From positions 1 to 57,745 of IMG/VR virus record IMGVR_UViG_3300009506_000036: a stretch of 57,745 bases of DNA; one strand, 5' to 3'. Shown here piece after piece: positions 1 to 57,745 of this stretch. Source of the DNA: a virus (lineage: Duplodnaviria > Caudoviricetes). The notes beneath the pieces are model-generated. The model saw nothing but the letters and a program-made list of their open reading frames with translations, was not told the origin of the DNA and did not search any database. The position numbers and the translations under genes were made by a program. Within the stretch, counting starts at the first letter, position 1; the number at the start of each line of letters is the position of its first letter.

Positions 1-461
1 CGCGCCGCCGCCGCCCACGCCGCTTCCGCCGCCCGCGCCGCCGCCCGCGCCGCCGTACTAGACCGATCAGTTCCAGACAGCCATCCAACAGCCCAGTCTC
101 GCGTAGTCGAGTGCGGAGCTAACACGATTGCCCACGCGATTCGCTCCTCGATGGTGAGGACATGCAGCGGCACTTCCCCGAGCACTCGGCACGCACCGGT
201 GGTCCAGCGTTTCAATCCGTCAGTTTTCCATTCTCCGTCCGACTCGACACGCAGGCAGCGAGGGTCTTGGACGTTCGCGTGAATCGGATTCGCGAACGCT
301 GCAACCTCGGGCGAGATGTAGGCGTGCAGCACACCGGGGCCGCATGGATTCGCTCCCCTGCCCGTCGGTCTCACGGTAGATCCGATCGTCCAGAGCGTTT
401 CTCCGCTCTCTCCCCGGCGGCTGTAGCCGTCCTGATCCACCAACTTGTATGCGATGGTCAC
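1..461 (-). CDS. Hypothetical phage protein with Ala-rich AARAA/AAWAA repeats (runs off the window start)
   Basis: Not in the ORF track. Translated by hand from GTG 461 (GTGA overlap with the stop at 458): VTIAYKLVDQDGYSRRG...CGPGVLHAYISP...NPIHA...DGLK...WLSGTDRSSTAARAAARAAEAAWAAAA; open to the window edge. Confidence 0.8.
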   Translation of the reverse strand, partial: MTIAYKLVDQDGYSRRGESGETLWTIGSTVRPTGRGANPCGPGVLHAYISPEVAAFANPIHANVQDPRCLRVESDGEWKTDGLKRWTTGACRVLGEVPLHVLTIEERIAWAIVLAPHSTTRDWAVGWLSGTDRSSTAARAAARAAEAAWAAAA

Positions 462-886
462 TGGGGCTCCTCCCCCTCGCGGGGCTCCAGGGCGGCTTGC
501 CCTTTCCCACGGCTCAGAACTTCCCTCCACCGCTCGATCTGTTCGGCGCAGACCAGGCGCGCCTTCCGAGAGAACATTGCGCAGGCTTCGGTAAGCGCGG
601 CCTCTAGATCGCAGACACGGCGATCCTTAGCATCCCGCTCCTCCCGCATCCGCTCGACTTCGGCCTCTGCGTTCTTGGCTCGATTTTCCTCGGCCATCAT
701 CGCGGCGGAATACTGGTCGCGCTCGGCCTCCAGCTCGGCGATGCGCTCTCCCTGCTCCTTGTACCCCGCCATCAGGATCAAGTCGGAGTCCCTTTCGTTC
801 GCCGGGATAGAAACGCGAAACCTGCGGGGCTCACCAGCAAGTTCATCCAAGTGCTTGAGAGCGGCGTCTAGTTTCTCGCCCATCAC
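458..886 (-). CDS. Hypothetical coiled-coil protein
   Basis: 142 aa; RIAELEAERD heptads; 4-bp overlaps with both neighbours. Confidence 0.75.
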   Translation of the reverse strand: MMGEKLDAALKHLDELAGEPRRFRVSIPANERDSDLILMAGYKEQGERIAELEAERDQYSAAMMAEENRAKNAEAEVERMREERDAKDRRVCDLEAALTEACAMFSRKARLVCAEQIERWREVLSRGKGQAALEPREGEEPQ

Positions 887-1866
887 TTCCCCTCCTTCGC
901 GGCCTCGACCGCCGCGTGGGCGGCCTTCCAGCGTTCTCCCATGTTCTCGAAGGCCGCAGTCCCCGGGGTAGCAGCCGCGTGCTCCTCCTCCAGCAGCTCG
1001 GCCAGCGTCTTCGGCTCCGGCGGGAGGAAGTACTCGGTGGCGTCTCCGAGAGCATCCATCACTTCCTGTTGCTCAGTCGTCACGTAATGCGCTCCCCGAA
1101 TAACGGGCAGCGCCACCGCCGCCGCCGCGATCAGGCTATTGATTTTCGCGGAATGCCGTTCTAGATGGCCGATCCGCGCGTCCCGCTCCGCGAGCTGTCC
1201 CTCCAGGTCACGCACGCGGTCATCTCGCTCGATGCCTCGGCACGCCGGGCACTCAGCGAACGTATTGCCGATGTGCGCACCACAGAACTGAGTCGCTGCG
1301 ACGCGGGACTTCTCTCGCTCCTCGCGCTCCTCGCACAGGGAAGCGATTAGGCGATCGACGTTGGCCTGGTACTGAGAAGAAACGGGAGAGGGTGACCCTA
1401 GGGCGCTCTCCGGTGTACGAAACTCACCGGGAGCGCCACCACCCTCTCCCTGTTCGTCCAGCGCGAAGCATGGCCCCGAAGGATCTACCTGGTCACTCCA
1501 ATGTCCACATCTTTCACATTGGGCCCCTTTCATTTCGGGCTGATATGGCCCCCATACGTGAGTCGTCGGCGCAGACTCGACTCGTCCCTCGTCCAGCGCG
1601 AGGAGGGCGTCTCGGGCGCGGAGAACTTCCACCAGATCAATTTCGTCACGGTAGTATTGTCTTTTGTACTCAGGGAAGAATATCCAGTTGTGTTCTTCCG
1701 CAAGGGCGTTGATCGCCTCCAGCAGCTCCCGCCCCAGCCGCAGCCGCTCCTGGACCTCCTGCCAGCCGAGATCGACGGGAGATCCACCGTCATATCCGCG
1801 CACGCCATACCGCTGTCGCTCGATCCAAGCCCGCAGCGCTTCTATGTTCTTGCTCTTGTTCATCAT
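883..1866 (-). CDS. Hypothetical protein with Cys/His clusters and coiled coil
   Basis: 327 aa; CERCG and CGAH...CPAC motifs; coupled to neighbours. Confidence 0.7.
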   Translation of the reverse strand: MMNKSKNIEALRAWIERQRYGVRGYDGGSPVDLGWQEVQERLRLGRELLEAINALAEEHNWIFFPEYKRQYYRDEIDLVEVLRARDALLALDEGRVESAPTTHVWGPYQPEMKGAQCERCGHWSDQVDPSGPCFALDEQGEGGGAPGEFRTPESALGSPSPVSSQYQANVDRLIASLCEEREEREKSRVAATQFCGAHIGNTFAECPACRGIERDDRVRDLEGQLAERDARIGHLERHSAKINSLIAAAAVALPVIRGAHYVTTEQQEVMDALGDATEYFLPPEPKTLAELLEEEHAAATPGTAAFENMGERWKAAHAAVEAAKEGK

Positions 1867-2015
1867 TTCTCATCCTCTCTGATCCTACGCCATGTATGAG
1901 TGTCAAGGGCTCTGCCCCAGCACTTCCTGAAAATGCGAAACAGGTTGATGTAACCGTAAGGAACACGAAGCCAGAGTGCTCCGCACCCTGGCCTATGGCA
2001 TTTGTGTATCAACAT
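1863..2015 (-). CDS. Small hypothetical protein (50 aa)
   Basis: Hand translation MLIHKCHRPGCGALW...RRIREDEK; TGATG overlap upstream and ATGA overlap downstream fill the gap exactly. Confidence 0.55.
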   Translation of the reverse strand: MLIHKCHRPGCGALWLRVPYGYINLFRIFRKCWGRALDTHTWRRIREDEK

Positions 2016-2587
2016 CAGAACTTCACCAGTGTTTCTTTTTCAACACCCCACACAGCCAGGCCGATTGCATCGACCGCATGCTTCCAGTTCGACTTCCTGC
2101 CGACGTGAAGAGCAGGGGCCGACACGGGTACACAGTAGGGCTCCTTCCCGTTGGTGACCTCGAACGGGATGCCCATCTTCTTGAGAACGCGTGCCTGGTG
2201 GATGTGCTTCGGGACAGAACCCTTCCAGTCAGAAGGTGCCGGAAGATAAAGCTTGGTGGAAGGACTTCGTACACCACCATAGGCAGCGCCTAGGGCAACT
2301 CCTGCCACTTGGGCCAGGTGAATGATAGCTGTATGGTCGGCCTTGGTGTAGGAGTAGATCTTCTGTCCTTCGACGACGACTGCCGAGATGGTGATACTGT
2401 GTGTGATCTTCCAAAGCCACTGGGAGAGGTCGTTCACCAGTTGAATCGTTATTTCAGCGACGGCGCGTTCTCCCTTGTACTTCTTCTCGATGGAGAACAC
2501 CTTCACGTCGTAGACGCCGCTGGTGCCGACGATCGCGGCAGCAGTGTTGTGCAGGTCGGGATCAATGCCTAGAACGAAGCAGCTCAT
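2015..2587 (-). CDS. RuvC-like Holliday junction resolvase
   Basis: VLGIDP, VVVEGQ, PSDWKG..K and HAVDAIGLA motifs (RNase H fold); start taken at MSCFVLGIDP. Confidence 0.85.
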   Translation of the reverse strand: MSCFVLGIDPDLHNTAAAIVGTSGVYDVKVFSIEKKYKGERAVAEITIQLVNDLSQWLWKITHSITISAVVVEGQKIYSYTKADHTAIIHLAQVAGVALGAAYGGVRSPSTKLYLPAPSDWKGSVPKHIHQARVLKKMGIPFEVTNGKEPYCVPVSAPALHVGRKSNWKHAVDAIGLAVWGVEKETLVKF

Positions 2588-2957
2588 GCGTGTGCTCCCA
2601 TTGAATGTTGAGAGTGTTGAACTCTTGGATCGTGACAAAGCCCTGCCAGATCTCCCATCTGCCGATATCCTTTACTACCAAGTACACGGCTTCGACATCA
2701 CAGGGAGGAAGGTCAGTAATACTGAGATCTTCGCAGTAGAAGGTGATCCTATCGTCTTGCGCATCCCATAGACCTTGCACATCGAACGCGAAGTTTACTA
2801 CTTCCACCCCATTGATCCTGGTAGTGACCTCCAGGTAAGTGTTAGGAAGCGTTGTGGCTTCCCACAAGCATGTTGTGTACTCCGCCTTGGTTTTGGGATG
2901 TACACAGTGTAAGACCGGCAGCACCGCCAATCCCTTCAAGAAGTCGCGTCGGTTCAT
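2562..2957 (-). CDS. Hypothetical protein with twin-arginine-like N-terminus
   Basis: MNRRDFLKGLAVLP; GAGG upstream. Confidence 0.65.
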   Translation of the reverse strand: MNRRDFLKGLAVLPVLHCVHPKTKAEYTTCLWEATTLPNTYLEVTTRINGVEVVNFAFDVQGLWDAQDDRITFYCEDLSITDLPPCDVEAVYLVVKDIGRWEIWQGFVTIQEFNTLNIQWEHTHELLRSRH

Positions 2958-2958
2958 C

Positions 2959-3174
2959 TCAACCTCCCATGCACTTGGTACCGCAGCACCTACAGCCAGT
3001 AGGAGCACCCCATCCGTCACAGAGAGGGCATTCACCACTGTGACTGTTATGGTAACCCATGCACATCTCTCCGAAGTCGTGCAATACTTTGCGCAGTTCG
3101 TTGATCTGCTCTGCAGTCAACTCAGTAGCGAAAGAGAGCTTGCCGATGAGTAGGATGTCTTGATGTTCGGGCAT
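2959..3174 (-). CDS. Small Cys-rich hypothetical protein
   Basis: MPEHQD start with TAATG overlap; CPLC/CRCC. Confidence 0.55.
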   Translation of the reverse strand: MPEHQDILLIGKLSFATELTAEQINELRKVLHDFGEMCMGYHNSHSGECPLCDGWGAPTGCRCCGTKCMGG

Positions 3175-3692
3175 TACAATCTCCTGGGGTGAGGGGGCTC
3201 GTTGCAGGCAGGGCAACCATGAGCAGTGAGCAATCGTCCGCACAAGCAACGACTTCCTGTGTAGACTTCACGAGGCCTGGCCATGGTGTGCGTCATGGCA
3301 GTGCGCTCCTGTTGTTTTGACAGATATTCTTCCTCTTCCTCCTTCTCCAGCTTGATGAAGGCTTCGAGAATGCGGATGGCCAGCTTGCCGTCGTCGGTCA
3401 GCCAAACATAGTCGATCGAGACCCCATGCTCTGTCCACCCTCGGTCGTCGATCCAGTACTGGACGAGGTACTTGAGCCCTTCGTTGAGCCATTCGATCCC
3501 ATGATGATGGGTGGCTTCGATGTTACGTAGGACTTGAACCAGGAAGGTCGCTGCTGCCTCAGGATCTCCGCAGCCACAGAATCCAAGTACTTCTGAGTAG
3601 AAGCAGCTGGCATCGTAGCCTTCTCCGTTGATCTCATGGTAACGCGGTCCTCCTGCAGCGAGCCAGTGCTTGATATCCTTCTGGTTCTTCAT
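3174..3692 (-). CDS. Hypothetical protein
   Basis: 172 aa; GFCGCGDPE, EHG.S...WLT..G; C-terminal CxC...CxxC. Confidence 0.7.
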   Translation of the reverse strand: MKNQKDIKHWLAAGGPRYHEINGEGYDASCFYSEVLGFCGCGDPEAAATFLVQVLRNIEATHHHGIEWLNEGLKYLVQYWIDDRGWTEHGVSIDYVWLTDDGKLAIRILEAFIKLEKEEEEEYLSKQQERTAMTHTMARPREVYTGSRCLCGRLLTAHGCPACNEPPHPRRL

Positions 3693-4009
3693 AATACGCC
3701 TCGCTCTGCTGCTTCGATCAGGCGCATGACATCGCCGAGCGTCTGTAGACGCTGGGTCTCCTTGGCCGGGTGAGTCACTTTGTCCTGGTCCTTGTAGATC
3801 TTGATGAAGGTCTTCAGCAAGCTGAAGTCAGCGCTCTTCTTGGAACTGTTCAACGCGATGAGCATCTCGATGTTGGTTACCAGGGCCTCGGCTCCCTTGC
3901 GAGTCAAGCACTGCACGGCATGGGTGATGCTACCGTGACTACCATGGTACTTCTTGAGAGGTCTAGTCACCTCCCTCACCCAGTCTGTTCCATTCGTTAG
4001 GCACTTCAT
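3689..4009 (-). CDS. Hypothetical protein
   Basis: 106 aa; overlaps next gene by 4 bp. Confidence 0.65.
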   Translation of the reverse strand: MKCLTNGTDWVREVTRPLKKYHGSHGSITHAVQCLTRKGAEALVTNIEMLIALNSSKKSADFSLLKTFIKIYKDQDKVTHPAKETQRLQTLGDVMRLIEAAERGVL

Positions 4010-4217
4010 GCGACAATCTCCTGTTAGTGAAAGCTAGTCCAGTGCGAAGATCTGTAGAGAGTAGATCTAGTTCTGATACTCGCGTAGTTTCTGTGTCGCC
4101 ATGGCACTTGGCCACGAAAACAACTTCGCGCGCCTCTCTGTCGAAGTAACTTTCCATAGACTCCACTGGCCTGTTACACACAGAGCAAACAGGCCAGGGG
4201 AGTTCTCTCGTGTTCAT
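3963..4217 (-). CDS. Small hypothetical protein
   Basis: MNTRELPWPVCSVC...CHG; ATGA overlap at 4214-4217. Confidence 0.6.
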   Translation of the reverse strand: MNTRELPWPVCSVCNRPVESMESYFDREAREVVFVAKCHGDTETTRVSELDLLSTDLRTGLAFTNRRLSHEVPNEWNRLGEGGD

Positions 4218-5812
4218 TTCTTCACCAGCGTGAAGAGGATGCGCGGCGGGACCATCGAGAGCGTCTGCTCGAACGGCGAGTACCACCGCTTGTTGGGGTC
4301 GAATGTCTCCAGGCCGTCACCACGGATCCAGTCGTACGGTTGGTAGTAGTTCGGCGGGGTGTGGTCACCTTCGTACCAGTGCCTGTGCGTCGGCTCGAAG
4401 GCAGCCGAGACACTGTCACCATCGTGAGGAGCCATGGTTTCCCTACACGCTTTCTCCAGTCCCTTCAGGCGCAGGTAGACGAGGTTCGGGTACATGAGGT
4501 CGACCTCACGCGCCCTGGCCGCAGGAGCCACCTTAGGATCGGAGGGCTCCTCCTTCCAGGACATGATGATGCCGTTGGGCCTGGCGACGTGCTTGATGAG
4601 CTGCACGATCACGTCGGTCCACAGGCCCCCGTCAGTGAGCTGCTCCGGGTGGTAGTCACGGTAAGTGCTTCCTCGCTTGCGTGCATTGAAGTAGGGCAGC
4701 GCATAGATCAACGACTTGACGGTGTGTGCGAAGCCTCGACCTCCAACTGACCATCCCTTGTGAGCTGGCCATTCACGAATCACCTGGCGTGCTGTCTGCA
4801 GCAGCTCGTTCGAGGACTCAGCACCATCAAGCCAGAGAGCACCATCTTGCCAGTACACCTCGACCAGGAGGATGCGTGCGAACACGTCCTTTGGCGCGAG
4901 CATGGCCGGTGCAGCGATCTCACGGTGCAAGTGGCTGTAGGCATGCGCTTCCCACTTCTCCAGCTCTGGTAGGTAGGGACAGGCCGGGTCTGGGTCGGGT
5001 GCATACCCGGGCAGCTCGACGTTGGCTCTGCCTGGCCAGTAGGGGACGTGAGGGTTCCAGGGATGGAGTGTCTTGCGGCTGTAAATCGCGAGAGGGCTCC
5101 GGTCAAGTGTGTCGAACATATCCACCTCGGCCCACCGGTAGCCGTCCCTGGAGCAGCGCTGCCAACCCTCGGGACCGAAGTGCCAGGGAGCCACCGACCA
5201 GCCTCCATGGGAGCCGTTGAGGCTGGAGGACCCTTTCACCCCTGGCGTGCCGATCCGGTAGATCCCGACCCTCTGGGCACCGGTCTTGTAGGGGTCGCCT
5301 TCCACGAAGCTGGCAGAGGCCTGCAGGAGCCCCTGAGAGCAGACCTCCGGAGCCCAGTCCGGATAGCCCTCGGTCGGCTTGACGTGCTCGTACGCAGCCA
5401 GGGAGGAGGCCCGTGGGCCCCCGTAGTGCCTCCGGGCCAGGATGCCCCGGACCTGGATGGCGTCGGGGCCCGGCGAAGAGTCCGGGAGAACAGCGTAGAT
5501 GGACTCCCGGCCATACCAGACCCCCAGCTCATTGAACAGGACCGCCCCGACTCCTGGGAAGCCGTTGATCAGGGCCCAGGTCACCCGGGTGGCCTCGATC
5601 CCCTCGAACTGCTCCAGGGTGACCAAGGCCAGGAGGTCGCCGAATGCCTGGCGACGGGCGCAGAACCTCCAGCCGTCCTCGTAGACCCACTCGGACTCGG
5701 AGGGGACCTCGAAAGCGACACTGTCGCGATCGAGCTTGATGGTGACACGCTCCTGCGCGGTCGCGATCGGCAGGAACAACAGCAGGGACAGCAGAGCAAG
5801 GAAATGCTTCAT
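4214..5812 (-). CDS. Secreted protein of unknown function (Sec signal peptide)
   Basis: 532 aa; MKHFLALLSLLLFLPIATA-QE with A-x-A cleavage site; aromatic/His-rich body. Confidence 0.8.
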   Translation of the reverse strand: MKHFLALLSLLLFLPIATAQERVTIKLDRDSVAFEVPSESEWVYEDGWRFCARRQAFGDLLALVTLEQFEGIEATRVTWALINGFPGVGAVLFNELGVWYGRESIYAVLPDSSPGPDAIQVRGILARRHYGGPRASSLAAYEHVKPTEGYPDWAPEVCSQGLLQASASFVEGDPYKTGAQRVGIYRIGTPGVKGSSSLNGSHGGWSVAPWHFGPEGWQRCSRDGYRWAEVDMFDTLDRSPLAIYSRKTLHPWNPHVPYWPGRANVELPGYAPDPDPACPYLPELEKWEAHAYSHLHREIAAPAMLAPKDVFARILLVEVYWQDGALWLDGAESSNELLQTARQVIREWPAHKGWSVGGRGFAHTVKSLIYALPYFNARKRGSTYRDYHPEQLTDGGLWTDVIVQLIKHVARPNGIIMSWKEEPSDPKVAPAARAREVDLMYPNLVYLRLKGLEKACRETMAPHDGDSVSAAFEPTHRHWYEGDHTPPNYYQPYDWIRGDGLETFDPNKRWYSPFEQTLSMVPPRILFTLVKK

Positions 5813-5844
5813 CGTTTGGCTATGGAAGGAGAGAAACGAAGGAA

Positions 5845-5868
5845 GCCCCCCGGCAGATGCCGGGGGGC
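5845..5868 (-). terminator. Probable intrinsic terminator after the histone-like gene
   Basis: GCCCCCCGGC-N4-GCCGGGGGGC stem followed by a pyrimidine-rich tract on the minus strand. Confidence 0.6.
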
Positions 5869-5874
5869 GTGGGC

Positions 5875-6270
5875 TTACTTGCGGGAGATGATGACGACCC
5901 CTTTCTTGGGGTCGACCGAGGTGCCGTACTTCCCGTGTCCGAACTGACGACCCATGGACATCGAGAGAGCGTTGCGGAAGCTGGAGAGATCCCAGCCGTC
6001 GCCCCTGGGCGGCTTGACGTAGAACGTGTGACCCTTGGTCAGCTTCTCGGCCTTCTTCCAGACTTCCGCGTAGATCGGGACGCGACCTCTGCGCTTGCGC
6101 TGGGTGGCCTTCTTCTTGGTGGCCTTGGCCGTTCCCCTCTCGGGCTTGACCTTGGGTGCGCTGGCCGACTTGGAGGTCTTCTTCTTGGAGACCTTCTTCT
6201 TGGAGACCTTCTTCTTGGAGGTCTTCTTCTTGGAAGTCTTCTTCTTCTTGGTGGTTTTCTTGGTAGTCAT
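5875..6270 (-). CDS. Lysine-rich histone H1-like DNA-binding protein
   Basis: MTTKKTTKKKKTSKKKTSKKKVSKKKVSKKK encoded by 15-nt tandem repeats, then a ~65-aa globular domain. Confidence 0.75.
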   Translation of the reverse strand: MTTKKTTKKKKTSKKKTSKKKVSKKKVSKKKTSKSASAPKVKPERGTAKATKKKATQRKRRGRVPIYAEVWKKAEKLTKGHTFYVKPPRGDGWDLSSFRNALSMSMGRQFGHGKYGTSVDPKKGVVIISRK

Positions 6271-6326
6271 GACAAATGGAGCAAGGTGTTGCTCAATGAG
6301 GGGTATGGTGATTGTGCTGTCGTTGT

Positions 6327-8654
6327 TCACGACTCAGGAGTCCAGGGAATGAGGCGTCCATTCGCATCGAAGACAGGCTCAGCCTGTTTGTACCACCTGT
6401 GCATGAGCGCAGGCTCCGCGAGGACAGGGAGGTCAGTGACGACGGCTCTGAAGCCATCGACCATCAGACGAGCGATCTCGAAAGCCCGCTCGTGTGCGTA
6501 TTGATCATCGGGGATCTCGACGAGGTTCTCGTCGTGGATGAAGTTGACCGGGTGGCAGCCGAACAACATCGAGCGCTGTGCTGGATCGTAGCAAGCTCGG
6601 CGCACGTTCCAGACACCTAGTTTCGCTCCCTCTGCGGTTGGCGACTGTAGTGCCTTGCCGTTACAGCATGAGGTGTACGAGCAGTTTGCGCGGTACGCAC
6701 CGAACGTAGTCGTGTACGCGTATCGCTGCATCGGCTTCTCGCCCTCTTCGACAACCACGGGGGCTCCGAACTTGCAGGCGTTGGACACCCAGTCGAAATA
6801 GAGCTTGTATTCCGGGAAGGTGGACAGCCAGATCTCTCTGAGCTGGTGCGCCATCTCAATCGAAACAGCAACGTCATACGTTCCTGCTGCGTATTCCACA
6901 AACGTTGCAGGGCCAAGCCCACCTGGATAACCGAGTCCCGTAGGTTTCGCAAACTTGCGGAAGTGCTTGTAGAAGCTCCTGACTTCTTCTCGTTCATCTG
7001 TTTTGCAGCGGTAGAAGACCTTGTAGATATCGTCTTGATTGACGACTCCTTCTTGTTGGCAAGCCGTGCGGAAGCCCTCGTCTAGATGGTACGCCATCTG
7101 CGCACCCAGGTACTCGTGAGGGCCGATGCCTTGTTTGATGAGATCGCCCAACTGCGACTTGCCGAAGAGCGTGATCTGCGTCTGAGCAGCCGTCACCAGC
7201 TCAGCAGAGCTGTAGTCGACAGAGCACAGGAGATGACCTTCACGAGCCACGTAGCAGGGCCGGACCCTGGGATCGATGTTCTGCCCGTTGGCCGAAGGGT
7301 AGAGGTTGTCAGCGAAACTCGATGTACGCGTGGTGCGCACCAGGACGTTGAAGTTGAAGCGCACTACCCCACGCTTGGATTGCATGCGAGGCAATTCAGT
7401 AGTGAGGATCTTTCTGGTCTTCTGACGATCCAGGTACTGCCGGATGACCGGGCTCAAATGCTGGATGCTAAGGAGCACTGCTTCCTTGGCACTGACCTCT
7501 CCGGTCTTCGTCTCCTTCACAGGAAGTCCGGCCTTCTCCAGGAGAGACTTCACCAGCTCCTTCAAGGCCTTCTCGTTGACCGTGGGCTCTTTGCCCTTGG
7601 TCATCTTCTCCTCATCAGGAGCAGCCTCCTGGACCAGAGCAGCGAGTTTCTGGTAGTTCTCCGAGGGAAGGAGACCTCCATCGACCAGTGCCTTGGCTTC
7701 GAGAAAGATCTTGGTCGCTGCCTGGACCGACGACTGGAAGTTCCCACTGGCGGTCAGAGGCTCGCTGATCTTGTAGTCGGCGCAGAGCCCTTTCATGATG
7801 GGCCGACGCACTGGCGGCGGGTGTTTGGAGAAGTCCCATTGCAGCTTGCCGCTGTTGTTCTTGTAGGGACGAGGAGCCTCTCCAGGACGAAGGATACCGG
7901 CATCGACCAAGAGCTGGTGCTTCGCAGGGCTCTGCTCTTCGGCCATCCACTCTGCGACCTCCTGGATCTTCTCCGGATCGGTCATCATGCCCCAGCAGGT
8001 GTCATGACGGAGAGCGAAGTCAACGGCGGCCAGGAACTCCCTGGTGACCATGGATCCCGGGCCACTCTCTGTCGCCTTGTTCTCTTGTTGCTCAGCAATG
8101 CGAAGTGTGGAGAGCGCATCCTGGGATGCGTACTGATAGGCCTCGGGTGGATACTCGCTGGCTTTCTTGCCATCGAGCATGCTGAAGTTCAACCGCCAGG
8201 CATCGTCGTCTTTCTTCTCGTGAGTGCGGTCGATGCCCAAGTACTGTGTCTCAAGCTCTGCCAAGCTGTACCCTCGGTGCGTGAGCGATCCGTCCGGCAG
8301 CTCTCGCTTCTCCAGCTGACCGTGAGAGCCGAGGTCGAGGAGCTTCTCGTTGCACTGTGTGCAAGTGATGCGCTCTTCCCCGTAAGCCGCCCAGATCGCT
8401 TCGGTCAACTCTGGGTAGCTGTTGACGATGACGGTGGTGTCGTAAGCAGTGTCGTGTCCGACCAGGCGAAGACCAGGCGTGGTGAACATCCACTTGAGCA
8501 TCGGCAACAGCTCCTCGTCACCGTTGCCGTAGAGTCGGGTCTCGTATCCGCCTGGTGCATTGCCGTTGGAGAAAGAAACAGACAGACACACCAGCTTCGG
8601 CGCGACTGTCTCTTCCCCGATCAAGTACGTTTCAGTGTCGAAGGCTACAAGCAT
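6327..8654 (-). CDS. polA: Family A DNA polymerase with 3'-5' exonuclease
   Basis: ExoI FDTET, ExoII GHDTAYD, ExoIII YASQDA; motif A DYSSAEL, motif B RKFAKPTGLG, motif C FIHDE. Confidence 0.95.
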   Translation of the reverse strand: MLVAFDTETYLIGEETVAPKLVCLSVSFSNGNAPGGYETRLYGNGDEELLPMLKWMFTTPGLRLVGHDTAYDTTVIVNSYPELTEAIWAAYGEERITCTQCNEKLLDLGSHGQLEKRELPDGSLTHRGYSLAELETQYLGIDRTHEKKDDDAWRLNFSMLDGKKASEYPPEAYQYASQDALSTLRIAEQQENKATESGPGSMVTREFLAAVDFALRHDTCWGMMTDPEKIQEVAEWMAEEQSPAKHQLLVDAGILRPGEAPRPYKNNSGKLQWDFSKHPPPVRRPIMKGLCADYKISEPLTASGNFQSSVQAATKIFLEAKALVDGGLLPSENYQKLAALVQEAAPDEEKMTKGKEPTVNEKALKELVKSLLEKAGLPVKETKTGEVSAKEAVLLSIQHLSPVIRQYLDRQKTRKILTTELPRMQSKRGVVRFNFNVLVRTTRTSSFADNLYPSANGQNIDPRVRPCYVAREGHLLCSVDYSSAELVTAAQTQITLFGKSQLGDLIKQGIGPHEYLGAQMAYHLDEGFRTACQQEGVVNQDDIYKVFYRCKTDEREEVRSFYKHFRKFAKPTGLGYPGGLGPATFVEYAAGTYDVAVSIEMAHQLREIWLSTFPEYKLYFDWVSNACKFGAPVVVEEGEKPMQRYAYTTTFGAYRANCSYTSCCNGKALQSPTAEGAKLGVWNVRRACYDPAQRSMLFGCHPVNFIHDENLVEIPDDQYAHERAFEIARLMVDGFRAVVTDLPVLAEPALMHRWYKQAEPVFDANGRLIPWTPES

Positions 8655-8752
8655 GTGGCTAGTGGGCTAGAGTTGTGAGGGGTGTGCAGGCATCTCACCC
8701 TGCAAGGGAAGTCAGGAGATCGGCAGGCTCCGTTAGCCGAAAGAGAGTGTCG

Positions 8753-9625
8753 CTACCTCGGAGGGAAACCTTGAGGCGCTCCGGGAGAGCTTGAGAACCC
8801 GGGCGCGGATCCAGGCAGCGACACGTTCGGAACGGGTTGCTGGTGCGGGGCCGGTTGTCCCTGCCCAGCAGCCGCGATGCGGTCTTCGTTGGCGATGATT
8901 CGAGACAGTGCGTCCCCAGGGAAGTGAATCGCCAGGACTTCGGGAGAGAGGATGTTGGGCAGCTCACGCGCGGGGACGACTCGCACCCAGTTGGCCCGGG
9001 TGAAGGGGGCTCCCGCACGGGTAGTGATCTGCGTGTAGTTCACTTCCACGAACATTCCGGCGTAGGGTTGTCCGGGACCGATGACGGCTTCGACGTGCTG
9101 GGCAAGCGACCGTCCCTCGGCTTGCAGAGCTTGCATGAGACCTTCGGGGGTCATGCCCTCCATGGCCGCGATGAAGCCCTTGATGTTGCCGAGGGTGGAC
9201 TGGTGCCGCATGTTGAAGGAGTAGCTGATCTCAGCACCGTCAGCGTGTCCGACCTTGCCGTGTTGATGGGCTTCGGCGACGGACAGGGCCCTGAGGACCG
9301 TTTGCTCGATGATGATGAGGATGTTGCGCGCTTGAGTGTCCTTGCGCTTGATGCAGTTGATACGGACGATGTAGCGCCCCGGGTCGGCCCAGACGGAAGA
9401 CTGGAAGGTCTGGGCATCGTCGATACCTGCGAAGAGCCCTTGTCCGGCACCCGGCTGAGGACCAGTCGGGTAGGGCTGTCCTGGGGGAGGATAGCCACCC
9501 GGCGCGGGGGCAGGGTAGCCTCCCGGAGGCGCAGGGGCGGGCCATCCGCCAGGGTAGGGCTGGGCAGGGTACTGTTGGCCCGGAGCGGGCTGGTTCGGTT
9601 GCGGTTGGTAAGGAGGGTAAGTCAT
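8753..9625 (-). CDS. Putative single-stranded DNA-binding protein with Pro/Gly/Tyr/Gln-rich termini
   Basis: Lies between polymerase and helicase; beta-rich core (PGRYIVRI ... FTRANW) resembling phage OB-fold SSBs. Confidence 0.55.
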   Translation of the reverse strand: MTYPPYQPQPNQPAPGQQYPAQPYPGGWPAPAPPGGYPAPAPGGYPPPGQPYPTGPQPGAGQGLFAGIDDAQTFQSSVWADPGRYIVRINCIKRKDTQARNILIIIEQTVLRALSVAEAHQHGKVGHADGAEISYSFNMRHQSTLGNIKGFIAAMEGMTPEGLMQALQAEGRSLAQHVEAVIGPGQPYAGMFVEVNYTQITTRAGAPFTRANWVRVVPARELPNILSPEVLAIHFPGDALSRIIANEDRIAAAGQGQPAPHQQPVPNVSLPGSAPGFSSSPGAPQGFPPR

Positions 9626-9723
9626 GTCTAGTTCTAGGGGTCAAGGTTGGAAAATGGTGCGCGAGCACCGAGGTGGTATTGGACCACCCCCAGGAGGGGG
9701 TGATCAACAGAAAACCGTGAAAA

Positions 9724-11907
9724 CTAGGAGAACTTCTCGTTGAGGAACTCCTGCTGTTCACGGGTGAGCTGATGGTTCTGGAACCCACGCTCCCGAAGCA
9801 CCTCTGAAGGGAAGATAATGGGCAGAGGATCGTACCCTGCGTACACCAGCTTCTGGCGGTTGCCGGTGGACTGGTGGATGTACAAGGCATCGTTCAGGCA
9901 GGCCGCGAAGTTGAGGGAGTCAAACTCCGTCGTGGTGTTGATCTGAGGCAACAGCTCGTCAGCCTCCTGGCCGTTCCTGTGGGTCCTTCCCAGCACCTGC
10001 TCAGCCACGATAGCTGGGCGAGGCCACTGCACGTAGTACGTGTGCTCGAAGTGCTGGAGGTTTTTGCCAGTGCCGTGGGCAGTGATCGAGGCAATGATCA
10101 AGCGATCAGCGTTGGCTGGATCGAGGATGCGCTTGGATCCTGCGGCACCGGCATGACAGTGAACGGGATCAAGTCCCATGGACTTGCCCATCTCGGTGAG
10201 CCAGTCGCCGATGCCATTGTTGTGATACCAGATGATCTTCCCACCGGATATCCCGGAAGCCCAGACGAGAGCGTTGCGCACCTTGTAGTCACAGAGACGC
10301 ACGACCCTGGACATGCGCTCAGGCATCCCTTCGACTTCCATCCCCTTGGCGGTAGCCCACAGATCGTACAGATCGATCGGCACGTTTGCGCTTCCGTATC
10401 TGGCCATGTTGCTCTCGACGCTCAGGGGAGTATCGAGACCTGGAACGGAGTTCTCTTGCAAGAACCTCCTGAGCATCCTGGCGAAAGCCTGACGCGCTTC
10501 GTGGTGAGCCTTGGCTGCTCTGATGAGGTCGGCTGCTTCGGACTCTCCAACGCCGACTCGTTTAGCGAAGGGCTCGACCTCTGGCCAGATCAGCTCGTTG
10601 TAGAACCCAGCGGTCAGCTCGAAGTTCCACTTGAAGGTATGGATAGCATGCTCGATCTCATCGCCGTTCGGTGTAATCCAGGCGTCGTTGACCTGGGCCA
10701 TGAGCTGCTCAACACGGTTCCACCCTTCGTACCCTTGGTAGTTCTCGATCGGTCGTGTCTGAATCGTGAGAGACGTTCCAATCTCGGTGTCCCCGGTGGC
10801 GGCGACTCCGGGGGCAGTCGCCAGTCGGAGCTTGAAGGCCTTCCTGAAACCTGCCTTGCTGAAGGGAATGTCCACGTCGTAGAACCAGTTGAGCGCCCAG
10901 TCAACAAGAGGCCGGATGGGACCAGTCGAGGCCTCGTCAGGCTCGAACTGCGAGTTGGCATCGATGACAGATGCCCACCCTTTGGCCAGCATCACTTGCT
11001 TCGGAAGTGGGCTGTTGCTACCCAAAGCCACACCGATCAGGTGGTGATAGTCCATGATCGACTTGGCAGTCACCGTACCACTCATGGCCACAAGCTCAGG
11101 CTCAGTGTCACGGTCGTGGATCCAGTTGAACAATCGCTTGGTTCTCGTGGTATCACGATTCTTCAACATGTGGGCTTCGTCCGCGATGATCAACTCGGGA
11201 TCGATCATGTTGAGCAGGCCAGGTTTCTCGATCTCCGTACCGTCCTTCATCTTCTCGGTCACCGTGATGGTGTCTTTCGTGGACAGCTGAGAGTAGGGCA
11301 TGATGTAACACCCTACCTTGCCACTGTTGGCGATCTGCTTACGTTGCAGCATCGTCTTTCCGTAGAGCGAGATGAACGGGACCGTGAGCAGGACTCGTCT
11401 GCGTGCCCACCCTATGTCTGTCTTGAGCAGTTGAGGGCACACGTTCGGCGGGATCAACATCAGGCTCTTCCTGATGCCCTTGCGAAAGGCGATCTCTGCG
11501 ACCATCAGAGCCACCATGGTCTTCCCCCAGCCCACGCCGATTGGACCGAACAGTCCACCGAAGCGCATGTAGTTGAGGATTGCCTCGGCCTGGATGTCGA
11601 AGAACCGCCATCCCTTCTCCCACTGGTCGGCATTGATGAACATCTTACCGAACGCTTCGGTCTCCTCAGGCGAGAGTCCATGGTCGATCGGGAGTTCACA
11701 GATGCGCTGAATTTCAGCGTACTCACCGAGTTTCTTCTTGGTGAGCGAAGCGACGGCAGTGCGTACCTGGATCTTGGTACCTAGCAAAGGGACAGCGTTT
11801 GGTCCCTGAGCAGGCTCAGGAACAGCTACCTGAGGGAGGGAGACAGGAGGGCCCGGTAGCGCCTCAGCAGCCTGCATCCTCGCGTTGAGTCGTTCTGAGA
11901 GTGTCAT
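9724..11907 (-). CDS. SF2 (SNF2-like) helicase
   Basis: GVGWGKT, DEAH, SGT, GTGKNLQ, EQVLGRTHRNGQ. Confidence 0.92.
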   Translation of the reverse strand: MTLSERLNARMQAAEALPGPPVSLPQVAVPEPAQGPNAVPLLGTKIQVRTAVASLTKKKLGEYAEIQRICELPIDHGLSPEETEAFGKMFINADQWEKGWRFFDIQAEAILNYMRFGGLFGPIGVGWGKTMVALMVAEIAFRKGIRKSLMLIPPNVCPQLLKTDIGWARRRVLLTVPFISLYGKTMLQRKQIANSGKVGCYIMPYSQLSTKDTITVTEKMKDGTEIEKPGLLNMIDPELIIADEAHMLKNRDTTRTKRLFNWIHDRDTEPELVAMSGTVTAKSIMDYHHLIGVALGSNSPLPKQVMLAKGWASVIDANSQFEPDEASTGPIRPLVDWALNWFYDVDIPFSKAGFRKAFKLRLATAPGVAATGDTEIGTSLTIQTRPIENYQGYEGWNRVEQLMAQVNDAWITPNGDEIEHAIHTFKWNFELTAGFYNELIWPEVEPFAKRVGVGESEAADLIRAAKAHHEARQAFARMLRRFLQENSVPGLDTPLSVESNMARYGSANVPIDLYDLWATAKGMEVEGMPERMSRVVRLCDYKVRNALVWASGISGGKIIWYHNNGIGDWLTEMGKSMGLDPVHCHAGAAGSKRILDPANADRLIIASITAHGTGKNLQHFEHTYYVQWPRPAIVAEQVLGRTHRNGQEADELLPQINTTTEFDSLNFAACLNDALYIHQSTGNRQKLVYAGYDPLPIIFPSEVLRERGFQNHQLTREQQEFLNEKFS

Positions 11908-12082
11908 GTCTAGTTCTAGTGGCTATCGTCATGGTCTTGCTACTGTTGAACGTCCGTAACCATTGCAACAAGGCAGCACGATCTCCTGCCGGGGTCTGGT
12001 GGTACATACGTTTCACGGAGCGAAAGGACATACCGGAATGAGACGCTGCTTCGCGCAGCTCACGGATCGTTGTCTTCTTCAT
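11864..12082 (-). CDS. Small hypothetical protein
   Basis: MKKTTIRELREAA start fills the gap between helicase and nuclease. Confidence 0.4.
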   Translation of the reverse strand: MKKTTIRELREAASHSGMSFRSVKRMYHQTPAGDRAALLQWLRTFNSSKTMTIATRTRHDTLRTTQREDAGC

Positions 12083-12134
12083 CGGGGAAGATTGGGGGAC
12101 ACCCTTGCCAAGGTGTCCCCCTCCCACTACCACA

Positions 12135-14141
12135 TCAGACGACCTTGGCCTCGATGACCTCAGTGGCCAACGGGCGAAGCGCACTGATGAAGCTGGTGAC
12201 TTCGGGATCGGAAGCGACTCCGACGGCCAATGCATTGGCCGGGAACTCCTTGTCGATGATGTACCCGATCGACGCCGCCATCGCATCACGCCGCTCCCAG
12301 ACATCGAGCTTGTAGTAGCTCTCGGCCTTCCGTGCAGACACCAGCATCTCGGCATACTTACCGAACAGCTGGTTGAGGTCCACGACTTTCCGAGAAGTCG
12401 CAAACTTCGTAGAGGTGGTGTTGATGTACAACACGAAGGCTTTGGCTTTCCCGTTGTCGGGCGAGTCTTTCGCCTCGGGCTGCTCGACCGGAGCCGAGGT
12501 GTGGACGAAACCAGCGACCTGGGTGGTCCCGGTCGTCTGAGTCGGCTGGGGCTGCGCTATGGGTTGCTGAGGAGCCGGGGCGGGGAAGGTCGGGGCCGAA
12601 GTCGGGCCCGGCTGAGGCTGCGGCTGCATCGGCATGGGAAAGCCAGGGGCCGAAGTCGGCTGGGGCTGCTGCGCCACAGGAGCCGCTGTCGCGGCCTGGG
12701 GCTGCGCAGGAGCCTCCAGCGTTTGGACCGTGGCGTTGGGGGCCATCTTGTGGACGACGCCTGAGAGGGGCGCTCCGAGGCCCTGGATGGCTGCCTGGTA
12801 CTCGGGTCGGACCTGGTAGGTGATCCCACCCTGCCCATCCGGCAGTACCTGGTACATCCCGGAGGTGATCCCCCTGGCCTGGGCCTGGTTGCCGTCACAG
12901 ATGCGGCAGGGCTCGCCCTGGGTGTTGAGTCCGGGGTGGGGGCCGGTGCTGCAGGCCGTGCAGCCCGGGAAAGCCCACGGGGCCGCGTTGCCAGGAGGCA
13001 TCTGGGCGACCGCCGGGGGGTTGAGAGAAACGGGAGCCGCTGCAGCAGGCGGGATGCCCGGAGGAGCGGAAGGGGGAGTGGCGCCAGTGCCTTGCGAGAG
13101 AATTCCCATGGGGTTCCTTCTGAGAGTAGGGGTTGTGAGGGCTGGAGTAGTTTGTTGTAGCTGAGGAGCAGACCCTTGTCCAGCGTGCATCCGCAAAACA
13201 AGTTCCATCTGCTGCCTGTGATTTTCCAGGGTGGTGCAGCCATTGCAGACCGGCAGCATCGAGCAGCCTCCATAGGCCCCACAGGCTCCTTCGGAGGGCT
13301 CACCAGCGTGCTCGAAGCTGTTCCGGTTCAGCACCTGGATCATCCGCCTGGCGATCAGTTGTGCCCGCCGCCAGACGTTGTCGATGTGCTCTCTGAGCAT
13401 CGTTGCCTTCGTCTCGCGGATGACCTGCTGAGCAGGGTCCTTCGAGAAGACGGTGTGGTACACGTCGATGTGATCGGGGACAGCACCACCAGCCTTGACA
13501 GCATCGATGATTTTGACCCCGGAGTAGATGCCCATCTGCATGTTGTCCAGGAGCTGTTTGGCGCTCTTGGCGTACCGCATGTTCTTCGCTGTTTTCCAGT
13601 CCCTGACAGAGTCAGGCAGGTCGACATCGATCACACCGCAGACGTTGATCGTCCACCCGTTCTCCACGAGTAGTGTGACAGGAGGTTGCTCAGGGAAGCC
13701 GAAGCGACGTTCGACCTTGCGACCTGGCCACCTGGCAATCTTCCCTTCCTCAAAGGCCTTGTCGATCAAGATGCGGATGAGGTTCTGCTGCTCGTTAGTG
13801 AGCACCACAGTCCCTCCGTCTCGCTCCTTGACGATGTGCCAGTCTTCAGGGTAGAGGTTGACAGGGTCACCACACCGTTGTCCGATCAGCGCTCCTGACT
13901 CAATGATCCGGATCACTCCTGGCTCAGTGACCTTCACGATCTGTGAAGCACTGGTGAAGTCAGGAACACGACCCAGGTCGTCTGCTAGGAGGAACCGTTC
14001 GCACACCGCATGCAACGCGGTGCCGAAGGCAAGGAAGTCCTTGGGGGGCTCTGGGATCTTCAGAACCTTGTCCGCGAACCACTTCTTCGGGCAGAGATCG
14101 AAGGTCTCAAGACCCGATGGGCTTGTGAGGTGTAGCTGCAT
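12135..14141 (-). CDS. PD-(D/E)xK Cas4/RecB-like exonuclease with extra Zn-finger, Pro/Gln linker and C-terminal domain
   Basis: SPSGLETFDLCPKKW, GTALHAVCE, GVID...DWKT, QMGIY, CGAYGGC...C. Confidence 0.85.
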   Translation of the reverse strand: MQLHLTSPSGLETFDLCPKKWFADKVLKIPEPPKDFLAFGTALHAVCERFLLADDLGRVPDFTSASQIVKVTEPGVIRIIESGALIGQRCGDPVNLYPEDWHIVKERDGGTVVLTNEQQNLIRILIDKAFEEGKIARWPGRKVERRFGFPEQPPVTLLVENGWTINVCGVIDVDLPDSVRDWKTAKNMRYAKSAKQLLDNMQMGIYSGVKIIDAVKAGGAVPDHIDVYHTVFSKDPAQQVIRETKATMLREHIDNVWRRAQLIARRMIQVLNRNSFEHAGEPSEGACGAYGGCSMLPVCNGCTTLENHRQQMELVLRMHAGQGSAPQLQQTTPALTTPTLRRNPMGILSQGTGATPPSAPPGIPPAAAAPVSLNPPAVAQMPPGNAAPWAFPGCTACSTGPHPGLNTQGEPCRICDGNQAQARGITSGMYQVLPDGQGGITYQVRPEYQAAIQGLGAPLSGVVHKMAPNATVQTLEAPAQPQAATAAPVAQQPQPTSAPGFPMPMQPQPQPGPTSAPTFPAPAPQQPIAQPQPTQTTGTTQVAGFVHTSAPVEQPEAKDSPDNGKAKAFVLYINTTSTKFATSRKVVDLNQLFGKYAEMLVSARKAESYYKLDVWERRDAMAASIGYIIDKEFPANALAVGVASDPEVTSFISALRPLATEVIEAKVV

Positions 14142-14391
14142 CGATGTGCTTCTTGATCTTATCCAACATGATCCCGGCAGGATCACCCTTGAAGTGTGCT
14201 ATTTCAGTGAGCGACATTCTCACCTTCAAGCACAAGATGTCACCTTCGTCAGCAGCTGACAGCATGTGATCTTCTTGACCTGCTTCGTACGCTTCTCTGA
14301 CCAACCTCTCTGCAGCAGCTACAGACAGGGTCTTGCTCATGTACTTGGAAGGATCCAAGTCAGCAAGGATCGCGAAAATAGTCCTGGTCAT
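14107..14391 (-). CDS. Hypothetical protein
   Basis: 94 aa; coupled to neighbours. Confidence 0.6.
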   Translation of the reverse strand: MTRTIFAILADLDPSKYMSKTLSVAAAERLVREAYEAGQEDHMLSAADEGDILCLKVRMSLTEIAHFKGDPAGIMLDKIKKHIDAATPHKPIGS

Positions 14392-14579
14392 GACTGAGGT
14401 CTCTTGCCGAGTTTGGTCAGCTGCAAGGAGGCCTTGCAGTACTCGACTATGTTGCGGAGCAGCTCCATGTACTGCTCATCGTCAAGTCCTTCAGCACCTT
14501 TCTTGAGCTGAGTGATGGTGTCGCGGAGCACGATGTCTTCGCGGGACATCGGCTCTCTGTACTTACGTCTGGTTGCCAC
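14388..14579 (-). CDS. Hypothetical protein
   Basis: 63 aa; overlaps neighbours. Confidence 0.55.
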   Translation of the reverse strand: MATRRKYREPMSREDIVLRDTITQLKKGAEGLDDEQYMELLRNIVEYCKASLQLTKLGKRPQS

Positions 14580-17238
14580 TTGCCCACATCTCCTGTACTC
14601 TTTGTACGGTTGTTTCTGTTTGGGTCTCTAGTAACTCTTGCCTGCTGGCTAACGCTTCCAGTCTAGGGCAGCGGAAGCCGAATTCAACAGCCTCCAGATA
14701 GAGAGTCTTGGTATCGACTTCTCTCCACCTGGCTCGTTGTGTGCCCCCATCGGGGGTAGGCAACGATCTCACGTTGCCCACATAGGCATCGTCGTTCACT
14801 GCCTGGAGGCCTCTAAGCACCTTGGACACAATGACCACTGTAAGGTCACCCTTGCGAGTTGCGGTAGCTATGAAGTCCCGGAAGTATTCGACGATCCCCT
14901 GGGCAGTCACAAACACTCTTCCGTCGTAGATGGTGTACCCATACTTCTTCGGGTTGGTATCGATCATCTTGATCAAGCATTCTACGACCAGCGGTGCAGA
15001 TCCACCGCGAGTCACCATGGACATCACCAGGCGATCCTGGATGTTGCCCTCGACCAGGTATCGGTTACCGGCAGGCACCTGGCTCCTGGTCTCGTACAGG
15101 TACCGGAAGTGCTTGGCCAATTTGTACGACCCTGGCGTTCCATTGTCACTACGGATCCACCCCCGAGTGTAGTTGAGTCCACCCATAGAGCGTAGCCACG
15201 CTGCACAACCACGAGGCACCTCGATGTGTACGATGCGCTCTGCGATTGCCCTGCGGTCCTCCGGTGACAGGTCACGGTCTCCTACCAGCTCACCGACCAC
15301 GTCGGTGTTGTTGGCAGTGATTATGATTCGCACCGGGTTGGACACCATCAAGGGAGGTCGGTAGAGGGGCCTCACGCGTATCGGATCGCCGGACACCATC
15401 GAGCGGAACACGTCCGGCAGATCCTGCCCGGACTTGATCCTGTGGATGCCCTCGTTGACCACGATGAGTGGAGTCCGCAGTAGCATGTCACCGAACCCAC
15501 CGAACTCTGCCGAGGTCGCGTAGATTGGATACTGCAAGCTCTCGGCCAGTCCAATCGCCAGCATCTTCTTGCCACAGCCGGGTTCCCCCTTGATGGACAA
15601 TGCCGCGATCGGTCCCTCCTCGAATGCCTGTGCTTGGCCCAACCAATTGCAGAGGAGCTCTACGTTATCTCCTCCCAGATGATTCAGCCAAGATTCAACC
15701 TCTCTTGACCTCTCACTTATCAGGTTCTGTGACCTGAAGTTGATAGGCAAGATCAGTTCTTGCTGCATCTCATTTCCCAGGTGCTCGACGAACGCTTTCG
15801 GTCCTCTCATCATGCACGCTACACGAGGCACCTGAGTGGCGTAGAGGTTCACTACCTTGGACCAGTGCATGTACACCTGTTCGCCACGCTGGTTCATTTC
15901 CGTCACTGGGATCAGTCTGTCCATGCCCAGCTGTTTGATCTTGCTGATCAGGTTCGGGCCGGTGACATTGTCAGGTGTGTAGAACCCATCAGGCTGCATG
16001 ACATGGTACGTACCTCCCTGGACTCCGAGAATCATCTTGTTCTGGATCCACCAATACGCTGACGCATCCCCCTGCAACAGCTCTGGAGCCTTGCACCATG
16101 ATCGCATCCCTTGCAACAGGTTGCCCATCAAGCTGGTCTGCTCCTGTTGCACGTACGCTGTTCGCTTGGCGTCTTCTTCTTCCTCGTGTTTGACCTTGGC
16201 GTCTTCCTTGGCCCAGTAGCTCAGCACAGCTCTCCAGCCTGTCGCTGTGAAGTCTTCCGGGTCGGATGGGTCCTGGGCATTGAGCTGCTGCAGAGCAGTG
16301 TAGAAGAGCGCGTAGATCAGCTCAGGGGTCGTGCCTCTGATGCGACTGGAGTAGAGGACAGCAATGGCCTCACCTACCAGTCGCTGGATCTCACTGTTGC
16401 GAGAGCCCTTGTCAGCGATGGGGGCTTCCTTGAAGATCACCTCGTAGCACTGTCGTCCGGCCAGTGCCTTCTTCACAGCCTTGGCCCAGTAGGTGAGTAC
16501 TTCTCTCCCGTTGTCGGGGTTGATTTCGTGCAGCGCCTGCAGAGTCCACTGCGGCTCTGGCTGAGGAAGTGACAGTTGCTCGACGTTGGAGTACTTGTGA
16601 GTGACGGAGGTCTCGCATGGAGTGATCGAGTAGGGGTCCAGAGTCACCCCGGTCTGCACGAGCAGTTCATAGTAGTCCTCCGACCAGGTGGCTACCCCAT
16701 CTCGCATCACCTGGGGCATGCGGTACAGCCTGGTCCAGTCATGGACCGGGTCAGTGACGATGCCGTAGGCAGCGAAGTCCCTGGCGATTCCTCGCATGAT
16801 ACCTTCAGCCATCTCCACGGTGACGGGTTCAGAGAGCACGTATCCGAACCTCGCACCACCACGAGTGTAGTAGAAGAACGACCACTTCACCGTCAGGTCG
16901 AACTGGGCATCGGCAGCTTCCAGAAGAGATCGCTCGAAGGAGTCCTTGTCTTGCTTCGTCCAAGCACTGTGGCCAGGTCGGTCGTAATCCACCATGACGA
17001 CGGTGGTCTTCACGTCGTATCCGGCCTCACGTAGCCAGGAGAGAGCAGGCTTGGTCACACGCCTCGGAGGGATCTGTTCACCTCCGTAGTAGAGCTGGTA
17101 CGTGAAGCAGTGCGCGTCCGTAGCGAACTGAGTCGACAGAGCTTGCGTCACCTCCATGCAGATGTGAGGTGACGCAGTGAGATCCTTGTACTCCTTGACT
17201 CCGGGAACGAACTTGTCAGGAACGATTCCTAGGTGCAT
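14563..17238 (-). CDS. Primase-helicase (AEP-like primase, PriCT-like domain, SF3-type P-loop)
   Basis: VMVDYD, YYTRGGAR, DWTRLYRMP, GSRN; GEPGCGK, IVVNE, IIITANN. Confidence 0.82.
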   Translation of the reverse strand: MHLGIVPDKFVPGVKEYKDLTASPHICMEVTQALSTQFATDAHCFTYQLYYGGEQIPPRRVTKPALSWLREAGYDVKTTVVMVDYDRPGHSAWTKQDKDSFERSLLEAADAQFDLTVKWSFFYYTRGGARFGYVLSEPVTVEMAEGIMRGIARDFAAYGIVTDPVHDWTRLYRMPQVMRDGVATWSEDYYELLVQTGVTLDPYSITPCETSVTHKYSNVEQLSLPQPEPQWTLQALHEINPDNGREVLTYWAKAVKKALAGRQCYEVIFKEAPIADKGSRNSEIQRLVGEAIAVLYSSRIRGTTPELIYALFYTALQQLNAQDPSDPEDFTATGWRAVLSYWAKEDAKVKHEEEEDAKRTAYVQQEQTSLMGNLLQGMRSWCKAPELLQGDASAYWWIQNKMILGVQGGTYHVMQPDGFYTPDNVTGPNLISKIKQLGMDRLIPVTEMNQRGEQVYMHWSKVVNLYATQVPRVACMMRGPKAFVEHLGNEMQQELILPINFRSQNLISERSREVESWLNHLGGDNVELLCNWLGQAQAFEEGPIAALSIKGEPGCGKKMLAIGLAESLQYPIYATSAEFGGFGDMLLRTPLIVVNEGIHRIKSGQDLPDVFRSMVSGDPIRVRPLYRPPLMVSNPVRIIITANNTDVVGELVGDRDLSPEDRRAIAERIVHIEVPRGCAAWLRSMGGLNYTRGWIRSDNGTPGSYKLAKHFRYLYETRSQVPAGNRYLVEGNIQDRLVMSMVTRGGSAPLVVECLIKMIDTNPKKYGYTIYDGRVFVTAQGIVEYFRDFIATATRKGDLTVVIVSKVLRGLQAVNDDAYVGNVRSLPTPDGGTQRARWREVDTKTLYLEAVEFGFRCPRLEALASRQELLETQTETTVQRVQEMWASGNQT

Positions 17239-17350
17239 GGTCGAAGTCAGGGTGGTCAGGACAGTGAGCAGGGTTGTGCAGGGCTGCAATGACAAACAGG
17301 AAGAGCCCTAGCCCTATGAAAGAGCACGCGAGGATGATCATCTGCTTCTC

Positions 17351-17560
17351 CTAGGTTGGGAATGTTGGTAGTGGCTTGCCATCGAGGAGCACCGTCCCCT
17401 TGATCACAGGGGGACGGTGCTCCTCGGGGTAGCGAAGGTCGGCGTACTCCTTGAAACTGACCTTAGCGAAGGCTGCTGCCCTCTTGATCGTGTCGGTGCA
17501 GTACTCACAGAATGGATATGCTTCCACCTTGCACCGACGACACCACTTCTTCTCAGTCAT
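17351..17560 (-). CDS. Small Zn-finger-like protein
   Basis: CRRC...CEYC. Confidence 0.6.
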   Translation of the reverse strand: MTEKKWCRRCKVEAYPFCEYCTDTIKRAAAFAKVSFKEYADLRYPEEHRPPVIKGTVLLDGKPLPTFPT

Positions 17561-17765
17561 TGTCCGCCATCCTGAGAGTCACAGACGCCTCAGGGGCCAA
17601 CGTGGTGGAACTCTCACCGTGCTGCAGGATGACCTGTTCATCCCTGACAGCTACGATGTCGACGACTGTCCATCCTGTCTTCAGGTGGACCATGTCGCCA
17701 GGTCTGATGTCCTGTGCTGACAGCTGGTGCGCTGTCGTGTACGTCGTTCTGGTTCCAGGTTCCAT
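17553..17765 (-). CDS. Small hypothetical protein (SH3-like beta pattern)
   Basis: AQDIRPGDMV motif. Confidence 0.55.
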   Translation of the reverse strand: MEPGTRTTYTTAHQLSAQDIRPGDMVHLKTGWTVVDIVAVRDEQVILQHGESSTTLAPEASVTLRMADND

Positions 17766-17825
17766 GGCAAGGATGTGGTAGGGGTCTGATAGTGAACAGG
17801 CGAGCGTATCCCTCGCCGGTAGAAA

Positions 17826-17855
17826 GCGCCAGGGGATTGTCTTGCTCCCTGGCGC
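17826..17855 (-). terminator. Probable intrinsic terminator
   Basis: GCGCCAGGG...CCCTGGCGC stem followed by TTTCT on the minus strand. Confidence 0.55.
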
Positions 17856-17876
17856 AAGCTGCTGGTTTTCCTGGGG

Positions 17877-18068
17877 TTAGCGCCGCAAAAGGTGCCCGTG
17901 GGTCCCGTACTTGAGCTGCGCCCTGCGCATCCTAGAACGGATCCACTTCCAGAGAGAGGGCCGAACCTCCTGCCCCTCCCTCTCCGCGAGGTTGAGGAGA
18001 TCGAGCGCCTCCATCGGGCTGAGTTCCTTGCTCCGTACGCGTTGCTTCAGCTTGCTGATGCTGATCAT
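17877..18068 (-). CDS. Small basic hypothetical protein
   Basis: MISISKLKQR start preceded by AGGAGG. Confidence 0.6.
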   Translation of the reverse strand: MISISKLKQRVRSKELSPMEALDLLNLAEREGQEVRPSLWKWIRSRMRRAQLKYGTHGHLLRR

Positions 18069-18429
18069 CGGAATCCTCCTTGAAGAGGGTGTTGTTGAGG
18101 TGATCACGGCAGTATCTGGCCACTGCATCGGCCAGTCCTCGCTCGACGTACCACTGTTGCTGTATGGCATTCGACATCTCGACGATGCCGGGCCACTCAG
18201 TGCTTACGAACGAGATCGTGCCTTCTCGTCCTGACAGCTTGAGAGCCACTGTCACGACGTAGCGCATGCCACGACCAGCTGCTATGTGCTCATCGTGCCA
18301 TGCCTCCTGGAAGGCCCAGGGACCCTCCAGGCGAATGTCAGCGGAGGGAGGGAGGATGTCCCCCCAGACGCGTACCTCCCGCACCACGTCTCTCCTGCTG
18401 GGAGGTGCTGACCAGGTGTTGCGCTTCAC
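17932..18429 (-). CDS. Hypothetical protein
   Basis: GTG start overlapping the stop at 18426; its 3' end overlaps the next gene extensively. Confidence 0.45.
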   Translation of the reverse strand: MKRNTWSAPPSRRDVVREVRVWGDILPPSADIRLEGPWAFQEAWHDEHIAAGRGMRYVVTVALKLSGREGTISFVSTEWPGIVEMSNAIQQQWYVERGLADAVARYCRDHLNNTLFKEDSDDQHQQAEATRTEQGTQPDGGARSPQPRGEGGAGGSALSLEVDPF

Positions 18430-18974
18430 TGCTTCACTTCGGAGTCGATGGCGGCGTCTATCTGCTTGACGACGCGCTCCTCTTCGGCGTCCATGGCAGC
18501 GACTGAACAGCGCCATCCTCGCCGATTGATGTTGATCTGACACAGGTACCTGGTCTTGAGCGCCTCGTACTTGGCCCTCACCTCCTGGTACTCATGATGG
18601 GCAGCGAGCAAGTCCACCTGCTGGGCCGGGGTTACTGAGCCACGCCTGACGAACAGGATGGGGTTGAATTGCTTGTCGTTGCCTCTGGACTTGAAGCAGT
18701 GTCCTTTGGTTGTGCTTGACCCCATGAGGCCGAAGTAGGTGATCTCACTGAACTCCCCTCGACTGCCGTCGTAGATCACGAAGGTCTTTTTGACGGAAGA
18801 TCTGCGCTTGCGCATCTCATCCTGGGTGACCTTTTCATTGATGGCGAGCTTCGCCTCATTGAGAGTGTCCTCCTCGCGAGCCACTCGACATCCCGGGGGC
18901 TTGAAAGTGAACTTACCAGTGTCGGTGTCGAGGAAGATCTCGACTTCCTTGTACGTCGTGACGTGGTTGATCAT
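18426..18974 (-). CDS. Hypothetical protein
   Basis: 182-aa ORF in the operon orientation. Confidence 0.7.
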   Translation of the reverse strand: MINHVTTYKEVEIFLDTDTGKFTFKPPGCRVAREEDTLNEAKLAINEKVTQDEMRKRRSSVKKTFVIYDGSRGEFSEITYFGLMGSSTTKGHCFKSRGNDKQFNPILFVRRGSVTPAQQVDLLAAHHEYQEVRAKYEALKTRYLCQININRRGWRCSVAAMDAEEERVVKQIDAAIDSEVKQ

Positions 18975-18976
18975 GG

Positions 18977-19378
18977 CTAGTTGTTTCCTGTGTGTGATTG
19001 GGTTTGTTGGTTGACTTGTGCTGTGATGATCTTCTTGATCGCTGAGGCCTCGGCCCCGAAGGTCGGGTTCTTGAACACCAGGCTGCCCTGGACCTGGGCC
19101 TCCAGGACGTTGAGCAGGAACTGCAACTGGCTCTTCGTGATGTGCAGCACGGCATCGGTAGGCTGTTCCAGTCGATGACAGATGTTCCAGCTGGACACCA
19201 GCCGATACCCCAGCATGTGAGCCTGCTCGAAATTGCCAGTAGCAAAGATCGCCCCGATGATGAGTACACCATCATCCTCAGAACGCTCAGCGATCCAACC
19301 AGCTATGCCTTGCTTGAGACTGTCCCCCTCCTGGCACTCATGGTACTCCAGTCTCAGTCCGTCGAGGGAATCTGACAT
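18977..19378 (-). CDS. Hypothetical protein
   Basis: MSDSLDG start with GGAGG upstream. Confidence 0.55.
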   Translation of the reverse strand: MSDSLDGLRLEYHECQEGDSLKQGIAGWIAERSEDDGVLIIGAIFATGNFEQAHMLGYRLVSSWNICHRLEQPTDAVLHITKSQLQFLLNVLEAQVQGSLVFKNPTFGAEASAIKKIITAQVNQQTQSHTGNN

Positions 19379-19560
19379 ACCCGCCAGTCCTCCATTGCCA
19401 ACCAGCGCAGGCACAGCTCGAATCCGTACTGCTTGGCCTTCTCTTCCGTGTCGAAGTAGAGTGAGTTGCGACTCCACTCGGTCTTTCCACAGGCCAGTAC
19501 TTCGACTACGTACTCACCATGGTGTTGCTCGTCGAGCGGGATTGACTTGGACGGCTCCAT
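19354..19560 (-). CDS. Small phage early protein
   Basis: WSRNSLYFDTEEKAKQYG...RW pattern; AGGAGG RBS. Confidence 0.7.
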   Translation of the reverse strand: MEPSKSIPLDEQHHGEYVVEVLACGKTEWSRNSLYFDTEEKAKQYGFELCLRWLAMEDWRVCQIPSTD

Positions 19561-19562
19561 GT

Positions 19563-19856
19563 CTAGTCCTCCTTTTTCACGTAAACGTGGAATACATATC
19601 CGGTAGGTGTGATCACTGTGTTGATGAACCTAAGTCCCCGCAGACAGACTGAGTCACCTGTTCTGAACACATAGACTGACACGGTGGTGTAGTAGTTATC
19701 TATGGGAGCTACTTCGGCCCACAGGACCACTTGACTACTATCGTCCGTGTCTTGAAGCCCGGCAGAGATAACTTTCGCTTTCCCTTTGATGTCGATCTTG
19801 TTCTCTTTCCCGTAGTAACCTTGTGCTGGTACTAAGTACCTGTAAATGAATCGCAT
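19563..19856 (-). CDS. Conserved-type phage hypothetical protein (DUF7352-like, from memory)
   Basis: IYRY...AGLQ...LWAEV...TG...FINTV...VFHVY; AGGAGG RBS. Confidence 0.65.
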   Translation of the reverse strand: MRFIYRYLVPAQGYYGKENKIDIKGKAKVISAGLQDTDDSSQVVLWAEVAPIDNYYTTVSVYVFRTGDSVCLRGLRFINTVITPTGYVFHVYVKKED

Positions 19857-19932
19857 TGCTAGTCCTCCTTGATGATTCCGATCCGACAACGGTAAACGAA
19901 CACCATCGTAGTCATAGTCAGTTCTCCTCGGG

Positions 19933-20226
19933 CTAGATGCCCATCTTGGTTCGCTCGAATAGGTCTGCGATAGCTTTCACATTCGCAGCCAGTGGGTCCT
20001 GTCCTAGTTCTTCTATCACGTACTCCAGTTGCTCCCTAATGGCCCGTCGAAGACTCATCTCGGTCTTGAAGCGCTGGTACGTGTCCGGGTACAGTCGTTC
20101 GAGGATGTTGTCCTCGTCAACGATCCTGGTCTGCGATTCCTTCCCACCACAGGAAGGGCACCTGAAAGGCACGTCCGCTCCGTCGAGTGAGTAGTACTTG
20201 CAGCTATTGCAGGTCTGGATGATCAT
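19933..20226 (-). CDS. Zn-ribbon protein
   Basis: CNSC...CPSCGG. Confidence 0.65.
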   Translation of the reverse strand: MIIQTCNSCKYYSLDGADVPFRCPSCGGKESQTRIVDEDNILERLYPDTYQRFKTEMSLRRAIREQLEYVIEELGQDPLAANVKAIADLFERTKMGI

Positions 20227-20597
20227 GATCTCTTCTCCAAGCAGATGGTGCAGAGTACTTCACCAGATTCGGACACTCGAAGGTACGTATTGGCGGCACG
20301 TCCCCAGAAGCGGTCATTGCATACGTAGCAAGCTGACCACTGGTTCTCGGGAATCAGGTGATAGGGAGTCCACCCAGAGCGTCCACTACTGCGTCTCTGC
20401 TCTCGTGCCCCCTCAGCCGCAGGAGTGCGGTCCAGAGCATCGAAGCAGCCTGATTCACCTTCCTCGGCCTTGTGAATGAGGAAGGCACCGTGTTCGTCCT
20501 CGTGATCGATGGTGAGACCGTACTTTGTCTCCAGAGCGCGCACGTCCTGCAAGAAGAGGCGCACCAGATCAGTCTGATCAGGGTCGTAGATACTCAT
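20223..20597 (-). CDS. Hypothetical protein with C-terminal CxxC pair
   Basis: 124 aa; ATGA overlaps on both sides. Confidence 0.65.
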   Translation of the reverse strand: MSIYDPDQTDLVRLFLQDVRALETKYGLTIDHEDEHGAFLIHKAEEGESGCFDALDRTPAAEGAREQRRSSGRSGWTPYHLIPENQWSACYVCNDRFWGRAANTYLRVSESGEVLCTICLEKRS

Positions 20598-20851
20598 TGA
20601 TCGATCTCCTCTTTGATCCTGCGCAGTGTCTCCACTGCCTCATTGCCTTCGTTCCCCAGGTTCAGGGTCAGGGACCCCAGTAGAGCGACAGCCAGTTTCA
20701 ACGTGTCTGCCGCAGTGTGTGGACGCAAGAGCATGGTACGTCCTGTGCTGTTGCTGTACAGCTGGAGGAGTCCATCGGATCGGTACGTGCCGGTCGCGTA
20801 GTGTGTACGCGGCTCTCTGGACAGCGACCAGCTGGTGACGATGAACTTCAT
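20594..20851 (-). CDS. Hypothetical protein
   Basis: MKFIVTSW start immediately after the upstream stop. Confidence 0.55.
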   Translation of the reverse strand: MKFIVTSWSLSREPRTHYATGTYRSDGLLQLYSNSTGRTMLLRPHTAADTLKLAVALLGSLTLNLGNEGNEAVETLRRIKEEIDQ

Positions 20852-20852
20852 A

Positions 20853-21272
20853 TCAGCATCCCGCCCGGCGCTCAGCCTCACACAGCCTCGCGTAGTCGAC
20901 CTCCTCGCGGCAGTCCTTGTAGTAGGCCTCGCGGAACAGCGGGGGGAGCTGTTCGGGATCGGCTTCGAGCACCTTGCCGGATCCCTTGCACTCAGGACAT
21001 GCGATGTCGAAGACGCCGCCCTTGTAGTCCTCCATGAAATCCGGATCTGGTCCCTCGCCGCAGGGGTTGTGAGGGTCGAGCCCGTGACCATCGATTGAGG
21101 GGTTGACGATGGTCCCGTCCCCGTCGCAGCGAGTACAGATCTCCCACTTCCCGGGCAGGCTGCACACGAAGTAGTCCTCATCGTCCGGATCAACCTCGAC
21201 ACCGGGCTCGTTCTCGATGGCGCGCTCGTCCTCATCGAATGAGCGGCAGACGCGAAAAGCGAATCGTTGCAT
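20853..21272 (-). CDS. Phage protein with DnaJ-type CxxCxGxG Zn motifs
   Basis: WEICTRCDGDG...DPDFMEDY...CPECKGSG; GGAGGAGG RBS. Confidence 0.75.
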   Translation of the reverse strand: MQRFAFRVCRSFDEDERAIENEPGVEVDPDDEDYFVCSLPGKWEICTRCDGDGTIVNPSIDGHGLDPHNPCGEGPDPDFMEDYKGGVFDIACPECKGSGKVLEADPEQLPPLFREAYYKDCREEVDYARLCEAERRAGC

Positions 21273-21276
21273 GGTT

Positions 21277-21675
21277 CTAGTCCTCCTCCTCGGTAGAACA
21301 TTGTTTGCAGGAATGCCACTCCCCGGGCACACAGCCAACCTTGTGTCTCACTGCACCACACTCGCAACTGTCGAAGTACCGCCCAGTGATGTGTACACTG
21401 TGAACGTGTCTTGTTTTGGCAGGTAGCGTATGGTGGTAGACGGCTACCTGCACCTTGATGGAGTTTGGGTACCTGCGCTGCGACAGCGAAGAGAAGTGGA
21501 AGCGCACACCGTCATCGAGTCGCGCCCAGTGGTTATCATCCCTGAGTCCATCTTTGCTGAGCCGAAGATAGGTGCCTTGCATCCTCCCTCTGATCACTTC
21601 TACCTGGGTACCAGGAAGCATGAGCCGGAGGGCCTTCCATTCCCTTAGTTGATGCTCGGTCGGGGGCTTGCTCAT
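21277..21675 (-). CDS. Hypothetical protein
   Basis: 132 aa; C-terminal CECG...CKQC. Confidence 0.65.
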   Translation of the reverse strand: MSKPPTEHQLREWKALRLMLPGTQVEVIRGRMQGTYLRLSKDGLRDDNHWARLDDGVRFHFSSLSQRRYPNSIKVQVAVYHHTLPAKTRHVHSVHITGRYFDSCECGAVRHKVGCVPGEWHSCKQCSTEEED

Positions 21676-21677
21676 GT

Positions 21678-22442
21678 CTAGCCCTCCGTGGTAGCAAGAG
21701 GCCGGTGGTCTTCACCGTGATCGATCGGGGTCAGCACGCGCGCTCCCTCGGCCTCCAGGGCAGGATCGATCGCACCCCAGGGCAGTCCCCACTTGCCCGC
21801 GCAGATCGGCCCGTAGCCGACGGAGCGCGACTCCTTCGTCGACAGCTCCTTCCCGCAGAAGGAGCACGTCCCCGTAGCCAGGCCGTGCTGGCTCGCGGCC
21901 TCGTCGAGGTGGTCTTGGGACCAGAGCAGCAGCTCGACCACGTCGTCGGTGCAGTCCTTCCCCCGCCGGAAGCCTCCGCCGTCCTGGGCGATGCGTCCGA
22001 AGTAGAGGGAGTCCCCGTAGGGTCCCCCGTCGGTCACCCGGAGATCGCCGGGGTACCGCGAGCGGTCCCCACAGACCTGGATCCGCACCGGGTCCCCGGC
22101 CTTGGTCAAGAGGCGCAGCTGAGGCAGCCTCTTCTGGGCCCCCTTGGCGCGATCGAAGAGCGGGAAGAGTCCCTGCAGGTTGATGGCCTCCTCGCCAGGA
22201 GCGTCCTCCTGGGACGTCTGTCGAGCCTCCTCGATCAGGACAATCGCCCAGTTGACTTGCACCTCGGAGAGGGCGTGTCGCGTCGACTGGTCAGCGAGGG
22301 AGCAGGCGAATCCGTTCTGCGCGAGCACGCCCGCGGGCTCAGTCCAGAGCTGGAGCGTCCGCAGGGCCTCCTCGTCCGTCATCTCGGTGACCACGCTCTT
22401 CGTGGTCCCGTTCCTCTTCTTCACCGTGATGGTCCGCTTCAT
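21678..22442 (-). CDS. DUF6011-like Zn-finger domain protein
   Basis: CSFCGKELSTKESRSVGYGPICA signature. Confidence 0.8.
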   Translation of the reverse strand: MKRTITVKKRNGTTKSVVTEMTDEEALRTLQLWTEPAGVLAQNGFACSLADQSTRHALSEVQVNWAIVLIEEARQTSQEDAPGEEAINLQGLFPLFDRAKGAQKRLPQLRLLTKAGDPVRIQVCGDRSRYPGDLRVTDGGPYGDSLYFGRIAQDGGGFRRGKDCTDDVVELLLWSQDHLDEAASQHGLATGTCSFCGKELSTKESRSVGYGPICAGKWGLPWGAIDPALEAEGARVLTPIDHGEDHRPLATTEG

Positions 22443-22720
22443 TGGTCGACCTCCTCTTCCTCCACAGCTTCGCGGATCAACAGCTCGCCCAGGTTCTTGA
22501 TGCCTTCGTCCAGCTTCTTACGGAACGCGAGAGCGTCCTGTAGTGCCTTCAATATCGCCATCCTCTTCTGCGGCTTGTGCCCGCTAAGGAGTCTGTGCAT
22601 GGACCACGTCCCCCCATTCTCACAGTGAGGGATCCACAGGCCATGCACGTCCACCTTCTCGTCGAGCCGCTCCTGGTCCATCAGGAAGTCCACGGCGGCC
22701 AGCATCGTCTTCTTCTTCAT
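22439..22720 (-). CDS. Hypothetical protein
   Basis: 93 aa; ATGA overlap. Confidence 0.65.
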   Translation of the reverse strand: MKKKTMLAAVDFLMDQERLDEKVDVHGLWIPHCENGGTWSMHRLLSGHKPQKRMAILKALQDALAFRKKLDEGIKNLGELLIREAVEEEEVDQ

Positions 22721-22732
22721 GTGAGTAGTCTC

Positions 22733-22957
22733 CTATCGTTTCGCAGGGTAGCGCTTCCGGATCGTCGCGGCGAGTCTACGCAGACTCCCGGTGTCGAGTG
22801 ATCCGTACCAGGCGAGCGCGTCCTTTCGGATCGCTCGCATCTTCTCGATCACGTAGTCCTCGCAGCAGGAATCGGGCGAGAGTCCGTACACTTCCATTAC
22901 CACGTCCCTGGGAGATGTGTTGTGGATGTACAGGGCGAATCCTTTCAGGCTGATCAC
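22733..22957 (-). CDS. Hypothetical protein
   Basis: 74 aa; GTGA overlap. Confidence 0.6.
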   Translation of the reverse strand: MISLKGFALYIHNTSPRDVVMEVYGLSPDSCCEDYVIEKMRAIRKDALAWYGSLDTGSLRRLAATIRKRYPAKR

Positions 22958-23322
22958 TGGTCGTCCCCCTTCTCATCGTCGACGAGTCCCTGAATGATGT
23001 CGAGTTGACGCTGCAATTGCCCGACGAGCGCCTCGCGGTACTCTTCCACGGTTCCCTCGAAAGGGTAGTCCAGGAGCTGGCGGAACGCGTCCACGTCCAC
23101 GGTCAACTGCCGATCGGCCAGGAGGATGTCCTGTCTCAGCGGGTCCTCGGTGGACCAGTAGAGTCCCGACGCGTAACGCGTCGTCTGCGCGTACACCGAT
23201 TCCACAGGAATCAGCACGGCGCTATGGGTTGGATCGTTGTCCATGTAGTGATCAGTCCGGACGCAGTACGAATAATCGTACTCGACCGGGGCAGTTGTCC
23301 AGACGAGTCGGTAGCGTTTCAT
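22954..23322 (-). CDS. Hypothetical protein
   Basis: MKRYRLV start with AGGAGG. Confidence 0.65.
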   Translation of the reverse strand: MKRYRLVWTTAPVEYDYSYCVRTDHYMDNDPTHSAVLIPVESVYAQTTRYASGLYWSTEDPLRQDILLADRQLTVDVDAFRQLLDYPFEGTVEEYREALVGQLQRQLDIIQGLVDDEKGDDQ

Positions 23323-23323
23323 C

Positions 23324-23878
23324 TTACTCGGTCCTCCTGATGTACTGTGCCCGGCCAAGCAAACCAGGGCATCCCTTGTGTCGATAGATCGCTCCACGTT
23401 CCTGAATGTTTGCGTGTCGCTTGCCAGTAGCTTCAATCTCGAAGCCACAGATAGAACACTTGTACAGGTACCGTTTCATGGTCCTGCGTTTCACGAGCAA
23501 CCCCATCTCGGAGCAGTGAGTAGTCCGATTCCCGTCCGCTCCGAATTGCCTCGCGATAGCTCGCCAGTAGATGTTATGGCCAGCAGTCTTAGGTGCGGCA
23601 ATGTGGGCCAGCTCGTGACGGATTGTTTCTTCGCGCCTGTGGGCATTCTCGGGCGCGGCCAGAAGTCGCGAGAGCTTGACTCGTTTCAATCCCCAGTTAG
23701 CAGACCCGAGGGTTTGCGTCATCCGGGGACCAATCTCCATCCAAGTCCCTTGAAGTCGCTTCGCGTACTGTGGGAATCGTTCACACAGTTCCCTCCGGAT
23801 TGATAGGAAGAGGGGATGGAGAATCAAGTAGGCTTCATGTTTGTCCGGCAAGTTGCGTAGAGCGCGTTCCGGTACCAT
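23324..23878 (-). CDS. SprT-like zinc metalloprotease
   Basis: RMTQTLGSA, TIRHELAH, GH...W, YKCSICG...YRH; AGGAG RBS. Confidence 0.85.
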   Translation of the reverse strand: MVPERALRNLPDKHEAYLILHPLFLSIRRELCERFPQYAKRLQGTWMEIGPRMTQTLGSANWGLKRVKLSRLLAAPENAHRREETIRHELAHIAAPKTAGHNIYWRAIARQFGADGNRTTHCSEMGLLVKRRTMKRYLYKCSICGFEIEATGKRHANIQERGAIYRHKGCPGLLGRAQYIRRTE

Positions 23879-24064
23879 GTCCAGGCTCCTTTTGTTTGCT
23901 AGGGTCAGTGAAATACAATCGGGCACTGTGCTCCGATTGTTTGTAGGGTGGGGAGCGGTTCGCACGCCGGGCCACTACTCCTGGCTGCGCTCCTGACCTC
24001 CCCCGGTCCCTTGTGCGGGGACCGTGTACGGGCGGGACCGGGGAGGGTCCCGCAGTGCCCTGCT

Positions 24065-24277
24065 CTACGCGGGCTGGACGAGGCCTCTGGGGCAGGGCCC
24101 GTAGTCCTTTCGAGTCGCGCCGAGGGTATCGATCACGAGTCGATACCCGATTGCATGTCGGAAATTCAGAATTGCGAGTCGACGCGTCGGGGCCCAAACA
24201 ATCCAGCGGGCCCGTTCTTGCGTTTCGGGGTCCTCAGTGTGAACAATCCACGGGCGGACTTTCGGTATTCCGTTCAT
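24065..24277 (-). CDS. Small hypothetical protein
   Basis: ATGA overlap with the upstream gene. Confidence 0.5.
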   Translation of the reverse strand: MNGIPKVRPWIVHTEDPETQERARWIVWAPTRRLAILNFRHAIGYRLVIDTLGATRKDYGPCPRGLVQPA

Positions 24278-24480
24278 CTCACTCTCGCTTCCCAAAAGGG
24301 ATCAAACGCGCCGGGGATATCGATCCACAGGCTTCCGTCGATTGAGTCGCGGAAGTATTCCCAATGGTATCCACTGCGCGAGACGATGGTTTGTGACTCC
24401 GGAGTCGATCTAACGTACAAGTCCGATTCGTACGATTCGATCTGGCATCCGGCTTTCTTCAGGTCCTCGTATACAGTCAT
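24274..24480 (-). CDS. Small phage early protein
   Basis: MTVYEDLKKAG...YESDLYV...IDGSLWIDIP; GGAGG RBS. Confidence 0.65.
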   Translation of the reverse strand: MTVYEDLKKAGCQIESYESDLYVRSTPESQTIVSRSGYHWEYFRDSIDGSLWIDIPGAFDPFWEARVR

Positions 24481-24481
24481 T

Positions 24482-25216
24482 TCAGACGTCCTCCGTCTTT
24501 TCAGTAGCGGAAGGAAGGTACTTTGCTCCCGAACCATGTCCGGGAATCGTGATCGATAGCGCACCGATTGAACATCCTCGACAGAGTAAACAGTCGGTAC
24601 ACTTGGTCCCTTTCGTTTCGGATGGACAAACGATACTGAACTCGTCGGGCTCGCCTGTCGCAAAGTAGCGCCACCCGGTAGCGCGCGCGTCGGAGCGGTC
24701 TTGATCGGTGTCACAGCTGGCCATAAAGAACTCACGGGCCCATGCGTACCGATCTTTGCGCCACTGGTGAGTGTATCCTGTCCACCCGGCAGATTGTTTA
24801 GCAATGCGCCGGACTACCATTTCAGGGATCAAGACTGGTTCCCCGTACGCTCCAAAGCGTACGCGTTTCCCCCGGAAGACGCTCCAATCTCCCCGGAGCG
24901 GAGGGTAGATTCCCCGGGCCAGTCCAAAGTAGACTCCCCGGGGGGCTTGTCCTACGTTGACATAGCAAGCCCTGTGACCGCCGTGGCCGTCTCCTCGCAA
25001 GGGACAATCCAGACAGACCACGGAATCGAGTCCGGTCCGGACCGCTTCCACGGGATCAATGTGGGGGACAATCCAGACCTGAATCATCGGGCCAGTCTTT
25101 TCGTTTCTACTGGCCTGCGTGAATCCGGTGGCCACCACGGTGAAATGCTTACCACGGTGGAGAATGAATCCATTGGCCAGTGCCTTGGATTGTTTGCGTC
25201 GCTGTGTGCGATTCAC
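24482..25216 (-). CDS. Cys-rich protein, possibly Fe-S/radical-SAM-like (GP88/DUF7227-like, from memory)
   Basis: NEKTG, CLDCPL...CY, RFGAYGEP, WTGYTHQW, MASCD, CP...CTDCLLC. Confidence 0.7.
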   Translation of the reverse strand: MNRTQRRKQSKALANGFILHRGKHFTVVATGFTQASRNEKTGPMIQVWIVPHIDPVEAVRTGLDSVVCLDCPLRGDGHGGHRACYVNVGQAPRGVYFGLARGIYPPLRGDWSVFRGKRVRFGAYGEPVLIPEMVVRRIAKQSAGWTGYTHQWRKDRYAWAREFFMASCDTDQDRSDARATGWRYFATGEPDEFSIVCPSETKGTKCTDCLLCRGCSIGALSITIPGHGSGAKYLPSATEKTEDV

Positions 25217-25851
25217 TGAATCGGTCCTCCTTGATTCACAAGGGCCAGGGCCAGGCGCTTCCGGGAATCACTTCGGCGCGCATACCAATACTTGCCACGT
25301 CGATGCCAGCGGAATCCAGCTGAGCGAAGCATCGAAAGGATTCGGGCCTCGGGGCGAGAAGCGAATGTGATCTCGATTCCGTCCTTTTCGATGTTCTCGC
25401 GATACGAGCACTGAGGGACCGCCGGACATTCCGTAGCCTTGTCCTGGAAGATTGCGTCCGGGGAGAGGAACTGTAGCGGGTCAACGTCGGAGCGCAGTGC
25501 CCTGGATTGGTTCCGCGAGACCTTGCCCTGTGAATCGATGCGTGATTGCCAGTTCGCGATTGCGTGCGCAGCCCCTGCAATCGCGAGTACGGCGTTAGAT
25601 CCAAGGGCGAGTATCCGTCCGTCGGCCTTGACCAATCCGATGGCGGGATCGGATTGCCCTGATTCGTGCTCTTGAATGATTCGGCGCGCGTCATCGGCGG
25701 ATTCCGCGTCGACGATTGCGACTGTCCCTTTTCCTTCTTCCGCCATACGCTGGAAGTCCCGAATCCGGATGGCCGAGCATTCCGCCGTGGCCGTGCCTTG
25801 TACCTTGTAAATGCGACACCGTTTCGGTTTCCACAGGATGAGCGTTTTCAT
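25213..25851 (-). CDS. Early protein with C-terminal 'GIEI.F..RP...GFRW...WY' domain
   Basis: NIEKDGIEITFASRPEARILSMLRSAGFRWHRRGKYWYAR, a module I recall from polyvalent/leading-region proteins. Confidence 0.7.
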   Translation of the reverse strand: MKTLILWKPKRCRIYKVQGTATAECSAIRIRDFQRMAEEGKGTVAIVDAESADDARRIIQEHESGQSDPAIGLVKADGRILALGSNAVLAIAGAAHAIANWQSRIDSQGKVSRNQSRALRSDVDPLQFLSPDAIFQDKATECPAVPQCSYRENIEKDGIEITFASRPEARILSMLRSAGFRWHRRGKYWYARRSDSRKRLALALVNQGGPIQ

Positions 25852-25927
25852 GTTTGTTTCCTTGTGTAGTGGATTGCAGTGAGTAGTGGAAAGCAAAGGG
25901 AACGCGTGGCGTCTTCCCTTTGTGTGC
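25849..25927 (-). promoter_or_regulatory. Repeated leader element, copy 1 (hairpin plus translation-initiation region)
   Basis: CAAAGGGAACGC-N3-GCGTCTTCCCTTTG hairpin (25894-25922) and TCCACTACACAAGGAAACAAACATG, near-identical to copy 2. Confidence 0.7.
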
Positions 25928-26006
25928 GGGGAGGGAAGGCAAGAGGAGAGCACGGGAGAGAGAGAACCCGCGCGCGTCACTCGATTGCCTTCCCTGTACT
26001 ACTGAA

Positions 26007-26234
26007 TCAGAACCATGTCCAGCTGGTCATGATTTCCTCGGCGAACGTGTCGGAGCAAGTGATCAAGGCCAACCGGACATTGTCCAGCGCCCGCACCTTT
26101 GACTGGACGGCTAGCCGTCTCATCCTTTCCCCCTCCGGGATCGATCGGATCTTCCGTTCACCTTGTTCGCGGATTCTGTCGAGAGCTTGAATCATCATCT
26201 CGACCCTGCCGTTTGTTTGACTTTGTAAGCACAT
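26007..26234 (-). CDS. Small hypothetical protein (first gene of the leftward arm)
   Basis: 75 aa; preceded by the repeated leader. Confidence 0.65.
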   Translation of the reverse strand: MCLQSQTNGRVEMMIQALDRIREQGERKIRSIPEGERMRRLAVQSKVRALDNVRLALITCSDTFAEEIMTSWTWF

Positions 26235-26325
26235 GTTTGTTTCCTAGTGTAGTGGAAAAGGAAAAGGAAAAGGAAAAGGAAAAGGAAAAGCAAAGGGAAC
26301 GCATTGCGTCTTCCCTTTGTGAGCG
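26232..26325 (-). promoter_or_regulatory. Repeated leader element, copy 2
   Basis: Hairpin 26291-26319 and TCCACTACACTAGGAAACAAACATG. Confidence 0.7.
26254..26289. repeat. (GGAAAA)6 microsatellite
   Basis: Six perfect copies inside leader copy 2. Confidence 0.95.
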
Positions 26326-26888
26326 GAGCGGTTCGATCGGTTTCCTATGAATCGAACCGCGCGCCGATTGTCTGTTGTTTTATCGATCCAATCGAACGGG
26401 ACAATCGAACGGTTTCGATTGAATCGGCTCGCCGTTTCTCCGTGATCCCTCGGGGCGGATTGAAACGGTATCTAGTTGAAAAGGAGTGTGGCGCGACTCA
26501 CTTCGGCAATCCCTTGCGCATCTCCAATGGCCCGCAATCGGCGGGAGAGAGCGCATGGCCCCTGGTGTGTCACCCCCCGCCGGATGCGCCCGGGCCCTTG
26601 GGCACCCCTTTTCAGAGTGTCCGGCCCGGGCCCCTACGGGGCACCAGGGCACGGGCCCCCACACTGTCACTGTGGGGTGCCTTGCCGTGCCTAGTTGCTC
26701 GTTCGGCGCGTGGCGCGCTCTACCCTGTGGGGTGAGGCCTCTCGACTTATCGGGGGATCGGCCGGGCCGTCCCTCAGCATCGGGCGGGGACGGGGACCGA
26801 TCGGTCGGGCGAGAATGGCGCGGGCGTTTCCGAACGGGCGAGATGTCACAGAACACCCTATAGACTACCCTTCTCCTATGCGTGAGCA

Positions 26889-26938
26889 ACAGTGCAAACG
26901 GTTCGGAATAGGGCATTCCTACTAACCGTTTGCACTGT
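26889..26938. repeat. 15-bp perfect inverted repeat
   Basis: ACAGTGCAAACGGTT-N20-AACCGTTTGCACTGT. Confidence 0.9.
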
Positions 26939-27459
26939 ATAGACTTATGACCGCTTGTTTTTTCGGGATTGCCCTGGACGATCAAGGGGTGGGCCAGGGC
27001 TAGCGGGTCCCGTGCGCTCCTGTGGGGCCCTGTGGGCGCGCGGGCCCCTGGCCAGGGGTCACAGGGGCCCGGGCCCTGTGGCGCTCTCCTGGGGGGCCCT
27101 GTGGGGCCCGCGCGGGGACCGTTTACACTGTAAAACAGTGCGCACTATTACCGGGAATCGTGGTTTTCCCTTGACTGTCACGAGCGCTCCTGTGGGGCCT
27201 TGTGAGAGCACGAGTGGTGTCCGGGTCATATAACCCTCAGTGATTGTAAAAAGCTCGACAGGAGCGATTCTAGGATTTTACAATATATGCGACATCCTAT
27301 AATGGGCATTCTAGGGGCCGTGAAGGCCGATTCTGATAGGAAATTGCATATACAGTGGTCAGGAAAGCATACTCTAGCGGGTTATAGGGTATGAATCTTG
27401 TGGCTAACCCGGATCGGGGATCACAGGCGCACAGACCCCACAGGGGTGTGCCGTGCGTC

Positions 27460-27721
27460 CTAAGTCCTTTGCTGGCAAGGGGTTATGTCGACGTGACTCA
27501 GCCAGAGGACCAAACCTCTTATAAGGAAACGTAGGTGGTGTTATTGTGGTATACTACTTGCTACACTCATTTCACTCAGTTTAGGGGACACAATGTTGCC
27601 AAATGGGCTAAGTATAGTAATAACAAGGGGTTACGTCGACACAGGGTAGGTTTTGGGGGTGTGCCGATGTGCGGTTATACGAGGGGTTATATGAGCTAAG
27701 CCTAGTAATAACAATGGGTTA
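27460..27721 (+). repeat. Three 26-bp CTAAG-N11-CAANGGGTTA motifs (IHF-site-like)
   Basis: Copies at 27460-27485, 27608-27633 and 27696-27721; a fourth, more divergent, on the minus strand at 26923-26948. Confidence 0.75.
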
Positions 27722-27767
27722 GGGCATATAACCCCCCTCTCTTTATACAAGGATATAGCATTTATAA

Positions 27768-27824
27768 GTAAGTGACCACTTACACTTATAACCCTTATAA
27801 GGGATATAGTAAGTGATCACTTAC
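27768..27824. repeat. Tandem palindromes GTAAGTGA(C/T)CACTTAC flanking CCCTTATAAGGG
   Basis: 27768-27783, 27792-27803, 27809-27824. Confidence 0.85.
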
Positions 27825-27883
27825 ACTAGCCTCCGGCCCACTGTACCCGATTGAGGGTCTTATCCCTTGACAGGGTTATACAG

Positions 27884-27977
27884 GATATCAGGATCTACAG
27901 ATCTGATATAAGCATGCCCCAGTGCTCTAGTGGGGAATAGGTCTATATCAGATATCAGGATCTAGAGATCTGATATA
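27884..27977. repeat. 27-bp direct repeat, each copy self-complementary
   Basis: GATATCAGGATCTA(C/G)AGATCTGATATA at 27884-27910 and 27951-27977. Confidence 0.9.
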
Positions 27978-28123
27978 GCCCCTGGCCCCTGCCTTCGCGC
28001 ACTGGCCTGGGCCCGGGCCCCTGGCCCCTGGCCAGACCCCTGGCCCGCGCGGGCCCTGGGGGGCTGGACGGGGGGCCAGGGCCCGACCCCTGGCCCCTGG
28101 CCAGGGCCCTCAGCCGGCCCCCC

Positions 28124-28191
28124 CGTTTGTAGATACTATCCACATTGTGGATACTATCTACAAACGCACAGGGCCCTGCCCTTGTGGATAG
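28124..28191. repeat. Inverted repeat containing DnaA-box-like 9-mers
   Basis: CGTTTGTAGATACTATCCACA-T-TGTGGATACTATCTACAAACG plus TGTGGATAG at 28183-28191. Confidence 0.7.
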
Positions 28192-28532
28192 TAGATACAA
28201 ACGTGACGGATAGTATCTGCAAAGGCTACGTAGAGAATCGGGGTCCAGGTCCAATGACCCATGTCCTTTTGCACGGCCCAAAATTTGTGCGCTGTGAAAA
28301 ATTCGAGGCCCATATAAGGTGCCTCGAACAAGAAGTCTGTTTACAATTACCTTACAAGAAAAAGGCCTTCGCAGGCCCTCCCCGCCCCTCAGGCCGACCG
28401 ATTACTGTAAATGGTGCTTGCGCAGGGGGTTACGATCGGGTATGGACGACTGACTCCTTCGTGGAGATTCATGCGACATCTCCAAGTTCTCCAGCGGGTG
28501 GGTCAGCCAACAACTGGTCCACCCGCCTCCAC

Positions 28533-29672
28533 ATGACCGAAGCCCTCGATCGAGCCTACGACCGCTTCAGACAGGACGTGATCCTCGCGCACGAGCGCAA
28601 GGTCGCGCGATGTCAGCTGCCCATGCTGGTCTCCGAGATCCCTCCTCACCTGAGGCACAACGGGCAGAAGAGGGCCATTCACCAGCTGTCGCCCGAAATC
28701 AGCGACCGGCTGGGGGCCACACACCTCCTCCTGGCCCGGCCAGATGCCCCACCCGAGTCCCTGGAGCCCTACCTCTCCGCGGACAGGCTGTCCATGGAGG
28801 ACGCGAAGCCCTTCCGGGTGGCCATGGCCTGGCGCATCGTGCGCACCCTGGCGCGCCTGAAGGGCCTGGTGGCCGACGAGGAGCTGCTGGTCGAGGCGCT
28901 GCCCTTCGAGCCCTCGCCGTGGATCGAGGCACAGACAGGTTATGGAGCGCTCCCACCGGAGCAGAAGACCGTCGTCTTCCGCGAGATGAGGATCGAGCCC
29001 GCTGTCCGACAGATCTGCGCCATGGCGATCGAGCTGCCGCTCCTGCCGCCGCTACCGCCGAAGGAGACCCCGTTCGACATCGAGAGGTACACGACGGACA
29101 GCGACGAGAAGTTGCTCTCGTACGTGGACATGATAGCGCGCATGTGTGCTCACTACGGGTACAACAGCCACGTCGATGGAGTGTACGGGATGGCCGGGCT
29201 CCTGGAGCCTGACCTGATCCGCCTGGTGTTCCCCTCGCCGGGCGAGATCATGAGTTACGAGAACGTCCTGGCGCTGAAGATCGCCGACATGCTCGGGTAC
29301 CACCCGATGCGCGACATCAGGCGGTCACTCGCGGAGGTCTATCACCTGACGGAAGGGGAGATCAACGTAGCGCTGAAGATCGGCGTCGGGCAGCTCCACA
29401 AACAACACAGCCAAGACGTGGAAGACGCCAGGGCGATGATGATCGCCCGCACCGAGGACTTCATCTCGCGCTCGAAGGAGAGCCTCGACCTGACCAACGA
29501 AGCGAAGGGCCTGAAGATCCTCACCCTCGTGCAGGGCCTTGTGCGCACTGAACCGGAGGACGCGAACAAGGATTTCGAACAGATGGTTGACAAGGTGGCG
29601 GGTGAGCAGCCAACGATCAGCCGTCCAGAGATCACAGTGATCGATGTACCTAACCTATCACGGGAGAACTGA
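28533..29672 (+). CDS. Hypothetical protein, candidate terminase small subunit-like
   Basis: Likely start MTEALD; first gene of the TerL block; helical C-terminus (...AKGLKILTLVQGL). Confidence 0.6.
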   Translation: MTEALDRAYDRFRQDVILAHERKVARCQLPMLVSEIPPHLRHNGQKRAIHQLSPEISDRLGATHLLLARPDAPPESLEPYLSADRLSMEDAKPFRVAMAWRIVRTLARLKGLVADEELLVEALPFEPSPWIEAQTGYGALPPEQKTVVFREMRIEPAVRQICAMAIELPLLPPLPPKETPFDIERYTTDSDEKLLSYVDMIARMCAHYGYNSHVDGVYGMAGLLEPDLIRLVFPSPGEIMSYENVLALKIADMLGYHPMRDIRRSLAEVYHLTEGEINVALKIGVGQLHKQHSQDVEDARAMMIARTEDFISRSKESLDLTNEAKGLKILTLVQGLVRTEPEDANKDFEQMVDKVAGEQPTISRPEITVIDVPNLSREN

Positions 29673-29676
29673 ACCA

Positions 29677-29991
29677 ATGAGTAGTTTCCAAAACGCAGTA
29701 GAGTCCATGACGAACGAACTGACCTCGTTCCTCATGACCCAGGCAGGCCAGGTGGTGGGCAACGTCGCCGACCTCCAGGCCTTCGCGGCTGAACTGTCAG
29801 CCGACCTCATCGAGGCGGTGAGCCTCGATCGGCAAGATCTCGTCAAGGAGATTCGGTCGCAGATCGAAGTCCGCGCCGAGAAGCTCCGCATCGAAGGCAA
29901 CCGTCACTTCTGGAACACGCTCCAGGTGGCGATCGGCCTCACCATCCAGACCGCTTTCGGATTCGCCAAGGATCTGGAAGTCCCGGAGTGA
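29677..29991 (+). CDS. Hypothetical helical protein
   Basis: MSSFQNAV start with GGAG upstream. Confidence 0.7.
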   Translation: MSSFQNAVESMTNELTSFLMTQAGQVVGNVADLQAFAAELSADLIEAVSLDRQDLVKEIRSQIEVRAEKLRIEGNRHFWNTLQVAIGLTIQTAFGFAKDLEVPE

Positions 29992-30245
29992 CCATGGCCC
30001 CCTCACAGCCCGTCAACATGCCCCCGGGGATGCTACCGCCGAACCCTCAAGTTCGCAGCAAGCCGCCCTTCAGGGTCAGTAAGAAGCTGACGATCACGAT
30101 CGTGACCGCGCTCGTGCTCACAGCCAACAAGAAGTTCGACCTTGGTCTCGACAGCAACACCACGATGGAGATCGCGGCTGTGGTAGGGGCTTACCTGGTT
30201 GGACAAGGAGTCGCAGACATGCGGCAACGAGGACCATTCGGATGA
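29988..30245 (+). CDS. Putative holin
   Basis: Two hydrophobic segments; SKKL...AYLVGQGVAD pattern typical of small phage holins. Confidence 0.6.
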   Translation: MTMAPSQPVNMPPGMLPPNPQVRSKPPFRVSKKLTITIVTALVLTANKKFDLGLDSNTTMEIAAVVGAYLVGQGVADMRQRGPFG

Positions 30246-30487
30246 AGAAGATCAAGTGCCGCGAGTGCTTGAGCATCTTGCGTCCGAGAGGATGGATCAA
30301 TCCCGACAACACTGTAGAGCCGGACATGAGAACGATCGAGTGCCCGGTCTGTGGCAACGAGTTCACTATACGGAGGGAAGGGTCTACTGTCATGCCCAAG
30401 TACTCTGGTCAGGACGTAGAACTTGTTTGGACCCTGTACCATCACATCACCGAAACCCAACGCGTGGAGATCCAGTCGCATGGCTGA
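30242..30487 (+). CDS. Zn-ribbon protein
   Basis: CREC...CPVCG. Confidence 0.65.
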   Translation: MKKIKCRECLSILRPRGWINPDNTVEPDMRTIECPVCGNEFTIRREGSTVMPKYSGQDVELVWTLYHHITETQRVEIQSHG

Positions 30488-30935
30488 ACAAACATTGAAA
30501 GTCCGTTTCACGGAGCAGACCAGGGACCTCATCGAAAAGTTCAAGGAACAACTACGTTCTCTGGACATGCTCATCGAAAAGGCCTCACGGCCCGAAGGGA
30601 TGTGCATCGAGGACTCGCCCGAATACGACAAAGCGGTCCAGGAGACCGTCGATATCGTCGTCCAGCAAGCAGAAGACATCAAAGACCTGCAAGATCGCGT
30701 CACCGCGCTTCTCAAGAGCAGGCGCGAATTCGCGCAGCACATCAGCAGCCTCCAGGACAAAGTCAAAGAGCTGGAGTCTCGTCCGACCGGTGGGGAGACC
30801 CATCTTCACTATCACTACCCAGCCACCAATCCGCCATTGCTTCCCTATGTGCTGTGGTGCGGTGATCCCACTCTTACGGGTGTTCCCGGTGGAACGACTA
30901 CCATTCACTTCGATACCAATACCAACAAGTCATGA
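30480..30935 (+). CDS. Coiled-coil hypothetical protein
   Basis: MAEQ start; heptad repeats. Confidence 0.65.
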   Translation: MAEQTLKVRFTEQTRDLIEKFKEQLRSLDMLIEKASRPEGMCIEDSPEYDKAVQETVDIVVQQAEDIKDLQDRVTALLKSRREFAQHISSLQDKVKELESRPTGGETHLHYHYPATNPPLLPYVLWCGDPTLTGVPGGTTTIHFDTNTNKS

Positions 30936-31267
30936 AGCACGCCCTCACAGTTGCTCTCCTGTTCCTCGCCTCGTGTGTGACCACGATCAAGACAGATGCG
31001 ATCTTGGACACCATACAAGCAGTGGTAATCCGTCACGACGCGTACGTCATGGCGGATGACCAGGACCCTGTGGCGCTCGCTCAGTCTGCGGAGCTGATGG
31101 ATCTCGTCCTCTCCTCGGAAGAGGTCGAGAAGCAGACCCTAGCCATGCCACTTCTGCCGGTCACAGCCAGGCACGACGTCTACGTGAACTCTGACGAGTC
31201 TCTCACGCCGCTGGAGAAGAGGGTCTACCTCCGCAGCTCCAGCGAGCTGAGACACTTGGTAGAGTAG
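30932..31267 (+). CDS. Lipoprotein (possible o-spanin-like)
   Basis: Lipobox LASC after a hydrophobic signal; internal repeat RHD(A/V)YV. Confidence 0.7.
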   Translation: MKHALTVALLFLASCVTTIKTDAILDTIQAVVIRHDAYVMADDQDPVALAQSAELMDLVLSSEEVEKQTLAMPLLPVTARHDVYVNSDESLTPLEKRVYLRSSSELRHLVE

Positions 31268-31291
31268 TACTACAAACCCCACTGCCATTAG

Positions 31292-31714
31292 ATGACCTCC
31301 ACTCAACAACAGGGTGTCTTACCCAAACCAACGAATGGCAATGGGGGGACGATAAACGAGAAGACGAAACTGCCGCTCTCGTTTGTCATTCCACTTGTTG
31401 CCTTCGTTGTATCCGCAGCTCTTGCTTATGCAAGCCAGCTCAGAGAACTCGATAGCCTTCGCCGCGAACAGAGGCAGTGTAGAGTTGACCTCACGCGAGA
31501 CATCGACGGGGTTCGAACAGAGCTGGAGAAACATGACACGGAGGACCATTTTCGCGGAGCGGATGCTGATCGATGGCACGAACGCATCCAGTGGGCCTGG
31601 GAGTACTACGCAAGAAACACAGGCCTGAAGTGTTACCCGTTGGTCCCTCCCTGGCGGGAGGGCACGTCATATCACCCCAAACTGATCTACATCGAAGGAG
31701 AAAAGCCCAAGTGA
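31292..31714 (+). CDS. Membrane-anchored coiled-coil protein (possible lysis accessory)
   Basis: Single TM segment followed by coiled coil. Confidence 0.65.
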   Translation: MTSTQQQGVLPKPTNGNGGTINEKTKLPLSFVIPLVAFVVSAALAYASQLRELDSLRREQRQCRVDLTRDIDGVRTELEKHDTEDHFRGADADRWHERIQWAWEYYARNTGLKCYPLVPPWREGTSYHPKLIYIEGEKPK

Positions 31715-31980
31715 CCGTACCCATCAAATACATATCGCGGTTGCTATGGATCGCTTCCATAGGGTTCGCAGCTGCCGCGTTGATCTCTTGCCTGTAGGAG
31801 GGCAACAACATGCGTCGTCACGTACCCGTACCTCGTCCTACTGATCAACCGAAAGGTGACAAGCCACCTAAGATCAAGGAGAAGAAGCCGCTGCCTCCTG
31901 TGATGGCAGGTAGTGGTAGTTCGTTGCCCAGGGGAGGCCATACGGTCAAAACCAAGGGCATGAAGAAGCTCGGGTAGCCA

Positions 31981-33477
31981 ATGGGGAAGTTTGCTCGACA
32001 GTTCGAACCTCTCTACAGGGAATGGAGATTCGACATCTTCAAGCTCTGTGAAGCCTTCCGATTCAACCCGTCGTGGCAACAGCGAGACTTCCTTCAGGCT
32101 ATCCAGGTAGCAACGCACGGGTTTCCTGCGCCATCGTGGCCGTACTTGTCAAAGCGAGCACCTACCGAGAATCTGGGGTGCCGGTTGATAGCGACCAAGT
32201 CAGGACAGGGACCTGGAAAGACAGCAGCATCGACCATCGGGGGCGCGTACCGGACGCTACAGCACAAGGATGCGCTCACGATGGTCACTGCTCCTACCAT
32301 GGATCAATGCCGAGAGGTGTGGCTGGCCGAGTTCCGCAGGCGAGCGGACCATGCCCACCCGGCGCTCCAGCGATTGATCCGACCTACGAAGAGTCGCATC
32401 ATCTTCGGTAACCGGCCAAACTGGGCTATCAAGTTCGTGACAGCTGTTCGTGAGCAGAATGCTCAGGGTCGCCACGAGGAACACATGACCTGGATCGCTG
32501 AGGAGGCCTCCGGGATCATCAGAGCGCTCATGGTACAGATCGAGGGAACGCTCTCCAACACGGATGGCATGTTCATCTGTGTTGGCAACCCGAACACCAG
32601 GGACTGCTACTTCTTCGATTGCTTCAACATCGACAGGCATCACTGGTGGTGTTACACGATGAACGCCGAGGAGTCACCTGAGCATATCGTGGCTCAGTCT
32701 CGCAACAGGCTGTTGGCCGAGAAGTACGGACATGACTCTGACATTTACAGGGTCAGAGTCCTCGGTGAGTTCCCGCACAACAGTCCCAATTGCGTGATCT
32801 CTTCTGAAGACCTGGAGGCTTGCACGCGCACTGATCCATCGTACTGCATGCGGTTCGGGCGACGAGAGCGAGGACAGCTAGTCATCCCTCAGCAGTTCGG
32901 AATCGACTTCGCCAGGTATGGAGGGGACGAGAACGTCGTCTACCAGCGATTCGGGAACTGCATCATCGGACAATGGATCGAAGGGCATACAGATCCGAAC
33001 AATGCGCTCGACAAAGCCTTCGAGATGCGCAAGACCTCCAACTGGAAGTTGGACAAGACCTGGTTCGTTCCAGACGCTGGAGGGATGGGTCAAGGCCTGA
33101 TGCGCAGGCTTGAGCAGTTGAACACGAACTTCATGGAGTTCCACAACGGTGGACATGCCGCAGATCCGGAGTTCGCGAACAAGATCACCGAGGCCTGGTT
33201 CAACTTCGGCAGGCTTGTGAGGGCACGCCAGGTGTACATTCCCAATGACCCTCGATTGATTCAACAGTTATCAACCAGGCAGTACGTGTACAAGGACTTC
33301 AAGGGTAAAGGAAAGATCTGCGTCGAGTCCAAGGAAGAGTACATCCTCAGGATGAAACGAGAGCTTGGAAGTACCTCTGAAGAAGCAGGTAAATCACCTG
33401 ACCGTGCCGATGCCATGGTAATGTGCTTCTACAACAACGTAGAGTCTGTCGGTAGGATTTCAACACGAGCGTCATGA
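31981..33477 (+). CDS. terL: Terminase large subunit
   Basis: SGQGPGKT, APT..Q, IAEEAS, GNP, GIDFARYGGD, SPDRADA. Confidence 0.95.
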   Translation: MGKFARQFEPLYREWRFDIFKLCEAFRFNPSWQQRDFLQAIQVATHGFPAPSWPYLSKRAPTENLGCRLIATKSGQGPGKTAASTIGGAYRTLQHKDALTMVTAPTMDQCREVWLAEFRRRADHAHPALQRLIRPTKSRIIFGNRPNWAIKFVTAVREQNAQGRHEEHMTWIAEEASGIIRALMVQIEGTLSNTDGMFICVGNPNTRDCYFFDCFNIDRHHWWCYTMNAEESPEHIVAQSRNRLLAEKYGHDSDIYRVRVLGEFPHNSPNCVISSEDLEACTRTDPSYCMRFGRRERGQLVIPQQFGIDFARYGGDENVVYQRFGNCIIGQWIEGHTDPNNALDKAFEMRKTSNWKLDKTWFVPDAGGMGQGLMRRLEQLNTNFMEFHNGGHAADPEFANKITEAWFNFGRLVRARQVYIPNDPRLIQQLSTRQYVYKDFKGKGKICVESKEEYILRMKRELGSTSEEAGKSPDRADAMVMCFYNNVESVGRISTRAS

Positions 33478-33734
33478 AGTGCCCGGTGTGCGACGAGAAG
33501 CTCAGGATTTCCCACACCATAGGCGCGGGAGAGAGGGGTCAGACCAGAGCGATGTTTTGTCCAAACTGTAGGCGTAAGTTCACGGAAGTCAGCATCATCC
33601 ACGAGAACAATGGTCTAGGAACTGGGGCCCGCGCCCTGGCAACTGCCATCCGGCAAGGAAAGGTCGATGTCGTCAAGCGAAGCGGTACGAGCCATTCACA
33701 GAGCCTGTTCCAGGGCTATCCGCCTACTGTGTAA
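33474..33734 (+). CDS. Zn-ribbon protein (possible late regulator)
   Basis: MKCPVC...R...CPNCRRKFT resembles Ogr/NrdR-type ribbons. Confidence 0.6.
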   Translation: MKCPVCDEKLRISHTIGAGERGQTRAMFCPNCRRKFTEVSIIHENNGLGTGARALATAIRQGKVDVVKRSGTSHSQSLFQGYPPTV

Positions 33735-34623
33735 GGGGGAGGGGGATATTCCCGAGGTCGAGGCAATCATCGTCCTGATCCTCGGTCGCCTGGGACCTTT
33801 CTGGGAGGCTCAGGCGACCGGCGCGGTCGAGGAGATCCTCCGGAAACTCAGGAGGCTCCAGGACGCGCTCCCTACGGCCTCCGTGGACTTTGTCGCGGGG
33901 GCCGACGAGGACGACCCCGCTCGCGAGGTCTTCGTGGCGGCCCTCCTGGGGGCCCTGGAGCGCCGCCTAAGCGCTCCCCCGACGCCCTGGGCCCAGGAGG
34001 CGCTCCAGGGCCTCTCGGAGTCGCTCCTGGACGCCGGGGCGGGGAGCACAGGCCAGTGGATCGACTGGGCCCAGCCCTCTGCAGCGGGGCTCCCAGAGAG
34101 CGCTGAGGCCGACCTGCTGCTGCAGCTACGGGGACGCTACCTGACGCGCCGGGAGGCCGTCCGGGGGCACCTGGAGGCCTACCTGGCCCGGCCCGAGGTC
34201 CGGAGGGACTCGGAGGCCTGGGCAAGGCAGCTGGCCGACCTCCTGGGAGTGGACGTGACCGACTGGCTGCCGGTCACCGTGGATGCCTGGGCGTACCGCT
34301 GGTACAACATCGCGAGGGTGGTGTCCTATGCTCAGGCAGGCGTGAGGACCCTGGTGCTCTGGAATCCTCGGGACCAGAACACGACCCCGTTCTGCTGGTG
34401 GGCTCATGGGTATGAGGTACCTGTAGGGCTGGCTCTTGAGCACATCGACAGATACGAGCAAGCGGTTTCAACAGGGGACATGGACAAGGCCATGAAGATC
34501 TGGCCTCTGCAAGAACCTAGCAAGTTCAACAGGGCTACTTACTTGTCTCATCACCCATTGCCGCCGTTCCACTTTCGCTGCAGGACGGAGGTGCGACCGA
34601 AAGAAGGAGAGAGCGTGCGGTAG
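33667..34623 (+). CDS. MuF/SPP1 gp7-like minor head protein
   Basis: C-terminal DQNTTPFC...PPFHFRCRT. Confidence 0.8.
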   Translation: MSSSEAVRAIHRACSRAIRLLCKGEGDIPEVEAIIVLILGRLGPFWEAQATGAVEEILRKLRRLQDALPTASVDFVAGADEDDPAREVFVAALLGALERRLSAPPTPWAQEALQGLSESLLDAGAGSTGQWIDWAQPSAAGLPESAEADLLLQLRGRYLTRREAVRGHLEAYLARPEVRRDSEAWARQLADLLGVDVTDWLPVTVDAWAYRWYNIARVVSYAQAGVRTLVLWNPRDQNTTPFCWWAHGYEVPVGLALEHIDRYEQAVSTGDMDKAMKIWPLQEPSKFNRATYLSHHPLPPFHFRCRTEVRPKEGESVR

Positions 34624-34669
34624 AACCGACACGCCCTCTCCAGGCAAGAGCCCCTCACAGAGCCCTGAT

Positions 34670-35062
34670 CTAGAGGTCGAGGCCTAGTCTGGCGATGACC
34701 GAGTTCAGCTTCGCCGCAAGAGTGGCCACGGCATCAGCAGCAGTAGCCACGCTGGATACAGCAGCGATGGTGTCACCACCGCTGGACCCGCCAGAGTTGT
34801 CTGTAAGAGAGTTCACGTCAGTGCCGTCAGAGGTCACCATGTGAACCCACGCACTGCCTGTGCTCATGTAGATCTCGTACGGTGCCGAGGAGCCGACAGC
34901 TGCGATGCAGCCATCGTAAGCGCCTGGGTTAGGAAGGGCTCCGGTGTTGGCGTAGAGCCCAGGAGCGAACGGAGTCGTACCGATCGCGTCCATGTTGTCG
35001 TTGATGTTGGAATCCCACCCTTGTTCATCGTGGGTGATTGCGGTCAGTGAGGGTCTGCTCAT
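34670..35062 (-). CDS. Small virion fibre/decoration-like protein
   Basis: GW...INDN start; LTDNSGG...ATLAAKLN trimer-like end; last gene of the tail operon. Confidence 0.6.
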   Translation of the reverse strand: MSRPSLTAITHDEQGWDSNINDNMDAIGTTPFAPGLYANTGALPNPGAYDGCIAAVGSSAPYEIYMSTGSAWVHMVTSDGTDVNSLTDNSGGSSGGDTIAAVSSVATAADAVATLAAKLNSVIARLGLDL

Positions 35063-37917
35063 GTCACTCGTTCGACTGTGATCACTACGGGATCGGACTT
35101 GTATCCACCGTTCACGTTGCGAAGGTGGACCTTGAAAGCGGAAGGATACGAGCTGCTGAAGTCGCTGTACAGGTTCGCGTCGGAGTAGGTCCAGTCAGCC
35201 CGAGACCTGGAGTAGACGTTCTTCACGTTGTCCGAGGTATCGGTCACGGTCAGCTCAAAGGAGCCGAAGATGTCGATGCTTCCCGTGGCCTGGCCTGCGT
35301 TGACTGTACCTCCACCGGTGTTTGGTAGGAGACCTGAAACGTAGGACCACACGAAAGCAATGGAGCTACCGCTGACGTAGTAGTTGTTGTTTCCAGACAC
35401 GCGTAAGGCCGAGGGTCGCTGAGGTTTCAGGCTGTTGCCATATAGGTTGACCTCGATCGCCGGGCAGGTTTCCAGAGCAGCGTACGCTGTGTCTGTCCTG
35501 GGCTGTACCTTGATCCACACGGTCCCATTCGGCATGAGGAAAGGACTAACCAGGTGCTGGAGCTGAGAGACATTGAACAGGAAACAGTAATCGCCTGCAG
35601 AGTGATCACTTCTGATGGTGTTGTACTTCGCCCGCAGTAGTCCCCTGAGCTGCCAGGTATCACCGGACACGTTCATGACGTTGCGGCAGAACATGATCTC
35701 GTCGTTGATCACGAGGAGTTGATCACCTCTGCGCCACTTGGCCGTATCGGAGGACAGGTTCGCTGCTCTTGCAACCAGGTCTACCCCAATCTCGGTGAAC
35801 GTAGGACCAAGTTCTGTGTACCAGGCATCGACAGCGTCCATGGCACTGGTGAGGATACCACCAGTGAATGTGTTGGATTCCTCACCAAGGTAGGTATACG
35901 AGGTGTTGTCGGGACTGATCCAGATCGCAGCACTAGCGATGTTGGTATGGGCTCGGATGCGGGGAATGACCAGGCTCTGAGGACCGTAAGGCAGGAGGTA
36001 CATGGGCACCTCGACAGCGGCGTCTGCGAGATCGGGCAGCGGAGGGGGAGGAGGTCCACCAGTGTTCCCACCACCAGGAGATCCGGCAGAAGCGTCAGTT
36101 TTCACAGCGTAGTAGTTGGATACGGCTGTGATGGTGACTGACTCATCAGGTTGCTTTACCTGGGTCTCCATGCAGAGCAATTGGTGGGGTACATCTTCTG
36201 CTGTGAACACCCTGCCTGGTGTGATCATTCTCGCTTCGCGGGAAGCCACGATGGTGAACTTGGCCCCTGAGCCGAGGTCTTCTTGACTTCTCCTGTTGGC
36301 AACTATCTTGGCAGTCTTGAAGTCGATGACAGAGGGAAGACCGACCTTTTTCGCCCTCGCGAGCTCCATATACTGCATGGCTCCGTTGTTGTCGTATCCT
36401 CCGATCGGCATGTCCTTGTACAAGTAGTTGCGATCGGCAAACACGTAGAGCACTCTCTCTGAGGCTTTCACTCTGTGAACAGACGTGATCTCAGGCCTTG
36501 GAGGAAGAATGTGGTCTGGGCCGAGGTGGGGAATGTAGGTAGAGGTAGAGGTCCTGATCGGAACGAACTTGTACTTGGCTGTGAATGGATCGAGCACGAT
36601 GAAGCACCCGATGTCGGTCATCAATTCGGCAAGGATCGAGTCTGCGGTTTCACCATCCCTGGCTTCGATGTTTCCTGCTAGTCTCTCGTTTGCACACAGA
36701 ACACCTAGATCTTCCAGGGAGTCCATGTCGAATAGAGATTGTTCCTGGTGCATACCGTGAGGGAAGTCAGCAAACAACACCTGGGCCATGATGTGAGCCA
36801 TGTTGTACCCATCATCGTTTCCTGGTTTGTAGATGTGAGCATAGGCATCGGAAGCGATGATAGAGCCAGTGAGGTCGACACCAGCAAGGTGGATGACCAG
36901 CCAGGTATGCCCGAACACGGCATCGCCTTCAACATACCAACCGACTCGATCCATCGTGTAGACAGTGTCCGGATTGAGTGTGCTCACACCAGAGATCCTG
37001 AACTTGTCTCCTGTGCGGGGGATCCAGGTAGCATCAGCAAACGGGTCCGTGCCGTTGTACTGCATCCAGGCGTTGGACTTGAAAGCATCCCAGAGCTTGA
37101 TCAACAACACGGGAGTACCGAAGTAACCGTTGTCACTGACCAGAATGGTGTATGCACCGTGAGTTTGGGTGGCCCTCTTGATGAACTCCGAGGTGCTGTA
37201 CGTTTGCTCGATGTAGGCAGGGGTAAGAGACAGAGGATCTCCTTGGACCTCAACCTCGGTCTCGTACTTGATCTCTGGCCACAGCGCCTCATGAGGTGCG
37301 TGAGGGTAGTAGATGTGACAAAAGTAGGGCCATCGGCTGGCAATCGTGGGTGGATCGATGGCACTAGGATCTCCTCCTAGTTCAATGGGCAAGGAGTTGG
37401 CAGCTCCATGCAGACCACCACCGGAACTGTCGTCAATCGGTTGATCTACCTCGCCCCAGAAGATGTACGCGTGACCTAGTTTGTTGATGTAGAAGCTCGA
37501 TCCGCTAGGATGCGTTTCAGGTGAGAGAGGGAAGATGTCGTAGGTCAGACCTCCAGAGCCTGGTGTACCAGGGTAATTCGGTGGTTGGAGATACTCCTCG
37601 TCGATGGTGATGTTGTGGATTGCTTTCGCAGGACCGACGCAGATGTGGTGCCAGCCAGCTTGTCTCTTCGACCAACCTGTGTCGTCTCCCCAGACGATAC
37701 CTAGTTTCCTGACGAAAGCGAACTGTGGAGCAACCAAACGACGACCAATCACCAGCGGAAGGAGCGATCCTCTCTTAGCCAGTGTTTGAGTGTACTCCAT
37801 GTCAGGCGTGCTAGCGCCTTTCATGGCGTTCTTGGACATGATGTAGCTGGCTACACCAAGTCCTACCGCAATCACCAGGAGGATGACTGAGACAGCTGCT
37901 TCTTGGTATTCAATCAC
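35059..37917 (-). CDS. Tail tip / host-specificity protein (GTA megatron or lambda J-like)
   Basis: 952 aa; LPLVIGR, INDEIM...LRGLLRAKYNT...HSAG; follows DUF2163-like and NlpC/P60 genes. Confidence 0.85.
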   Translation of the reverse strand: MIEYQEAAVSVILLVIAVGLGVASYIMSKNAMKGASTPDMEYTQTLAKRGSLLPLVIGRRLVAPQFAFVRKLGIVWGDDTGWSKRQAGWHHICVGPAKAIHNITIDEEYLQPPNYPGTPGSGGLTYDIFPLSPETHPSGSSFYINKLGHAYIFWGEVDQPIDDSSGGGLHGAANSLPIELGGDPSAIDPPTIASRWPYFCHIYYPHAPHEALWPEIKYETEVEVQGDPLSLTPAYIEQTYSTSEFIKRATQTHGAYTILVSDNGYFGTPVLLIKLWDAFKSNAWMQYNGTDPFADATWIPRTGDKFRISGVSTLNPDTVYTMDRVGWYVEGDAVFGHTWLVIHLAGVDLTGSIIASDAYAHIYKPGNDDGYNMAHIMAQVLFADFPHGMHQEQSLFDMDSLEDLGVLCANERLAGNIEARDGETADSILAELMTDIGCFIVLDPFTAKYKFVPIRTSTSTYIPHLGPDHILPPRPEITSVHRVKASERVLYVFADRNYLYKDMPIGGYDNNGAMQYMELARAKKVGLPSVIDFKTAKIVANRRSQEDLGSGAKFTIVASREARMITPGRVFTAEDVPHQLLCMETQVKQPDESVTITAVSNYYAVKTDASAGSPGGGNTGGPPPPPLPDLADAAVEVPMYLLPYGPQSLVIPRIRAHTNIASAAIWISPDNTSYTYLGEESNTFTGGILTSAMDAVDAWYTELGPTFTEIGVDLVARAANLSSDTAKWRRGDQLLVINDEIMFCRNVMNVSGDTWQLRGLLRAKYNTIRSDHSAGDYCFLFNVSQLQHLVSPFLMPNGTVWIKVQPRTDTAYAALETCPAIEVNLYGNSLKPQRPSALRVSGNNNYYVSGSSIAFVWSYVSGLLPNTGGGTVNAGQATGSIDIFGSFELTVTDTSDNVKNVYSRSRADWTYSDANLYSDFSSSYPSAFKVHLRNVNGGYKSDPVVITVERVT

Positions 37918-38477
37918 GGGATCGGCTCCGGTTCTACGATGTCGGGCTCATCCAGATCTTCAGGGGCAATGGGGTCACCAGGCTGCAGCCAGCGGTAAGA
38001 GGAGTTGAGCACTCTATAGGCCCTGTGTAGGATCATGCCATTCATCAAGGCTCCTGCATAGCTGGTTTTCTTCACACCAGGGCCGGTAGCATCCCACAGT
38101 TCGTTGTCATAGCAACCAACAATGTAAGCGTGACCAGGTCCGCCTTGTCTGGGTCCTACTACGAGTACGTCTCCGGGCTGGATGTTTCCATCAATCACCT
38201 TCTGGAAAGGAGCGTACAGTTTGATGATCTGACGCACGGCAGCGTGAGATCTGGCAGGGTTGTGAAGATAAGAGTCAGGAGGGAGGGTGGTGTAGTCGTG
38301 CGTCGTGTTCGACATCTCGTCCATGATCCCTGTGACGAAACGAACACAATCAACACCGATTCCTTTGGCTTGTTGACCAGGAGCGTACGGAGTGCCTTTC
38401 CAGCTGTTGATGACACCTTCTAGTTTCTGTCGAATGCTCTCAAGGCCATTCGACCATGTCCAGTAGGGGAAGCTCAT
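37914..38477 (-). CDS. NlpC/P60 family tail-associated peptidase
   Basis: WKGTPY, GVDCVRFV, QPGDVLV, GH. Confidence 0.88.
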   Translation of the reverse strand: MSFPYWTWSNGLESIRQKLEGVINSWKGTPYAPGQQAKGIGVDCVRFVTGIMDEMSNTTHDYTTLPPDSYLHNPARSHAAVRQIIKLYAPFQKVIDGNIQPGDVLVVGPRQGGPGHAYIVGCYDNELWDATGPGVKKTSYAGALMNGMILHRAYRVLNSSYRWLQPGDPIAPEDLDEPDIVEPEPIP

Positions 38478-39349
38478 GTGTAGAGACCACTCCTCTGGTA
38501 GTTCGGGTTATAGGGAGGAATGCCTACTCCAGCTCCGCCGTGCTGGCTTTCCTTGTTGAATCGAGCGCGGCAGGTGGACAAGAGCTTGTCACACCCGGCA
38601 TACAGTGTGATGTAGCGATCGATCCATAGCTGTGATGGTTGACGAACGGTATGAAATATCAATGGGTCGTGTGACCGCCAGATTCTGATGTCGAGGATGC
38701 AACCTTCGTATTCTGCAAACCCACGAGAGAACCAGTTGTCTTCTTTGCCGGTGACACCTGCGTCGGTCTGTATTGTGAAAGACAGGTTGTCGATCGACAG
38801 TACCTTCACGTTCGATACTGCGTACAAGTTCTTGATAACGCTGCAAGGACCACTGTACAGAGGCCAGATGCAGTCTTGCTCTTCGAACAGGCCGAGGGGA
38901 ACATCCCAGGTGCTCTTCAACGGAGAGGCAACTATTTCGACGAGACCGGACTTGCCCTTGGGCGCTGTGGTACCTGTGAACACTGGTCCTGAGAAGACAC
39001 ACATCAGTTTGCTAGCTGCACTGCCTGATGTTGGTTTGTGCCACTCGAACACGAAGCAGTAAACGGGAGAGTGAGCACCTCCGTCAGCGAGGTAGGTTGT
39101 GAATGAATCAGCAGGGAGTGTGATCTTGATGTCCTTGGCCTTCAGGTCTCCTGTTAGTTTGGGAATGTCTAGCTCCAGTCCTTCGATGGTAGAGTACGTA
39201 CCGCCAGGACCGGGCTGGGCAGAAGGAGCGTCCGTGTACCTGGCCTCGGCGATGCCTAGAGGGAACTCTGCCGATTGCGTTCCATACAAGAAGCGCACCA
39301 GGTAGATGGTGTCTCTTGTTGACTGTGTGAGGGCTGAAGAAGGAGACAT
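38474..39349 (-). CDS. DUF2163/BR0599-like tail hub protein
   Basis: CIWPLYSGPC and GCDKLLSTCRARFN Cys cluster. Confidence 0.85.
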   Translation of the reverse strand: MSPSSALTQSTRDTIYLVRFLYGTQSAEFPLGIAEARYTDAPSAQPGPGGTYSTIEGLELDIPKLTGDLKAKDIKITLPADSFTTYLADGGAHSPVYCFVFEWHKPTSGSAASKLMCVFSGPVFTGTTAPKGKSGLVEIVASPLKSTWDVPLGLFEEQDCIWPLYSGPCSVIKNLYAVSNVKVLSIDNLSFTIQTDAGVTGKEDNWFSRGFAEYEGCILDIRIWRSHDPLIFHTVRQPSQLWIDRYITLYAGCDKLLSTCRARFNKESQHGGAGVGIPPYNPNYQRSGLYT

Positions 39350-40918
39350 CTAGGCTGGAGTGGTGGTGGGTTGAGGAAGGGAGACCCTCATGTGCAGCAT
39401 AGGAGCATACACTGTGACACCCTCTTCTATGTAGTCGATGGAGACCTCCCTCTCGTTCAAGATCTCTGTGATCTCTACTCCGAAGGCCACGGCTTGATCA
39501 GTAGACCATTCATCCGAGTAGGAGTCAGAAGATTGCCGACACTCGATGCACCATCGCACGTTCACGATCTCTCCGTGAGCAGACAGTGTGTCGAGGAGAT
39601 CAATGGTCCAGACCCCTCCACCTGTGTCGATCACTTGAGAGACGCGAGCTATCTCAACAAAGCCGTACTGGTCGTAGACGGCAATGTACTTGAGGTAGTT
39701 GTGAGTGTGCTGCCACTTGCCAGAGGCTGAGACCTGTATCGAGGTAGAAGCAAGGCCCTCAAGATGCCAGATATCATGAGGCAACACAGCCCAGTACGGA
39801 ATGACTCGGCCTCTTCTGGAGTCGAAGAAGTTCAGCCATGTCCAGGCTTCCTCTTTGGAGTAGACCTGTCTCGCTGCTCTCAGAGTGATCTGTGGTGATG
39901 GTCCTTGAAGGAACGAATGCTCGGACTTTCCTACTGTTGCCTTGAAACCTGAACGAGCAAATCCAAGGTCGGGTTCGACGACCCAGTTGTAGTCTAGATC
40001 TACGACAGGCAGACCGTCATAGGTATCGAATGAACTGGGAGCTGTTTGAGCCGAGAAAGGCAATGCACTAGGACCTGGTATTTCATCAAACACCAGTGTC
40101 AGATCGCCGACCCTGTCTGTCCTCAGCTTCATCGAGTCACTGAGGTTAGGCCAACAATCACAGACTGGGACGATGATGTCACCAGCCGATGGAGCAACAT
40201 CAAGCTCGTCGGACGAGCTGAGGATCAACTGAGATGAAGAAGCAGATACGACTATCGTAGCCTGTTGCGTTCCATCAGCATAGTAAACGACCACCTTTCC
40301 GCCGTTGTGGAATCGTCTGTTGGAAAACGATCCAGTGAGCAGGAGTGTAGTGCAGCCACTGTTGGCATAGGTGTAGTCAGGGTACAGAGGAACCTCGACG
40401 TAGTGATCTCCTATGTACAGGAGCCTTCCCCAGAGCTTCTGGATGGTGGCTTGATCGAGGCCTGACCAGCGACACTTGATTGTCCTGTAGGGCTTGGAAG
40501 AGTGAGCAAGACGCGCTTCGGACAACGTCTCTTCACCAGCTGAGAGATCAGAAGGAGCATGGCACTCAATGCTCACTCTATCTACCCAGTTGTGAGGCAA
40601 GAAGTCCTGCAGCGGATCGACAGGGAACGCTGTGATACGAGGCCACGGAGGGGACATCACCTCGGCGCACAAGCGTGTGACACGGGCGAAGTGCCGAGGG
40701 CTGTTGGACATCACCTCGGCTCCCACGCGAGTGACACGAGCCCTGATCGGAGCAGGACACATGACTTCGGCGCAGAGCCTGGTCACACGAGCGTAGTGCC
40801 GCTGGTCGCCTGACATCACCTCGGCTCCCACGCGCGTGACACGAGCGTAGTGCCGCTGGTCGCCTGACATCACCTCGGCACAATACCGGGTGACCTTTGC
40901 GTCACCTCTAGCGCTCAT
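39350..40918 (-). CDS. Distal tail-like protein with five N-terminal ARVTRxxAEVM repeats
   Basis: FFDSRRGR..PYW motif; position between tape measure and hub. Confidence 0.75.
   Translation of the reverse strand: MSARGDAKVTRYCAEVMSGDQRHYARVTRVGAEVMSGDQRHYARVTRLCAEVMCPAPIRARVTRVGAEVMSNSPRHFARVTRLCAEVMSPPWPRITAFPVDPLQDFLPHNWVDRVSIECHAPSDLSAGEETLSEARLAHSSKPYRTIKCRWSGLDQATIQKLWGRLLYIGDHYVEVPLYPDYTYANSGCTTLLLTGSFSNRRFHNGGKVVVYYADGTQQATIVVSASSSQLILSSSDELDVAPSAGDIIVPVCDCWPNLSDSMKLRTDRVGDLTLVFDEIPGPSALPFSAQTAPSSFDTYDGLPVVDLDYNWVVEPDLGFARSGFKATVGKSEHSFLQGPSPQITLRAARQVYSKEEAWTWLNFFDSRRGRVIPYWAVLPHDIWHLEGLASTSIQVSASGKWQHTHNYLKYIAVYDQYGFVEIARVSQVIDTGGGVWTIDLLDTLSAHGEIVNVRWCIECRQSSDSYSDEWSTDQAVAFGVEITEILNEREVSIDYIEEGVTVYAPMLHMRVSLPQPTTTPA
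40652..40900 (-). repeat. Five 51-54-nt tandem coding repeats
   Basis: A(K/R)VTR(Y/V/L)(C/G)AEVM units; two units are near-identical at DNA level. Confidence 0.95.
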
Positions 40919-42022
40919 CTAGCTGTACAGGTGGATGCCGATCTCCGCGTTGTTGATGTCGGAGGCTGTGTACGGGTTGCCAGGGTTGGATGGGTTCTCT
41001 TCGGAGAACAAGTTGAAGTGGGTGTAGACGGTGGTGCTTGAGTCGACAGTGAAACTGTCGATTGCAGCAGTACCATGCACAGAGTCCTTGAACTGCAATT
41101 CGACCACTCTGGAACCGTTGGACTCGATCCGTGCTCTGGCCATGTACCGCACTGCGGTGATGCCGGACGTGATCTGTTGAAGATCGCTGAAGTTGTAGAA
41201 GTCACGTTCTCCTGCAGTGCCAGAGCAGACGTACGCACCATCATCTCTAGAAGGGTTAGCACCGGACTGTTCCTCGTGAACGAGAGACCAGTGGTCTGCC
41301 GCTGACGGCTGTCCGTACTCCTCAGGAGACCACTGCGTCGTGGAGGTATCGGGGGTGACGGTTTCGATGCCCTCGATGATCTGCTCGCCGATGAAGTCGT
41401 TGTTGAGAGATCCGGCACCGTTCAGGACGTAGATATCGTCCATGGCCATGTGGTAGGTGCCGCCACCGTCCTGTAGACCGAAGACCACCTCGTTCACTAG
41501 AGCTGTGACACCATTCACGGTGTTTTGGTTGGTGAGGTTGATGATGGCAGTGCCATTGCGCCTGACCTCGATCGTACCGAGAGTGGAGTGGCAGTAGATC
41601 TTGATCTCGATGTAGTCCCAGCCGTTGCCGGTCTCGATCTGAGCGGACTCACCGAGTTGAGTGCCTCCGCTGGTTTCTCCATCGAACACCCTGAACGTGT
41701 AGTGGGTGTTATCCACGGCTTCGTGAATGCCGAGAGAGATGTGCCTGGTCCCATCGTAGTTGAAACCGGCGACATCACGATCGGTGGCGCTGACACTAGC
41801 ATACGGAACCTGGATACGGAATCCGATCACGTAGGTGGCATGGGAGTCCAGTGTAGGAGTAGTGAAATAGACACCTGGGGTGCCGTCACTCTCCATGGCC
41901 CACAGACTGTTCTGGCCTGGGATGAAACCAGGAGCGGTGTCTCCTACGTAGTCGGCGTACGTAGCGATGTGGTAGGCGTACGATCGTTCAAGCTCGAAGC
42001 CTTCGATCCATTGAATGGTCAT
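40919..42022 (-). CDS. Beta-sandwich (concanavalin/jelly-roll-like) tail adhesin
   Basis: WDYIEIKI...GTIEVRRNG...MDDIYV; ends NPYTASDINNAEIGIHLYS. Confidence 0.7.
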   Translation of the reverse strand: MTIQWIEGFELERSYAYHIATYADYVGDTAPGFIPGQNSLWAMESDGTPGVYFTTPTLDSHATYVIGFRIQVPYASVSATDRDVAGFNYDGTRHISLGIHEAVDNTHYTFRVFDGETSGGTQLGESAQIETGNGWDYIEIKIYCHSTLGTIEVRRNGTAIINLTNQNTVNGVTALVNEVVFGLQDGGGTYHMAMDDIYVLNGAGSLNNDFIGEQIIEGIETVTPDTSTTQWSPEEYGQPSAADHWSLVHEEQSGANPSRDDGAYVCSGTAGERDFYNFSDLQQITSGITAVRYMARARIESNGSRVVELQFKDSVHGTAAIDSFTVDSSTTVYTHFNLFSEENPSNPGNPYTASDINNAEIGIHLYS

Positions 42023-45000
42023 GAGATGAGTGTCCTGATCTCGTCCGAGTAGTTCTCGATCCACCGCAGCTGTGCGGACGAACCAGCTGCGAGAAGTCGT
42101 TCGAAAGTAGCTTCGTCTGCCACCAGCACGGCCCTGGTCACTTGCTCGTTTCCGTTGGCTCTGTTGGTGTCTCTGACGGCTCCACCAGTAGCGAAGCTGC
42201 GTTGACGGGGCTTGGAGACGTTGAAGGAGCGGCGAGCCCCGGAGATCCCTCTGGCGAGCATGGGATCGATCAGACCTCTGTTGAGCAGGTCCATGAAGGC
42301 GTTGCCGTACTTGGCCACTGCTTCAGGACTGATCACCCACTCACCCACACGCGCCCAGATGGGCTCGGTGTCACGAGGATCGATGCCTGCCGGACGGTCG
42401 TACTTGGGCGAGGAGCTGCTGCGAATACGGCCACCTCCTGCGAAGGACTGCGAGCCCTGGCGCATGTGGCTCTGGCTCGGGGAGTACCCTTGCCTGGTGA
42501 TAGCCCGACCTGTAGCACCGCCACCTACGCCTCCACTGGCGGCACCGATGGAGTTGGCAGCCAGGAGCAGTGCAGCAGCTGCGGAGAGCTTGGTGGCCGC
42601 GAGGCCGATCATGATGGAGACCACGTACCATGGTCCTGATGCTCCTGCCAGGCTGCCAGCTGCCGTGGTGAGAGTAGTACCTGCGCCGGATAGGGCAGCA
42701 GCGGCGAGCAACAGCTCTGGTCCAGGATCTTTCGGCCCTTCATCGATTAGTGATGCGAGCACAGCCCCGATCGCCTTGTTGACTAGGTACTCGATGATCA
42801 TGTTCGACAGCATCGCCAGGAACTGCTGAAAGCGTTCAGCGATGGTGGTGTCGGACGATGGATCGAAGGCATCTGCGATCGACGACGAGATGAAGTCGGC
42901 GAAGCCTTGAATGGCGGTCTTGCCCATCTCGACGAAACGCTCGAAGTCGTCGAGAGCAGCTTGTGAGAATTCAGCAGCTCCGGTTTCGAGTCCGAACGAG
43001 ATAGGTTCTTCTTTCCTGCGCCTGGCCTCTTCAGCGAAAGCTGCTTGACGCTTGAGTACTTCTTCCTGCAGTTCGAGTTCCTTGCGAATCTCGTTCTCTT
43101 GCAGTAGTTGGTCGCTACGTAGTTGATCTTGCTCTGCCAGAGGAAGGTGCAAAGCCTTGGCAGCAGCGAGGATCTTGGCGTTGCCTTCTATCTGGCTATT
43201 GAGGGTCTCTTTGATGACGTTGCGACGAGCAACGTCGACTAGGAGCTGTGCCCTAGCCTCTGCCAGTTCCTTGCCCTTGATGTCGATGGTAAGAGCACTG
43301 GAGTATTCATATAGACTGCGTTCTGCAGCAAGCTCAGCGCTCAGTACCCTGAGGTTTTGTTTGGCTTCGAATCTGCGCTCTGCACCGACAACACGGATCC
43401 TGTCAAGGGTGCGCTTGGCGATGATGTTCTCAAGCTCAGAACGTTGTGTGAGCAAGGACACAATGTCTTGTTCAACAGACTTCTCCAGGCCGAGGAGTTT
43501 GATTCGCTCCAGGATTAGTTTTGGGATATCAGCGCTGGTGTCAGAGAACTGCTTGAAGGTCTCGTTCACATACTCGACCTCGTCGCGCACCTTGGCATAG
43601 GCAGTGGAGAGCGTGCCAACCACTTTCTGTTGTGCGATCTCGTCCTCTTTCAACTGGGCCAGAGCTTCGGTGTGACCTTTGCGTTGCGCTTGGATGATGA
43701 GCGCTCGCGTGTTCTCAAGACGTTGTGTGGCTGCGTTCAAGCGGTCCTGGAGGGACAGCATGGCTATACCAGCGCTGAGCCCTTGCTCGGCCAGGGCACG
43801 ATCTCGCTTGTTGAGATCGGAGATATTCTTCTGCGCTCTCAATGCCTGTAGTTTGATGTCGAGCTTTTGTTTCTCGACTTCACCCAATCGAAGGTCGATC
43901 TTGCGTGCTTCCTCCTTGAGCTTGAACTCTTCCTCCGCGATGATCCTACGCTGTTCGAGAGTCGGGCCTTGGAGTCCGATACTGTCGAGGGAGCGCTGTA
44001 GCTCAGCGCTGGTCTGGCGCAGGCTAGCTTCAAGCCTCTGGATCTGCTCAGCCAAGCCTTGGATACCGCGAGTACCACTGCTGACGATTCCAGGTAGCTG
44101 GTTGAGAGCAGCAACCAGATCAAGTGCTTCTTCCTTGGACTCTTTCGTGGCCTCGCCGAAGCCAGACATGGAATCCTTCAGACCGGCAAGGAGAGTTCCG
44201 AGTGTTTCCTTGGCCTTGGCCTTGAGATCAGCCACCATCTCGTCGAATGTCCTGGCGTCGGTGTTCTCGGACATGGCCTTGCCCACCCCGACAGACACTT
44301 CCGTGGCCGCCTCGATCGCAGCTTCAGCAAGCTCTTTGTAGGCGTCTCTCAGCTCGATAGCGTCTTTCTTGGTCTCCTTGGTGTAATCGTCGGTGCGCTT
44401 CTTGAGAGCCTCAAGCCGCTTCTCGACCAGGTCACCTACATCCGCTCCGAAGATTTCGGCTATCTTGATAGCAGCAAGAGCGATGGCAGTGATGCCGTTC
44501 CTGAACAATAGGATGAGACCTTTGATCGCTGCCTTGGCAGGGACCATGCTCGTTAGGAAGGCCACCTTGAGTGTAGCAGCCGCGAGCTTGAAAGCTGCCA
44601 CGAGCGACACCTTGATGATCTTCACCCATGTCTCGAACTTGATCTCTACACCGGTCACGTCCTCCAGGATGTCGATGATCTCCTTGCCGATGAGGGCAGC
44701 CGCTACAACGACTCCCGCCATTGTGGCAATCAACCCGGCGGTGCCTACGCTCATCGTAGCGATAGCTCCAACCGCGGAAGACAACAATCCGAACACTGAA
44801 GTGATCACTGGGATCAGAGCAGTGAATAGACCTACTAGCTTGGTGACTGGAGTGAGGATGAAGAACACGATACCGAGGACACCACCGAGGGCGGCCTTCA
44901 TGGCAGTGATTACCACAAGGGCTTCGGTGAGGGTCCTCACGAAATCTTGAAGATCGATCTCTGGGAGAGCTTCGCTGAGCCCTTCAGCGATGGGCTCGAT

Positions 45001-46896
45001 CAGGTGGGCAACATCCTTGAACCCTGCGATGACCCCCTCGACCATTGCTCCCAGGATCTCAGCCGTGGTCCCTAGAGCCCTTCCAAGAGCATCTGCGGCT
45101 GCAGCCAGGTCGGTGACGTTGAGCACCTTGCGGAGACGTTGAGCCTCCGCGACGGCCCTGCGCATGCCGTCGAAGATCGCTGTGACGACTACCAGCGCTT
45201 TGGGGTTGATGGTGATTCCTGTATCCTCGATCTCGACCAGCGAGTTCAGGATATCGGAGAGCAGATCTTTCAACTCCATGAAGAAGTCGGAGCTGCCCTG
45301 CCGCAGCAACTCGTTGATCGCATCACCGAGGCGAGCAATGATCGCATTGTACAGCGAGAGCGCTTCTTTGCCTGCCTCGGTGAATGCTCTGAATCTGTCG
45401 TTCAAGAACTCGGCAAGGACTCCCATCTCCTTGGCGTTCTTGATGTCAGCGTTAGTGATCCCCAGAACAGCCGCGATGCGTGTGGTTCGTAGCTGGATGG
45501 TGCCTTGAAGGATCGAGCGGATCTCTTCGGCAAGTTGGTTTTGGGCTAGACCGATTGCAGCGGCTGCCTGGGAGATCTGGATAGTGAAGTTACGAATCTG
45601 GTCGACATCGAGACCGGCAGCGATCCCGGGCCCGAGGGCGATCTGATACGTATCAACCAACTGACGGAAGGTAGCGACAGTTGTGAGGGCGTCCTTTCTG
45701 AGGAGCGCGATCTGGCGGCGCGATTCCTTGATTGCCAAGGCCAGTTGATCTTGGGCATTGGCGGCACCACCGATGGCGGTTCTGACCTCGCCGGTAGCTG
45801 TGATCAGTGAAGCAATACCAAGGATGCTCTGCTCGATAGCAGCATTGTACTTGACAGCTCCAGCGATCAAGGCATTGAACGCCTGGATCACCTTCCTGAC
45901 AATCAGGAAGGCTGCGAAGATGCCGATGAGCCGTCTGAAGGTGAAGAAGACCCGGTTGGCTCCAGTACGTGCTCGGTGGAATACTTGAGTCAGTGTGGAC
46001 ATGCTGGAGCGCAGCGTGGCGGCATGCTGCGACATCTTGGCCATGTACTGACTGGACCTGTTCGTGCTCTGGTTGAACTTCTGGAAGAACGGATCTGCCG
46101 CCTTCATCTGGTCGACCATCTCTTTCACTTGAGCAGCGTGCTTGGCGGCAGCGAATCGTGTCGCTGCTTCCTGCTCTGTGGTCAACCCAGTCGGTCCTCT
46201 TCCTTGTTGTTGGAGTAACTGCTCCTTGGTCTGCTTCGCCTCGGCGGCAGCGATCTGTCGCTGCACGGCTAGTTGTGCAGTGAGTGTTTGTAGCTCTTTG
46301 TTGTTGAGAAGGGCCTGTTCTTTGGTCAGAGCGTTCTGAGCTTCTAGCACCTTCAGCTCAGCCAGCCGTTCAGGCTTGAGCCCGGTCTGTAAGTCTCTTC
46401 CCTGCGCTGATAACTTCTTCGCTACTGCGAGCTTCTGGTAGCCTGAGGAGATCTTCCTGACTACAGCAAGTTCTGTGACGAGGTTGCGAAGCTCCTTGTT
46501 CTGCAGACGAGCACGAGCTGCGGCCAGGCTCTTCTGTAGCTTGAGACGCTCTTGCTCTACGACGGTCAGCTCTTTGGTGACCTTCGCTTCCTGTTGTTTA
46601 CTAGCTACTGCCTTCTTGTGTTCCTTGTTCGCTTCTCTCTGTGCAGTCACGCTCTTGTTGAGCGCCTTGGTAGCTCTGACAGAGGCTTCAGCACCCTCCA
46701 CGGTGACTTTCGCCAGGTCGCGGAGGGTGTTCTTGAGTTGACGGGCTCCTGTACCTAGACGGCTGACATCCTCGCGGAAGGCCCTGAAGGATCTACGACT
46801 CTTGAGCAGGCCACGACGGAATTCATCGAGACCCTGAATCGCTTTCTCTGATTCAAGTTCGATTTTGTACCGTAGTGAACCCTGGTCAACAGCCAT
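42019..46896 (-). CDS. Tape measure protein
   Basis: 1625 aa; helical Ala/Leu-rich with hydrophobic segments; FAGGG...GEWVI C-terminal motifs. Confidence 0.92.
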   Translation of the reverse strand: MAVDQGSLRYKIELESEKAIQGLDEFRRGLLKSRRSFRAFREDVSRLGTGARQLKNTLRDLAKVTVEGAEASVRATKALNKSVTAQREANKEHKKAVASKQQEAKVTKELTVVEQERLKLQKSLAAARARLQNKELRNLVTELAVVRKISSGYQKLAVAKKLSAQGRDLQTGLKPERLAELKVLEAQNALTKEQALLNNKELQTLTAQLAVQRQIAAAEAKQTKEQLLQQQGRGPTGLTTEQEAATRFAAAKHAAQVKEMVDQMKAADPFFQKFNQSTNRSSQYMAKMSQHAATLRSSMSTLTQVFHRARTGANRVFFTFRRLIGIFAAFLIVRKVIQAFNALIAGAVKYNAAIEQSILGIASLITATGEVRTAIGGAANAQDQLALAIKESRRQIALLRKDALTTVATFRQLVDTYQIALGPGIAAGLDVDQIRNFTIQISQAAAAIGLAQNQLAEEIRSILQGTIQLRTTRIAAVLGITNADIKNAKEMGVLAEFLNDRFRAFTEAGKEALSLYNAIIARLGDAINELLRQGSSDFFMELKDLLSDILNSLVEIEDTGITINPKALVVVTAIFDGMRRAVAEAQRLRKVLNVTDLAAAADALGRALGTTAEILGAMVEGVIAGFKDVAHLIEPIAEGLSEALPEIDLQDFVRTLTEALVVITAMKAALGGVLGIVFFILTPVTKLVGLFTALIPVITSVFGLLSSAVGAIATMSVGTAGLIATMAGVVVAAALIGKEIIDILEDVTGVEIKFETWVKIIKVSLVAAFKLAAATLKVAFLTSMVPAKAAIKGLILLFRNGITAIALAAIKIAEIFGADVGDLVEKRLEALKKRTDDYTKETKKDAIELRDAYKELAEAAIEAATEVSVGVGKAMSENTDARTFDEMVADLKAKAKETLGTLLAGLKDSMSGFGEATKESKEEALDLVAALNQLPGIVSSGTRGIQGLAEQIQRLEASLRQTSAELQRSLDSIGLQGPTLEQRRIIAEEEFKLKEEARKIDLRLGEVEKQKLDIKLQALRAQKNISDLNKRDRALAEQGLSAGIAMLSLQDRLNAATQRLENTRALIIQAQRKGHTEALAQLKEDEIAQQKVVGTLSTAYAKVRDEVEYVNETFKQFSDTSADIPKLILERIKLLGLEKSVEQDIVSLLTQRSELENIIAKRTLDRIRVVGAERRFEAKQNLRVLSAELAAERSLYEYSSALTIDIKGKELAEARAQLLVDVARRNVIKETLNSQIEGNAKILAAAKALHLPLAEQDQLRSDQLLQENEIRKELELQEEVLKRQAAFAEEARRRKEEPISFGLETGAAEFSQAALDDFERFVEMGKTAIQGFADFISSSIADAFDPSSDTTIAERFQQFLAMLSNMIIEYLVNKAIGAVLASLIDEGPKDPGPELLLAAAALSGAGTTLTTAAGSLAGASGPWYVVSIMIGLAATKLSAAAALLLAANSIGAASGGVGGGATGRAITRQGYSPSQSHMRQGSQSFAGGGRIRSSSSPKYDRPAGIDPRDTEPIWARVGEWVISPEAVAKYGNAFMDLLNRGLIDPMLARGISGARRSFNVSKPRQRSFATGGAVRDTNRANGNEQVTRAVLVADEATFERLLAAGSSAQLRWIENYSDEIRTLIS

Positions 46897-47153
46897 CAGA
46901 ATCCTCCACCGACTCTCTTGAGGAACTCGGCTTGATCATCGACGTGCTCGCCAGTGACAGGCGTCCATGCTTTGACCAGCTTTTTCATGGTCTTCTGCTC
47001 ACCCTGGGCCGCGATCATTGCTGTCCAGGCGTCTTCTGTCTTATCTCGGTACTTGAGTCGTAGCACGCTCTCTACAGCGGCGTTGAACCGGGCCATGTCC
47101 AGGTCAAGGACGAAGCCCAGCTCAAAGCCGCTAGAGAGGAGCAGTGTGGTCAT
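46896..47153 (-). CDS. Tail assembly chaperone second ORF (gpT-like)
   Basis: Lies between gpG-like gene and tape measure, in the -1 frame. Confidence 0.7.
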   Translation of the reverse strand: MTTLLLSSGFELGFVLDLDMARFNAAVESVLRLKYRDKTEDAWTAMIAAQGEQKTMKKLVKAWTPVTGEHVDDQAEFLKRVGGGF

Positions 47154-47164
47154 GTCCTGGAGAT

Positions 47165-47821
47165 CTAGCCAGGGGTCTGAAACGGGTTGGGAGGCCCGCT
47201 CTCGGGACTTTCGGTGGGTAACTCGGTCTGGGTCTGGTCCTCGTCTTGCTGGTTTCTCGGGGCCTCCAGAGCTTCCTCCAGCTTCGCTGAGAAAGTCTCC
47301 GAGACCCGATCTGCCAAAGGGCCCAGTGTCTTGAGGTTGGCCTTGGCCACACCAACGAGGAACTGTGAGAGGGTACCTGTATCGACACCCTTGGAATCGA
47401 TGAACTCGTTGATGTCCCTCTCGGTTGGATTACGGGGGAAGAGATCCCTGCAGGCATCGAAGATGATCTTGATCACCAGGTGCAGGTTGGCCTCCTGTGA
47501 CATCGAATCGATCAGGAGATCGATGGCGCGTTCCTTCTTGTTGAGAAGGGCTTCCATCGTGTCCAGGGGCACAGCACGTTGGATGGTCTCTGTACCTGCT
47601 TCTCCGGTCTTCGGATCGCTGAAGTCTCTGTAGATGGATTCGGAGTCGCTCTTCTTGCTCCTGAGCAGGATGGATAGCGCTTGGGACAGCGGTCTGCTGA
47701 TGCTTCGAAGCTGTAGGATCATGCGCGGCGACATCTGGTAGAACATGATGTTCTGTCCACGCACTTGGTGTTCGACACCTGAAGGAGCATCGAGGAAGGT
47801 GATTTTGTCTTGCCAGGTCAT
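47165..47821 (-). CDS. Tail assembly chaperone (gpG-like)
   Basis: Position after the tail tube gene. Confidence 0.7.
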   Translation of the reverse strand: MTWQDKITFLDAPSGVEHQVRGQNIMFYQMSPRMILQLRSISRPLSQALSILLRSKKSDSESIYRDFSDPKTGEAGTETIQRAVPLDTMEALLNKKERAIDLLIDSMSQEANLHLVIKIIFDACRDLFPRNPTERDINEFIDSKGVDTGTLSQFLVGVAKANLKTLGPLADRVSETFSAKLEEALEAPRNQQDEDQTQTELPTESPESGPPNPFQTPG

Positions 47822-47844
47822 GTGTGAGGTTTGCCTTGTGAAAG

Positions 47845-47878
47845 AGGGCCCCCCGCCTCGTGAAGGGACGAGGGGCCC
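47845..47878 (-). terminator. Possible terminator after the major tail gene
   Basis: GGGCCCC...GGGGCCC stem followed by TCTTT on the minus strand. Confidence 0.5.
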
Positions 47879-47895
47879 AACGTAGAGCCCGAGAA

Positions 47896-48738
47896 TCAGG
47901 CGTGGCTGTGGGTACGGATGGTGACCGTGGGAGAGTTGGTGTCGATGGTGGTGTTCCGCTCGGCAACCCCGGTCATGCTCATCTGGGTGTACTCGTCGGA
48001 GATGAGTCCGAAATCGCCCTCGGCCTTGAGGGAGACCTGGTGGAACTCGTACTCCGTCTGGTGATCGGAGTCGGCGGGGTTCTCGGAAATGAACTTCAGA
48101 GCCCCGGACACCGTGGTGGAAGTGAGGCCTCGCATCTCGTCGGGAGTCGTGTCGGCACCGGCGTTGGCTGCGATGTCCACGTCGATGGTACCTGGAGTGT
48201 CCAGGTTGCCACCAGCGATGATGAAGATCCTGCCCATCACCTGGTCGGCGATGAAGTCAGTACCGGCGACCGACCCGGAGACCGAGATGGTACCGCAGTC
48301 GTAGATACGGTTGGCCGACGCGTTCGATGCAGGAGCACCACCAGCGTTTTGGTACAGGTCGTACCAGCGACCTCCATCGGTCACTGTCACGTTACTGGAT
48401 CCTGTGATGCCAGCCGTCGCAGCGGTGTTGGCGTGCGCCGCCGTTTCGCCCGAGAAGAACAGGGCCATGTTGTCGAAGTTGATCTCGTCGAGAGTCAGCG
48501 ACAACGTGGCCTTCTGCGAGATGGTGACTTCCTTGTCGGTGACCTTCAGCCCCGTCTGGGAACTCTGGTGCTCCAGGGTTTCGGACTCCATGGAGACTGA
48601 GAACTCCGGCGCGTTGCCCAGGAAGCGAAAGGCACCAGGGACACCGGTAGTGCTGTCGATGGTTGCGAAGTAGACCTTGCCCCGCCCGATGTTGTAGTCG
48701 AGCGTGTTGGCTTGTCCGGTGAGGTTGATTCCAGCCAT
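47896..48738 (-). CDS. Major tail tube protein
   Basis: IGRGKVYF, FLGNAPEF, LKAEGDFGLISDE. Confidence 0.85.
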   Translation of the reverse strand: MAGINLTGQANTLDYNIGRGKVYFATIDSTTGVPGAFRFLGNAPEFSVSMESETLEHQSSQTGLKVTDKEVTISQKATLSLTLDEINFDNMALFFSGETAAHANTAATAGITGSSNVTVTDGGRWYDLYQNAGGAPASNASANRIYDCGTISVSGSVAGTDFIADQVMGRIFIIAGGNLDTPGTIDVDIAANAGADTTPDEMRGLTSTTVSGALKFISENPADSDHQTEYEFHQVSLKAEGDFGLISDEYTQMSMTGVAERNTTIDTNSPTVTIRTHSHA

Positions 48739-48768
48739 TGGATGTTACTCCAGTTAGTGAGAAAGGGT

Positions 48769-49893
48769 TCAGACCGGACTCAGGTCTGCCTCGAATGTCA
48801 TTGTCACCCGAGATCCGGAAGACGAGTTCTGTTGAGGAGGATGCTCATATCGCACGTCGCGGAACCGTAGACGAACAGAACCGAGATCGTTGTCGACATC
48901 AGCGGCGAGGTTGATGGGGCTCTCCAAGATGTCGCACTCGAAGGGCTCCACGGTAACTGTCTCCGAGAATTGCAAGAGCACCTCCCAGGTCCAGTTGTGC
49001 TTTTCGTCCCTGTCGAACTGACGGTTGCGACGAGGAAGACCCATCAGGGCAGTGGTCTCGGTGATCAGAATGACCGTAGGGCGTACGGCTTGATCATCGG
49101 AAGCAGCGATCAGTTGCCCTGTGTTTGAGTCAACTCGCGCAGGCAGGAACAAGCCTACGTCAACACGCTCACGAAGAGCATCGTTGACGCGCTTCTTCTG
49201 AGTTCTGATGACTTGACCGGCGACCACGAGAACAGGGGGTAGATGGATGTAGTAGTGAAGGACGAAGGGGATGACGATTTCGATCGATCCCACTCCGACT
49301 TGAGGTTCGTAGAGAGCAAGGCCATACTGCAGCAGTGGGGCATCAACGTCTACAGGGACGACCGCTGTAATGTCGGGAGTTTTGAGGTTCAGCACCTCGT
49401 GTAGCATGGCCGGTGCTACATCTATCACAACCCCCACTGTCGGATCGTAGAGCATGACCTCGACGCTGATCACGCGAGCGGTGAGGTTTATCGCTACACC
49501 GACCTCGGCGTCGTAGAGAACAAGCTCTGTGTGGAGCGTTGTTGGTTGCTCGTTGACGGAGCTTCCAACGATCACATCGTACAGTGTTGCTACCTGGTGG
49601 AAGAGCGGGGCATCCAGGTTGACAGCTGCTGTGACAACTGGAGCAAACAGCTCCATTCTGATCGGTAGGGTGTTGGGGAACAGCTCAATCCCAACACCCA
49701 CCTGGGGTACCAACAGCGAGACAGTTACACTGAGCAGCCCAGGTGTCTCATCGATCCCGACACCAACCTGAGGAGCATGCAGCGTGAGGGTTACACTGAG
49801 TAGCTCGGGTGTTACCTCAACAGGAACGCCAGACTGGGAAGCTCCGATGTCCCAGCCATTGGTTTGTGCTGCTCCGATGCTCCATGCCATCAC
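48769..49893 (-). CDS. Tail terminator-like domain with N-terminal W[SD]IGAxQ motifs and nine 22-aa repeats
   Basis: C-terminal ~148-aa domain immediately upstream of the tail tube gene; repeats span 49216-49821. Confidence 0.7.
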   Translation of the reverse strand: MMAWSIGAAQTNGWDIGASQSGVPVEVTPELLSVTLTLHAPQVGVGIDETPGLLSVTVSLLVPQVGVGIELFPNTLPIRMELFAPVVTAAVNLDAPLFHQVATLYDVIVGSSVNEQPTTLHTELVLYDAEVGVAINLTARVISVEVMLYDPTVGVVIDVAPAMLHEVLNLKTPDITAVVPVDVDAPLLQYGLALYEPQVGVGSIEIVIPFVLHYYIHLPPVLVVAGQVIRTQKKRVNDALRERVDVGLFLPARVDSNTGQLIAASDDQAVRPTVILITETTALMGLPRRNRQFDRDEKHNWTWEVLLQFSETVTVEPFECDILESPINLAADVDNDLGSVRLRFRDVRYEHPPQQNSSSGSRVTMTFEADLSPV

Positions 49894-51239
49894 GCACCAT
49901 ACCCGAATCCAGCCTTGAAGCAGGCTGCACCACCACCGGCGGTGTTGTTCAGCCTGTAGTCGTGATTAGTGGAGTCAACGTAAGGATCAACACTGGAGCC
50001 AAGCGTTACAGAGTGCGGGCCGACCGTGATGTTCTGTGTTTGACCAGAGGTATTGGCGAAAGATCCTGCTCCATACGCGTTGTAGTCGTTCCAGAGAGCC
50101 AGGTCAGCTCCACTGGAGGACGACATCGACATGCCGTAGCCTCCGTTCCTGGTGAAGATGTTGTTGAAGCACTGGCATCTCCAGGAATCAGCCAAGGTGC
50201 CGATGAAGTAGACACCGTGGCTACCGTTGTTGTCCAGTACGTTGTTCTGAATGACTACGTTGTGGCTGATGTACTGATCAACGACTTCGATACCGGTAGC
50301 GTAGCAACCCCACACCCTGTTGCTGACGATGGTGAGGCCACACAAACCGTTGGAGTTCTGAATGTAGATGCCCTTACCATTAGAGGACGATCCTGCAACC
50401 CCACACTCGTGGATGTTGCAATCAGCGATCAGAACAGAAGAACGTGCTCTGAGCCATAGCCCTTGGTTGTACGTGGATTTGATGTCGCAACTGATGATCT
50501 TGCCATAGACAGAGGCAGCTCCAGTTACGAATCTTCCAGACGCTACGAAAGAACAGTTGTCGATATCTACGTACGACGAGCCTGCAGCTGCGACTACTGC
50601 CGAGGCTGAGTTTGATACACTGGTAGTGTTTTCGAAGGCGATGCCACTGATCTTGAGCATCGAACCTGTCGGCAGGTTGATAGCCTCGACATCACCAGTC
50701 CAGGTGATCTTCGGGGTAGCCCCGGCAGCTGCTATCAACTCTTGAGGACCGTTGGTCAAGAACCCACCAACAGCGTGTGTGGATGTGAGCGTGTTCGTAC
50801 CAGTGAGAGTGTACGTGCTTCCAGTCCCTTCTAGCTCGAATCTCCAGCCTTCTGATTGGTCTTGCAGATCTTGGTTGGAGCTGTCTGCTGAAAGCGTCTG
50901 GCGCTTGCCCCCGATCCCCCATGCTGAAGCGCTGAGACCTGAAGCACCGATAGCGTCGGCTAGTGATAGACCAGTGCAGGTAGACACACCTCCTGTGAAC
51001 GAGGTGATCCTGAATAGGTGACGCTCACCTGATGTGCCGGCGACGTAGATGATGTCACTTCCATCATTGGCGACACCAGTCAGGTCGATGGTGCTGCTGA
51101 AGGTCATCGTTCCTGTACCACTCGTGCCACTCACAGTCGCTCCCGTAGAGGAGTTCGTGTGGGCTGTGGTGGGTGCATTGGACCCAGAGTTTGAGTCCGA
51201 TCCACCACTGGCGTCGTAGTACAGGGTGGTGAGCACCAT
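49890..51239 (-). CDS. Right-handed beta-helix (pectate-lyase-like) virion protein
   Basis: Asn ladders (IADCNIHEC, IQNNVLDNNGSHG, FNNIFTRNGGYG); ends DYRLNNTAGGGAACFKAG. Confidence 0.8.
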   Translation of the reverse strand: MVLTTLYYDASGGSDSNSGSNAPTTAHTNSSTGATVSGTSGTGTMTFSSTIDLTGVANDGSDIIYVAGTSGERHLFRITSFTGGVSTCTGLSLADAIGASGLSASAWGIGGKRQTLSADSSNQDLQDQSEGWRFELEGTGSTYTLTGTNTLTSTHAVGGFLTNGPQELIAAAGATPKITWTGDVEAINLPTGSMLKISGIAFENTTSVSNSASAVVAAAGSSYVDIDNCSFVASGRFVTGAASVYGKIISCDIKSTYNQGLWLRARSSVLIADCNIHECGVAGSSSNGKGIYIQNSNGLCGLTIVSNRVWGCYATGIEVVDQYISHNVVIQNNVLDNNGSHGVYFIGTLADSWRCQCFNNIFTRNGGYGMSMSSSSGADLALWNDYNAYGAGSFANTSGQTQNITVGPHSVTLGSSVDPYVDSTNHDYRLNNTAGGGAACFKAGFGYGA

Positions 51240-51242
51240 GGC

Positions 51243-51569
51243 TCAGGAGATGCTCAGCGGGTTCCTGGTCCTGGACAGTGCTCTAGTAACAGCAGTCAGC
51301 GTGCTGCCAGAGGTAGCGCTGTTGATCGTCACTAGGAGAGCGATGATGAGCTTCAGCTCGGCCTGGGTGAGAGTCATGCGACCATCACTCTCGGAGCCGT
51401 CCATGATCCTGTCGTCAGGATCCCAGGAGTTCACCACTGTCTGGAACTCTGCCACATACTGAGGAGACGCGATGAGGATGGCCTGCAGCAGACCACCGAT
51501 GACCTCGCAGAGAGGGCGAATAGTGCTGTTCACGAACTCCGCGAGGTTTTCGTTGGTACGGTCAACCAT
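51243..51569 (-). CDS. Hypothetical protein (possible partner of the beta-helix protein)
   Basis: 108 aa; FVNSTIRPL...DG...DGR. Confidence 0.7.
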   Translation of the reverse strand: MVDRTNENLAEFVNSTIRPLCEVIGGLLQAILIASPQYVAEFQTVVNSWDPDDRIMDGSESDGRMTLTQAELKLIIALLVTINSATSGSTLTAVTRALSRTRNPLSIS

Positions 51570-51571
51570 GA

Positions 51572-52000
51572 TCAGGCCTCAGCTTTGTCCAGGATCCCGT
51601 TGGAGTTCCAGGTGATCTTGAACTCGGTGTTGTTGGTGGACTTGTCGGCAGCGAAGTCGATGAAGGCGATCAACGGAGAGGTCCCCGGCGTACCCGTGTC
51701 CTTGTAGATGACGGCACCTCGGGCAGTAATGGTGGAAGCAGCCCACGCCACATCGTTGGCGTCGAGGACGGACTTGTCGTTGGCATCGTCCTTCGTCCAT
51801 GTCACTGAGGTCAGAGCCTGACCGCCTGCCGTGTAGCCAGTTCCAACTACCTCGTTCGTGATGTCATCGAAGTAGTCGTGCAGGTCACGATCGTAAGTGT
51901 ACGAGGAGGTAACGAGAGCAACCTTGATCGTGTCCGCAGAGAAATCGAAGTCGCCTTCCCCTTCGTAGTGGAAGAAGCTGTTGTAGAAACCGGAAGCCAT
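51572..52000 (-). CDS. Small virion fibre/collar subunit
   Basis: DTIKVALV...EVVGTGYTAGG...ITARGAVIY...IDF pattern common in phage structural operons. Confidence 0.75.
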   Translation of the reverse strand: MASGFYNSFFHYEGEGDFDFSADTIKVALVTSSYTYDRDLHDYFDDITNEVVGTGYTAGGQALTSVTWTKDDANDKSVLDANDVAWAASTITARGAVIYKDTGTPGTSPLIAFIDFAADKSTNNTEFKITWNSNGILDKAEA

Positions 52001-52004
52001 GAGA

Positions 52005-52610
52005 TTACCTCAGTGAGGGCCAGACAGTAGCCCCGATGTTGGGTGGTGCGGTGGAGGGTTCGAAGGTGGTTACTTGGATGCTGGTTTCACTTCCGATTTC
52101 TTCGGACCCAGCAAGAAGCTCAAGGTTGTTCGTGATCTCGTTTTGGATCCTGGTGATCTCCGCGTCGAGGAATGTATCCGGGGTCTCGGTGATACCGGCC
52201 TCGTCGTTTAGGATCTGTTGGACTCCGTTACCGTCGATGAAAGCAGAACGCATGCGGCGCATTAGCAGCATCTTCGTCCACAGTATCTCTGTGCTTGCTG
52301 CGAGCGCTCTGAGCACGCCGTCGTCATTGACCGGCTCGGCGTTGTACTCTATTGCCAGGAGGTAGTTGATGCGACGGACCTGAAGGCTGCGATAGAAGCC
52401 CAGACGAACGTCCAGCATGGCACGCCTGATGATCGCCTGGGCGTCGGAAGCAGAGGGGACTCCAGACAGCCTCAACTCCTCCAGCATGGTGTCCCAGGGC
52501 GTGTCTGTGCCCACGCCGACCACGAAGAGAGGGTTGGGTACCTCCAGCACCACCACAGGCGTGTAGAGCCTGACAGAGACGCTGAGTAGAGAGGCGCTGA
52601 AGTCGACCAT
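52005..52610 (-). CDS. Putative head-tail adaptor with one N-terminal 22-aa repeat
   Basis: Helical protein downstream of the capsid gene; N-terminus MVDFSASLLSVSVRLYTPVV. Confidence 0.6.
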   Translation of the reverse strand: MVDFSASLLSVSVRLYTPVVVLEVPNPLFVVGVGTDTPWDTMLEELRLSGVPSASDAQAIIRRAMLDVRLGFYRSLQVRRINYLLAIEYNAEPVNDDGVLRALAASTEILWTKMLLMRRMRSAFIDGNGVQQILNDEAGITETPDTFLDAEITRIQNEITNNLELLAGSEEIGSETSIQVTTFEPSTAPPNIGATVWPSLR

Positions 52611-52613
52611 CGA

Positions 52614-53090
52614 TCACTCCATCGGCTTGAAGTCTGCGGAGAGCTGAGCCCTGGCCTCCTCAGCGGTGGTGAACGGAGCGACCGAGGGATCGATCGCCAA
52701 GACCATGGCGTTCAGTTCGACTAAGCTGAGACTGGCCAGGCTGGAAAGTTCGTAGGGCCACTTCCCGTAAGACTGGCCGTCCGGGATCGGTGGGAGAGGC
52801 ACCCTGTTGGGCTGCTGCGGCTCCAGGGGAACGATCTCGGTAGGTGGGATGATCCCGGCCTCGGGTGGAATCACGTCGACCGGCGGCTTGGCCGGAGGCT
52901 GGATTTCGTTGATCCGCAAGGAGCGATCGATTACAGCGTCTTCGATGCAACCAGCGATCAGCCACTCCTTGATGTGATCTTCGGTGATGCTGTTGACACC
53001 AACACGGATGATGGTACCAGCCAGAAGATGCTTGCCAGCTACCACGATCGAGCGACCGTGGCAGATGACGTAGGACTTGGATTCGGTCAT
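52614..53090 (-). CDS. Hypothetical capsid-adjacent protein
   Basis: 156-158 aa; Pro-rich linker between two short domains. Confidence 0.7.
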   Translation of the reverse strand: MTESKSYVICHGRSIVVAGKHLLAGTIIRVGVNSITEDHIKEWLIAGCIEDAVIDRSLRINEIQPPAKPPVDVIPPEAGIIPPTEIVPLEPQQPNRVPLPPIPDGQSYGKWPYELSSLASLSLVELNAMVLAIDPSVAPFTTAEEARAQLSADFKPME

Positions 53091-53117
53091 GGGTTCTGTT
53101 TGTGAGGGGTTGAAGGA

Positions 53118-53149
53118 GGGGAGGGCCCATCCCGATACGGGCCCTCCCC
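53118..53149 (-). terminator. Probable terminator after the major capsid gene
   Basis: GGGGAGGGCCC-N10-GGGCCCTCCCC. Confidence 0.6.
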
Positions 53150-53169
53150 GTGGCGAAGCAGGGGATGGA

Positions 53170-54246
53170 TCAGCCGGACACGACCTTCATCGAGACCTTG
53201 CTGTTGGGCTTGCGGCACCAGGGCAGCGGACGGCTCTGGGCCAGCAGCATGCGGATGCTCGGGTCCTTCTCGACCCAGGACTTGGAGAACAGCTCGCCGA
53301 CGTACTCGTTGGCTTCGAGCGCATCCATGTCCGGGATCACACCGTAGTACATCACGTCCTCGGCCTCGGGGACAGCGGAGATGAACTCACAGTACTTGGC
53401 GCGGGTCAATGGGGTGGAGACACCGTTGACGCTGATGGCCCTGGCGTATTGCCAGCACTCGACTCCGAAGAGGTTGCCGAGGTAGATGGCACCACCTCCG
53501 TTGGCTGTCGTGTACTGCTGGTCCAGGCGCAAGACACCGGCTTCGACGTTGTTCTTGTTGAGCTTGTCTTGTACGTCGGCGTTGCGCTTGAACCACATGG
53601 CCGCCTCGGAGCCCATGATCGCGTGCGTCACGGGGAGTCCGAGAGCCTCGGAGATCACATCCTTCGCGGTGTCGAAGTTCTCGTCGATGTGGACGAGGGT
53701 GACGTCCGTGGTGTAGTCCCAGAACTCGGTGGCTCCGAGAGTGATGTCGTTGGCCGCCGCGCGAGGAAGCGTGATCTGGAAGTGCGCTTCGTCGGCGACG
53801 GAGTAGGAGATCTGTCCCTGCACGATCTGGGAGCAGAGCAGCTCGGTGGCGTTGGTGATGCGAGCCAGCAGTCTGGACTGGCGGCGCGCCACGTAGCGCT
53901 CCATCGAACTGAGGTGCTCCTGCCGCGAGGAGACGAAGATCCGGTCACCTGGGTGCCGGGTCTCGATGAGCTTGGCGGCCTCCAGCTCCATCTTCAAGCG
54001 GATGTTCGGGGCCTGGACGGTCGCGAAGGTCTCGTTCTCACCAGGGATCATCAGCGCTGCGCCGTTCTTGCGAACGAAGGGCGCGGCTTCCCGCTCTCCT
54101 TCGTAGTACGACAGCTCGATGGTCTCCGTCTCCACGGGCTCGTGGTTCCCGAAGAGGAGGTTGGACCAAACCGCCTGGGGCGGTTTCATGAGGTTGATGG
54201 CCGAAGTCAGTGAAGCCCGACCGAAGATGTCGTCAGTGCGAACCAT
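53170..54246 (-). CDS. Major capsid protein (lambda gpE-like)
   Basis: 358 aa; AAPFV, KSW..KDP...QSRPLP signature. Confidence 0.9.
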   Translation of the reverse strand: MVRTDDIFGRASLTSAINLMKPPQAVWSNLLFGNHEPVETETIELSYYEGEREAAPFVRKNGAALMIPGENETFATVQAPNIRLKMELEAAKLIETRHPGDRIFVSSRQEHLSSMERYVARRQSRLLARITNATELLCSQIVQGQISYSVADEAHFQITLPRAAANDITLGATEFWDYTTDVTLVHIDENFDTAKDVISEALGLPVTHAIMGSEAAMWFKRNADVQDKLNKNNVEAGVLRLDQQYTTANGGGAIYLGNLFGVECWQYARAISVNGVSTPLTRAKYCEFISAVPEAEDVMYYGVIPDMDALEANEYVGELFSKSWVEKDPSIRMLLAQSRPLPWCRKPNSKVSMKVVSG

Positions 54247-54291
54247 TGTTTCAATCCTTGATGTATGGGTAGAGGAAGAGTCCGGTCAGGA

Positions 54292-54726
54292 TCAGCCGAC
54301 GAGGGCCAGACCTTGGACGATGAGCCCGAACTGACGGAGGGTGGTGGCCTTGAGAGCCGTATCCAGCTCGCCCTCGGTGGGCGTGTTGGGGAGAAGCGCT
54401 CGCATGGTGGCGGTGTTCACGTCGTCGCGGTGGATGACACCGGCCTTCATCATGTTGCACTGGACCTCGTTGGTCGCGTGGGTGGCGACACCATCGTGGT
54501 CCCAGATGAAACCGGCGATGATCTGGGAGCCGTCAACAGCGTCCACGTCCCACGGGACCCACAGGCCGGTAGCCGTGATCTGTCCCATGGGAAGGCCTTG
54601 GAGGAGCGTGGGAGCCCCGGAGATGCCGTCGACCGTGCAGACCGCCACGCCATCGGCATGGGGCTGAATGCGGATGCGATCGGTGTTGGTGTTGTCGGAG
54701 TAGAGTTCGTTCGTGTTGAGAGCCAT
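54292..54726 (-). CDS. Head decoration protein (lambda gpD-like)
   Basis: PWDVDAVDGSQIIAGF; located between protease and capsid genes. Confidence 0.75.
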   Translation of the reverse strand: MALNTNELYSDNTNTDRIRIQPHADGVAVCTVDGISGAPTLLQGLPMGQITATGLWVPWDVDAVDGSQIIAGFIWDHDGVATHATNEVQCNMMKAGVIHRDDVNTATMRALLPNTPTEGELDTALKATTLRQFGLIVQGLALVG

Positions 54727-54772
54727 AATTCGCTCCTAGAACAGAAGAGTGAGAGGGTTGGTAGGAGCTGGA

Positions 54773-55885
54773 TCAGCTCTTCTTGGTGGGATCGGTTCCG
54801 TTGATGTAGGCGGCCATGCGCTGCGCGCGTGTGAAGTCCTCCTTCGAGATGCCGGTGACGTTGCCTACTTGCTCGTCGGACTTCTTGACGTTCTTCTTCT
54901 TCTTGTCGTCGTCATCGTCCCCGGTGCCCTGGGTGGAGGCCTTGATGGCCTTCTCCAGCTGCTTGCGCAGCGACTTGACTTCCTCGGACTCCTCCTTGTC
55001 GTCTTCCTTCTTGTCGTCGTCGGACTTGCCGAAGGTGGCGAGGTAGTTCTCCAGGGCCTTCGGGTCGGTGAAGTCGACGGACTTGGCGAGGCGCCACGCC
55101 TTGACGACCTTGAGGTGAGCTGCGACATCCTCCTTCTTGAGCGGATCTCCGGTGAACTTGGGTTCGTCGTCGTCGGACTTCTTGTCGTCGGACTTCTTGT
55201 CGTCGGACTTCTTGAGGAGGGGAGTCAGCGCTTCGACCAGGCTTTTGGAGAGCGCTTCGTTGCCAGCGGTGATGGCCGCTTGAATGTCCTTGAGTTCCAT
55301 ATCGGTTGTTTGGGTTTGGCCCGTGAGGCGCTCTGCCAGGGCGTCGAGAATGGAGTCCACGTTGGGCTCGCCTTTGTTGACAAGCTCAACCTGTGCGTTG
55401 CCATACATGCTGACACCGTTCCACTTACCGGCTCGGTAGTCTGCCTTCAGCTCTTCCTTGTCCAGCTTGATCACCACAGCCCATCCACCGGTAACATCCA
55501 CCGGCTTGCCGTCGCGGTCTTTCTGGTTGGCGAAGTCTGGATCGTTCTTCTTGATGATGAACGACTCGGCCACGAAGGCATCTTCCTTGGCGACAGGCTT
55601 CAAGTTGTGCCTGATGTCCAGGGCGTGCCCATTGCGAGCGAAGGAGTAAGCCATCTCCTTGATGGCCTGAGAGGAAGCGAAGTCACCCTCGGTGTCCACG
55701 ACCTCGGGGGCCCAGACAACTGCGGTGATCACGCCCTCCTCTTCGAGACGATCGTCCTTCACCAGGGTGTCCAGCTCGAAGGCCCCATCGTCCTTGAAGA
55801 GGACTGGGAGGCGGTTTTTGCCCTTCGGACACAGGGAAATGAAGGTGATGTCGGCTTGTTTGATCCGGCGTTTTCGTGTAGGCAT
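54773..55885 (-). CDS. XkdF-like prohead protease with C-terminal scaffold
   Basis: VVWAPEVVDTEGD, DIRH, VAESF, GGW, GKWNGVSMYG; charged tail with KKSDD x3. Confidence 0.85.
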   Translation of the reverse strand: MPTRKRRIKQADITFISLCPKGKNRLPVLFKDDGAFELDTLVKDDRLEEEGVITAVVWAPEVVDTEGDFASSQAIKEMAYSFARNGHALDIRHNLKPVAKEDAFVAESFIIKKNDPDFANQKDRDGKPVDVTGGWAVVIKLDKEELKADYRAGKWNGVSMYGNAQVELVNKGEPNVDSILDALAERLTGQTQTTDMELKDIQAAITAGNEALSKSLVEALTPLLKKSDDKKSDDKKSDDDEPKFTGDPLKKEDVAAHLKVVKAWRLAKSVDFTDPKALENYLATFGKSDDDKKEDDKEESEEVKSLRKQLEKAIKASTQGTGDDDDDKKKKNVKKSDEQVGNVTGISKEDFTRAQRMAAYINGTDPTKKS

Positions 55886-55999
55886 GAGATGGCTCCTGCA
55901 GTAGGATCAGCTCATAGAAAGCGACGAATCAGTTCCCTGGTCCAGTGTTTTTGACCAGAATCACGAGACCTGTGATACACCTAGCACAAAGTACTTACC

Positions 56000-57463
56000 A
56001 TGAGCACCGAAAACCTTGCCGACGTTGACCTCCATGACGATGGGGCACGGGTCATTACGGTGAGTCGCCCTCACCGAAGCATCCTCCGCAAGTACGGAGA
56101 GTTGGACGATGTTCCGCTCATCGACGTGCTACTAGCGAAGGCCGTAGGAGATGAGGGTGACCGTTCCAAACAATCAGTGCGCAAGGGTCGGAAGGAGCAT
56201 CCTTTCGACATGCAAGCCGTTACTGAGTTCCAGACAGCGAACGTACACCACAGCGCTTGCCTGCTCTCGAAAGCCCAGGCCACGGTCGGCCTGGGCTTCG
56301 TGTCTGAAGAGAGCAAGGCGCAAGAGGACGACCAGGTGCCTCGCAACAAAAAGAAGAAACGCAGCAAGGCATCGAAGACCTTGGACAAGCTCTGCCAGGT
56401 CTCCTTCCAGGATGTGTTGAACGATGTTGCTGAGGACTACTGGCAGATCGGCAACGGATACATCGAGGTGGTCCGCGATGAGCAGGGAAACATCGTCGGC
56501 CTGTACCACATACCCGGTTACCAGGTGTACGTCTATGTCGAGGACAGCCTGCACAACTATCACTACAAGATCGAGGGTGAAGAAGCCGAGAGGAAGTTCG
56601 CGGTGTTCGGTGACCTCGATGACTTCAAGAAGCGTCAGCAAGTCGCTGACGATACCAAAGTCGCAGAGATCATTCACTTCCGGCGCAGCTCTTCACTATC
56701 GAAGTGGTATGGCTTCCCCGACTGGTTGGCAGCCGTCACATCGATCGAGCTGATGCGAGCCTTGCATCAGTTCACCTTTGACTTCTTCCTGAACCGAGGT
56801 GTCCCGGAGATCATGTTGTTCCTGCTGGGACGGAAGATCAACGAAGACGACTGGGCCAAGATCGACACTGCGATGAAGGCCAACATCGGTCTGAAGAATT
56901 CGCACAAGTCGATGGCTGTGAACCTCACCGACCCAGATATGACCGTACAGCTGGAGAAGCTCGCGCTCGACGGCAAGACCGATGCCAAGTCTTACGCTGA
57001 GCAGGCTGACTCGCTCGCACTGGAGATCGTGTCCGGGCACCGAGTCCCTCCACTACTTGCGGGCATCCAGATCCCTGGCAAGCTGGGAGCCACCAACGAA
57101 CTGCCCAATGCTCTCATGGCGTTCCAGTTGCTGGTCATCGGCCCAGCGCAGAGCAACTGGACCACCATCCTCGACGCGACTCTCGGCGACCCTGAGCTGA
57201 ATGGAGGCCTTGGGATGTCGGAGGGTGACTTCATCTTCAACGCCATTACTGACGAGATCGACATGGGCACCATGGACACCACGTCGCGTATGCGGGAAAC
57301 AGTGCCTGAGGCGAAGGCCAAGGGGCGTGACGTTTCCCAGGGCCTGAAGAAGATGGAGGAGGAGCTGCAGAAGATGGACAAGGAAGAGCTGGCAGAGCTG
57401 TTCGCCAACGCTTGGTCCATGGCTACCGACCGAGTGATGAGTCGCCTCTTCGATGCTGCCTAA
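56000..57463 (+). CDS. Portal protein (PBSX/P2-Q-like)
   Basis: HHSACL..K...VGLG, IGNGYIEV, IIHFR...WYGFPDW, FFLNRGVP, HRVPPLLAGI. Confidence 0.92.
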   Translation: MSTENLADVDLHDDGARVITVSRPHRSILRKYGELDDVPLIDVLLAKAVGDEGDRSKQSVRKGRKEHPFDMQAVTEFQTANVHHSACLLSKAQATVGLGFVSEESKAQEDDQVPRNKKKKRSKASKTLDKLCQVSFQDVLNDVAEDYWQIGNGYIEVVRDEQGNIVGLYHIPGYQVYVYVEDSLHNYHYKIEGEEAERKFAVFGDLDDFKKRQQVADDTKVAEIIHFRRSSSLSKWYGFPDWLAAVTSIELMRALHQFTFDFFLNRGVPEIMLFLLGRKINEDDWAKIDTAMKANIGLKNSHKSMAVNLTDPDMTVQLEKLALDGKTDAKSYAEQADSLALEIVSGHRVPPLLAGIQIPGKLGATNELPNALMAFQLLVIGPAQSNWTTILDATLGDPELNGGLGMSEGDFIFNAITDEIDMGTMDTTSRMRETVPEAKAKGRDVSQGLKKMEEELQKMDKEELAELFANAWSMATDRVMSRLFDAA

Positions 57464-57745
57464 GGGGACACAGGAGGTCTTCCAACGTAAGGCCCTGCTC
57501 AGAGTCGCGACGAAGGCGTTGCGGATGACTCGACCGTTCATGCCTTCTCGCGCTCTGCGCAGAGACTCCTTCGTCGCTATCGATCGCAATGAGGCGGCGT
57601 ACATCATCGTCCCTTACTATTGGGCGCTCTACGTCCACGAGGGTCGGGGGCCTCTACGCCCCGGTAAGCCACCGCGCTACCTGGTATGGTTTGCCAGCAA
57701 GAAGGACGACCCTCGCACGCGTGGGGGCAAGCGCTACCCTCGGCG
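57453..57745 (+). CDS. HK97 gp10-like neck/tail-completion protein (3'-truncated)
   Basis: Hand translation MLPKGTQEVF...PYYWALYVHEGRGP...LVWF; open to the window end. Confidence 0.6.
   Translation, partial: MLPKGTQEVFQRKALLRVATKALRMTRPFMPSRALRRDSFVAIDRNEAAYIIVPYYWALYVHEGRGPLRPGKPPRYLVWFASKKDDPRTRGGKRYPR

Follow-up and report, generated by a model that had tools for sequence, protein, structure and literature searches.

At this locus, the gene for a jelly-roll (JR) protein ends directly at the start of a 522-aa open reading frame (ORF) that opens with five copies of the motif A(K/R)VTRxxAEVM. The question raised is what a tail protein does with a tandem array of strand-like peptides. The window analyzed is a 57,745-base stretch of phage DNA; the source of the phage was marine sediment. 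A preliminary description proposed that JR lacks its last strand and that the repeats donate it. Its reading of the two termini agrees with the translation: JR ends ...NPGNPYTASDINNAEIGIHLYS, as quoted, and the five copies opening the next ORF are joined by 6-7-aa linkers. The reading favored here, which we consider fairly probable, is that the repeats are docking strands, each for one JR copy, that arm a probably trimeric ring at the tail tip.

Gene order and identity of the distal tail protein

All genes in the region are on the minus strand. The features needed here are as follows.

42019..46896, minus strand: tape measure protein, 1625 aa, directly upstream of the JR gene (ORF, position)
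40919..42022, minus strand: JR protein, 367 aa (ATG at 42022, stop TAG at 40919-40921; PHROG 2448, AF2)
41408-42022, minus strand: JR N-domain, predicted ConA-like, about aa 1-205 (AF2, Foldseek)
40922-41359, minus strand: JR C-terminal beta-sandwich, predicted, about aa 222-367 (AF2)
40916..40921, minus strand: gene junction, JR stop TAG and then the ATG of the next gene (40916-40918), in the same frame (sequence)
39350..40918, minus strand: distal tail protein (Dit), JBD30/Chi double-domain type, 522 aa (profile, Foldseek, PHROG)
39458..40621, minus strand: Dit body, about aa 100-487, two tail-tube-like sandwich domains plus inserted domains (profile, AF2, Foldseek)
39353-39457, minus strand: Dit C-terminal 35 residues, aa 488-522, predicted disordered (AF2)
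38474..39349, minus strand: gpL/GTA-hub/JBD30-gp50-like Cys-cluster protein, 291 aa (Phage_BR0599 E 8.1e-6, phrog_778)
37914..38477, minus strand: NlpC/P60-like tail peptidase, 187 aa, a weak match (NLPC_P60 E 0.021, below the family cut-off; phrog_329 E 3.2e-5)
35059..37917, minus strand: gpJ/megatron-like tail tip protein, 952 aa (Rcc01698_C E 1.2e-6, phrog_1101 E 1.9e-24)

Profile, predicted fold, and gene position identify the 522-aa product as a JBD30/Chi-type Dit. Its family profile (A3) matched the PDB entries 8rk3_U (E 1.7e-14, profile positions 141-510) and 8vjh_B (E 1.5e-12). Foldseek with the AF2 model, whose mean pLDDT is only 68, matched 8rk3_D (E 2.5e-23, 412 columns, TM 0.52) and 8vjh_B (1.4e-20), and the fold match of T5 pb9 and the DT57C Dit extends across one domain only. 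The protein also matched phrog_1082, "tail assembly protein" (E 3.1e-15), and its position falls between the genes for the tape measure and the gpL-like Cys-cluster protein. The name "tape measure" was assigned from size, coiled-coil-like sequence, and gene order; in related loci, the equivalent position is likewise occupied. By homology to JBD30 gp49, the Dit ring is probably a trimer. The preliminary description had assumed a hexameric ring displaying up to 30 adhesins; with a probable trimer, the ceiling would fall to ∼15 adhesins per tail.

The region and Dit had no blastn or tblastn match in 50,697 phage records, a search of viral contigs for Dit relatives with the window Dit returned none, and an alignment of the window and P0002 (the closest Dit homologue, 56% identity) gave 128 pattern matches in metagenome contigs, with no relative among them.

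The repeat array at the start of Dit

Repeat detection, the motif pattern, and codon comparison define the array and its five units, which are in frame, 17-18 aa apart, and separated by linkers of 7, 7, 6, and 7 aa.

40655..40900, minus strand: docking-strand array (putative), Dit aa 7-88
40868-40900, minus strand: motif copy 1, AKVTRYCAEVM, Dit residues 7-17
40814-40846, minus strand: motif copy 2, ARVTRVGAEVM, Dit residues 25-35
40760-40792, minus strand: motif copy 3, ARVTRLCAEVM, Dit residues 43-53
40709-40741, minus strand: motif copy 4, ARVTRVGAEVM, Dit residues 60-70
40655-40687, minus strand: motif copy 5, ARVTRLCAEVM, Dit residues 78-88

Tandem Repeats Finder placed the array at 40653-40894 (period 54, 4.5 copies, 68% matches, score 181), and a loose regular expression for the motif, applied to all six frames of the window, gave five matches, all within the array. 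The copy number of five comes from the original assembly, as no public contig spans the array: in the best Logan run, one contig stops at 40814 and another starts at 40850, both positions inside it.

Two copies had been described as near-identical in DNA, suggesting recent expansion. Exact repeats of 41 nt (40785-40825 and 40839-40879, spacing 54, spanning a linker and its flanks) and 23 nt (one instance, spacing 105) are present, but whole units, compared in pairs without gaps, share 25-43 of 51 nt (49-84%), and the 93-nt copies show 70-78% identity. Recent expansion would thus apply to the single 41-nt stretch, whereas most copies have diverged synonymously. Copies 3 and 5 encode the same 11 residues although 7 of 11 codons differ, each by a synonymous change; between copies 2 and 4 a single codon differs, again synonymously; and amino-acid changes among the copies are confined to motif positions 2, 6, and 7. 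Judged from this codon pattern, the repeat peptide is translated and under selection.

The public gene call for the contig (P0001, 408 aa) starts at residue 115 and leaves the array out entirely, which is an annotation problem and also the one point in favor of the view that the repeat DNA is untranslated and that the gene starts at GTG codon 115. We find this view scarcely credible, since the copies differ synonymously while the peptide is kept and since the Dit ATG abuts the JR stop. The comparison of repeat number across relatives that the preliminary description had suggested argues in the same direction: P0002 has four in-frame strand copies, the homologue P0003 likewise has in-frame N-terminal strand repeats, and so do 14 of 15 more distant Dit homologues in viral loci, the exception (L009) having a short, 46-aa N-terminus. 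A single in-frame strand is also present in both natural fusions considered below.

The JR protein and where it ends

JR matches PHROG 2448 (E 3.9e-26, full-length profile), which is recorded as of unknown function and as a family without a recorded partner or structure. JR had no match in Pfam, where the family has no model, and its profile had no relative among PDB sequences at E<=1. The family is large: at E<=0.001, it includes 5,623 cluster representatives (50% identity). Its alignments contain an N-terminal MxLxWIEGFE motif and a C-terminal NP...W T...IN..FG motif; position 351 is Tyr in the window and Trp in at least 90% of members. We found no literature description of the strands or of a partner for the family.

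The AF2 monomer model of JR matched ConA-like lectins, alginate lyases, calreticulin, and CBM66 in the PDB by Foldseek. For the N-domain, matches to alginate lyases, calreticulin, CBM66, and other proteins had a probability of 1.00 (TMt 0.45-0.58), and on these model-based matches it is a ConA-like lectin/glucanase fold. JR subunits may accordingly be read as putative carbohydrate-directed adhesins, possibly lyases. Look-alikes in BFVD included many uncharacterised phage proteins (TM up to 0.80), one of which, from Achromobacter phage AchV4, is annotated "virion structural protein." Serratia JS26 and a Sphingomonas Kharn-type phage are also represented among them.

Modeling did not demonstrate the missing last strand suggested for JR: the monomer was confidently predicted alone (pLDDT 92.1, pTM 0.91), with eight strands in the C-domain and the last strand, 360-365, present. 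Nor do domains of this type usually continue into a further strand, as had been proposed. All 10 near-length homologues and 74 of 76 readable JR ORFs from viral loci end as the window JR does, and the docking motif was found within none of those 76 ORFs. The proposed RVTQ..VEV continuation, although not usual, does correspond to something real, because 2 of the best 150 JR representatives, P0027 and P0052, have a strand after the JR domain. Both consist of a JR domain, a linker of about six residues, exactly one strand, and a Dit body; on this layout they are Rosetta-stone fusions of JR and Dit, among distant representatives. A word-index search for longer, fused JR proteins found none, which is weak evidence. 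When viral contigs were searched with the fusion proteins, the match table listed 27 loci and showed no fused form; matches covering query residues 1-780 fell on L045 and L010, which have split genes, and on three further loci.

The junction itself reads ...IHLYS*MSARGDAKVTRYC, so that a single TAG, followed by ATG, separates two ORFs in one frame. Together with the fused homologues, this arrangement could be taken to indicate read-through of TAG into a JR-Dit polypeptide of ∼890 aa, in which the first strand would complement its own JR in cis. This is very unlikely: an ATG right after the stop fits coupled re-initiation, and four further strands would be left without explanation. TAG recoding was likewise judged unlikely, as TAG is the stop of 9 of 38 ORFs checked and no tRNA gene lies in the window.

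JR genes and strand repeats across viral loci

Among 78 viral loci selected by their JR gene, 40 had an ORF on the strand of JR bearing at least two motif copies near its N-terminus, and all but 2 of these ORFs lay downstream of a JR gene. The reverse search, in which a DNA pattern for two strands was run on viral contigs, found seven loci, five of them on new contigs; in all seven, a JR gene ends at the start of the strand ORF. JR genes and strand repeats therefore co-occur in both directions in viral contigs, in counts that include related loci and are phylogenetically non-independent.

The type of array also varies with the number of JR paralogues. The window has one JR gene and near-uniform strands that recur every 17-18 aa. 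Each of the 15 Dit relatives with DNA context is accompanied by two JR paralogues, and in 14 of these 15 loci the dominant repeat period is 36-39 aa, with alternating strand types. For carriers other than Dit, JR gene number and strand number are not one to one: for example, L056, L059, L082, L086, and L088 have five JR genes each and three detected strands, and L030 has three JR genes and five detected strands.

A predicted JR-strand complex

A complex model, akin to the AlphaFold check proposed in the preliminary description, favored binding. Two JR copies modeled with Dit residues 1-100 gave ipSAE values of 0.71, 0.67, and 0.66 (median, 0.67), while the best of three controls reached 0.00. 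Of 80 solved complexes, 58 attain the ipSAE mark, as do 2 of 110 mismatched pairs, in a calibration from which this job differed by its two copies and custom alignments. Contact agreement among the runs was at least 95%, and partner pLDDT was at least 53. Memory of a solved complex is an unlikely source of the result, since no PDB sequence is related to the JR profile at E<=1.

In the model, Dit residues 39-73 (repeats 3 and 4) contact the two JR copies, with identical JR residues used in both. The strand runs antiparallel to JR 291-298, in a register from 298 with 44 through 293 with 50, and packs on the JR sheet that holds the last strand, with alternating contacts at 274/276/278, 333/335, and 361/363/365; V45 and L48 of the repeat are enclosed by residues of five JR strands. 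The donor peptide is thus predicted to pair as a beta-strand within the JR sheet. Conservation is higher at predicted-interface residues than elsewhere in JR (2.29 versus 1.62 bits; Mann-Whitney p 1.3e-7), also within the C-domain alone (p 5e-5), and the interface accounts for 12 of the 30 most conserved JR positions; all three comparisons are confounded by burial. Of the original donor-strand proposal, the pairing is retained, as a prediction, but the strand-deficient acceptor is not demonstrated by the monomer model.

A JR monomer that is complete and confident without a partner would suit a looser arrangement, in which the repeats hold JR as a surface-wrapping tether, like domain I of JBD30 gp49, rather than as strands in or on its sandwich. 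We consider this unlikely, though the least so of the alternatives. It is opposed by the clean antiparallel register, by the placement of V45 and L48 among five strands, by the beta-strand pattern of the motif, and by the fusions, in which the strand follows the last JR strand by about six residues.

Less probable still is that the repeats form autonomous beta structure, as a Dit collar or sheet, or engage some other partner, for instance tube, hub, or host surface, with JR attached elsewhere or not part of the virion. AF2 does predict strands for the repeats even in the Dit monomer, and the unequal strand and JR gene numbers of other carriers fit such a view. However, pLDDT in that monomer is <50 over most of residues 1-95, a result contrary to the autonomous fold that the preliminary description had named as counting against its proposal. 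The two-way gene association, the fusions, the tie between paralogue number and repeat type, and the controls at 0.00 in the complex job also count against it.

Discussion

Docking of JR by the Dit repeats, the reading preferred here, would work as follows. The five repeats would be the translated N-terminus of a JBD30/Chi-type Dit whose ring, located where the tail tube ends, is probably trimeric. Every unit of 17-18 residues would dock one copy of the two-domain, lectin-like JR protein by adding a strand to one sheet of its C-terminal sandwich, antiparallel to 291-298, and consecutive repeats would hold consecutive JR subunits. The outcome would be three lateral arms, each with at most five ConA-like subunits, for a total of about 15 in the virion. 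Within this scheme, the occupancy of all five strands and the trimer are inferred, and the binding and its geometry are modeled.

A broader proposal, offered tentatively and with somewhat less confidence than its contrary, is that phage tails use a general docking code of modular design, made up of PHROG 2448 proteins and RVTRQxVEVL-type strands, in which strand number sets the count of lectin-like subunits and the order of strand types sets the order of paralogues in a heteropolymeric arm. The anchoring protein, a Dit or else a fiber-like protein (68 to about 1400 aa), would bear the donor strands in tandem. A single system would have evolved fused, split, multiplied, and alternating states, so that adhesin valency could change by gain or loss of repeats. 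From the loci surveyed, such arming of phage tails looks widespread. Should the model be right, a large family gains a role and a partner, the adjacency of JR genes to strand-bearing proteins is explained, and strand number and type become a sequence read-out of the valency and composition of lateral adhesin arms in many siphophages.

Comparison with known systems

The genes downstream of Dit resemble those of RcGTA and roseophage R4C, which, as far as the cited accounts go, share the BR0599 hub, the peptidase, and a megatron-like protein with Rcc01698_C. In the same accounts, their Dit is small (about 209 aa), six-fold, and, unlike that of the window, without an N-terminal array, and no jelly-roll gene is described (PMC7296036, PMC10276861). 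PDB 8VJH, given in a figure legend as the distal tail protein of the phage Chi tail tip (PMC11945409), is homologous to the window Dit in its body (E 1.5e-12 by profile, 1.4e-20 by fold). In SLP-22 (Casjensviridae), four tandem JR paralogues lie elsewhere in the tail module, beside an 880-aa protein with other N-terminal repeats.

JBD30 shares with the window the gene order tape measure, arm gene(s), Dit, and Cys-cluster protein, as well as a homologous Dit body. According to the parts of the published account drawn on here, its gp49 is a trimer whose N-terminal residues 2-74 "wrap around the tail fibres" (PMC11445458, EMBO J 2024, PDB 8RK3), the tail fibers being gp47/gp48, encoded between the tape measure and Dit genes, and the arm comprises three gp47-gp48 heterodimers (PMC11445458). 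On that account, the gp49 extension holds several arm subunits, which is paralleled by the two-paralogue relatives with their 4+3 alternating strands. In contrast to the window, with one arm gene and five near-uniform strands, the gp49 N-terminus is without sequence repeats. Homology of gp47/gp48 to the JR family was rejected: the two are not detectably related (hhalign probability 0.1%), and gp47/gp48 are absent among the best 49 Foldseek PDB matches of the JR model. With arm proteins not detectably related to JR and no repeats in gp49, JBD30 is an analogy for the arm and not a case of homology.

In chaperone-usher pili, donor-strand complementation and exchange let a second polypeptide supply a strand, hydrophobic at alternating positions, to a beta-sandwich. 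The window, on the modeled complex, would likewise combine a sandwich with a foreign strand of alternating hydrophobic pattern. It differs from the pili in being without a head-to-tail polymer, chaperone, or usher, in carrying several donor strands in tandem on one anchoring chain, and in that each strand would serve a separate, otherwise complete-looking lectin-like subunit. Together, the complex model and the comparison of fusions and viral loci support the donor-strand idea, as predicted binding.

Gene order and identity of the two proteins

The window is a siphophage-type contig; genes farther upstream encode the major tail protein, which has an Ig-like domain, the major head protein, and a protease. 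No tRNA gene was found in it. At least half of its sampled words were present in two public runs, one a marine sediment metagenome and one described simply as "metagenome."

Genes around the jelly-roll protein, in order
42019-46896, minus strand: tape measure-like ORF, 1625 aa
40919-42022, minus strand: jelly-roll protein, 367 aa
39350-40918, minus strand: distal tail protein (Dit), 522 aa
After the Dit gene, minus strand: Phage_BR0599 protein, 291 aa
After the Phage_BR0599 gene, minus strand: NlpC/P60, 187 aa, weak match
After the NlpC/P60-like gene, minus strand: Rcc01698_C domain protein, 952 aa

The Dit family profile matched the solved distal tail proteins JBD30 gp49 (8rk3_U; E = 1.7e-14) and 8vjh_B (E = 1.5e-12), the latter from phage Chi according to a figure legend (PMC11945409). 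An AF2 model of Dit (mean pLDDT, 68) gave fold matches to the same two proteins (E = 2.5e-23 and 1.4e-20, respectively) and a one-domain match to T5 pb9. A C-terminal tail of Dit, about 25 to 35 residues long (residues 488 to 522; window 39353-39457) and predicted to be disordered (pLDDT, ∼30), is common only to the window and its homologue P0002 among the aligned proteins.

No Pfam match was found for the jelly-roll protein, which matched PHROG 2448, a family of unknown function (E = 3.9e-26); an exhaustive HMMER scan yielded 5,623 cluster representatives (E ≤ 0.001). Its family profile had no PDB sequence relatives at E ≤ 1, PDB fold matches were to generic ConA-like proteins, and BFVD contained the two-domain fold in many phages, with one annotated as a virion structural protein. 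The preliminary description regarded this protein as an adhesin that seems to lack its last strand. The free monomer was modeled confidently (pLDDT, 92.1; pTM, 0.91) as a jelly roll at the N terminus followed by an eight-stranded C-terminal sandwich with its own final strand at residues 360 to 365; a missing strand, or a groove in the free protein, is therefore putative.

The family ends where the window protein ends, with rare fusions to Dit

The jelly-roll C terminus quoted in the preliminary description was confirmed on the ORF sequence, but the statement that such domains "usually" continue into a further strand was not. The end position was the same in 10 of 10 near-length homologues. The host ORF was readable in 76 of 78 viral loci; 74 of these 76 ORFs ended at the family terminal motif, the exceptions being one cut by the locus end (L013) and one with 212 other residues (L049), and none of the 76 contained the strand motif.

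Two of the best 150 jelly-roll representatives do continue into a strand: P0027 (808 aa) and P0052 (819 aa). In both, some six linker residues join the jelly-roll to a single strand (TRITHIAVEVV or LRVTYLAIEVL) that aligns to window repeat 5, and a Dit body 27 to 28% identical to that of the window follows (E = 2e-42 and 4e-38). The strand is placed straight after the final strand of the domain. The fused form is the exception; fusions of this type link the jelly-roll protein functionally to Dit.

In the window, the Dit ATG abuts the TAG stop of the jelly-roll ORF in a frame common to both (40916-40921, minus strand). TAG followed by ATG is the sole separator, and read-through would give a P0027/P0052-like architecture. 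TAG is the stop of 9 of the 38 ORFs checked in the window.

Strand repeats at the N terminus of Dit

Five copies of A(K/R)VTRxxAEVM with 6- to 7-aa linkers open the Dit ORF, as first described, starting at residues 7, 25, 43, 60, and 78. Tandem Repeats Finder (TRF) reported a period of 54 with 4.5 copies (score, 181), and a loose motif pattern run over all six frames of the window gave five sites, all within the array. The suggestion of recent expansion from near-identical DNA copies holds for one exact 41-nt duplicate (spacing, 54); apart from it, the copies have diverged. The 11 residues are identical in copies 3 and 5, with seven synonymous codon differences, and amino acid changes among copies fall at only three motif positions. 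The repeat peptide is therefore under selection, and the array is more than a fresh duplication.

At motif positions 6 and 7, copies 1, 3, and 5 have (Y/L)C and copies 2 and 4 have VG (window 40655-40900), an alternation that produces a lag-35 signal equal in strength to the lag-18 signal. The array may consist of double units, possibly left over from arrays with two alternating strand types such as its relatives have. Cysteines lie at Dit residues 13, 49, 54, and 84. Logan contigs from the best-matching public run end at 40814 and resume at 40850, within the array, so the count of five copies depends on the original assembly.

The public annotation of this contig has the gene (P0001, 408 aa) begin at GTG codon 115 of the 522-aa ORF, so that the stretch 40574-40918, with the whole array, counts there as noncoding. 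Homologous reading frames indicate that the repeats are coding. Dit homologues are encoded in 17 viral loci, 15 of which were taken into the Dit alignment; 14 of these 15 carry in-frame N-terminal strand repeats, the exception (L009) having a 46-aa N terminus. P0002, the nearest homologue (56% identity), carries four copies in frame, and in P0003 (26% identity) the array is alternating and degenerate.

Predicted docking of the repeats on the jelly-roll protein

Two jelly-roll copies were modeled with Dit residues 1 to 100, using the jelly-roll family and Dit alignments. The ipSAE values were 0.71, 0.67, and 0.66 (median, 0.67), and the best of three controls gave 0.00. In calibration, 58 of 80 solved complexes reached the mark for this score, as did 2 of 110 mismatched pairs; this calibration applies only roughly to a two-copy job. 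Contact agreement among runs was at least 95%, with a partner pLDDT of at least 53.

In the model, Dit residues 39 to 73 (repeats 3 and 4) contact the two copies through the same jelly-roll interface (residues 6 to 12, 196, 198, 211 to 221, and much of 231 to 365). The lowest-error residue pairs run from 298/44 down to 293/50, an antiparallel register, and V45 and L48 further contact residues 231, 248, 264 to 266, 274, 276, 307, and 363. These contacts fit a strand added beside jelly-roll residues 291 to 298 and packing on the opposite sheet. Interface residues show higher conservation than the other positions (2.29 versus 1.62 bits; P = 1.3e-7; C-domain alone, P = 5e-5) and include 12 of the 30 most conserved positions, comparisons that burial confounds. 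Residue 351 (window 40970-40972), within the predicted interface, is Tyr in the window; among 70 aligned members of the family, at least 90% have Trp there.

The proposal that the repeats act as donor strands thus gains a predicted pairing, although the family normally ends where the window protein does. Against the alternative, that the repeats form an autonomous fold, stands the Dit monomer model, in which the body was acceptable and residues 1 to 95 were mostly below pLDDT 50. Donor-strand docking is the best-supported explanation, and we consider it fairly probable.

Jelly-roll genes and strand arrays in other loci

A same-strand ORF with at least two motif copies near its N terminus was present in 40 of the 78 loci picked for a jelly-roll gene; this and the following counts come from mutually related loci and are not independent events. 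The strand ORFs (68 to 1398 aa) lay downstream of the jelly-roll gene except for two upstream, one each in L005 and L014. Among the other 38 loci, the strand profile missed divergent strands in some (for example, L001, L009, L031, L033, and L061), and the locus end may truncate others. A reverse search, with a DNA pattern of two strands at a spacing of 17 aa, returned seven loci, five on new contigs, and in all seven a jelly-roll gene ends at the strand-ORF start.

A comparison of repeat number across related phages was proposed earlier as a check; here, repeat type was set against the number of jelly-roll paralogues. All 15 Dit-type loci have two tandem jelly-roll genes (of four middle ORFs tested, three matched PHROG 2448 and the fourth matched the jelly-roll family profile), and in 14 of them the dominant repeat period is 36 to 39 aa, with strands of two types in alternation, typically 4+3. 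In the window, there is a single jelly-roll gene and the period is 17 to 18 aa; P0027 and P0052 have one domain and one strand. Unequal counts in several non-Dit carriers speak against a strict one-gene-one-strand rule: L056, L059, L082, L086, and L088 each have five jelly-roll genes and three detected strands, and L030 has three genes and five detected strands.

Strand arrays also head proteins matching Pfam DnaT_2 (PF20557) (L070 5816-6637, E = 9.3e-10; L011 6044-7324, E = 5.9e-6) and very large proteins (L072, 1398 aa), and ORFs in L076 (68 aa) and L005 (118 aa, cut by the locus end) are almost strands alone. By eye, L080 4778-11747 (Salmonella phage BAU.Micro_SLP-22, Casjensviridae) has four tandem jelly-roll paralogues, three starting MATFFDGFEQ, MLKFMDGFDQ, and MFKFCDGFDH and the fourth ending in the family C-terminal motif, followed by an 880-aa protein with another N-terminal repeat (..KEYLLR.. 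/ ..PEYLMQR..).

Comparison with phage JBD30

No paper on these docking strands was found in the literature searched. The architectural precedent is JBD30. The part of its description cited here (PMC11445458) presents gp49 as a trimer with two tube-like domains in each chain, whose residues 2 to 74 "wrap around the tail fibres," and the fibers as three bent arms of three gp47-gp48 heterodimers each. By homology to gp49, the window Dit is probably a trimer, so the ceiling becomes about 15 adhesins and not the 30 first envisaged on a hexameric ring. The gp47 and gp48 genes follow the tape measure gene and precede gp49. However, these arm proteins are not detectably related to the jelly-roll family, and gp49 lacks the repeats found in the window Dit. 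A Dit whose N-terminal extension holds the subunits of the arms is therefore known; what would be new is an extension made of sequence-defined docking strands in tandem, with a large uncharacterized lectin-like family as its predicted partner.
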